In this document: positions 1 through 21,969 of the stretch, piece after piece
Numbering within the stretch: position 1 is the stretch's first letter
Layout: each line of letters opens with the position of its first letter
IMG/VR virus record: IMGVR_UViG_3300028299_000002
Location: 1-21,969 of that record
Direction: 5' to 3' (one strand)
DNA: 21,969 bases
Source: a virus
Notes under the pieces: model-generated
Databases searched by the model: none
What the model saw: the letters and a program-made list of their open reading frames with translations, nothing else
What the model was told of the DNA's origin: nothing
Made by a program: the position numbers and the translations under genes

Positions 1-200
1 TTGCGAAGTCCCCAATACGGCGGACTTGTGACACACATATTGAATACACCGTCCGGTATTCTTGCTAATGTTTCAAGAGAATCACCATGTAGTATTTTAT
101 CATGGAAAGAAGATGCCAGCGAACCATTGTCTTGAGATAACGGCTTGAGCTGTTCTCCGTTTTTAGGTTTTTTGGTTATATATGGTGCTTGCTGTTCCAT
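1..200 (-). CDS. N4/N6 DNA methyltransferase, N-terminal part (runs off window edge)
   Basis: Hand translation from ATG 200: MEQQAPYITKKPKNGEQLKPLSQDNGSLASSFHDKILHGDSLETLARIPDGVFNMCVTSPPYWGLR. It has the GDS and motif IV SPPY pattern of beta-class MTases. The start lies in the loop of attC-like site 1. Confidence 0.9.
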   Translation of the reverse strand, partial: MEQQAPYITKKPKNGEQLKPLSQDNGSLASSFHDKILHGDSLETLARIPDGVFNMCVTSPPYWGLR

Positions 201-248
201 TTTGTCACTTCAAATTAATTCGCCGTATCTCAGACATAGTCGTTCGTA
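118..248 (+). repeat. attC-like site 1
   Basis: R'' AGCGAAC, spacer CATTG, left arm TCT[T]GAGATA[A]CGG; right arm CCGTATCTCAGA, spacer CATAGTC, R' GTTCGTA. The arms pair with two extrahelical bases. Confidence 0.85.
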
Positions 249-255
249 GTTCGCA

Positions 256-1098
256 TCAAAAGAGAACCTGCTGAGCCTGTTCAATTTCAAGGCGTTGTTT
301 AGATTTTTCGTAATATTCCAAGTTTTTTTCGATTACTATAAAATTCCGCTTTGACCTATGCGCCGCTATTGCCGTTGTCCCAGAACCGCCAAAACCGTCG
401 AATACCAAATCACCCTCGTTTGTATAAGTGCGAATGAGATATTCAAATAAACCGACTGGCTTTTGGGTTGGGTGAAGTCTAATTTTATCTTGAGTGTAAT
501 ATAAAAGGGTTGTTGGATACCCTTCAAATTCTTGAATATACGCAGCGTGACTTTTTCGCACTATTGCGAATGACTTACCATAATTACCATAATCTATACC
601 AGACCGCTTTCTACTTGATGGACGAAGTCCTTGTGGGTTGTATAACATCCTCCTGTTTGAACAATTCGCCGTTGTTCCCTTTGAGAATATTAGGATATTT
701 TCGTGCATCTTTACTGCTTTATTTTTAGCATTCATTTTATCTCCCGCCGTATTCTTTCCCCATATCCACTCATATTTGAACATCTTTAGATTGCTCATTA
801 CCAGAAAACTTGTGAACGGCTGGCTTCCGGTCAGCACTACCACGCCAGTCGGCTTTAATATCCGAAGTCTTGTTTCCCAGTATAGATTCAGGTCTATCTT
901 CACATCCCATTCGCACGCAGTTGTGTTATATGGCATATCCTCTAAAATCATATCGACGGATTTGGCTTCTATCTGTTCGCAGAGAGTGAAGGAATCGCCG
1001 TTGTGGATAGCATTCAAAGAGAGGCGACTACGAACCAGCGTTTGCAGATAACCCTTAGAGCTGTCCGACTCTTGCTGGTTTTTGGTTACTATTGGCAC
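256..1098 (-). CDS. N6/N4 DNA methyltransferase (beta class)
   Basis: Motif IV DMPY, HPTQKPVGL and motif I DGFGGSGTT. Likely GTG start at 1098 behind GGAGG (ORF track starts at TTG 1110); both starts lie inside attC-like site 2. Confidence 0.92.
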   Translation of the reverse strand: MPIVTKNQQESDSSKGYLQTLVRSRLSLNAIHNGDSFTLCEQIEAKSVDMILEDMPYNTTACEWDVKIDLNLYWETRLRILKPTGVVVLTGSQPFTSFLVMSNLKMFKYEWIWGKNTAGDKMNAKNKAVKMHENILIFSKGTTANCSNRRMLYNPQGLRPSSRKRSGIDYGNYGKSFAIVRKSHAAYIQEFEGYPTTLLYYTQDKIRLHPTQKPVGLFEYLIRTYTNEGDLVFDGFGGSGTTAIAAHRSKRNFIVIEKNLEYYEKSKQRLEIEQAQQVLF

Positions 1099-1156
1099 TT
1101 TCGCCTCCAATGTGACATTAGTAAATTATCGGGTATCTGATACGCCATCGTTCTGT
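1029..1156 (+). repeat. attC-like site 2
   Basis: R'' TACGAAC, CAGCG, TTT[G]CAGATA[A]CCC ... GGGTATCTGATA, CGCCATC, R' GTTCTGT. Extended R'' GCGACTACGAAC complements GTTCGTAGTTCGC at 242 with one bulge. Confidence 0.85.
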
Positions 1157-1157
1157 A

Positions 1158-1367
1158 TCAGAGCGGATTTTGCAACAATTCCCATATTTTTTGAGTACTT
1201 ATTTGTACCGCATTGAGTTGCGGTTTTTTATTATCAGTATCGGCGGTAAATTTTACAAGACAGGCAATTTTACGTTCACCCAACATTTTCCCTAAATTAA
1301 AAATATCGTCATCGTTTTCGGGTACAAAAACAATATCATTCTCTTTTTCATTACACGTTACTTTCAT
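1158..1367 (-). CDS. hypothetical protein (cassette cargo)
   Basis: ORF 1158..1427 in the track; ATG 1367 (MKVTCNEK) follows a purine-rich leader and is the more likely start. Confidence 0.6.
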   Translation of the reverse strand: MKVTCNEKENDIVFVPENDDDIFNLGKMLGERKIACLVKFTADTDNKKPQLNAVQISTQKIWELLQNPL

Positions 1368-1404
1368 CTTTTTCTCTCTTTCTGCTCTGACCAGCCCTTC
1401 GGGT

Positions 1405-1493
1405 ACAGAACCAGCAGATTGAGCCAATGCTTAGAGCACTGGCATGGTTAATATTTTTGATTGTTTTTGCATGGCTCATCTTTATCGTTCTAT
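1405..1493 (+). repeat. attC-like site 3
   Basis: R'' ACAGAAC, CAGCA, GAT[T]GAGCCA[A]TGC ... GCATGGCTCATC, TTTATC, R' GTTCTAT. TACAGAAC complements GTTCTGTA at 1150. Confidence 0.85.
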
Positions 1494-3058
1494 TCGTCAT
1501 CCCGCCCAAGATTCTTGATGGCTTGCATTATCGGTAAAACGACCTGCGGAACTATCGCATTTCCTAAACATTTAAGTCTGTCCACCCGCTTGGGTATCCC
1601 ATGAGCCACTCGTGGAACTCCATTTTCCCAATCATCATCCCAATTAATTAAAACAGGATTGGCATTTCCCCAGCAATATCTCTTCCACATCTCCTGGCTG
1701 TGCTGTGCCAAAAGTCGTGACAGTGTTTGCACAATGTCTGTATATTTTTTTGTTCGTTGTTTGTTATGTCTTGGTCTATATGGTGCGCCTGTAGGCTCGT
1801 TGTTTTCCGACAAGCCTCGCACGTCTTTTTCAGGTGTTTCCTCGCTCGCCAACTGTAACCATGCTTGGTAAGATTTATCTTCTTTGAGTTTGCACAAGTA
1901 AGTGAGCAATATTTCCTTTTTAGAAACGTGTTGTAATCTTCTAGGCGTCCGTTGAATCTTTTTCTCGTTATTAAAATTCCACAATGCTGACAATATTTCA
2001 CGGGTGTCTTTTTTCTCTTTGCCATCGTTCATATCTCCTCCGTATATCACATTAGTAAATATACACTCATGGGATATAAATGTCAAGTCTATATTTCTGT
2101 CCAACCAGGAGGAAAACCCATTAATAGTTCCACCCACGTCGGGTTCAATTGGCCAGTTTGATGTGTCGATTTTTTCACTTCCTCCGCCAATATCTTTCCA
2201 CCCTTCCCGTTTGGCCTTGACCCAGGGGTTCCAGCTCTGGGTGTCGGCCACATTTTCACTATGTCGTTCAAGTTGTTTTGATAGCCCTCCCGATTTACTC
2301 TTTTTGCTTGGCCGCTCCGATAATCCCGGCTTTGCGGTGTTGGCATTAGTTTTACATATCTCGCCAGTCCTATCGAACCGTCCGTACCCTTCCCGTTTAT
2401 TTTCCGCAAAGTCCCCGTTTTGTTCACTTTGAACTTGTCGTTTTTTCCAATTATTCCCCCCGTGTCCGCATCGCTTTTCACGGGAGTTGGCAACAATCCA
2501 GACTCTGTTCCTCCGATGTCCTGCACCGACACCCGCAGCCGGTATAATAAACGATTGGCAGGAGTATCCGATAGAGTCCAGGTCAGCAAGCACGTCGTCG
2601 AGTGCCAATTTGACGATTCCAGCAACATTTTCGCCAATAACCCAAGCGGGCCGGGTTTCCGATATAACTCTAAGCATCTCCGGCCAGAGATAGCGGTCAT
2701 CTTCTTTGCTTTTTTGCTTCCCGGCAACGCTAAAAGGCTGGCAAGGGAATCCCCCTGTAATAAGGTCAACTGTTCCGCAGGTCTTTCCGTCATAGGTTGT
2801 GATGTCGTCATGTATTGACACTCCTCTAAAGTTTTTCTGTAATACTTTCTGGCAGTATGGGTCTTTTTCTACGAATGATACTATTTCCAGACTATCTCCC
2901 CAGCACCATTTAGCAGCCAAAGCAAATCCGCCTATCCCTGAAAATAAATCTAACATTCTGAAAGGGCGGGATGAAATAGAACCATTAGATTGAGCCAACG
3001 ACGAAAGCTGTTCCTTTTCCATCGTTTCCGCCCTTTCACTGGTTATAGTTTCATTCAT
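1490..3058 (-). CDS. dcm: C5 cytosine DNA methyltransferase, main (alpha) frame
   Basis: Motifs I DLFSGIGG, IV GGFPCQPFS, VI ENV, VIII HRRNRVWIV and X RLKCLGNAIVPQV. The ATG is inside attC-like site 4. Confidence 0.9.
   Translation of the reverse strand: MNETITSERAETMEKEQLSSLAQSNGSISSRPFRMLDLFSGIGGFALAAKWCWGDSLEIVSFVEKDPYCQKVLQKNFRGVSIHDDITTYDGKTCGTVDLITGGFPCQPFSVAGKQKSKEDDRYLWPEMLRVISETRPAWVIGENVAGIVKLALDDVLADLDSIGYSCQSFIIPAAGVGAGHRRNRVWIVANSREKRCGHGGNNWKKRQVQSEQNGDFAENKREGYGRFDRTGEICKTNANTAKPGLSERPSKKSKSGGLSKQLERHSENVADTQSWNPWVKAKREGWKDIGGGSEKIDTSNWPIEPDVGGTINGFSSWLDRNIDLTFISHECIFTNVIYGGDMNDGKEKKDTREILSALWNFNNEKKIQRTPRRLQHVSKKEILLTYLCKLKEDKSYQAWLQLASEETPEKDVRGLSENNEPTGAPYRPRHNKQRTKKYTDIVQTLSRLLAQHSQEMWKRYCWGNANPVLINWDDDWENGVPRVAHGIPKRVDRLKCLGNAIVPQVVLPIMQAIKNLGRDDE
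1648..2025 (-). CDS. HNH endonuclease nested in the dcm gene
   Basis: CQHC...YCSLTC zinc motifs and CEAC...AHHIDQDITNNEQKNIQTLCKHCH HNH motif; own GGAG SD and promoter. Confidence 0.85.
   Translation of the reverse strand: MAKRKKTPVKYCQHCGILITRKRFNGRLEDYNTFLKRKYCSLTCANSKKINLTKHGYSWRARKHLKKTCEACRKTTSLQAHHIDQDITNNEQKNIQTLCKHCHDFWHSTARRCGRDIAGEMPILF
2058..2086 (-). promoter_or_regulatory. sigma70-type promoter for the nested HNH gene
   Basis: TTGACA (2086-2081), 17 nt spacer, TATATT (2063-2058), directly after the stop of the alternative-frame ORF. Confidence 0.65.
2089..2811 (-). CDS. overlapping alternative-frame MTase polypeptide (PTP repeats + motif IX-like segment)
   Basis: Nested ORF with three PTP repeats (LLPTPVKSD, LMPTPQSRD, MWPTPRAG) and terminal LNPTWVELLMGFPPGWT, the motif IX-like block missing from the main frame. 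Confidence 0.75.
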   Translation of the reverse strand: MTTSQPMTERPAEQLTLLQGDSLASLLALPGSKKAKKMTAISGRRCLELYRKPGPLGLLAKMLLESSNWHSTTCLLTWTLSDTPANRLLYRLRVSVQDIGGTESGLLPTPVKSDADTGGIIGKNDKFKVNKTGTLRKINGKGTDGSIGLARYVKLMPTPQSRDYRSGQAKRVNREGYQNNLNDIVKMWPTPRAGTPGSRPNGKGGKILAEEVKKSTHQTGQLNPTWVELLMGFPPGWTEI

Positions 3059-3085
3059 CGTCGTGCCTCATCTTTGTCGTTATAC
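2976..3085 (+). repeat. attC-like site 4
   Basis: R'' ATAGAAC, CATTA, GAT[T]GAGCCA[A]CGACGA ... TCGTCGTGCCTCATC, TTTGTC, R' GTTATAC. AATAGAAC complements GTTCTATT at 1487. Confidence 0.85.
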
Positions 3086-3140
3086 GCTCGTCGCTGCGCT
3101 CCCGAGCGTATAATGGCGGGCGCCTGAGCGTCGTTTTGGC

Positions 3141-3266
3141 CTATATTGGTTTAAGATGTTTTATAATTTCTTCAAGTTGTCTAACCCTAATTTCTAAAGA
3201 TTCTATAAGTTGATTTAAATCTCCTATCTCGTTATAAATTTGTTGAATGGAATCTGAGTCACTCAT
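3141..3266 (-). CDS. small coiled-coil hypothetical protein
   Basis: MSDSDSIQQIYNEIGDLNQLIESLEIRVRQLEEIIKHLKPI, behind a GAGGA SD; heptad pattern. Confidence 0.55.
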   Translation of the reverse strand: MSDSDSIQQIYNEIGDLNQLIESLEIRVRQLEEIIKHLKPI

Positions 3267-3353
3267 TTTTTCCTCTTTTCTTTTAAGCGCCAAAACTCCA
3301 TCGGCACTTGTTTTTCGTGTTAAAATCATCTGTCAATTATCGCTTGCGACGAC

Positions 3354-3415
3354 GTATAACCAGCGCATGGAGCATGAATCATCTGCGATGATTGCTCATG
3401 CGCCCGCCATTAGAT
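3354..3415 (+). repeat. attC-like site 5 (short, 59-be size; core ATT instead of GTT)
   Basis: R'' GTATAAC, CAGCG, CAT[G]GAGCA-TGA-ATCATC, loop TGC, GATGAT-TGCTCATG, CGCCCGCC, ATTAGAT; 62 bp. GCGACGACGTATAAC complements GTTATACGCTCGTCGC at 3079 with one bulge. Confidence 0.8.
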
Positions 3416-3461
3416 GCCTCACAAGATTTTACTGTCAAGTGAGGCATCCGTTCACTGTGGT

Positions 3462-3977
3462 TTAGTGTAGTTTAAATGGACTTACGACAATTTCCGGTTC
3501 AAGATATACCGGGCGCGGTTCGTTTGTTTCAGGATCAATCATCATCAACCAAGTTGCAGAAGATGATGTTGGCATATATAGACCATTCGGATCGGCTTGC
3601 GGAATTACTTCTGGGAAAACACCAGACCAGTCTCGCCCAATCATTTTATCTGCTTCGACAATTTTCATTGGATTAGTATATTGTGCCGAAAAGGGAACGC
3701 CAAACCCAATACATTTACCGATAAACATGAGTTTGCCTTGATAGTCAGATTTTATATAGGCATAGCATACCAAATCCTCTTTATCACATAGTTCAAAAAC
3801 CATTTTCATTAGTTTCTTTTGTTGATAATTGACAAGATTTGGCAAACCGACCTGACGATTGATTTCATCAAGGATTTGATTTGTTTGCGCGGTTTGACGT
3901 GTTTCTGCGGTCGGTGTTGTTTCAAAACAAGCGAAAAGAAAAAGACATGCGAAAAGAATTACGATTAGTTTTTTCAT
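3462..3977 (-). CDS. putative lipoprotein
   Basis: MKK + hydrophobic stretch + LFAC lipobox; PQADPNGLY motif. Confidence 0.8.
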   Translation of the reverse strand: MKKLIVILFACLFLFACFETTPTAETRQTAQTNQILDEINRQVGLPNLVNYQQKKLMKMVFELCDKEDLVCYAYIKSDYQGKLMFIGKCIGFGVPFSAQYTNPMKIVEADKMIGRDWSGVFPEVIPQADPNGLYMPTSSSATWLMMIDPETNEPRPVYLEPEIVVSPFKLH

Positions 3978-3978
3978 C

Positions 3979-4314
3979 TTAATAACCTCTTATTTTAGTT
4001 AGAAATTGTTGCAGTTTTATTTCTCGGATTTGACCAGCGTCAAACTCCGCAAACTGCATCCGTACCAAAGAGGCAATAGCCTCCTTGTCAGCAAGCGTTT
4101 CAGCAGTATTATATTCGTAATAATACTTTCCCAAATCTTGTACTTTCCCATGCACATAGGATTTGGTTTCCTCAAACACTTCGCGTTTGGCGTTCTCATA
4201 CTTCGGACGGAAGAACTTGAACATCTCCAATCCGTAGAAATTGAGAACGAAAATTGTCACCAAAAGAAGGATAAATCCTCCGACAATCAATCCGATCAGT
4301 TTACCTTTACTCAT
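3979..4314 (-). CDS. membrane-anchored hypothetical protein
   Basis: N-terminal TM helix (LIGLIVGGFILLLVTIFVL) followed by a helical domain; 1 bp from the lipoprotein gene. Confidence 0.8.
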   Translation of the reverse strand: MSKGKLIGLIVGGFILLLVTIFVLNFYGLEMFKFFRPKYENAKREVFEETKSYVHGKVQDLGKYYYEYNTAETLADKEAIASLVRMQFAEFDAGQIREIKLQQFLTKIRGY

Positions 4315-4359
4315 TTTTCTGTCCTTTCTATAATAGGGTTAAACATTGTTTAATGAGGC

Positions 4360-4473
4360 ATCTAACCCGCGTTTGCAGATAACGAGGTGAGCTGTTCACC
4401 TTGCTTGGATTCTTCTGGTTTTGTCATAGTCTCATTCATGTTTCACCTCGTATCTGATACGCCATCGTTCGCT
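4360..4473 (+). repeat. attC-like site 6
   Basis: R'' ATCTAAC, CCGCG, TTT[G]CAGATA[A]CGAGGTGA ... TCACCTCGTATCTGATA, CGCCATC, R' GTTCGCT. TGAGGCATCTAA is a perfect 12-bp complement of TTAGATGCCTCA at 3410. Confidence 0.87.
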
Positions 4474-5027
4474 GCTGCTGTCCACTGAATAGCCATTGCT
4501 TCTGCTATACCTGGATAGGTTCTGCTTCTCTCTTTCCACCTGTCTTCGCTTGGTGGCATTTTGTGTATTCGGTTTTCACGCCCATCCACCACATTAGTTG
4601 GTTTCAATAAAGGAAGATTTTTAAGCCACAAACAGGTTGCCTTTGTTTCGCCGTGTCCGAATTGCCAAGGCTGGATTATCTGGTCAGGTTTTCTGATTCT
4701 GGATGATATTATACTTATCGGGTTTTCGATTGCTATTTTTGGAATTGGAGAGTTCATCAAAAGTCTGACAAATTCAAGTGCCTCTGCCTGTTCCTCTTGT
4801 TTATCCTTGAACCACCTTGCACCGGACACGGCCAAGTGTGTACAAGGTGGATGGAATATCCCTAAATCAAATTGTTCTCGCTTTAATAATTCAAATATAT
4901 CCTCTTGAAAGTGCCATTCGGAGTTACCTTCTGTCGGTAACAGGTCACATGAATAGGCTTCGTGTCCTCTCTTACGAAATGCCTTTGTTACTATTTGACT
5001 AAATTCACACCCCACAATAACTCTCAT
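4443..5027 (-). CDS. short phage-type cytosine DNA methyltransferase
   Basis: RVIVGCEFS, SCDLLP, HPPCTHL (PC catalytic dipeptide), ENP, QPWQFGH. ATG 5027 overlaps the HNH stop (TAATG); the C-terminus reads into site 6. Confidence 0.8.
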   Translation of the reverse strand: MRVIVGCEFSQIVTKAFRKRGHEAYSCDLLPTEGNSEWHFQEDIFELLKREQFDLGIFHPPCTHLAVSGARWFKDKQEEQAEALEFVRLLMNSPIPKIAIENPISIISSRIRKPDQIIQPWQFGHGETKATCLWLKNLPLLKPTNVVDGRENRIHKMPPSEDRWKERSRTYPGIAEAMAIQWTAAANDGVSDTR

Positions 5028-5545
5028 TATATTCTCCATGTTTTGTTATTAGCAATTCTTGTTATTGTTGGTCTTGATACTCCATATTCCTTTGCAAGCA
5101 TTTTTTGAGAGATGGTTGTAAGTTTTTTTCTTATTTCTTGTACTTTGGATGGAGTTAATTTAGCGCCCCCATTTCGAGTATTCCAGGTTCCATTTTCAAT
5201 CTTATCATTTTCGTTTTCTGTATATGTTCCATAAGATAAATTAGATATATGGTTGTTTGCAGGATTACTATCTAGGTGTCTTATAACATTTCCACTTGGT
5301 CTTTTCCCAATAAAGAATTGTGCAACAAGATTGTGTATTCTAACTGTTTTTACTTTCCCACAACCATTACATAAATGAACTTGAAGATAGCCCCTTTTGT
5401 CAGAATAAAATGGTAAATCCTTCCATACATCTTTCGCAATAAACCCTTTATACGAAGCATGTCTTTGCCATCGACTTTGTAATTTTCCAAAATTAGAAAT
5501 ACGATATGCTGGAAATTCTGGAATAATTTTAAATTTTTCTTTCAT
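5027..5545 (-). CDS. NUMOD4-HNH homing endonuclease with C-terminal HTH
   Basis: YRISNFGKLQS (NUMOD4), RIHNLVA...IRHLDSNPANNHISNLSY (HNH) and AKLT...LAKEYGVSRPTITRI (HTH). Confidence 0.9.
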   Translation of the reverse strand: MKEKFKIIPEFPAYRISNFGKLQSRWQRHASYKGFIAKDVWKDLPFYSDKRGYLQVHLCNGCGKVKTVRIHNLVAQFFIGKRPSGNVIRHLDSNPANNHISNLSYGTYTENENDKIENGTWNTRNGGAKLTPSKVQEIRKKLTTISQKMLAKEYGVSRPTITRIANNKTWRI

Positions 5546-5583
5546 GGTAAATGTCCCCTATATTAAACACACGTACACGGCTT

Positions 5584-5612
5584 AATATAAGATAAAGGAT
5601 TAACTTGTACAA
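5584..5612 (-). promoter_or_regulatory. putative sigma70 promoter for the NUMOD4-HNH gene
   Basis: TTGTAC (5612-5607), 17 nt spacer, TATATT (5589-5584); overlaps inverted repeat TATATTAA/TTAATATA at 5559-5589. Confidence 0.5.
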
Positions 5613-5615
5613 GCA

Positions 5616-5696
5616 TTATCTTACATCGCCTTTATAGTGATTCCCTGGAATCTCAGTGTCCAGCAGATCGCAAGACCATGCGTTCCACCCCTTTGC
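5616..5696 (-). pseudogene. fragment of a paralog of the 4443..5027 methyltransferase
   Basis: Translates to AKGWNAWSCDLLDTEIPGNHYKGDVR*, which aligns by eye with RKRGHEAYSCDLLPTEGNSEWHFQEDI. Confidence 0.75.
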
Positions 5697-5765
5697 CTGG
5701 ATTCTGCGGGTTTTATCATAGTTTCATTCATGTTTCACCTCGTATCTGATACGCCATCGTTATGC
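5695..5765 (+). repeat. attC-like site 7, truncated (loop + right arm only)
   Basis: Near copy of the right half of site 6 (TCATTCATGTTTCACCTCGTATCTGATACGCCATCGTT identical), R' GTTATGC; no left arm or R''. Confidence 0.8.
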
Positions 5766-6146
5766 ACAATTCAAATGTGTTTCATGGTCTACCACATATA
5801 CATTTATCCCACGAAACATAGTACGTGATTTATAATTCGCTTCTTCATACGGCACAAGACAAATTTCATCATATTCTTGTGATAGTTTTTTATACTCTGA
5901 CCTTCCGAGATAAATTGAAGTTGGTTTTTTTCCTGTTTTAGATTCGTATCCACACAATAAATTTATTAATCTATCGTGCATAACCATTGGCTGCACCGAA
6001 CAGCCAGAGCTGTTCGATAGTATTTTTTCAACTTCACCTATTAAATCATCACATAGTTCTGGAGTCAGTGCGTGGTGTCCTTTTTTATCAGATATTGAAT
6101 AAAATAAATCTCCAAGTTCCTCAACTTGCTTGTCTGTAATTTTCAT
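5760..6146 (-). CDS. hypothetical protein, paralog of 6184..6483
   Basis: ATG 6146 behind AAAGGA inside the loop of site 8; shares LCxYExKTGxKPTxxYxG and YVVxxxxxLxCA with its neighbour. The stop codon lies in the R' core. Confidence 0.75.
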   Translation of the reverse strand: MKITDKQVEELGDLFYSISDKKGHHALTPELCDDLIGEVEKILSNSSGCSVQPMVMHDRLINLLCGYESKTGKKPTSIYLGRSEYKKLSQEYDEICLVPYEEANYKSRTMFRGINVYVVDHETHLNCA

Positions 6147-6189
6147 CGTCTCATTCCTTTCTGGCTGTCGGTGAGCCTGGTCGTTAGGC
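5978..6189 (+). repeat. attC-like site 8 (canonical arms, very long loop)
   Basis: R'' GCATAAC, CATTG, GCT[G]CACCGA[A]CAGCCAGA ... TCTGGCTGTCGGTGAGC, CTGGTC, R' GTTAGGC; 212 bp. GTGCATAAC complements GTTATGCAC at 5759. Confidence 0.88.
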
Positions 6190-6483
6190 GCAATCAAGAT
6201 AGCTATCTGAATTAACAACATATATATATGCACCGCAGTACATCGATCTCATTCTCTCACATCCACTTTCATCAATTTCATTTATTATTGGATTTAATAT
6301 TCTTAATATTTCTTTATTTTCATACTTGCCAACATATAATTTCGTTGGCTTTATTCCGGTTTTTGCCTCGTAATTACATAGTATTTCCAGTATTTTGTAA
6401 TGTAATTCGCGCCTAACCCTTGGCTTCACGTCAACGCACGGAGCTGTGGTTTTCTCATCAGGTTCATTGTTTTTAATAGTCAT
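6184..6483 (-). CDS. hypothetical protein, paralog of 5760..6146
   Basis: AAGGAG SD and ATG inside site 9; stop TAA within the core at 6184-6186. Confidence 0.8.
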   Translation of the reverse strand: MTIKNNEPDEKTTAPCVDVKPRVRRELHYKILEILCNYEAKTGIKPTKLYVGKYENKEILRILNPIINEIDESGCERMRSMYCGAYIYVVNSDSYLDCA

Positions 6484-6540
6484 TTCGTTCTCCTTTATAT
6501 TTGTTATTTTTTACGGCGTGCCTCATCTTTGTCGTTAGAA
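6411..6540 (+). repeat. attC-like site 9 (chimeric arms; last site of the array)
   Basis: R'' GCCTAAC (GCGCCTAAC complements GTTAGGCGC at 6183). Right arm CGTGCCTCATCTTTGTCGTTA is identical to site 4 but does not pair with its own left arm GCTTCACGTCAACG. Confidence 0.7.
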
Positions 6541-6618
6541 AGCGGCAGGAAGATTTGTGGTCTCCCCACCATTCGGATATACGGAGTCAATATTTATTAA
6601 TAATACTTTCATGTCGGT

Positions 6619-7125
6619 TCAATTCAGTTTATCAGTATCAATTACCGTTTTACTGGCTTCCTGAATCAGACGCTTTTCTTCTGTTTTAATCTTCTGTATA
6701 TCTGATTTATCATTCCTGTATGTCCTGATATTTATATCGTCTAATGTGAATACCATAAACGGTTCAATGCTATATTCCAATTTTATCAATTGATTTGATT
6801 CACTTATTATTTTGAATCGTTTCCTTACAATATCAAGATATGTAAACCGTGCATGATCATAATACTCCATGTTTATATCCAGTTCTCCGGTTTCAGTTGA
6901 TTCAAGTATTTTCCGTAACCATACTGTTGATAATGCCTGATCAAACATTAACCCTGCCGCTCCATTAATATTTGCTTCCTCCGGATTACTAAATTTACTG
7001 CTAATTGCAACATTATAGGCACCCAGGACCAGTAACCAATCCGGGAGTTTATCAGAATAGATATCAAAATTTTTGTAAAAATAATCAATCAAATACATTT
7101 CTGTTAATATGATTTTCTTTTCCAT
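6619..7125 (-). CDS. hypothetical protein
   Basis: 168-aa ORF coupled to the upstream gene by a TAATG overlap. Confidence 0.7.
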   Translation of the reverse strand: MEKKIILTEMYLIDYFYKNFDIYSDKLPDWLLVLGAYNVAISSKFSNPEEANINGAAGLMFDQALSTVWLRKILESTETGELDINMEYYDHARFTYLDIVRKRFKIISESNQLIKLEYSIEPFMVFTLDDINIRTYRNDKSDIQKIKTEEKRLIQEASKTVIDTDKLN

Positions 7126-7268
7126 TATGACCCGTTCTTTTTGTTATACAATTCCGGTGGTACTATTTTTCTGCACTTTGGATTTGGACATTTAATATCA
7201 CCCTGTTTATTCGGGACGAGAAACTTCGTTTTAAACGTTGCGCCACATGAACATGTTATCTTAGCCAT
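7125..7268 (-). CDS. small zinc-ribbon protein
   Basis: Not in the track: MAKITCSCGATFKTKFLVPNKQGDIKCPNPKCRKIVPPELYNKKNGS (CxC...CxxxxC); overlaps both neighbours by a few bases. Confidence 0.65.
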   Translation of the reverse strand: MAKITCSCGATFKTKFLVPNKQGDIKCPNPKCRKIVPPELYNKKNGS

Positions 7269-8019
7269 TTATCCCTTCTAAAAGTTTTTCTATCTTTTCA
7301 ACAATCACCTTATATTTTCCACCATCTCCCTGGTTCACAATTAATTCCTCAAGTCGTTCAACTACATTACTTGAATCGACCCATCTATTTGAATGAGTAT
7401 GGATAAGACTTGATAGCTGTTGATATATTTGATTTTCTTTTTTATATCGTTCAAACAGCTCTGTATTAATCTCTAATCGACTTAATTCGGAGATAATCTT
7501 GCTGTTTACTTTATAGGCCAGGTTCCTGGTACTGAGTTTATTATTCAACCATTCTGTGAAATATTCTCTGCTCGAATTGAAGAATGGATATGGTCTGTCT
7601 TCTAATCTCGAAAATATGATGTATAGGTATAAATCAGCCGGTATATCAACATTTCTAAACAGACTTTTCTTCTTTGTATAGAATGATGATTTTTCCTGAT
7701 TATAGTATATCAAACCAACTTGCGGATCAATCTCAGATATATCAATTATTCCCGGTGGACACACAAAGTTGAACCGATGACAATATGGTAAATAGCCAGC
7801 CCACTTTTCATCGGCCAAGAAGTCATTGCGATTGACTTTGATTTCATATCCGGTGACACAGGGGTGCGCCCAACTTTTTTTAATTGCAACAGCATCAATT
7901 TTTAGCAATCCTGTTCCCCAGGATCGACCGGTCTTTACTTCAGTCAAAAAGTAATCCTTATAACTATCACCGTGTTTCTTTGCCAACGCACCCTTGATCT
8001 GACTTGCAGTCACGTTCAT
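7261..8019 (-). CDS. MmcB-like PD-(D/E)xK nuclease
   Basis: EVKTG...IDAVAI...GYEIKVNRNDFLADEKWAGYLPYCHRFNFVCP pattern; start at a TAATG overlap at 8019. Confidence 0.75.
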   Translation of the reverse strand: MNVTASQIKGALAKKHGDSYKDYFLTEVKTGRSWGTGLLKIDAVAIKKSWAHPCVTGYEIKVNRNDFLADEKWAGYLPYCHRFNFVCPPGIIDISEIDPQVGLIYYNQEKSSFYTKKKSLFRNVDIPADLYLYIIFSRLEDRPYPFFNSSREYFTEWLNNKLSTRNLAYKVNSKIISELSRLEINTELFERYKKENQIYQQLSSLIHTHSNRWVDSSNVVERLEELIVNQGDGGKYKVIVEKIEKLLEGING

Positions 8020-8939
8020 TATTTCACCACCGGGTATTGATGCCATTCTTTCCCGTCCAATAAATGACCAGAATTCTTTTTACCAACTTTGATTAATTCC
8101 TTCATTCCAGATCCGTATATTCCATCCTCACAGGCATATGTTCCCCACTGTTTAAAGAAAAACGGAATATTTGCTTCTATACATTGATCTCTCAATGACC
8201 GTACCCAATCCGGTTTCATCGGTCGTGATCCGTGACCAGATTCACCGCCGCAGATTATCCAATTGATAGGATTATGTGTTATAACGTATTTCAACATCTC
8301 TCTATTTACTTTTAATAATGCGGATTGATTACCACAAAATATATCACCGGTAAGTGCATTTATATTATATTCACTGTTGAATGGAATATTCATATTCAAT
8401 TCACTAAGCATTGGCTCTACACTCACAAAGCGCACCGCCGCCGGTATCTGCATTAGAACAGGAATACGCTGATCAGCTGTTTTCTGATTCTCGACCGTCA
8501 CACCCACCCAAATATGTTTCCATTGTGGTTGAGCAAAATTCTTATAATTGAATTCCAACATTCTCTCTGGCCGCTTGGTTAATATCAAGTAAGTATGGTG
8601 GTCCGCACCATACATGGGATTTGTCATATAATCGAATACTCTATCAATCAATTCTACCGGTATATCGGGATGAAACAGATCACCCATATATTGAATCCCG
8701 ATTCTTCTAGGTTTCTTCCAACTACTGAGTTTCTTCAATTCTTTATGAACCAGACGATACTCCATCTTCCGGTCATCAAAAGGGATATGATTGCCAAACC
8801 TGTTATTCATCGATTCGGCCCAACAATTTTTACAACCTTCGGATATTTTGGTACAGTGATATCCTAAACCAGAACTTCCCTTGATTTTTGTCTGGATCGG
8901 ATTTATAGTCTCATCCAGGTATTCTATTTTTGTACTCAT
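8019..8939 (-). CDS. phage Gp37/Gp68 (DUF5131) family protein
   Basis: CTKISEGCKNCWA, MGDLFH, LTKRPER, GVTVENQ, FVSVEPML, WIICGGESG and FFFKQWG. Confidence 0.92.
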   Translation of the reverse strand: MSTKIEYLDETINPIQTKIKGSSGLGYHCTKISEGCKNCWAESMNNRFGNHIPFDDRKMEYRLVHKELKKLSSWKKPRRIGIQYMGDLFHPDIPVELIDRVFDYMTNPMYGADHHTYLILTKRPERMLEFNYKNFAQPQWKHIWVGVTVENQKTADQRIPVLMQIPAAVRFVSVEPMLSELNMNIPFNSEYNINALTGDIFCGNQSALLKVNREMLKYVITHNPINWIICGGESGHGSRPMKPDWVRSLRDQCIEANIPFFFKQWGTYACEDGIYGSGMKELIKVGKKNSGHLLDGKEWHQYPVVK

Positions 8940-9580
8940 TTAACTGGTGTCCTTTTATCTCCACTTAGTTTTAATATTTTACACCAACCGCTAATTCTAC
9001 TGGATATTCTTCTGTCTATATACTTATCTATTTCATCAAGGGTAAAATTGCTTGTGATAATAGTCTGTAGACGATTTTGTTCACGATAGTTTATTATTAA
9101 ATAGGATACCTGGCGAACAAAGTCTGTCATTTTCTCTACACCAAAATCATCAATAACCAGGCATCCGCTAAATGTTTTATTTTCATCTACCAGTGATGCT
9201 TTATTTTCATAATCGGTTTGAATACTGAAAATAAACTCTGGATATGATAAAAATGAACCCGTTTTTTTATTTTTCCAAATATCTTTCAATATCAATGTTG
9301 CCAGAAATGTTTTGCCACTACCGGCCTCACCAAATAGATATAGACTTTCATTAGTATCTTTAATGTGTTTTTTAATATCATACTTGTCTTCGGCATCACG
9401 ATAGATAAGTGGAAGTCCAGGTAAGTGTGATTTATATTCACAATCTGAACAGGTACTATTTATTATGCCACTATATTTATATGTTCGTCTGATATAGTCT
9501 ACTCCCCACCGATTTATCAATCGTTTATACTCATTATATTTTATAGGCATTTCGTTACCACATGAACATACATATTTCAT
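8936..9580 (-). CDS. DnaC/IstB-like ATPase (helicase loader)
   Basis: Walker A GEAGSGKT, Walker B LVIDDFG, TIITSN and RISSR; follows the initiator. Confidence 0.9.
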   Translation of the reverse strand: MKYVCSCGNEMPIKYNEYKRLINRWGVDYIRRTYKYSGIINSTCSDCEYKSHLPGLPLIYRDAEDKYDIKKHIKDTNESLYLFGEAGSGKTFLATLILKDIWKNKKTGSFLSYPEFIFSIQTDYENKASLVDENKTFSGCLVIDDFGVEKMTDFVRQVSYLIINYREQNRLQTIITSNFTLDEIDKYIDRRISSRISGWCKILKLSGDKRTPVK

Positions 9581-10437
9581 TTTATTTCCTCTGTCAAATG
9601 AGAATACCTTGATCCGATATTTTTTTTATCACGATTATCGTAATTTCCTTCAAGTATTTTAACAAAATTGGTCGGTCGTATAATCCAATCAAAGGATACA
9701 TGAAATTCCTTTTTACGGCCCATTAAGAAATCGGATTCTTTTACAGTAATAAATAGTTTCTTAAATACATCAAGATTTGGATGTTCACGCCACCTTGCCC
9801 GAACACTCCTCATCCTTATATCCGTATATTCCTGCACAACTGGTAATTCCGGTAGTATTTCTGTAAATAATCTGACAATTTCTTTATGTGGGCATGGTGA
9901 TGATGATGTACTCTCTACTCTCTTCTTCTCTTTTCTTCTCTTCTCTTCTCTTCTTTGTGGATTATCCCCTTCAAAATCATCGTTATTTGGTTTTTCCAAC
10001 TCTGGAAACTCAGTTTCCGGCTCTGTTAACTCAGTTTCCGCCTCTATATTATATTTGTTATATATTTTATCAATGGTAGTGCAATTGAGTATCCGGTCTT
10101 TATACGCATCTCTAACTGAGTCTAAAAAATCGGAGCTTGCAATCACCCTATGTTTATCCCAAAGGTGTTGATCAAGTTTGCCGGTTTTAACCATTACTTC
10201 AATCATCTCTAAGGCATCGTTTTCATTTTTAACCAGACACTCACCCGACAAATACATTAGATCAATATCAGTTTTTATTTGATAGTGATGGTCCGGTGTG
10301 ATTGCTAAAAAGTCCAGAATCTTATAAAAAAAACCATACCCAATCAGTCCATATTTATTTTGAAGAATAAATAATGTTTTCCCCTTTTTTACATAATGAG
10401 GATAATAATCAACATCTCTACGTGAAGGTCGTCCCAT
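9577..10437 (-). CDS. phage replication initiator (DUF4373/Lin1244-like N-terminus)
   Basis: MGRP..DYYPH...KYGLIGYG N-terminus, charged linker and C-terminal FDWIIRPTNFVKILEGNY; upstream of the DnaC-like gene. Confidence 0.82.
   Translation of the reverse strand: MGRPSRRDVDYYPHYVKKGKTLFILQNKYGLIGYGFFYKILDFLAITPDHHYQIKTDIDLMYLSGECLVKNENDALEMIEVMVKTGKLDQHLWDKHRVIASSDFLDSVRDAYKDRILNCTTIDKIYNKYNIEAETELTEPETEFPELEKPNNDDFEGDNPQRREEKRRKEKKRVESTSSSPCPHKEIVRLFTEILPELPVVQEYTDIRMRSVRARWREHPNLDVFKKLFITVKESDFLMGRKKEFHVSFDWIIRPTNFVKILEGNYDNRDKKNIGSRYSHLTEEIK
10000..10070. repeat. candidate origin: two tandem 21-bp repeats plus AT-rich tract inside the initiator gene
   Basis: CTCTGGAAACTCAGTTTCCGG / CTCTGTTAACTCAGTTTCCGC, followed by ATATTATATTTGTTATATATTTTAT. 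Confidence 0.45.
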
Positions 10438-10446
10438 TCTATTCCT

Positions 10447-10572
10447 TTAAAACCCGTATTTAAGCATTAAACCCATTATCAGGCCGACAATAAAAAAACA
10501 AACCAAAATTGCAAACAGAGATACTTTCGTATAACGATGCTCATCACTTGGTCTTAATAACATACTTCTCAT
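10447..10572 (-). CDS. small membrane protein
   Basis: Not in the track: MRSMLLRPSDEHRYTKVSLFAILVCFFIVGLIMGLMLKYGF, with an AGGAG SD. Confidence 0.55.
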   Translation of the reverse strand: MRSMLLRPSDEHRYTKVSLFAILVCFFIVGLIMGLMLKYGF

Positions 10573-10587
10573 ATATCAGGCTCCTTT

Positions 10588-10845
10588 CTATCCTATAATA
10601 CATGCAACCCCCGAATTGTCCCTTTTACGATTTAACTCATTGAATTTAAACTTGATTATCTCACCAACCGGGCCATTATCAATCCCTATTTCACGCAACA
10701 ACTTAGCTGCCGCACCAGGACTGAACTCACTGAATAGCACACGTTCCAATATCACCTGATTATCCTGAATGTCTTTTTCAGTTAGCCCCATTTTAGTTAC
10801 CGCTATCTCGAATTTGTTTTGCTCGTTCATCCAAATAATTATCAT
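10588..10845 (-). CDS. hypothetical protein
   Basis: 85-aa ORF within the operon. Confidence 0.55.
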   Translation of the reverse strand: MIIIWMNEQNKFEIAVTKMGLTEKDIQDNQVILERVLFSEFSPGAAAKLLREIGIDNGPVGEIIKFKFNELNRKRDNSGVACIIG

Positions 10846-10896
10846 ACATGATTTCTATGATTTCATCAGATATCACTTGCCGTACCTCACGATTAC

Positions 10897-11433
10897 TTAA
10901 ATCAGCATTCGGATATTTTGATAATGCCTCATCGACGATTGTATGAATGGATTTCGCTGCCTGTATCTCCTAATATTAGTCATCTTGTCAATACATCTGA
11001 TCCCATTCAGGTGATCTATCTCATGTTCCATTATAATTGCATCCATCCCGGAATATTCAATCTCAATTTCGGTTTCCTGCCATTTCTTAACAGAAATATA
11101 TTTCACTTTGATCTTTTGGGGACGCTTAATATCACCACGGATACCCGGAAACGACAGACAACCTTCTGCAACTGATAATTGATTCCCCTGGCGTTCAATT
11201 ATTTCAGGATTAATATATACTCTCATTTCAATCGAAAGATCACCATGCCAGCCAATCTTTGCCACGCAAACCCGTTCCATGATCCCCAGCTGATTTGCGG
11301 CCAATCCTAAACAGGGATGACTACGAACAAATTTCATCATCATATTACCAACCTTGACGGCTCTCTTTATATCGGTATGATCACATTTGGTTAAAAGTTT
11401 CTTATTGCTCGGACCAATCAGATTAAGACTCAT
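10897..11433 (-). CDS. def: peptide deformylase
   Basis: All three PDF motifs: GLAANQLG, EGCLS and HEIDHLNG. Confidence 0.95.
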   Translation of the reverse strand: MSLNLIGPSNKKLLTKCDHTDIKRAVKVGNMMMKFVRSHPCLGLAANQLGIMERVCVAKIGWHGDLSIEMRVYINPEIIERQGNQLSVAEGCLSFPGIRGDIKRPQKIKVKYISVKKWQETEIEIEYSGMDAIIMEHEIDHLNGIRCIDKMTNIRRYRQRNPFIQSSMRHYQNIRMLI

Positions 11434-11435
11434 AA

Positions 11436-12128
11436 TTATACCTCAATATCTGCTGATTCTAAATGCGCTTCATGAAAAGGATCAATAGCCGGATCAACGA
11501 CCCTTAACAATCCAGTAATTATTTTTGCTGTACCAAATTCATCTTTTATTGGTTGTTCATGTGTATCAATGTCTTTAATCAATCTGGCGATAACGGCCCC
11601 CAATGAATCAAGCGGTATTCTGTAACCACGTTGATAATATTTCAATACACGTAATAATGAACCACCGGCATCCTCATTTCTAACAGGATTACGATATATC
11701 AGTCTTTTCGATGCAAGATCAATGTAAAATCTCTTATCACAATAAGAGTCCCAGCTTGTTCCATCATAAAATATGACAGCACAACATACTGTAAAATCAA
11801 AACTGTCTGATACCGCTTTTGGTTCTTGAAATAACCACCGTTTAATGATCTGGACCGGAAGGTTCCCGCCACGGATCGTATAGGCATTGTCAGTTTTATG
11901 TACGTCACGTTTTTTAGCAGCAAGTTTATAGGCCAGTAATTCAGCATCTTTTTCTGTTTTTACAAATAAATCGATGTCATTAATTGGCTCCCTGGCGATT
12001 ATTGATCGTATAAAACCACCACCTACATAGATTGAATTGTGCCATTCTTCTGATTTCATTAACGCTATCAGATTTTTAGGCATCCGCAGTAATGCAAATT
12101 TTAAATCTTGATAATCAAGTTTGTCCAT
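11436..12128 (-). CDS. nucleotidyltransferase (CCA-adding/poly(A) polymerase head-domain-like)
   Basis: YVGGGFIRS...DIDLF (GG..R / DxD), FDFTVC (cf. RDFTIN) and RVLKYYQRGY. Confidence 0.8.
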   Translation of the reverse strand: MDKLDYQDLKFALLRMPKNLIALMKSEEWHNSIYVGGGFIRSIIAREPINDIDLFVKTEKDAELLAYKLAAKKRDVHKTDNAYTIRGGNLPVQIIKRWLFQEPKAVSDSFDFTVCCAVIFYDGTSWDSYCDKRFYIDLASKRLIYRNPVRNEDAGGSLLRVLKYYQRGYRIPLDSLGAVIARLIKDIDTHEQPIKDEFGTAKIITGLLRVVDPAIDPFHEAHLESADIEV

Positions 12129-12486
12129 TATAAATCATTCTCCATTCTTTTATTACGGCACTTATTTTTCTGGGAAGTCCTAGGTTTTTAAAATAACTTG
12201 GTGTGATATATTCACGGGGAGTATTCTCGATTGCTATTCGTAAACTGTGAATGAATTCGAAACTCAAATATTTCATCATATCTGCAATTGCCAAACAGAC
12301 ATCCGAAGTATTCAGTACATTTTTCAACGTATCTACTGCCACACCCGTTTCTAGCATATCAGTACCTTCAAAGCCACTTAGGTATTGATTATCACTCAAA
12401 TCGTCGCCTGAACCAATATTATAGCGGTATAGCTCAGTTTTCTTGAGATGTTTGATAAGCAATTCTTTGTAACTCTTTTTCGGCAT
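12115..12486 (-). CDS. hypothetical protein
   Basis: 123-aa ORF between the tmRNA and the nucleotidyltransferase. Confidence 0.65.
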   Translation of the reverse strand: MPKKSYKELLIKHLKKTELYRYNIGSGDDLSDNQYLSGFEGTDMLETGVAVDTLKNVLNTSDVCLAIADMMKYLSFEFIHSLRIAIENTPREYITPSYFKNLGLPRKISAVIKEWRMIYNGQT

Positions 12487-12511
12487 TTTATTCTTTTACC
12501 TTTAGATTTAG

Positions 12512-12876
12512 TGGAGATGGAGGGAGTCGAACCCTCGTCCGAAATGGATCATTCTATAACATCTACAGGGTAGTTGTCTTATTTCAATACTTAAAACGAT
12601 TTAATCAGACAACAGACAATCAATCGTTCGCGTACACCTGATAAGCCTCTGGTGTCCGTACCGGATTTTGTCTAACACTTATTTTATAGCGTAGGAAAGA
12701 CAAACACGCCACCCGCTTAGACCTAGGCCCGTGCAGGAATTCCGTACTGTGGAACAGCCGGAATCATAAACGGCATAATGCCAGTTAATTTGTTTAAGGC
12801 TTTTTTATCGAAGCCCTGCCTCAAACTTCGCCTGCCATCATAAAATTCACACATCCCGTCGAAACCATTCATCCCC
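12512..12876 (-). ncRNA. ssrA: tmRNA
   Basis: 5' GGGGATGAATGGTTTCGACGGG and 3' GGACGAGGGTTCGACTCCCTCCATCTCCA. The acceptor stem has G3-U70 and discriminator A. pk1 is CGAAG/CTTCG + AGGC/GCCT. Resume context TTAACT|GGC, tag frame 12782..12723; 365 nt. Confidence 0.95.
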
Positions 12877-12890
12877 ATGTCAAAAAACTT

Positions 12891-12973
12891 GGAGCTATCA
12901 GGGGATGATTGTCTATAGATGTGGGATCGTTCAGTGAGTCATTTAAAGAACATTGACAACATCCCCCTGCTCC
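12891..12973 (-). other. long imperfect hairpin upstream of the tmRNA
   Basis: GGAGC/GCTCC, GGGGATG/CATCCCC, TTGTC/GACAA and ATGT/ACAT stems, followed by AAGTTTTTT. Confidence 0.65.
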
Positions 12974-12982
12974 GTCATTGAA

Positions 12983-13158
12983 ATTGTCAATAGCCTTTCT
13001 ATACTGGTTACAACCGGAGTCATCACCGGTCAGGTTGAACTGTGTACTTGACTAAGATATCATAATCGCCAAGCAGTGACCAACAGATCGCTGTTGCCCT
13101 TAGCACCCAAGAATACAAATTTGCATCTCAAGGCCGCCCCCACCATCTAAAAGACAAT
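12983..13158 (-). ncRNA. candidate multi-stem structured RNA, family not recognised
   Basis: Closing ATTGTC/GACAAT plus four internal hairpins with G-U pairs on the minus strand; no convincing ORF. Confidence 0.45.
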
Positions 13159-13188
13159 CTCAAATTCTATTATCAAAAAACGTGTTGA

Positions 13189-13371
13189 TTATTCAGATAT
13201 TTCCTTTTTCAATCCATCAACCAGAGAACGTACGGTTTCTTTTATGTATTCCATTCTTGAAACAGCACTATGGCTAATCATATTATCATCAATAGACGCG
13301 CTGGCTTCCTGTGTTTGTGAAATCCCGTCAACTTCTCGTTTAATTTTTACAGTGATAATCGTATTTTCCAC
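13189..13371 (-). CDS. hypothetical protein
   Basis: GTG start behind GAGGAG. Confidence 0.65.
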   Translation of the reverse strand: MENTIITVKIKREVDGISQTQEASASIDDNMISHSAVSRMEYIKETVRSLVDGLKKEISE

Positions 13372-13387
13372 TTTAATTAACTCCTCT

Positions 13388-15220
13388 TTAATTATTCGAT
13401 ACCGGAGCGTTTGCCATCTCCGACAGATTCACAACCGTACCTTTTTCGACCCAGAGGTAGTTTACACCACTGCCATTAATTTTCGGTTGTTCGTTTACAC
13501 TGGCAAACATGAATATATTGTTATAATCCATTGCCAGTTTTAAAACGGCTCCCGATAGGATATTACGTTTATCACCAACAAACACTTCCACACCATCCAG
13601 GAACAAAATACCGACATTCAATAGAAAAGCCACGGCATCCTGAACAATAACTCCGGCCTCGTATTTTTCCGAAACACTGCAGAACTCTATCGGTACATTC
13701 TTATACAATATATCGCCGGTTTCATTGTCAATTCGAATGTCAGTACCGAACAGGCCAGACGTTTTTTTGATCCGATCCGAAAGATTATTTAATATCGGAT
13801 TAACCAGGTTGTTTGACTCAGGATTAACAAACTGTGCCAGGTTATCCCAGACAGTCATTTCGATGTTCAGTACGCCGATCCTGGTATTGACACCGGCATA
13901 TTCATTTGCGGCCTGCTTATATTCAAGATATTTGGTCATTACGGCATTTAGAAAATTGACTTCGGTTTCTTTTGACCCGATTTCGTCACTATGATCATCT
14001 GGCTCGTCTTCGTGATGACTGACCAATAAAACCTTTGCCTCATCAAGATTAGTCTGCTGATCAGCTAATTCCTTTTCGTTTGTTTCGTAATCGTGGTGGA
14101 TATCAGTTCCCATCTGATTTTTCAATTGATTGATTGTATCGGCGGTTATTCCAATGGATGTTAGCAACTCGGTTTTTTTGGCTTCACATTCAATCCACTT
14201 TTGATCAAACTCCGTATTCAGTTTTTTACTGCATAATTCACATAAATCCAGAGTCTTGATCACGTCGAGGGTAGATTTACTCTGCTCAATCTGAGCATTC
14301 AATTTTGACAGATCGGATTCATGGTTACGCTGTTCTTTTTCGGACATTTCCAACTTTTTAGCAATCCCAACCTGTTCATAGTAACGGCTTCTGTTTGTGG
14401 ATAAATACGACGTTATATAATCGACATTCTGAGAATACTCATCAATATGAGTTCGGATATCGTCAAGTTTCGCCTGCCACTTAACATGTTCATCGGAATC
14501 ACGGCGTAATTTTGTGATATCGGCTCTCAGGCTTTCGATATACAATTTTTTCTTTTCAGGATTGAATTCGGCAAGATTAATTTCTTTACCTTCAACTGTT
14601 GCGGTGTCTTTCGCCGGTTCTTTGGATTGCAATGTTCCGATTTCACGTTTTAATTCACGCCGTTTTTCAACCACGGAATCATAGGCTTTTTTCAGTCCGC
14701 CGGTTGAAAATACAGGCAGAATTGACGATATATATTTCTGATCAAATCCTTTCTTCTTCAGTATAGCACTGAATTCATCCGGTGTCGTTTTCGCGCTGAA
14801 TATCTTGCTGAAATACTTTGATCGTTCCAGACTGCTCATGCCCGATATTTTGTATGTATCGAACAACAATTCCAGGATTTCATCATTCACTTTCAATGTG
14901 TCGAATATCGTTGCCTGGCCGGGTTTGATATTCACAACCTCATCGTTGATAACCAACTTTGAATTTGTGTTACGCATTATCTTGATATCGGGAAGTTCTA
15001 ATTCAATCTCTCCCTTGCCGATCCGGTTCATAATCAAATTACTCTGACCCTCCCGGCTGCTCATGCCACGGGCAATCCCGCGTAAATTAAATTCGATTGC
15101 ATCCCTGATCGCACTCTTGCCGGACTGATTAGGACCAATAATCATATTGATCCTTGCCGGTTTGATTTCTGATTTCGGATGATTCACAAAATTTGTAATG
15201 CTTATCCGATTAATTTTCAT
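13388..15220 (-). CDS. SbcC/Rad50-like SMC ATPase
   Basis: Walker A GPNQSGKS, long coiled coil with central CELC zinc hook, degenerate signature CSVSEK and Walker B LFLDGVE. Confidence 0.85.
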   Translation of the reverse strand: MKINRISITNFVNHPKSEIKPARINMIIGPNQSGKSAIRDAIEFNLRGIARGMSSREGQSNLIMNRIGKGEIELELPDIKIMRNTNSKLVINDEVVNIKPGQATIFDTLKVNDEILELLFDTYKISGMSSLERSKYFSKIFSAKTTPDEFSAILKKKGFDQKYISSILPVFSTGGLKKAYDSVVEKRRELKREIGTLQSKEPAKDTATVEGKEINLAEFNPEKKKLYIESLRADITKLRRDSDEHVKWQAKLDDIRTHIDEYSQNVDYITSYLSTNRSRYYEQVGIAKKLEMSEKEQRNHESDLSKLNAQIEQSKSTLDVIKTLDLCELCSKKLNTEFDQKWIECEAKKTELLTSIGITADTINQLKNQMGTDIHHDYETNEKELADQQTNLDEAKVLLVSHHEDEPDDHSDEIGSKETEVNFLNAVMTKYLEYKQAANEYAGVNTRIGVLNIEMTVWDNLAQFVNPESNNLVNPILNNLSDRIKKTSGLFGTDIRIDNETGDILYKNVPIEFCSVSEKYEAGVIVQDAVAFLLNVGILFLDGVEVFVGDKRNILSGAVLKLAMDYNNIFMFASVNEQPKINGSGVNYLWVEKGTVVNLSEMANAPVSNN

Positions 15221-15245
15221 ACTTGAACTCCTCTATTTCTAACTT

Positions 15246-15434
15246 TTAGTACATGCAATTCTGAGATTGTCCTTTTTGTCGGATTATCTTCGCCAATCCA
15301 AATAAACCAATCCCTGCCAGCCCGTAAAACAGCATCCCCAACAGATCCACGTTACCAGCCAAATATTGCTCATAGTGCAACCTGGCAATGATTATGAGAA
15401 TAAACGATGCGATTAATAGAAAAATTGATCTCAT
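15246..15434 (-). CDS. small two-TM membrane protein
   Basis: Two hydrophobic segments. Confidence 0.6.
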   Translation of the reverse strand: MRSIFLLIASFILIIIARLHYEQYLAGNVDLLGMLFYGLAGIGLFGLAKIIRQKGQSQNCMY

Positions 15435-16010
15435 TTATTTACCTCTATATTTTCTATCAAAATGGTAAAATAATTCACGGGTTAATCGTACATCATACAT
15501 GGAATCGTGTAATTTGGTATCATCAACCTCGATACCGACGTATTTAGCAACCGTAGCCAGTTTAAAATTTTCCAACTTACTACATTCTGCCATTAATTCT
15601 TTTGCTGCAATATTAGCTACATCAATAGCTGGCCAGAAGAAAAATGAACCGTAGTAATTATCACCGCATTTTTTGAACCATGATCGTAAAAAATCATCAT
15701 CAAGCCGGGCATTGAATCCGATAAAATGAAACTTATCATTACGATTATACTTATCGACATATTTTGATATTATACTGGTGAATTGCGGAAATACGATATT
15801 GGATTCTGGAAAAGTATTCAATGTTTCACGGCTTAAACCATTTACTTCCAATGCCGAATCAAGAATAATATCAGATTCAAACGGTTTAATATTAAAATCA
15901 AATTCATTTACAATTTCATTGTCTATTTCAATAATACCGCTTAATTGGATAAGACCATTACTAAACGGGTTTGTTCCGGTAGTTTCAGTGTCAATAAATG
16001 ATAATTTCAT
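15435..16010 (-). CDS. DEDDh 3'-5' exonuclease (DnaQ-like)
   Basis: IDTETTG, GFNARLDDDFL and HDSMYD. Confidence 0.92.
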   Translation of the reverse strand: MKLSFIDTETTGTNPFSNGLIQLSGIIEIDNEIVNEFDFNIKPFESDIILDSALEVNGLSRETLNTFPESNIVFPQFTSIISKYVDKYNRNDKFHFIGFNARLDDDFLRSWFKKCGDNYYGSFFFWPAIDVANIAAKELMAECSKLENFKLATVAKYVGIEVDDTKLHDSMYDVRLTRELFYHFDRKYRGK

Positions 16011-17149
16011 TTCTTCACCTTGTAGAATTTGGTCATGGTTGATATTTTCGGCGTACCAAGTTCGTCAATGACCTCATCGATCATATCTTTCAGTTTCAGT
16101 CGTTTCATTACCTTTTCGAAATTGGTTTTGGTACATCCGAGCATACCCCAGACATCGGGTTTGGAAATGCCTTTAGATATCAGAACATTCACCAGGTTTT
16201 CGACATTATTGAACTCATAGGAATTACTGACACTCTGGCGATATTCCTGATCGCCAACCGGTATTGATCCGTGGTTCTGGAGATATATTTTCAGTAAACT
16301 TTCAACCGCCTTTCCCTTTTCCCTTAATGCAATGAATGTTTCACCCAATGCGATAGCTTCGAATTCATTCGTTGGCATGATAATATCCTCAACATCCAAA
16401 GCCCGTTTCATTGCAGGGCAGCCATCACGTACCGGACAATATTCACACCGTGAACAGAATGTGGCCTCATATTCTCTCGCAGCTTCAATTTCAGCAGCCT
16501 TTTTCTGAATCCATTCCGTGATATTCTGATATTGCTCAGGATAAACCGTGAACTCCTTTTGAACGCCATAGCGAACAAATTCATATATCACCCGGATTTC
16601 CGTTGTAATATTGAACTCTTTTGCAACCAACATCGGATATATCCTGGTTTGCAGGCTGTTTTCCAGCTCATCATCCGATGGGATAACGTGATTGGTCTTA
16701 TAATCCTTTATCACCGGTATATCCCGAATATCAAGACGGTCGATAATTCCTCGACAAAATACGTCTTTTGAATCCCAGGATTTATCATCTGTAATCATAA
16801 TTGAATTGAAATTTTCATCCACGGCCAGCCTTTGTTCCAGGTAGATGTTATTCCGATCTTGAATATTTTGAGTAGGTGCCCAATACCGGAATATATCCGA
16901 ATATTCATCAATCACATCAAGCGGTTCAGTACCGCAGTGTTTCTTGATAAGCGGCTCGATCATTTCAATATCGGTTGGTTGATCGGTATCTAATAGATGC
17001 TGATCATATTTGTGAGCAAGCCGGTGAAACAAACCGCCACCCATCATTACACTGACATCCTTTTGTTTAATTTTATCCTTGTAATGAGCAGCCCAGGAAA
17101 ATTGACAATCATCCCAATGTGAAAATCTGTTTGGTGAATATGGACGCAT
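16007..17149 (-). CDS. PD-(D/E)xK exonuclease, RecB/Cas4-like
   Basis: GIIDRLD..IKDYKT, QxxxY (LQTRIY), N-terminal Cys and C-terminal CEYCPVRDGC. Confidence 0.88.
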   Translation of the reverse strand: MRPYSPNRFSHWDDCQFSWAAHYKDKIKQKDVSVMMGGGLFHRLAHKYDQHLLDTDQPTDIEMIEPLIKKHCGTEPLDVIDEYSDIFRYWAPTQNIQDRNNIYLEQRLAVDENFNSIMITDDKSWDSKDVFCRGIIDRLDIRDIPVIKDYKTNHVIPSDDELENSLQTRIYPMLVAKEFNITTEIRVIYEFVRYGVQKEFTVYPEQYQNITEWIQKKAAEIEAAREYEATFCSRCEYCPVRDGCPAMKRALDVEDIIMPTNEFEAIALGETFIALREKGKAVESLLKIYLQNHGSIPVGDQEYRQSVSNSYEFNNVENLVNVLISKGISKPDVWGMLGCTKTNFEKVMKRLKLKDMIDEVIDELGTPKISTMTKFYKVKK

Positions 17150-17158
17150 TTTATACTC

Positions 17159-18223
17159 CTAAAATAATGACTGAACTTTACCGCTTTGTCCATTACCGCC
17201 ATCGGTATTTGCCGTTGCTAATTTTTCCGGTGGTATCGTTTCAGCTGTTGGTTTCTTTTTACTTGGATCGGCAAAGGGTAATCCGTTATTTTCATCAGGC
17301 TCCTGGAATTCATCTTCAATTGTTTGTGGAGAAAACTCCTCGTTTATATCGGCTTGTTCTTCCGGACTGTTTTCATTATCTATCGGTGTGTAAATTTCGT
17401 TTTCGTCAGTTGTTTCAGAATCATCAGGATCGTCCTCATCCGGTAAGGAATTATTACGTTTTAATAACATAATTTTTTGTACCCGGTCCTCCATTGACCT
17501 GATACTAATTGCAGCGTTTGCCCGGATCATTGATATTTCTTTGGCCGTATCAAGTAATTGTTTCCATTCAGAGACATCAGCTGTGATATTCACCGCATAA
17601 ATTGTCCTGGTATGATTATCTTTATCAACGACCGTTTGCGGCTGCAGAGACATTACCAGGGGCATCATTGCCAATATGCCCTGCGTAAACTGTTGGATTT
17701 GAGTTAATCCCGACATTATATTCATAATTGAATTGATTGACGTTGTTCGAAATTGATATACACCGCCAAGTTTGAAATTATCTCTCAAAATAGCCGACAA
17801 TATGCCATGGGCCTTACATTTCCCGGATTCAAGAAATTCACAAGGACATTTAACTTCTTCCCGGTGGTCCTCTTTTTTGGTGTTTTCATCCAAAAATATC
17901 CGGGTAGCTTTTTCACCATTCCCAAAACAAAGCCGTTTCCTTCCCATATAAAGACCGTACTCTGTGAAAAAATTCAGGTCAATTCTATCATAGGGCAATG
18001 CGATTTTTAACTGCCTGGGTTTGCTGTTCTTTGAATCAAGTTTGCTCATCAATGGCTCATCAACACGAAAATTGCTGCCATCTTTTTCCATTGTGGTAAT
18101 AATGAAATAATCGACCTTTTCAGGCAAATGATATGCTCCTTTTTTACCCTGCCGTTCTTCGCCCTTTCGACCGATTTTGATCTTGCCTACCTCTGCAAGC
18201 CGTATTGGTAAATTTTTAATCAC
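17159..18223 (-). CDS. Gp3-like / recombination directionality factor-like protein
   Basis: GKIKIGRKG...PEKVDYF, CPC...CK, GGVYQFRTTSINSI and acidic tail; GTG 18223 behind GAGGAGG. Confidence 0.72.
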   Translation of the reverse strand: MIKNLPIRLAEVGKIKIGRKGEERQGKKGAYHLPEKVDYFIITTMEKDGSNFRVDEPLMSKLDSKNSKPRQLKIALPYDRIDLNFFTEYGLYMGRKRLCFGNGEKATRIFLDENTKKEDHREEVKCPCEFLESGKCKAHGILSAILRDNFKLGGVYQFRTTSINSIMNIMSGLTQIQQFTQGILAMMPLVMSLQPQTVVDKDNHTRTIYAVNITADVSEWKQLLDTAKEISMIRANAAISIRSMEDRVQKIMLLKRNNSLPDEDDPDDSETTDENEIYTPIDNENSPEEQADINEEFSPQTIEDEFQEPDENNGLPFADPSKKKPTAETIPPEKLATANTDGGNGQSGKVQSLF

Positions 18224-18252
18224 TTGAACCTCCTCTATACTTTTATTATTGA

Positions 18253-18375
18253 TCAACGATCATCCCAGAGATCAAACGCCTCTGGCTCGTAATTATCTTC
18301 TGTTTCATCTTCAAATCCATCGTCGCATCCCTCAGATGGATCATGGTTGAATAATACTCGTTCATTGTCCGTCAT
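18253..18375 (-). CDS. very acidic 40-aa protein
   Basis: Not in the track: MTDNERVLFNHDPSEGCDDGFEDETEDNYEPEAFDLWDDR; TAATG-coupled to the upstream ORF. Confidence 0.55.
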   Translation of the reverse strand: MTDNERVLFNHDPSEGCDDGFEDETEDNYEPEAFDLWDDR

Positions 18376-18587
18376 TATTGCACCTTATTGAATTTTTCCC
18401 AGTTTTTACACCGGCTGCACCGTCCATACGCTTGACCGTTGACACGATGAATCTCACCTTCCGGTAACGCCTTACAACAAACCGATAACTCCACCGGTTC
18501 CAGGTATACGAACCGTAGTTTTGGTGGTGTTACCTGTAATTGGATCATGGATTGATTAATTGCAACTATCATATTATTTACCACCAT
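18375..18587 (-). CDS. small Cys-containing protein (CC...CxxC)
   Basis: SVCCKA...GRCSRCK possible zinc ribbon. Confidence 0.6.
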   Translation of the reverse strand: MVVNNMIVAINQSMIQLQVTPPKLRFVYLEPVELSVCCKALPEGEIHRVNGQAYGRCSRCKNWEKFNKVQ

Positions 18588-18774
18588 TTGATTTTGTTGT
18601 TTTCGCCAACTTTATCATTTGCACCCGTACCTCATGTGCCCTTTTCACTGCTCTATTATGTTGATGTCTTTTGACTTTATCATTCAGATTACGACTCACA
18701 CGACCCATCTGTACTTTTGTATCAATAACCTTTTCCGGCTTGGGTGGTAAAATAACTATCGGTTTCTTATCCAT
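18574..18774 (-). CDS. small basic hypothetical protein
   Basis: AAGGA SD; K/R-rich 66 aa. Confidence 0.6.
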   Translation of the reverse strand: MDKKPIVILPPKPEKVIDTKVQMGRVSRNLNDKVKRHQHNRAVKRAHEVRVQMIKLAKTTKSNGGK

Positions 18775-18867
18775 AATTATATCCTTATGTTGGGGATATG
18801 GCCCGATATTGATATTGAGGGGATTGAGTGGTTACGGCAAACAATACCGGGCCGGGGTTTATAATAT

Positions 18868-19347
18868 TTAAGCGAAACATATCTGCCCCGCTTTGTTCTG
18901 ACTGATATGTATTTCTTTTTTAGGAACTACTTTGGATATCTGGACGGAACGATAATGATACTTGGCATTTTTATCCAGTATTTCTTCCCAATCGTCAGGA
19001 GTAAGATCACAATCCAAACAATATATGAATGTCCTTATTTTTTTACCGTATAGGTGCCATTCGTGAATCTTGTAATTTTCAATATGACCATTGATATTCG
19101 ACTGTTTAAAAGGAAATCCCTTATCTCTTAGTTGTCGCAATCTTCTGTCACCAGAACTACCGCCAATCATAGATTCAGTAACCGCCCAAACCGGCAGCCA
19201 TCCACCACGGATAATACTGCTTGTTTCACCTGGTACGAGAAAGAAATATTCATTTCTCAACTTCGCAACCCACAAACGAAAAAGCACCCGTTGCCAGTTG
19301 TTTGCCAACCGGTCTTGAATGTTCTGGATATTTATGTCACTCATCAC
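18868..19347 (-). CDS. hypothetical protein (possible HTH)
   Basis: GGSSGDRRLRQLR segment resembles a recognition helix; GGAG SD. Confidence 0.6.
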   Translation of the reverse strand: MMSDINIQNIQDRLANNWQRVLFRLWVAKLRNEYFFLVPGETSSIIRGGWLPVWAVTESMIGGSSGDRRLRQLRDKGFPFKQSNINGHIENYKIHEWHLYGKKIRTFIYCLDCDLTPDDWEEILDKNAKYHYRSVQISKVVPKKEIHISQNKAGQICFA

Positions 19348-19409
19348 TTCTCCGCTTGTTATTCTCTGCCATGTAGTACATGCAACTCTGAAATTGTCCT
19401 TTTTGCCAT

Positions 19410-19730
19410 TTAATTCAGGCGCAAACCATTATTTACAACCGATTTAATAACCATGTTATCCCGTGCAATCTTCTTTATAGAATCCTCTGCAGCTTTGCTG
19501 ATATATTCATCAAGCGACGACCGCAATATCATTTGTTTTAATCTCTCCGGCTTACATGTAACAATACTGGGATTTTCTTTTAGCAGGCGATATACGGTTT
19601 CTGTAGATATTCCACAATATGCCGCCGCATCACTTATTGTCAGATATTCTTTCTGCCCATTTAAGGCCGCCAGAATATTTTTTAATAATGTTGCTACGTC
19701 TTTTTCTGTTGCTAATTTTTCTTTCTTCAA
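19410..19730 (-). CDS. excisionase-like HTH DNA-binding protein
   Basis: YLTISDAAAYCGISTETVYRL...ILRSSLDEYI. Confidence 0.82.
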   Translation of the reverse strand: MKKEKLATEKDVATLLKNILAALNGQKEYLTISDAAAYCGISTETVYRLLKENPSIVTCKPERLKQMILRSSLDEYISKAAEDSIKKIARDNMVIKSVVNNGLRLN

Positions 19731-19748
19731 TTAACCCCTCAGTGAGTA

Positions 19749-20225
19749 TTATTCCGGCTTCGGTTTCAGGTCAAGCTGTAGTTGCTGCCGTTCACCGTTA
19801 ATATATTTTTCACATTCATCCATTACGTCATTTAAGGCTCCTACACATTCATGTGATAACAACTGATTTGGATCTCCATTATCACCACCGGAATAGTAGT
19901 CGGATGCTTTGTGTGGTGTATTAATATTCAGATTAGAATTGGAACGTAATAACTTCTTTTGAGCTATTATTGTGGCTCCCATCGTTTCATTGTCACCACC
20001 GTAAGAATATGTAACCCCCCGGACTATGATACTGTCTTTGTCCTTTTCTGGGAATTCACACATTTTAACAACTTCTTCTTTTAATGAATCCAGTGCATTT
20101 ATGAATGATTGTAGTGGTGCATCGCATGATGTCATGCTAAACTCATCCCACGAACTGTTATTCTTAACATGGTATTGAATCGATACTTTATTTTCTTTGG
20201 TAATTCTGACGGATATAATTCTCAT
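19749..20225 (-). CDS. hypothetical phage protein
   Basis: 158-aa ORF with AGGTG SD, ending GERQQLQL. Confidence 0.75.
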   Translation of the reverse strand: MRIISVRITKENKVSIQYHVKNNSSWDEFSMTSCDAPLQSFINALDSLKEEVVKMCEFPEKDKDSIIVRGVTYSYGGDNETMGATIIAQKKLLRSNSNLNINTPHKASDYYSGGDNGDPNQLLSHECVGALNDVMDECEKYINGERQQLQLDLKPKPE

Positions 20226-20232
20226 ATAGCAC

Positions 20233-20586
20233 CTATTTATTTGGTTGATAACGACGGACTCCTTGGAATCCCCGTATTAATGGACCATTTGAAATATGAT
20301 GAAATTTTCCAGATCGCTGAATATAATAACCGGCTGGCCATTGTGTACCAGTCGTTTGACATTTAAACGCCAATCTACGGCCAAACCAATGTATTCCCAT
20401 CCATCCCCGCACCTGCCCGCGCCACACCAGGAACATCCGATCACCGATTACCATTCCTTTGGGGATACAAGACACACGATAGCTCAAAACCCCATCACCA
20501 TCTGCAACCGCATCAAGTTCACGCTGATAATCTTCCCACTGAACAAATCTTGGAAGTGTAATAATCCAATCCATACTATACTCCAA
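20233..20586 (-). CDS. hypothetical protein (aromatic-rich, possible PUA/ASCH-like fold)
   Basis: GDRMFLVWRGQVRGW...IRGFQGVR; the start may be the internal ATG (MDWII). Confidence 0.65.
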   Translation of the reverse strand: MEYSMDWIITLPRFVQWEDYQRELDAVADGDGVLSYRVSCIPKGMVIGDRMFLVWRGQVRGWMGIHWFGRRLAFKCQTTGTQWPAGYYIQRSGKFHHISNGPLIRGFQGVRRYQPNK

Positions 20587-20594
20587 CCATAGAT

Positions 20595-20846
20595 TTAATT
20601 TTTAATAATCCTAAATGAGCATCTTCGGTCACTATCTCTGCAATAGAGATAAATGATACCGTATATTTCACATACCACCGCAAATACAAAACACAACCAG
20701 AATCCTACCGGCTCCGATGGATCAAGATACCGATTAGTGATCCATTGAAATAAAAATCCGGCACCAACAGCAATCACTATGATCAGTATTATCGCTGATA
20801 GTCCTATTACAAAACCTAAACTGTCATACCTCTTATTTTGACTCAT
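20595..20846 (-). CDS. two-TM membrane protein
   Basis: Two hydrophobic helices; GGAGG SD. Confidence 0.65.
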   Translation of the reverse strand: MSQNKRYDSLGFVIGLSAIILIIVIAVGAGFLFQWITNRYLDPSEPVGFWLCFVFAVVCEIYGIIYLYCRDSDRRCSFRIIKN

Positions 20847-21280
20847 TTACCCTCCAACAATCGCATAAGAGATATTTCCATTTGTTTAACAGCATCAGAC
20901 AGATGATTCATTCTGTCAATTGCTTCATTTTTACTCGATAGCGTAATTTTTTGTCTGACTATACTGTTAATAATTCCCATGTGTTCAATTATTAATGATT
21001 GAATCTCAGACAATTTCCCATCTGTCCCCAATTCATTACCCCCATGTAATTCCCGCCACTGGCTTAGTAATTTTTCAAGTATGATATTGCCACAACTGAT
21101 AAATGGTAAAACAGAGGCTGGTATATCTGCCCGTGGATCGGTCAGCCATTTGTTTAATGTTTGTGGCGCAACGCCAATATTGTTTGCTTCGTCTATTTGC
21201 TTGCTACGATCATTAATAATCGCATAAGCGGTGTATCTGAATTCCTGACTTAACCTGTTTACTTCATCTGATTCGTACAT
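20843..21280 (-). CDS. CII-like phage regulatory protein
   Basis: HTH-like ANNIGVAPQTLNKWL; second gene of the lytic operon. Confidence 0.6.
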   Translation of the reverse strand: MYESDEVNRLSQEFRYTAYAIINDRSKQIDEANNIGVAPQTLNKWLTDPRADIPASVLPFISCGNIILEKLLSQWRELHGGNELGTDGKLSEIQSLIIEHMGIINSIVRQKITLSSKNEAIDRMNHLSDAVKQMEISLMRLLEGK

Positions 21281-21353
21281 GGATATTTATCCTCATTAAT
21301 CCCTTGAACGACATTCAGGTGGTTGATAGATTTAACATTATGAATATCAACCA

Positions 21354-21554
21354 TTATAAATCAATTATTTGGAATTTTACTTTACCGCCATTTGTAGGGA
21401 GTATTTTACTTCTAATGGCAGTTTTAAGAACAAATTCAACATATTCACCCAATGATTGTTGTTTACCATCAGGTTTTTTATTTGTTGCACAAAAAATCTT
21501 TGCGTTCTGGTGTATTTCACTATCAATTGCTACATTTAGTTTTTTATTACTCAT
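21354..21554 (-). CDS. ribbon-helix-helix DNA-binding protein at the Cro position
   Basis: MSNKKLNVAIDSEIHQNAKIFCA...SLGEYVEFVLK; GGAG SD. Confidence 0.65.
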   Translation of the reverse strand: MSNKKLNVAIDSEIHQNAKIFCATNKKPDGKQQSLGEYVEFVLKTAIRSKILPTNGGKVKFQIIDL

Positions 21555-21592
21555 TCTCACTCCCAATATTCTCATGTATGAACAACTAATCA

Positions 21593-21621
21593 ATAATATG
21601 CAATATTATGAAACATGTCAA
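21593..21621 (-). promoter_or_regulatory. leftward sigma70 promoter of the early operon
   Basis: TTGACA (21621-21616), 17 nt spacer, TATTAT (21598-21593). Confidence 0.7.
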
Positions 21622-21708
21622 GTGTTATTTTATAAAAATGTAACTTTATATTCACAACTATTCTCTATACTTCATATTGTGTTTATGATTAAATAGGAGG
21701 TAAATTTT

Positions 21709-21969
21709 ATGAGTATGAATTTAGTTGAAGCAATAATAAAAATCCGGCAGGAACAAGGTAAAAGCGATCAGGATATTGCTGAATTACTCGGGGTCGATAA
21801 ATCACTTATATACAAGTACAGAAAGGGTTTGGTAAAAAAAATCTCTCCATCAACAGGAAAGAAGATTGCCGATATTCTGAATTTAAAATTCGTTGAAGAA
21901 GACGGTGAACCCCATTTTTATCAAATCCATGATGATGATCCGGCACCGCCAAAAGACGCTCACTGTCAA
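21709..21969 (+). CDS. XRE-family (CI-like) repressor, N-terminal part
   Basis: AGGAGG SD; MSMNLVEAIIKIRQEQGKSDQDIAELLGVDKSLIYKYRKG HTH; divergent from the operon; runs off the edge. Confidence 0.85.
   Translation, partial: MSMNLVEAIIKIRQEQGKSDQDIAELLGVDKSLIYKYRKGLVKKISPSTGKKIADILNLKFVEEDGEPHFYQIHDDDPAPPKDAHCQ

Follow-up and report, generated by a model that had tools for sequence, protein, structure and literature searches.

The window analyzed here, the 21,969 nt at positions 1–21,969 of virus record IMGVR_UViG_3300028299_000002 (IMG/VR), carries at 118–6540 the right-hand part of a large integrase-free integron-type cassette array (CALIN). Its cassettes are built backwards, with the gene on the bottom strand of attC and its start at or in its own attC site. 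Integrons are regarded as a bacterial device for storing and shuffling promoterless genes; a complete integron has an intI with an IntI-specific domain, attI and a Pc promoter adjoining the array, and a CALIN has two or more attC sites near each other with no integron integrase nearby. The 90.6-kb contig that contains the window has ~17 attC sites in two arrays, 7–9 of them in a second array at the opposite contig end, and a 32-nt repeat marks the left edge of each array. The first-pass annotation reported no intI in the window, and this extends to the entire contig, which has no match to PF00589 or TIGR02249. An attI is not recognized either, and a comparison of the phage array-edge repeat with the spacer between intI and attC in bacterial locus L272 gave no attI-like match. 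We consider it likely that this is an integrase-less attC array of reversed phage cassettes that is read through and is exchanged by host IntI.

All nine attC-like sites previously proposed for the window are present and real, and the TT of one R' and the G of the next R' bound each cassette (Table 1). The array has replication genes on one side and packaging genes on the other, and an early operon location is plausible from gene order and the common strand. The two contig ends appear to fall within one cassette, and little may thus be missing from the genome. The R' that follows site Li matches the R'' of W1 (GTTCGCTG), and the C-terminal part of the methyltransferase that begins the window probably lies at the contig's other end (L001 17840–18580), where a PF01555 match spans profile positions 60–220. 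A megablast search of 1–7000 against deposited phages returned a single 90-nt match, indicating that there is no close cultured relative.

Table 1. attC sites and genes at the left end of the window. G/TT gives the two positions on either side of the insertion point in R'; R1 is the covariance-model score.
Feature	Coordinates	Strand	Details
N6/N4 DNA methyltransferase, N-terminal part	3..200	-	Leader and ...TSPPYWGLR motif (translation); ATG (200) within W1 loop; frame runs off contig start
attC W1	118..248	+	AAC 122-124, G/TT 242/243; R1 103.9 bits, E 9e-23; folded
Cassette gene, N6_N4 DNA methyltransferase	256..1098	-	PF01555 E 6e-32; GTG start with GGAGG, inside W2 loop
attC W2	1029..1156	+	AAC 1033-1035, G/TT 1150/1151; R1 92.6 bits
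Cassette X, 69-aa ORF with own ATG	1158..1367	-	Second copy at L001 9968-10231, 99% identical
attC W3, short loop	1405..1493	+	AAC 1409-1411, G/TT 1487/1488; R1 74.8 bits
Cassette gene, C5 cytosine DNA methyltransferase	1490..3058	-	PF00145 E 6e-46; ATG in W4 loop
attC W4	2976..3085	+	AAC 2980-2982, G/TT 3079/3080; R1 89.4 bits; ~97% identical to L002 1027-1136, where flanking genes differ
Cassette gene, 62 aa, no assigned function	3141..3329	-	
attC W5, minimal 62-nt, loop non-coding	3354..3415	+	AAC 3358-3360, A/TT 3409/3410; R1 39.2 bits, E 4.5e-7
Two-gene cassette, 171 aa (phrog_24725) and 111 aa (phrog_26268), no assigned functions	3462..4314	-	
attC W6	4360..4473	+	AAC 4364-4366, G/TT 4467/4468; R1 96.6 bits; loop has 25-aa leader ORF (4439-4362, minus strand) whose stop is GTTAG of R''
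Cassette gene, DNA methyltransferase (phrog_757)	4443..5039	-	E 5e-71; 89% identical copy in L221, homology beginning 5 nt from G/TT
HNH_3/NUMOD4/HTH_3 homing-endonuclease-like gene	5027..5545	-	Adjoins broken site W7
W7, right half of attC (loop, L', R')	5695..5765	+	G/TT 5759/5760; without R'' and L''; 93% identical to right part of W6 (4401-4469)
Cassette gene, 128 aa	5760..6146	-	Start in enlarged W8 loop, reads through arm
attC W8, 170-nt coding loop	5978..6189	+	AAC 5982-5984, G/TT 6183/6184; R1 52.7 bits; arms recur with different loop in L010 and L163
Cassette gene, 99 aa	6184..6483	-	SD and ATG in W9 loop
attC W9, rightmost site	6411..6540	+	AAC 6415-6417, G/TT 6534/6535; R1 68.8 bits; chimeric (L' = W4 L'), stem pairing poor

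An attC site is an imperfect palindrome of 57–141 nt, R''(..AAC)-L''-variable loop-L'-R'(GTT..), with consensus R boxes RYYYAAC and GTTRRRY. The top strand of the phage sites reads AAC, 3–4 unpaired nt, a 5-bp stem, an extra base, a 6-bp stem and an extra A, followed by a 4–6-bp stem, the loop, the complementary arm, 5–6 unpaired nt and GTT. The two extrahelical bases, initially described as 7 nt apart, do have this spacing, occupying alignment columns 23 and 30 in the top-strand 5' arm (A in 11/12 sites). The spacers are unpaired, and the polarity of the extra bases is that of intI-linked sites. Of 32 phage-type sites, 30 keep both AAC and GTT unchanged, and phage-type lengths are 62–139 nt, plus two sites of 196–220 nt with coding loops. 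In about half of the sites R' is GTTC (R'' GAAC) and not GTTRRRY, and the flanks often depart from RRRY.

A covariance model (A1/R1) trained on 12 sites detects eight of the nine window sites, all on the + strand with E values of 1e-7 to 1e-23; its matches are confined to the arrays and to one strand throughout, and it finds none in 50 kb of the contig outside them. Pairing occupies 82% of cells in the aligned sites versus 25–43% when the partners are slid, and 16 of the 22 model base pairs show compensatory (double-sided) changes. The covariation score is 0.427, versus 0.04–0.16 when slid, and was matched by none of 500 shuffles. Folding energies alone are weak (z of -1.4 to -1.8 for big-loop sites, and -3.3 for W5). 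An Rfam scan of the window returned a tmRNA only and no attC family, and model R1, being specific to the attC family studied here, has no match in Polaribacter phage P12002L. The GAACAGCTC block was also considered as part of a conserved N-terminal targeting peptide resembling that for T4 capsid targeting, and this was rejected: the block reads EQL in W1, W4 and W6 and NSS in Lb and W8, and such use of different reading frames places the conservation at the nucleotide level.

The integron-type reading of these sites is supported by a bacterial MAG, in which sites of the same covariance-model family follow a bona fide intI. The intI of MAG contig G005:C22 (locus L272, gene at 4691–5659) matches TIGR02249 with 413 bits (cut-off 265) and has PF00589 and SAM-like domains; directly downstream of this divergently oriented gene the model matches eight sites on the + strand, with the ORFs in sense. 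An intI is also carried by MAG G006, and an intI fragment by the Neomarinimicrobiota MAG G007. The L272 integron and the phage array share the R''/L''/L'/R' arms, the AGCTGTTC motif, the arm that carries the extra bases, and the cross-junction signature described below, and the arm sequences of phage and bacterial-type sites are nearly identical. As true attC sites, those of the phage belong to a family that also builds complete intI-linked integrons in uncultured bacteria. The two differ in that L272 has intI and uniform sites of 139–143 nt with a conserved non-coding loop, and its genes are in sense and end just before their attC, whereas the phage sites vary from 62 to 220 nt with coding loops and the phage genes are antisense. 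The only cassettes common to the phage and bacterial pools are distant methyltransferase homologues with 24–26% identity.

The cassettes also carry the mark of their insertion. It had been proposed that each R'' complements the R' of the previous site and not its own, and this is seen at seven window junctions, with complements (by eye, core included) of 9, 8, 8, 8, 12, 9 and 9 nt; the third reaches 16 nt if a 2-nt indel is allowed and the fourth 15 nt with a 1-nt indel. Even the half site takes part, as the R' of W7 (GTTATGCAC) pairs with the R'' of W8. Among 26 adjacent junctions in phage-type arrays, perfect complementarity extends on average 5.6 nt beyond the AAC/GTT core and by at least 4 nt in 22, compared with 1 of 32 for a site's own R' (mean 0.9 nt); unrelated pairs average 0.8 nt, with at least 4 nt in 38 of 938. 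The intI-linked and other bacterial-type arrays have the same signature (5.1 nt for adjacent sites vs 1.5 nt for own R'). R'' thus pairs with the R' half at its cassette's own 5' end, as left by a circular intermediate, and the split-R-box complement in the phage cassettes is the scar of insertion at G/TT.

An integron gene cassette usually contains a promoterless top-strand ORF that reads toward its own attC. In the intI-linked array the cassettes are coded on the + strand of the model, which confirms the earlier top-strand assignment and with it the claim that the genes are antisense to the sites: the longest ORF is antisense to the top strand in all seven scored window cassettes. The same is true of L169 (7/7), L010 (5/5) and L002 (4/4), and of nearly all cassettes in the other phage-type loci, and bacterial-type loci have sense cassettes (L272 7/7, L151 6/6, L089 5/5, L231 4/4). 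A bottom-strand start codon is present in the loop at 26 of 27 phage sites and is fused to the cassette gene (>30 codons) in 13, whereas among 64 bacterial-type sites a loop start is fused in two and absent in 25. The loops of about half of the phage sites contain a Shine-Dalgarno-like motif. The coding content of a loop is either the initial ~25 codons of its gene or a short leader ORF terminating at R'' just upstream of the gene's start. Our literature search turned up no account of the reversed layout or of in-loop start codons. The loop has been remodeled to hold the SD-like motif and start codon on the bottom strand and, given that every cassette is co-oriented with the leftward genes of the phage, the array would be read as one transcript with each cassette supplying its own translation start. 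Scans of 1–7300 for sigma-70-type promoters and terminators gave counts no higher than in shuffled sequence, and thus argue neither for nor against read-through transcription.

The SD and ATG inside the loops are also what would be expected if selection on the structure acted mainly at the level of the mRNA, whose sequence is that of the bottom strand. The hairpin would then expose or gate the ribosome site and start codon, in translational coupling or as an RNase III-type processing site, and DNA recombination would be historical and now inactive in the phage. Upstream genes have their stop in or next to the 5' arm (e.g. the stop of 4443–5039 lies within the W6 arm, 4 nt ahead of the leader ATG), leader ORFs terminate at R'' beside the next start, and the covariation is equally compatible with RNA pairing. 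Nonetheless, this explanation is improbable: it does not account for the complement between R'' and the previous R' or for the retention of the extra bases on the same arm as in bacterial sites, whose mRNA has the sequence of the opposite strand, and cassette content has turned over recently between related phages. Functions in mRNA structure and in DNA recombination are not mutually exclusive.

That turnover is evident from the differing cassette content of related phages within the same genomic slot. In the comparison that the first-pass annotation proposed, homology between related phage contigs breaks off at the GTT cores, with 7 of 26 HSP ends within 5 nt of the R' G, and for sites W4 and Lb the alignment to L002 starts exactly at AAC and ends exactly at GTT. 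These breakpoints and the split-R-box complements are indirect evidence for bottom-strand-specific recombination by IntI at G/TT. A further 4 of the 26 homology ends fall at R'', a poor fit to canonical bottom-strand chemistry. Hairpins 93–99% identical occur between unrelated genes of different contigs, and the two copies of cassette X have different attC sites, with identity stopping 3 nt past R''; this exchange and the chimeric W9 likewise depart from canonical chemistry. An exact 20-mer from the shared right arm had no match in viral contigs.

The near-identical hairpins, together with the exchange of cassette X independently of its attC, the chimeric W9 and the lack of an integrase on the contig, could point to portable regulatory modules that the phage shuffles by its own homologous recombination and that resemble attC through ancestry only. 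The PeSLs of T4-type phages, which Arbiol et al. are said to have described in 2010, reportedly carry promoters and are shuffled in this manner; like the present sites, they are said to be small conserved stem-loops that carry expression signals and lie among short variable genes of a plastic region of the phage genome, but to lack AAC/GTT cores, extra-helical bases or a split-R-box scar. We regard such shuffling as an unlikely origin for the array, because exchange within modules would not leave cassette-specific 8–16-nt complements split across each gene, that split complement equals the signature of IntI-linked arrays, and breakpoints concentrate at the 3-nt cores and are not spread over the ~100-nt modules.

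The suggestion that the recombinase lies further left is not sustained, as the array continues at the other contig end. PF00589 also has no match in a related 70-kb contig rated 79% complete, and we infer from the lack of a tyrosine recombinase in both contigs that host IntI acts in trans. Host IntI would catalyze cassette exchange on folded bottom strands during infection, and the phage itself would encode no tyrosine recombinase. The contig is rated 58% complete, such that a phage integrase could sit off-contig, and exchange at R'' as well as R' hints at a reaction other than canonical IntI chemistry, but a phage-encoded recombinase of another kind, either encoded in sequence missing from the contig or not of the tyrosine type, is very unlikely given the lack of PF00589 in both contigs, the absence of an IntI homologue from all phage-type loci, and contig ends that appear to share one cassette and may leave little room for missing sequence.

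Of the ~17 cassette genes that the contig carries, at least nine encode DNA methyltransferases, with matches to PF01555 (three to four), PF00145 (two), PF05869 (Dam), phrog_757 and a Methyltransf_11 fragment. An HNH ORF (1648–2025) is nested in another frame of the C5 cytosine methyltransferase gene. The predominance in the cargo of DNA methyltransferases from several classes suggests an exchangeable anti-restriction kit, and the enzymes probably shield the phage from host restriction enzymes.

Although arrays of this kind were initially thought to be rarely reported in phages, attC arrays without intI have been published for both virulent and temperate phages (Qi, Rajabal, Ghaly, Tetu and Gillings 2023, PMC9892861). 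In that study IntI1 recombined five of six tested phage attC sites into attI1, attC2 of Polaribacter phage P12002L was recombined by IntI1 in experiments, and the phage TJE1 and PH101 arrays were termed typical of bacterial cassette arrays. Those phage CALINs likewise have DNA methyltransferases among their cargo, but contain 2–4 sites per array compared with ~17 sites in two arrays here, and are described without account of antisense cargo or coding loops (PMC9892861); the present loops carry the start codon and often also SD-like motifs and N-terminal codons. A compact P12002L site at ~30003–30060 (folded) has its extra base on the + strand 5' arm and an adjacent methyltransferase on the minus strand, and together these are also a backwards cassette. 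In class 1 integrons, attC hairpins and short ORFs borne by attI are said to affect cassette translation, as Jacquier et al. in 2009 and Hanau-Bercot et al. in 2002 reportedly found. Recombination sites double as translation signals in both systems, but in class 1 integrons the top-strand transcript reportedly is involved and the downstream cassette is affected, whereas here the transcript is of the bottom strand and the start is dedicated to the site's own gene.

Whether phages more generally hold their own reverse-cassette pool is, in our judgment, evenly balanced; in such a pool the bottom-strand attC would serve as a translation-initiation region giving instant expression in a co-directional operon without promoter or attI, and anti-restriction methyltransferases would be traded via the hosts' IntI. 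Chromosomal integrons are stocked with anti-phage defense cassettes, according to a recent preprint (bioRxiv 10.1101/2024.07.02.601686), and a reverse-cassette pool, if true, would be the phage-side counterpart of these. The phage arrays lend themselves to testing, as their sites are defined, a candidate IntI is available and exchange is predicted to depend on the host's intI. The coding loops indicate that attC is able to bear a second function on its bottom strand, which bears on how cassettes are built, and a phage with ~17 sites of its likely hosts' attC family and inverted methyltransferase cassettes suggests a single recombination machine in use on both sides of the arms race.

All nine sites of the array in the window (W1-W9) have the attC anatomy ascribed to them, with W7 a half-site. 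On the top strand, here the + strand, each intact site reads AAC, a short unpaired spacer, a bulged arm, a loop (20-170 nt in the window), the complementary arm, a 5-6-nt spacer and GTT; the first arm has an extra base at each of two positions, 7 nt from each other, with an almost invariant A at the inner one. A hand-drawn 22-pair model was tested on 12 aligned sites (alignment A1): 82% of cells pair, as against 25-43% with partners slid, double-sided changes occur in 16 of the 22 pairs, and the covariation score is reached by none of 500 shuffles. A covariance model built from this alignment (R1) recovers eight of the nine window sites with E-values of 1e-7 to 1e-23, on the + strand only, and has no match in the 50 kb between the two arrays of the contig. 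Folding energy alone is unimpressive (z about -1.5), reflecting the large loops; at each of the four sites tested, bottom-strand folding was slightly more favourable than top-strand folding.

As proposed in the first-pass annotation, R'' is complementary to the R' of its left-hand neighbour and not to its own R', and this is seen at seven window junctions, with matches (core included) of 9, 8, 8 (16 with an indel), 8 (15 with an indel), 12, 9 and 9 nt. Among phage-type arrays, in which cassettes are antisense, the mean extension past the core is 5.6 nt against the previous R' (at least 4 nt in 22/26), 0.9 nt against the site's own R' (1/32) and 0.8 nt against unrelated sites (38/938). The figures for bacterial-type arrays, with sense cassettes, match these (5.1, 1.5 and 1.7 nt respectively), and that set takes in one array beside an integron integrase. 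The complementarity to the previous R' is the scar that integration of a circular cassette, its R box paired, would be expected to leave at the predicted recombination point between G and TT.

A degenerate left-arm pattern identified many additional arrays, on viral and metagenome contigs as well as in MAGs. MAG contig G005:C22 carries a minus-strand intI gene (TIGR02249 413 bits, cut-off 265; PF00589 plus a SAM-like domain), after which come eight + strand matches to R1; sense ORFs stop just short of each attC, and the array is bordered by cellular genes. These sites and sense ORFs beside intI fix the window + strand as the attC top strand, an assignment that had been deduced from the bulges. 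A DnaA homologue lies within this array, and intI genes or fragments number at least seven in this MAG. IntI homologues also adjoin arrays in L257, L274, L138 and L262; in L274 and L257 the homologue is on the attC top strand and not divergent, a layout recalling the inverted-intI integrons reportedly described in spirochaetes. Arm sequences are nearly identical in phage and bacterial-type sites; for example, W1 and Lb, a site at the other end of the phage contig, match L245 8126-8265. The MAGs that carry this attC family bear the labels Neomarinimicrobiota (six MAGs), Cloacimonadota and Bacteroidota, or are unclassified. The attC family also spans distant phages, given that it occurs, with an antisense N6_N4 methyltransferase, in a 70-kb viral contig (L007) of very different base composition (GC ~57%).

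Features of the phage contig and of one integron-bearing MAG contig (L001, other end of the phage contig; L272, contig G005:C22)
Feature	Location	Remarks
N-terminal methyltransferase fragment	window 1-200	first gene of the window
Cassette X	window 1158-1367 (-)	69-aa ORF
C5-methyltransferase ORF	window 1490-3058 (-)	522 aa; PF00145 match covers just residues 33-284
125-aa ORF	window 1648-2025 (-)	wholly within the C5-methyltransferase ORF, other frame
HNH_3/NUMOD4/HTH_3 homing-endonuclease-like gene	window 5027-5545 (-)	adjoins W7
Half-site W7	window 5695-5765	right half of attC only; R'' and L'' missing
tmRNA gene, full-length	window 12509-12876 (-)	within replication-gene cluster; RF00023, 126.5 bits, E 1.6e-49
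32-nt AACC...GGTTA repeat CAACCTTGCAAGGATAGCATATRCACTGGTTA	L001 8476-8507 and 16891-16922 (contig 80476, 88891)	left (top-strand 5') edge of each array block
More attC sites, same kind	L001 9220-11283 and 17125-17833	
Site Lc and adjoining methyltransferase fragment	L001 9305-9975	site has 200-nt coding loop; its ORF enters the fragment out of frame
Additional half-site	about L001 11540	
C-terminal methyltransferase fragment	L001 17840-18580	last gene of the contig; same N6_N4 family as window 1-200
DnaA homologue, full-length (DnaA_N, Bac_DnaA, DnaA_C)	L272 12918-14846 (+)	between two attC matches

The antisense orientation of the cargo holds for all seven window cassettes scored, and likewise for L169 (7/7), L010 (5/5), L002 (4/4), L184, L163, L221, L173 and L253, whereas genes of bacterial-type arrays are sense (L272 7/7, L151 6/6, L089 5/5, L231 4/4, L245 7/8). 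Bacterial-type attC sites are uniformly 139-143 nt long and phage-type sites range from 62 to 220 nt. A bottom-strand start is present in the loop of 26/27 phage-type sites, 15 of them with an SD-like motif, and is lacking in 25/64 bacterial-type sites; the loop ORF enters the cassette for more than 30 codons in 13/27 and 2/64 respectively, and terminates close to R'' (no more than a few nt away) in 11/27 and 23/64. Those phage-type ORFs ending near R'' often stop at the TAG of GGTTAG, directly before the gene's own ATG. From site to site the reading frame through the conserved GAACAGCTC block changes, which rules out a conserved peptide and places the conservation at the nucleotide level. Because the mRNA of a phage array has the bottom-strand sequence, the hairpin can form in RNA too, and a role for it in translation is plausible.

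Breakpoints unrelated to the GTT cores would have counted against the cassette reading, and comparison of phage-type contigs does not refute it. The alignment of W4 and Lb to L002 sites (93-97% identity) starts precisely at AAC and stops precisely at GTT, and the genes on either side are unrelated. Of 26 ends of near-identical segments, 7 lie no more than 5 nt from the G of an R' and 4 no more than 5 nt from the C of an R''; such positions account for roughly 1-2% of the sequence. L169 and the window have a flanking replication-region gene in common (69% identity) and different cassettes. Cassette X is present twice on the contig at 99% identity, its own attC differing between copies, and the identity starts 17 nt before the upstream recombination point and stops 3 nt past R''. 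In L002 a different ORF is enclosed by the same extended inverted repeat, and W9 is a chimera. Canonical IntI exchange keeps R'' with the rest of its site, so this separation of R'' from its own attC must involve an additional process; recombination on the top strand is one candidate, and exchange between arms through homology or microhomology is another.

The nine window sites stand, but the array is larger than first reported and continues at the other contig end. The GTTA flank of the 32-nt repeat complements R'' of the first cassette; the repeat is missing from all the other loci examined, and could represent either an attC of minimal size or a docking site resembling attI. The methyltransferase fragment behind Lc is without N-terminal motifs and may reflect a decaying cassette or a frameshift. 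The window spans the opening 21,969 nt of an IMG/VR viral contig of 90,580 nt and GC 38.8%, which is recorded as linear and rated 58% complete by CheckV. Nearly every long ORF is on the minus strand, with replication genes (DnaD-like loader, exonuclease) to the right of the attC array, and a portal gene is close to the opposite contig end. From the N- and C-terminal methyltransferase fragments at the two ends, and an R' on one end matching R'' on the other (GTTCGCTG), we infer that the two ends probably belong to a single cassette from which some tens of codons are missing. The CheckV estimate notwithstanding, this could be a nearly complete genome, either circular or circularly permuted.

Window cargo comprises two N6_N4, one C5 and one phrog_757 methyltransferase, the homing-endonuclease-like gene and six small genes of unknown function; the other contig end adds two N6_N4 enzymes, a C5 enzyme, a Dam enzyme and a Methyltransf_11 fragment. 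The endonuclease gene and the start of the phrog_757 methyltransferase overlap by 13 nt, and it looks as if the former was inserted into an attC or cassette start.

No PF00589 or TIGR02249 match is present in the 90.6-kb contig, its 70-kb relative or any phage-type locus. Qi et al. 2023 reported 17 CALINs (attC clusters without an integron integrase) in phages, with methyltransferases among the cargo, and IntI1 activity on phage attC sites (PMC9892861); antisense cargo and coding loops are not described there, and no description of the reversed-cassette layout was found in the literature searched. In Polaribacter phage P12002L, re-examined here, the methyltransferase cassette is likewise backwards. 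Given the attC family shared with bacterial integrons and the published IntI1 activity, the simplest reading is that a host IntI would act on the phage arrays in trans.

Follow-up and report, generated by a model that had tools for sequence, protein, structure and literature searches.

Integron cassettes are usually viewed as promoterless units whose expression is set by position and by their own ribosome-binding sites, and attC hairpins are viewed as hindering translation. Among the described systems, the closest counterpart of the phage array considered here is the attI1 site with its ORF-11 and ORF-18, in which an SD sequence and an ATG lie inside the recombination site and a short ORF runs across the crossover (Hanau-Bercot et al. 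2002, reviewed in PMC8876359). There the stop is a TAG that the incoming cassette contributes with positions 3-5 of its GTTRRRY core, failing which the ORF reaches into the 5' UTR of the cassette, and the proposed role is translational coupling for cassettes that have no initiation region of their own. Short ORFs within attC sites have also been described, where ribosomes arriving from the upstream cassette prevent formation of the stem-loop and the next cassette is translated (Jacquier et al. 2009, reviewed in PMC8876359). Downstream expression has been found to be governed by cassette translation (PMC11511950). PMC8876359 and PMC4670013 further describe fused integron cassettes and N-terminal fusions of aac(6')-Ib, in which the SD and start come from upstream of the cassette boundary and variant N-termini result. 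In phages, clusters of attC sites that lack an integrase (CALINs) have been reported, several of them with DNA methyltransferases (Qi et al. 2023, PMC9892861).

The array described here comes from a lake-water phage, where its sites separate DNA-methyltransferase genes and small genes, and lies in a window of 21,969 nucleotides (IMG/VR virus record IMGVR_UViG_3300028299_000002, positions 1 to 21,969), in which the minus strand carries all genes of positions 1-6540 (Table 1). It resembles the phage CALINs of Qi et al. 2023 (PMC9892861) in having no integrase and in its methyltransferase cargo, and its sites have the AACG... / ...CG-T-T... core in common with PH101_attC2 and P12002L_attC1 of that study; however, the sites reported there are 50-75 nt long with loops too small to code, and starts or leaders in loops are not mentioned. 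Like ORF-11/ORF-18, the leaders of this phage have an SD and a start within the site, an ORF across the crossover and, at s6 and the 83279 site, a stop on the TAG of the core. Unlike them, the cistron is located in the attC sites themselves, at almost every position of the array, and runs through the arm of the hairpin; at roughly half of the sites, cistron and cargo form one in-frame fusion. The attC ORFs of Jacquier et al., as reported, belong to individual bacterial attCs and are read from the top (coding) strand, whereas the phage leaders are family-wide, begin with a fixed ATGAAT, lie on the strand with bottom-strand geometry and are often fused. In fused cassettes and aac(6')-Ib the events are one-off and the attC is lost; the phage fusions read through an attC that is still intact.

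Table 1. Sites of the array in the window, first to last; coordinates span each site on the minus strand, its xxxxAAC and GTTxxxx cores included.
Site	Coordinates	Strand	Description	Leader and neighbouring genes
s9	6411..6540	-	First site of the array; s4-type left half; 3' core GTTAGGC	SD AAGGAG and ATG at 6483 inside the site; 21-aa leader plus core Val fused to a 99-aa protein
s8	5978..6189	-	attC-like hairpin of 212 nt; 11/11 stem pairs formed, bulges T and C	ATG at 6146 in the loop; loop and 3' arm code 54 aa ahead of the core Val of a 128-aa protein
s7	5621..5765	-	Truncated: core GCATAAC and s6-type left arm, without 3' arm or 3' core	SD GAGGTG and ATG at 5731; 36-aa ORF to 5621, then HNH gene (5545-5027)
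s6	4360..4473	-	3' core GTTAGAT; TGA stop of the upstream methyltransferase in the left arm, 3 nt ahead of the leader ATG	Unfused 25-aa leader cistron 4439-4362, ending on the TAG inside the 3' core
s5	3354..3415	-	Short 62-nt hairpin (z -3.5); cores 5' ATCTAAT and 3' GTTATAC	Without leader
s4	2976..3085	-	ATG at 3058 directly after the left arm	Leader MNETITSERAETMEKEQLSSLAQSNGS fused to C5 cytosine methyltransferase (1490-3058)
s3	1405..1493	-		No clear fused leader; an SD and the ATG at 1367 belong to the 89-aa cargo downstream and lie in a 5' UTR conserved after the core
s2	1029..1156	-	GGAGG and GTG at 1098 in the loop	21-aa leader plus core Val fused to N6/N4 methyltransferase (256-1098), the frame reading GTT as a codon
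s1	118..248	-	ATG at 200 in the loop	Leader MEQQAPYITKKPKNGEQLKPLSQDNGS fused to N6/N4 methyltransferase, which runs off the contig

Closing the contig into a circle does not extend the methyltransferase of s1. The left half of the truncated s7 is 93% identical to 4401-4469.

An energy-only hairpin scan proved too unspecific, with about one match per 5 kb, and a geometry template (T bulge, 6 bp, second bulge, 8 nt, GTT) was used instead. This finds s1-s4, s6 and s8 together with 16 further sites, all on the coding strand. The AAC and GTT ends are invariant in 22/22 sites and the first bulge is a T in every one, while the second varies (C, A or G) and is not fixed as G, and the outer four core bases fit RRRY only partly, about half of the sites reading GTTC. 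In the stem, 7 of 11 positions are Watson-Crick in all 22 sites, mostly with two or three pair types, which amounts to strong covariation, and a single G·T pair occurs among 242. The template scores 11/11 on the bottom strands of attC(aadA7) and TJE1_attC2, against 8/11 on the aadA7 top strand (strands as in Table S3 of Qi et al. 2023, PMC9892861). The two cores that flank one cargo are complementary, at all four variable bases in 18 of 20 neighbour pairs and at three of four in the other two, and the pairing is often 8-15 bp long, whereas the cores of one and the same site do not match each other. Thus the 3' core of s5 is complementary to the 5' core GTATAAC of s4, and the 3' core of s9, GTTAGGCGC, to the 5' core of s8, GCGCCTAAC; upstream of s9 no partner site was found. 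Folding of whole sites gives weak z-scores (-0.5 to -3.5) because the loops are long, and the arms of s9 do not pair (z +0.96); analysis of the arms alone, with their covariation, is the better evidence.

By these features the sites are integron-type attC hairpins, forming a CALIN in a phage, and the anatomy together with the population junctions described below would point to an integron integrase as the agent of recombination. No tyrosine recombinase and no integron integrase turned up in the contigs searched, namely the one of 90.6 kb and those of L116, L081 and L003; these are mostly fragments. In IMG/VR, DNA patterns specific to the family occur beyond this genome only in L081 and L116, the other 62 loci being single chance matches. 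A pattern scan of 185,579 prokaryote genomes gave single matches only among the matches listed, site geometry in none of 80 scanned loci and no host integron, and the upstream protein 7261-8046, used as a query, retrieved no syntenic relatives. One departure from integrons is that the strand showing bottom-strand geometry, and not the attC top strand, encodes all of the cargo.

The reading favoured here, with a probability of roughly 0.6, is that each site may embed a leader cistron of the ORF-11/ORF-18 kind, which would feed ribosomes to any cargo placed after it. In nearly all sites the variable loop would act as a small cistron made up of an SD, ATG AAT and codons leading through the 3' arm and the AAC/GTT crossover core. 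The upstream cargo would end at or beside the 5' core, and ribosomes would initiate again in the loop after 20-55 nt, unfold the hairpin of the mRNA and then pass to the downstream cargo. A cargo in frame and without its own start would become an N-terminal fusion (s1, s2, s4, s8, s9); in other cases the leader would end at the TAG of the core (s6), or after a few more codons at or next to the cargo start (ATGA, TAAAATG), where termination-reinitiation coupling would take over. The observed anatomy, leader counts, junctions and absence of leaders from relatives outside cassettes underlie this reading, and it is from them that translation of the leaders, and a resulting increase in expression of the downstream cargo, would follow.

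An SD with an ATG or GTG leader open through the core is present in 15 of 24 family sites; the opposite strand scores 0/24, and 500 shuffles give 2.4±1.4 with a maximum of 8. By our own count, a leader through the GTT core is found in 21/24 once the SD filter is removed. The ATGAAT start is common to sites with unlike arms. Leaders measure 20-55 codons and up to about 90, the 81973 site coding for some 90 aa, and the fusions in about half of the sites add 22-56 N-terminal residues. The initial annotation, which had placed starts at 200, 1098, 3058, 6146 and 6483 inside the loops, was right that these lie between the arms and that their frames run through to the core; what it called the left arm and R'' is, on the coding strand, the 3' arm with its GTT core. 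At 6483 the start does fall inside the site, but the 'loop' is nominal, as the arms of s9, which has an s4-type left half and stands at the edge of the array, are unpaired. Its description of a long coding loop in s8 and of an unfused leader at 4439-4362, which has 25 aa and ends on the TAG in GTTAGAT, was likewise borne out.

The ends of the upstream genes are positioned in keeping with such a relay. Upstream stops fall within -25 to +24 nt of AAC at 20 of the 24 sites with a long upstream ORF; in nine sites they are inside the core, including the TAA codons already pointed out at 5760 and 6184, which lie in the upstream cores GCATAAC and GCCTAAC, and in two sites they overlap or abut the leader ATG. 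Among the unfused leaders, the TAG of the core is the stop at s6 and the 83279 site; L081a (TAAAATG), L081b and L116c (both ATGA) have theirs at the cargo start. In several sites the SD lies within the inner stem, with P(unpaired) <=0.12 for s6, the 81335 site, L081a and L116a, so that initiation would need co-transcriptional loading or a ribosome from upstream. Scans for promoters and terminators gave no more than the shuffle level. RNA run X6 yields contigs over 1290-1598, 3455-4529 and other stretches, which, as contigs of an RNA library, are no proof of transcription or of its ends.

It was originally proposed that hairpin, ribosome-binding site, start and leader travel in one mobile cassette with the gene that follows, which would carry its initiation module wherever it landed. 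The coding strand with its bottom-strand geometry agrees with this, as cleavage at the 5' core between AA and C would keep a hairpin and its downstream cargo together as one unit, and breaks at the 5' core do occur, both between related sites (s4 versus L081d, s6 versus the 81973 site) and as loose ends (3082 and 3408). However, one hairpin with its leader can precede two to four unrelated cargos. The hairpin and leader of s4 are 97% identical to L081 1025-1134, where an unrelated DPPY methyltransferase takes the place of the C5 methyltransferase; the s8 hairpin recurs at 203/204 nt in three other contigs, so that four different cargos follow it, with divergence exactly after GGTT; and lake populations show three cargos behind the s6 hairpin, two of them, in runs X2-X4, other than the one found here (loose ends at 4364). 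Conversely, the same cargo is found behind different hairpins. The 89-aa cargo and its flanks are duplicated (1133-1414 and 81950-82231, 99.3% identity) behind unrelated hairpins, a PAPS-reductase-like cargo follows the L081a hairpin in L081 but the s6 hairpin in X3/X4, and in runs X2-X4 the s1 methyltransferase follows an 83279-like hairpin in the same frame (loose end at 125).

Both borders of the hairpin behave as junctions, and the population junctions lie exactly at the cores. The linkage of hairpin to downstream cargo expected from canonical bottom-strand cleavage is not shown by the data, nor is each cargo linked to a single attC at its own 3' end as in integrons; on either side, the assortment of cargos is independent of that of the hairpin bodies, which raises the question of which strand and which end of the site is recombined. 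On these arrangements, the initiation module belongs to the site and not to the cargo. The site is a portable initiation module to the extent that it carries an SD, the conserved ATGAAT start and a frame open across the core, but the proposal that the module is part of the cassette's own gene is not supported, and that reading is considered unlikely.

The distinctly less probable view that the loop ORFs are incidental would hold that the loops, being A-rich, are open by chance, that the real starts come after the core and that the N-terminal extensions are artefacts of gene calling. Possible in-frame starts near the natural N-terminus are indeed found in s4 (ATG at residue 35), s8 (ATG GTT ATG at the core) and s2 (TTG at residue 28), none of them with a good SD; the cargo of s3 and those of several unfused sites have an SD and ATG of their own; and the frequent burial of the SD in the stem points the same way. 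Chance openness is hard to reconcile with the strand and shuffle counts, with the conservation of ATGAAT, or with unfused leaders that end precisely on the core TAG or in ATGA overlaps, and in s1 and s9 no further start codon precedes the conserved domain, in s1 none ahead of its GD motif.

Comparison with relatives outside cassettes, which the initial annotation expected to become similar just after the core, gave that result, in support of the leader-cistron reading. The 80 homologues of the s2 N6 methyltransferase align from residue ~26, four residues past the GTT codon, and most of them start there, and in the s4 C5 methyltransferase the Pfam domain begins at residue 33, the core being residues 26-27. 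The leaders are absent from homologues without hairpins.

That the leader is a functional peptide tag common to unrelated proteins, serving for example capsid loading or export, is very improbable. The 55-aa leader of s8 is identical on four cargos, and in L081e the arm codes for the hydrophobic core of a signal peptide. The four s8 copies differ at one base, though, and identity over 203/204 nt shows recent exchange and not selection on the peptide; some leaders are also unfused. The likeness among leaders noticed at the outset (EQL..L....GS) is present, but it is conservation of the DNA of the site: the motif AACAGCTC reads EQL, (D/N)SS or TAL according to frame, and the conserved motif and arm are read in three frames to give unrelated peptides. 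Leader likeness is therefore at the DNA level, since all three frames are used, and the pattern of a shared N-terminal targeting peptide, conserved as peptide and not as DNA, was not found. It is scarcely credible that the hairpins act as RNA, for example in processing or as translational operators in the early operon, instead of being DNA recombination sites. As RNA they do fold (-18 to -66 kcal/mol, AUG in the loop), but the strongly covarying stem contains hardly any G·T pairs, complementary cores enclose each cargo, the population junctions coincide with the cores, and no Rfam family matches the hairpins.

Recombination within a coding frame is known from shufflons, in which the Rci recombinase exchanges C-terminal segments of PilV by inversion between short repeats within one gene. 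The leader cistrons resemble these in joining a constant N-terminal part to alternative C-terminal parts; unlike shufflons, the phage array exchanges separate cargo genes at folded hairpins, and most cargos are complete enzymes. A rather doubtful extension of the leader-cistron reading is that, with the crossover core lying within an ORF, every exchange might create a new chimeric protein and long loops might be functional domains, in which case the array would shuffle protein domains and not only store genes.

If the sites do embed leader cistrons, then this family would have made the hairpin the solution rather than the hindrance, as an SD, start and leader in each site would allow the early transcript to be translated without gaps. 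A cargo without a start codon would be expressed wherever it was placed, provided that the frame fits, and this would explain how anti-restriction methyltransferases can be swapped quickly without evolving expression signals each time. The same reading predicts N-terminally extended chimeric proteins, and such proteins are already reported by gene callers.

The intergenic elements, read on the coding strand, begin with xxxxAAC-GA and end with G-GTTxxxx, and were searched with a geometry template composed of AAC, a spacer of 8-11 nt, a stem of 11 bp, a loop, the 3' half of the stem with one bulged base following its first 5 nt and another closing it, then 8 nt and GTT. The template matched s1, s2, s3, s4, s6 and s8 among the nine attC-like sites of the window (s1-s9), five sites plus the long-looped 81973-81692 elsewhere in this contig (81-90 kb), and, in other contigs with related sites, five in L081, five in L116 and one in L003, always on the coding strand only. 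The bottom strands of attC(aadA7) and TJE1_attC2, with sequences taken from Table S3 of Qi et al. 2023 (PMC9892861), each scored 11/11, and the aadA7 top strand only 8/11. Watson-Crick pairing holds in 22/22 sites at seven of the 11 stem positions, mostly with two or three pair types, bulge 1 is T in all 22, and bulge 2 is C, A or G. The near absence of G·T pairs (1 of 242 stem pairs in these 22 sites) argues for selection of the stems as folded DNA, not RNA.

The four variable bases of the cores flanking one cargo (the gene between neighbouring sites) are exactly complementary in 18 of 20 neighbouring pairs and complementary at three of four positions in the other two, and complementarity across the cargo often reaches 8-15 bp, whereas the 5' and 3' cores of one site do not match. 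Complementary cores flanking a cargo are the signature of integron cassettes. Qi et al. 2023 (PMC9892861) described integrase-free attC arrays in phages, several of them carrying methyltransferases, and no tyrosine recombinase was found in the source contig or in the L116, L081 or L003 contigs. The sites are attC sites of a phage CALIN, that is, an attC array without integrase, with a built-in leader cistron and often an in-frame fusion to the cargo: a known kind of array in a new variation. The site family is rare: in IMG/VR, two pattern scans located it outside this genome only in L081 and L116, and a pattern scan of prokaryote genomes gave only chance matches among the matches listed.

The source contig (90,580 nt, linear, completeness estimate 58% in IMG/VR), whose first 21,969 nt make up the window, derives from a lake-water phage, and its minus strand carries every gene in 1-21,300, including a replication and early module at 7.2-21 kb with DnaC-like, DnaD-like and exonuclease genes. 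Several small proteins are encoded in 1-6,540 in addition to those tabulated. The 3' core of s1 at the contig start (GTTCGCT, 118-125) complements AGCGAAC, the 5' core of a site close to the other end of the contig (89823-89829), a hint that both arrays belong to a single region of a genome that is circular or permuted; a direct end-to-end join of the contig did not continue the cut-off s1 methyltransferase gene.

Sites, leaders and principal genes of the array (SD, ribosome-binding motif; leader, short ORF that starts inside a site and runs open through the 3' arm and GTT core)
Feature	Position	Strand	SD	Leader or remark
s1	ATG 200	minus	weak context, GAAGTGA	27 aa across core (…NGS)
s2	GTG 1098	minus	GGAGG 5 nt ahead	21 aa + core Val
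s3		minus		cargo with own SD and ATG, 40 nt past core
s4	ATG 3058	minus	GAGG in left arm	27 aa across core (…NGS)
s5		minus		short; without leader
s6		minus		25-aa cistron, not fused; stop is TAG of core GTTAGAT
s7		minus	retained	left arm and ATG retained; 3' arm gone
s8	ATG 6146	minus	AAAGGAA	54 aa + core Val
s9	ATG 6483	minus	AAGGAG	21 aa + core Val
N6/N4 methyltransferase	3-200	minus		runs off contig
N6/N4 methyltransferase	256-1098	minus		
C5 methyltransferase	1490-3058	minus		
phrog_757 methyltransferase	4443-5039	minus		
HNH endonuclease	5027-5545	minus		

The initial annotation had placed the start codons of five cargo genes within attC loops, and on reading the coding strand of the sites all five are correct. 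An SD-like motif and a loop ATG or GTG with a frame open across the core occur together in 15 of 24 family sites, a count that rises to 21 when the SD filter is off; on the opposite strand the combination of SD, start and open frame is found in none of the 24, and 500 shuffles gave 2.4±1.4 (maximum 8). An ATGAAT start is common to sites with quite unlike arms. Candidate starts past the core are present for s4, s8 and s2, all lacking a good SD, and there are none for s1 and s9. We infer that the leaders are translated.

It had also been predicted that similarity to relatives would begin just past the core, and this was borne out, as homology does start there. Eighty IMG/VR homologues of the methyltransferase at 256-1098 align from residue ~26, four residues past the core Val, and most have a Met start within two residues of the alignment start and no hairpin. 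The Pfam C5 domain of the s4 protein begins at residue 33 (the core being residues 26-27), the phrog_67 match of the s1 fragment begins at residue 35, and the first 55 residues of the s8 protein are common to three database proteins, with complete divergence after ...PMV, in which V is the GTT codon.

The observation and the post-core homology thus stand, but the further proposal that the leader is part of the cassette's own gene does not: hairpins and cargos exchange separately. The s4 hairpin shares 97% identity and the same leader with L081 1025-1134; the upstream cargos differ, and the downstream fusion partner of this leader is the C5 methyltransferase in the window and a DPPY methyltransferase in L081. 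The s8 hairpin recurs in L145, L146 and L147 (203/204 nt identical, the sole change being the second bulged base) between flanks that are unrelated from the base preceding TAAC and the base following GGTT. In Logan contigs from three further lake samples, the breakpoints coincide exactly with the cores. These contigs place two other cargos behind the s6 hairpin (4364), two others behind the s8 hairpin (5980), the L081 cargo behind the s4 hairpin (2977), and a hairpin like that of site 83279 ahead of the s1 methyltransferase in the same frame (125); they also show upstream cargo swaps at 3082 and 3408, and different loops between the same arms (6013; 6018 joined to 6153). Segment 1133-1414 recurs at 81950-82231 with 99.3% identity, from CTGGTTCTGT to the end of the next site's left arm, behind unrelated upstream hairpins, and the PAPS-reductase-like cargo of L081 has other hairpins on both sides in the lake sequencing runs X3/X4. 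Because one hairpin fronts several cargos and one cargo follows several hairpins, the hairpin bodies, the loops, and the cargos together with the complementary outer bases of their cores assort independently, both cores acting as junctions. This is at odds with the linkage of hairpin to downstream cargo that canonical bottom-strand cleavage predicts; use of both strands over time would be one way to reconcile the two.

The leaders resemble one another because the DNA of the site is conserved, and this DNA is read in three frames. In 19 of 22 sites (s1-s9 family, 81-90 kb, L081 and L116) an unpaired RAACAGCTC motif (AACAGCTC) is found just upstream of the 3'-arm stem, at a constant distance from the GTT core and independently of the reading frame. 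It translates as EQL, (D/N)SS or TAL, all three frames relative to GTT being used, and in L081e this arm codes for a signal peptide's hydrophobic core. The motif is not known from canonical attC sites.

The stop codon of the upstream cargo falls between -25 and +24 nt relative to the 5' AAC in 20 of 24 sites with a long upstream ORF; nine upstream stops lie inside the core (TAA-C or TAG-AAC), and two reach the left arm, where they overlap or abut the leader ATG. Unfused leaders end at the core TAG, or where the cargo itself starts, with ATGA or TAAAATG. Folded as RNA, the sites reach -18 to -66 kcal/mol; the AUG is then in the loop and the SD in the loop or inner stem. A promoter and terminator scan yielded no excess. 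Given this placement of stops and starts at the cores, the RNA folds and the scan, the array fits a tightly coupled polycistronic message. Ribosomes would terminate on the upstream cargo at the 5' core, reinitiate in the loop and open the 3' arm, then either read on into the downstream cargo or be handed over at its start. The ORF-11/ORF-18 frame of attI1 crosses the recombination point, its TAG stop being supplied by the incoming core, whereas short ORFs within attC relieve the hairpin barrier (PMC8876359); cassette translation and untranslated gaps determine downstream expression (PMC11511950). The s6 cistron, like ORF-11/ORF-18, ends on a core TAG. ORF-11/ORF-18 is the precedent for the site-embedded leader, and the short attC ORFs are a second one.

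Site s7 lacks its 3' arm and core and is followed by the HNH endonuclease gene, whose stop overlaps the phrog_757 methyltransferase start (5027-5765), which suggests that the endonuclease gene replaced half of the site. The s6-type site at 81692-81973, outside the window, has identical arms and about 170 extra coding nucleotides in its loop, giving a ~90-aa leader before the core. In the C5 methyltransferase frame (522 aa), motifs I-VIII lie between residues 33 and about 195, and motif X spans 478-517; within it, a second-frame ORF (2089-2811, 240 aa) matches phrog_1008 'DNA methyltransferase' (E 1.7e-35) and a third-frame ORF (1648-2025) is an HNH endonuclease. An Rfam search of 1490-3058 found no group I intron or any other Rfam family, and the locus represents a mosaic or frameshifted gene or else genuine overlapping genes. 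In L081 (2440-2560, minus strand), the methyltransferase to which the L081c leader is fused stops short after ...NYYDLAIV, and a separate gene and then a second methyltransferase start follow; this resembles a further insertion within a cargo gene. Finally, a conserved 5' UTR, consisting of the 3' core GTTCTGTA, a small CCCGAAGGG hairpin, an SD and ATGAAAGTA (1367-1414; 82184-82231; L081 2861-2925), precedes an 89-aa ORF in the window and a different ORF, a 60-aa membrane protein, in L081. The matching 3' end, CCGCTCTGATACAGAAC, is likewise conserved; the ends of the cassette have been retained and the gene between them exchanged.

Follow-up and report, generated by a model that had tools for sequence, protein, structure and literature searches.

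The window, i.e., the whole stretch of 21,969 nt analysed here (IMG/VR virus record IMGVR_UViG_3300028299_000002), contains on its minus strand an ORF of 522 codons (alpha, 1490..3058) with no stop across its whole length. Profile searches place its product among the C5-methyltransferases (Pfam DNA_methylase, 6e-46; TIGR00675 dcm, 8.5e-36), and motifs I (FSGIGG, 2944-2927), IV (GFPCQPFS, 2752-2729), VI (GENV, 2635-2624) and VIII (HRRNRVWIV, 2518-2492) are all found in the alpha frame. Motif X (LGNAIVPQ, 1544..1567), with residues G499 and N500 invariant in the alignment, is situated far downstream in the same frame. In the AF2 model of alpha, pLDDT is above 90 for residues 31-195 and between 66 and 90 for residues 490-520, but below 50 for most of residues 197-487, leaving a loop of roughly 290 aa, predicted with low confidence, between the catalytic core and motif X.

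Wholly nested in alpha, in the +1 frame, there is an ORF of 240 codons (beta, 2089..2811, minus strand) whose product belongs to phrog_1008 ("DNA methyltransferase", 1.7e-35). Its deduced product contains PTP-repeat motifs similar to those involved in target recognition (LLPTP, MPTP, WPTP) and, at the C-terminal end, motif IX (ELLMGFPPGWT). These conserved PTP motifs are located in beta, while alpha residues 197-328 were modeled with pLDDT below 40. Nested +1 ORFs of the beta type occur in about 75 of 80 IMG/VR loci, tblastn searches with beta found matches in 78 phage records, and a pair of the beta/alpha type is annotated in Paenibacillus phage Tadhana as the overlapping genes gp54 and gp55. 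The predicted complex of both products obtained a score of 0.88, possibly owed to its resemblance to solved single-chain C5 methyltransferases, against 0.00 for the best of three controls; of 80 solved complexes, 58 attain the mark applied to these scores, as do 2 of 110 mismatched pairs. The model runs agreed in at least 80 % of the contacts, with a partner pLDDT of at least 60, and alpha residues 494-504 (motif X) were packed against beta residues 227-233 (motif IX).

Judging from its sequence, this gene codes for a C5 DNA methyltransferase with two subunits, of the M.EcoHK31I build, with motifs I-VIII and X in alpha, motif IX in beta, and beta contained in alpha in a different frame; both chains would be translated. 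In the passages dealing with M.EcoHK31I (Lee, Kam & Shaw 1995) in PMC2836561 and PMC3404938, beta is likewise inside alpha in another frame, activity needs both chains and the TRD is assigned to alpha. In contrast, the target-recognition-like motifs are here in beta, the matching stretch of alpha is predicted to be disordered, and the gene also hosts an HNH ORF. A tblastn search of beta against plasmids returned no E. coli or EcoHK31I match, and no sequence link to EcoHK31I was established. A different allocation appears in 22 relatives (L096 type), which have motif X on the beta frame and not on alpha, as in M.AquI (Karreman & de Waard 1990), a C5 methyltransferase made of two chains, the second of which has motifs IX-X. 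Unlike those of the window, the chains of AquI are described (PMC3404938) as sequential pieces and not as genes nested over hundreds of codons, and AquI lacks a nuclease insert.

The third ORF of the locus (1648..2025, minus strand) codes for a putative HNH endonuclease of 125 aa (phrog_1271 HNH, 6e-10) and is in the frame of beta, +1 with respect to alpha. The original prediction had placed it wholly within the unbroken 522-aa frame, as is indeed the case, and had credited it with its own promoter and ribosome binding site. Both signals are present: a sigma-70-like promoter candidate, TTGACA-17-TATATT (2058..2086, minus strand; 11/12 match), located after the stop of beta and before the start of HNH, and a Shine-Dalgarno sequence, GGAGGAG (2035..2041, minus strand), 9 nt before the HNH ATG. 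The promoter-like site, however, is not a trait conserved in the family, because sites matching at least 10 of 12 positions were found upstream of the HNH ORF in just 6 of 72 loci (vs. 4 of 360 random windows) and are limited to the closest relatives of the window. A Shine-Dalgarno-like core of at least 4 nt is present in 38 of 66 homologous loci, and there is an ATG at the equivalent position in nearly all. The description of the locus as three overlapping genes holds for the nesting of beta and HNH in alpha, but there is no overlap between the two nested ORFs.

The HNH protein has an N-terminal Cys4 zinc ribbon followed by a beta-beta-alpha HNH core with a second Cys4 site. A scan of IMG/VR with a pattern built from the single protein found nothing, whereas an alignment-based scan recovered homologs; among 217 HNH homologs (57-79 % identity), residues C12, C15, C40, C44, C69, C72, C99, C102, H81, H82, N90, N94, H103 and H107 are invariant. 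The HNH frame was modeled by AF2 with a pLDDT of 85, with E78-82, E95-99 and H100-112 forming the predicted beta-beta-alpha core, while the same DNA read in the alpha frame reached only 35-53; the models thus assign the insert a confident HNH fold in one frame and a poor structure in the other. The Pfam HNH profile scored 18.5 bits, under its cutoff of 21.4, and searches of PDB sequences with an HNH profile gave nothing beyond a weak match to the HNH of IscB (E = 0.008). A Foldseek search of the model against PDB produced no match at E ≤ 0.001; its weak top rows were HNH nucleases (T5 SciA, Cas9 HNH, McrA and Cap5). The protein could be an active nuclease, whose target would probably be the uninterrupted, single-copy form of the segment described below.

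The HNH ORF is flanked on both sides by a segment with readings in two frames, in agreement with the original prediction. In copy 1 (2098..2148, minus strand) the beta frame reads LNPTWVELLMGFPPGWT, the functional motif IX, and the alpha frame (2146-2099) reads EPDVGGTINGFSSWLD, a degenerate version of the sequence preceding motif X. In copy 2 (1571..1621, minus strand) the alpha frame, GVPRVAHGIPKRVDRLK, leads into motif X, and the +1 frame (1617-1573), FHEWLMGYPSGWTDL, is a remnant of motif IX separated from any long ORF; most homologous loci have this remnant past the stop of the HNH ORF. In DNA, the resemblance between the two copies is weak (18 of 26 bases match; local score of 10, with shuffles averaging 6.6 and reaching 14 at most), so the duplication is seen as a motif and not as a recent repeat, and a recent tandem duplication was rejected at the DNA level.

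Comparison with an HNH-free allele maps both the insertion and the flanking duplication. L078, which lacks the HNH ORF, has a single dual-coded segment that aligns with two copies in L129, an HNH-bearing allele with 87 % identity in the catalytic domain, one on either side of the HNH ORF. In the upstream copy of L129 it is the beta reading that persists (motif IX), and in the downstream one the alpha reading (RVDRLK-LGNAVVPQ), which supports the earlier idea that one copy finishes beta and the other supplies motif X. Nevertheless, alleles with two copies and no HNH also exist (Tadhana, L003, L012, L017 and L028), indicating that the duplication need not stem from the insertion and may have come before or after it.

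The distribution of the HNH ORF points to mobility. Loci L101 and L102 have in common a cassette of ~550 nt (about 2380-2930), containing a motif IX copy, HNH and motif X, with ~92 % nt identity, whereas the methylase genes outside the cassette are ~40 % identical (96 % identity for HNH and 44 % for the host), which indicates that the cassette is mobile. The closest methylase to that of the window, L028 (88 % aa identity in the catalytic domain), is devoid of HNH, as is L078 in comparison with L129, and mean identity is higher for HNH than for the catalytic domain (56 % vs. 47 %; r = 0.52). On a catalytic-domain tree of 113 tips, HNH presence requires at least 8 changes, also in keeping with mobility. 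The lack of HNH in close relatives, the shared cassette and the higher identity of HNH argue against the HNH being a working partner of the methylase, such as a restriction-like or anti-host nuclease with expression and targeting linked to the methylase, nested as a regulatory or linkage device and not as the result of selfish homing; besides, patchiness, sharing of a cassette among unrelated methylases and HNH sequences more similar than their hosts are marks reported for the ShiLan element (PMC9957025). We consider such a partnership unlikely, although it would agree with a stable association of both genes: a C5-MTase catalytic domain is found upstream in 82 of 86 HNH loci, and on the methylase tree HNH-bearing loci group for the most part by clade, with 8 changes vs. 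about 30-37 in the shuffles listed. Moreover, the residues for catalysis and zinc binding are kept in all 72 cores, with none decayed. Clade-wise presence and intact copies fit a retained, useful nuclease as well as a purely selfish one. A partnership would also agree with the existence of fusions that put the nuclease on the target-recognition subunit: in L125 and L171 (Nitratireductor soli) the HNH lacks a separate start and continues in frame from the motif IX end of beta, and the same fusion apparently occurs in L134, L146, L152 and L159. Members of the HNH family are distributed widely, both among environmental phages and among contigs from proteobacteria and other bacteria; the bacterial contigs with this arrangement, from many phyla, are probably prophages.

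The alpha-frame reading of the insert (1679..2095, minus strand; alpha residues about 322-460) is missing from the HNH-free alleles, as seen by alignment with L028, Tadhana, L003 and others, and this peptide has neither a PHROG family nor a tblastn match among cultured phages. In the 82 loci with a methyltransferase the HNH is never in the MTase frame (offset of +1 in 60 and of +2 in 22). The -1 frame of the HNH cores, which corresponds to the alpha reading, has no stops in any of 72 distinct homologous loci, as had been anticipated for the homologs. A mean of 4.2 stops would be expected from synonymous shuffles of these 72 cores (median probability of an open frame, 0.003), and synonymous shuffling of the HNH codons from the window never left the alpha frame open in 2000 trials, the expectation being 7.7 stops. 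Over the HNH of the window, the third frame contains 8 stops, the +1 frame over the HNH cores is broken in 69 of 72 loci, and a free-standing HNH homolog, L176, has at least five stops in its -1 frame. The open -1 frame is maintained by selection across the family. Amino acid entropy is 1.45 for the HNH frame vs. 2.17 for the host frame, the former being the more conserved, and the wobble positions of HNH are mostly free, with exceptions corresponding to stop avoidance or to a conserved Trp in the alpha frame. Strong purifying selection on the alpha-frame peptide was consequently rejected, since what is constrained is chiefly the absence of stops, along with a few residues such as this Trp.

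The same data bear on whether alpha is read through the insert at all. The helix of motif X could instead be made separately, for instance from an alpha-frame ATG (2032-2030) that is also situated 3′ of GGAGGAG, or the pieces could be joined by ribosomal frameshifting, and the location of motif X on the beta frame in 22 relatives shows that its attachment is flexible. Yet in essentially all loci no stop interrupts the frame between the catalytic core and motif X, copy 1 and the insert included, the internal ATG lacks conservation, being absent at that place in L020, and the type found in the window would require two frameshifts for one chain, which makes this possibility very improbable. The insert was also rejected as an intein, because the HNH is +1 with respect to the host, and because the peptide read in the host frame matches no family and is modeled, with low confidence, as disorder or helix. 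Group I introns of phages often carry HNH genes. A self-splicing group I (or II) intron containing the HNH ORF, with alpha restored in the RNA, can practically be discarded in spite of the resemblance of the start of the insert to the sequence after it, also noted for ShiLan (PMC11855218), because an intron gives the host frame no cause to stay open, as it does in the 72 loci and not in the free-standing homolog, and because the insert sits in DNA that codes in two frames and a Rfam scan of positions 1300-3300 gave no match, even at E ≤ 1. The open frames and the Rfam result, together with the out-of-frame position of the HNH and the cassette of L101 and L102, support the original prediction of an invasion without intron or intein.

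We thus favor, with a probability of around 0.8, a nested two-subunit methyltransferase carrying a read-through, homing-type HNH cassette. The HNH gene follows directly after the beta stop, in the frame of beta, with its own ATG and Shine-Dalgarno and, in this locus, also a promoter-like site, and is flanked by two copies of a segment coding, in different frames, for motif IX or for the lead-in to motif X. The upstream copy would complete beta and the downstream copy would carry alpha onward, the translation of alpha crossing the whole HNH gene in the -1 frame of the latter. Read-through would generate a long, mostly disordered loop between the catalytic core and the helix of motif X, and the methylase would in this way outlive the insertion with no need for splicing of RNA or protein. 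The cassette, comprising the motif IX copy, HNH and motif X, would be a mobile element that passes between diverged methylase genes, plausibly by homing. More tentatively, and with the odds rather against it, the cassette might be a mobile module in which dual coding is obligatory, the -1 frame giving a working part of the host enzyme (the linker with the helix of motif X, to which one register adds motif IX), so that each transfer would not only bring in a parasite but also swap the C-terminal end of the methylase; in some lineages, the nuclease would have been captured on the target-recognition subunit. If this were true, the beta-HNH fusions would be methylase-guided nucleases and would illustrate a route from a homing element to a restriction-like enzyme.

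Both ingredients of this arrangement have already been published: nested alpha and beta chains in M.EcoHK31I, and an HNH hidden out of frame in a methylase insertion that is read through, known as the ShiLan domain and first described in 2025 (Arsenault et al., PMC11855218). As in ShiLan, there is an insertion in a phage methylase gene that adds no in-frame stop, with a zinc-finger HNH in a shifted frame and a poorly structured in-frame reading, no intron or intein signatures, an insert start resembling the sequence that follows the insertion site, and a disjunct distribution of elements that are more similar than their host genes. Unlike in ShiLan, the HNH has 125 aa instead of 195 and is in the +1 frame instead of the third, which is nevertheless used by 22 of the relatives, and it has an ATG, a Shine-Dalgarno and a promoter-like site instead of a GTG without RBS. 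The host is here a nested alpha/beta pair with the HNH in the frame of beta, motifs IX and X form part of the cassette, the HNH is fused to beta in some relatives, and the family extends widely over environmental phages and bacterial contigs. A tblastn search with the HNH of the window found eight phage records, none of them from Mycobacterium; as there was no Mycobacterium phage match for the HNH or for the in-frame peptide, the two elements appear to be of the same kind but to belong to separate families, as judged from the description of ShiLan. The novelty is therefore a separate and widespread HNH family inside a gene that already codes for two overlapping proteins.

Free-standing homing endonucleases of the T4 mobE/seg type (PMC2790892, PMC2988022) are also small HNH genes with their own translation signals, patchily distributed among related phages and co-transferred with flanking host sequence, but they are intergenic or split the host into two ORFs, whereas here the host ORF is whole. 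Three proteins would then be obtained from one stretch of DNA in which the passenger frame is held open, and the ShiLan phenomenon is not limited to actinophages, the same strategy extending to environmental phages and bacterial contigs. Toleration of a junk loop by the host would represent, beyond introns and inteins, a third lifestyle for homing endonucleases. Since the long methylase ORF is all that gene callers annotate at such loci, as in gp45 of Staphylococcus phage CUB-EPI_14, which carries a homolog, these nucleases and beta subunits are overlooked.

Alpha, the C5-methyltransferase gene of the window (3058–1490, minus strand), is a single open frame of 522 aa that extends from an N-terminus with motifs I (FSGIGG), IV (GFPCQPFS), VI (GENV) and VIII (HRRNRVWIV) through motif X (LGNAIVPQ). 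Nested within it in the +1 frame is beta (2811–2089, minus strand; 240 aa), whose C-terminal end is motif IX (…LNPTWVELLMGFPPGWTEI-stop). A 125-aa ORF (2025–1648, minus strand) starts 63 nt past beta, in the same frame, and is followed, 3′ of its stop codon, by a stranded remnant of motif IX (EFHEWLMGYPSGWTDLNV-stop). The product of this ORF is predicted to be an HNH endonuclease; it matched phrog_1271 (6e-10) and, weakly, Pfam HNH, its eight cysteines and H/N/H residues were invariant in 29 aligned homologs, and its AF2 model (pLDDT 85, confident) contains a zinc ribbon and a beta-beta-alpha core. The original prediction assigned the HNH its own expression signals, and both are present: a candidate promoter-like sequence, TTGACA-17-TATATT (2086–2058, minus strand), 5′ of the gene, and a Shine-Dalgarno sequence, GGAGGAG, 9 nt 5′ of its ATG on the same strand. 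An ATG in the alpha frame (2030–2032; MNDGKEKK…), right behind this Shine-Dalgarno, could be the source of a separate peptide with motif X; its equivalent is not conserved in locus L020.

Apart from the HNH, the host gene is an overlapping gene of an already known kind. Beta matched phrog_1008 (1.7e-35), a phage family that carries the annotation DNA methyltransferase, and an alpha frame (PCQ…GNAV) surrounds a +1 ORF ending in LMGFPPGW in about 75 of the 80 IMG/VR loci found with beta. In Paenibacillus phage Tadhana both members of the pair are annotated, gp54 with 356 aa and gp55 with 234 aa, and one viral contig (L016) carries two such nested genes in tandem (1762–2631 and 2772–3743). The same architecture was demonstrated experimentally for M.EcoHK31I (PMC2836561). 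The alpha-beta complex model scored 0.88 (best of three controls, 0.00), a mark that 58 of 80 solved complexes attain, as do 2 of 110 mismatched pairs; runs agreed in at least 80 % of contacts, with a partner pLDDT of at least 60, and motif X (alpha 494–504) packed on motif IX (beta 227–233). Since alpha and beta together resemble solved single-chain C5 methyltransferases, this pass may merely reflect those known structures, and the score denotes likeness, not binding.

We identified 217 HNH homologs (57–79 % identity) in a large protein collection and fetched 80 IMG/VR loci. As anticipated from the window, the main frame remains open in homologs: the −1 frame of the HNH was stop-free in all 72 distinct HNH cores, and the +1 frame was interrupted in 69 of them. 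Synonymous-codon shuffles within each ORF gave an expected mean of 4.2 stops and a median probability of an open frame of 0.003; for the window's HNH, the frame stayed open in none of 2,000 shuffles. The stop-free stretch spans the entire HNH ORF in ca. 75 of the 80 loci, extending all the way between the PCQ motif and motif X in most of the 60 window-type loci, and corresponding to the beta frame, without PCQ, in 22 others (L096 type). A C5 catalytic domain lies upstream in 82 of 86 HNH loci, with the HNH never in its frame (offset +1 in 60 loci and +2 in 22). A natural control is provided by a Rhizobiaceae contig (L176, 2471–2944), where a free-standing HNH homolog adjoining an N6-type methylase (NPPF motif) has at least five stops in the −1 frame. 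These comparisons indicate that the open host frame across the HNH is under selection. By column statistics, strong constraint falls on the HNH frame (amino acid entropy 1.45 vs. 2.17 for the host frame); its wobble positions are mostly free, save for sites where T would make an alpha-frame stop and a few others, such as a conserved alpha-frame Trp.

In the AF2 model of alpha, residues 31–195 scored above 90 and the motif X helix (490–520) was also confident, with residues 197–328 below 40 and the insert at 35–53. From these low scores and the pattern of selection and constraint, the alpha-frame reading of the insert would be a loop tolerated by the host enzyme, not a domain. The in-frame peptide matched no family and no cultured-phage sequence. 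An intein, which the original prediction had also discarded, was rejected on these results and because the HNH does not share the host's reading frame. An intron was likewise rejected, since an Rfam scan of window 1300–3300 gave no match at E ≤ 1 and an intron offers no reason for maintaining the frame.

Alignment with HNH-free alleles, as originally proposed, located the insert; relative to Tadhana, the extra DNA of the window is at about 2095–1679. The short dual-coded segment (motif IX in one frame, the lead-in to motif X in the other) is single in the HNH-free loci L078 and L009; in L078 it reads AAEPDVGRVAHGIPARVDRLKCLGNAVVPQ in the alpha frame and QLNPTWVEWLMGFPPGWTDL in the beta frame. 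Locus L129, whose catalytic domain is 87 % identical to that of L078, has the HNH between two copies. The upstream one retains the 5′ half and reads as in beta, and the downstream one retains the 3′ half and reads as in alpha, thus matching the predicted duplication in which one copy finishes beta and the other supplies motif X. Two copies also occur without HNH in Tadhana, L003, L012, L017 and L028, alleles that may either have lost the HNH or be older than its arrival, and the copies of the window are alike as motifs only. The methylase genes of the window and of its closest relative, L028, are mosaic, because their flanks are ca. 90–95 % identical in nucleotides but the entire TRD-plus-HNH middle differs. 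G+C content is 0.46–0.48 in the methylase gene (1490–3058), 0.41 in the HNH part and 0.38 in the whole window; this contrast and the mosaic alignment suggest recent acquisition of modules. Nearby are another methyltransferase gene (256–1110; Pfam N6_N4_Mtase, 6e-32) and, at the window's start, an SPPY-type methyltransferase fragment (3–200).

Mobility is indicated by loci L101 and L102, between which the HNH proteins are 96 % identical and the methylase catalytic domains 44 %; at the motif IX copy, the identity of their DNA rises from ca. 40 % to ca. 92 %, and it drops again past motif X, a span of ca. 550 nt. Across HNH-bearing loci, mean similarity was 56 % for the HNH vs. 47 % for the catalytic domain (r = 0.52). 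HNH presence required at least eight changes on a catalytic-domain tree of 113 tips, vs. 30–37 in the five shuffles listed, so that the HNH has for the most part been inherited vertically and was gained or lost several times.

The HNH nested in a methylase frame that stays open is real, and the overall reading first proposed is supported. A comparable insertion in actinophage methylases, the ShiLan domain (Arsenault, Gosselin & Gogarten, 2025, PMC11855218), adds no stop to the host frame and lacks the features of introns and inteins. It encodes an HNH in a different frame, its in-frame loop is poorly structured, and the start of the insert is repeated in the downstream flank; that its distribution is disjunct was reported earlier (PMC9957025). 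The window's element shares every structural feature of this kind, but it has a different size, frame and set of translation signals, lies in a host gene of different architecture, and carries motifs IX and X. No homology to ShiLan was found by tblastn of the HNH, with no Mycobacterium phage among eight phage records. The main additions to what is known are the frame-maintenance statistics and the cassette transfer between L101 and L102.

In the 22 L096-type loci the cassette lies one register over; because beta is there read in the HNH's −1 frame, it contains motif IX, the insert and motif X, and alpha ends early, resembling M.AquI. In Nitratireductor soli ZZ-1 (L125, 1481–2995, and L171), the HNH lacks its own start and forms an in-frame fusion with beta, a single ORF of 505 aa; alpha (560 aa) reads through all of it, and two frames are open over ca. 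1500 nt. Four further loci apparently have the same fusion. Homologs with the same geometry as the window occur in contigs of Stenotrophomonas maltophilia, Ralstonia syzygii, Tianweitania and several MAGs. In the cultured Staphylococcus phage CUB-EPI_14, gp45 (L164, 833–2638) is a 601-aa single-chain C5 methylase; upstream of its motif IX, the +1 frame contains an unannotated HNH homolog. Even at a genome GC content of 33 %, the host frame is open across the HNH, and this locus is a possible laboratory system. In Komagataeibacter phage phiKX1 (L165, 851–2507), a region annotated only as short hypothetical proteins contains an HNH homolog, along with an alpha-type frame of 549 aa that includes PCQ and motif X.
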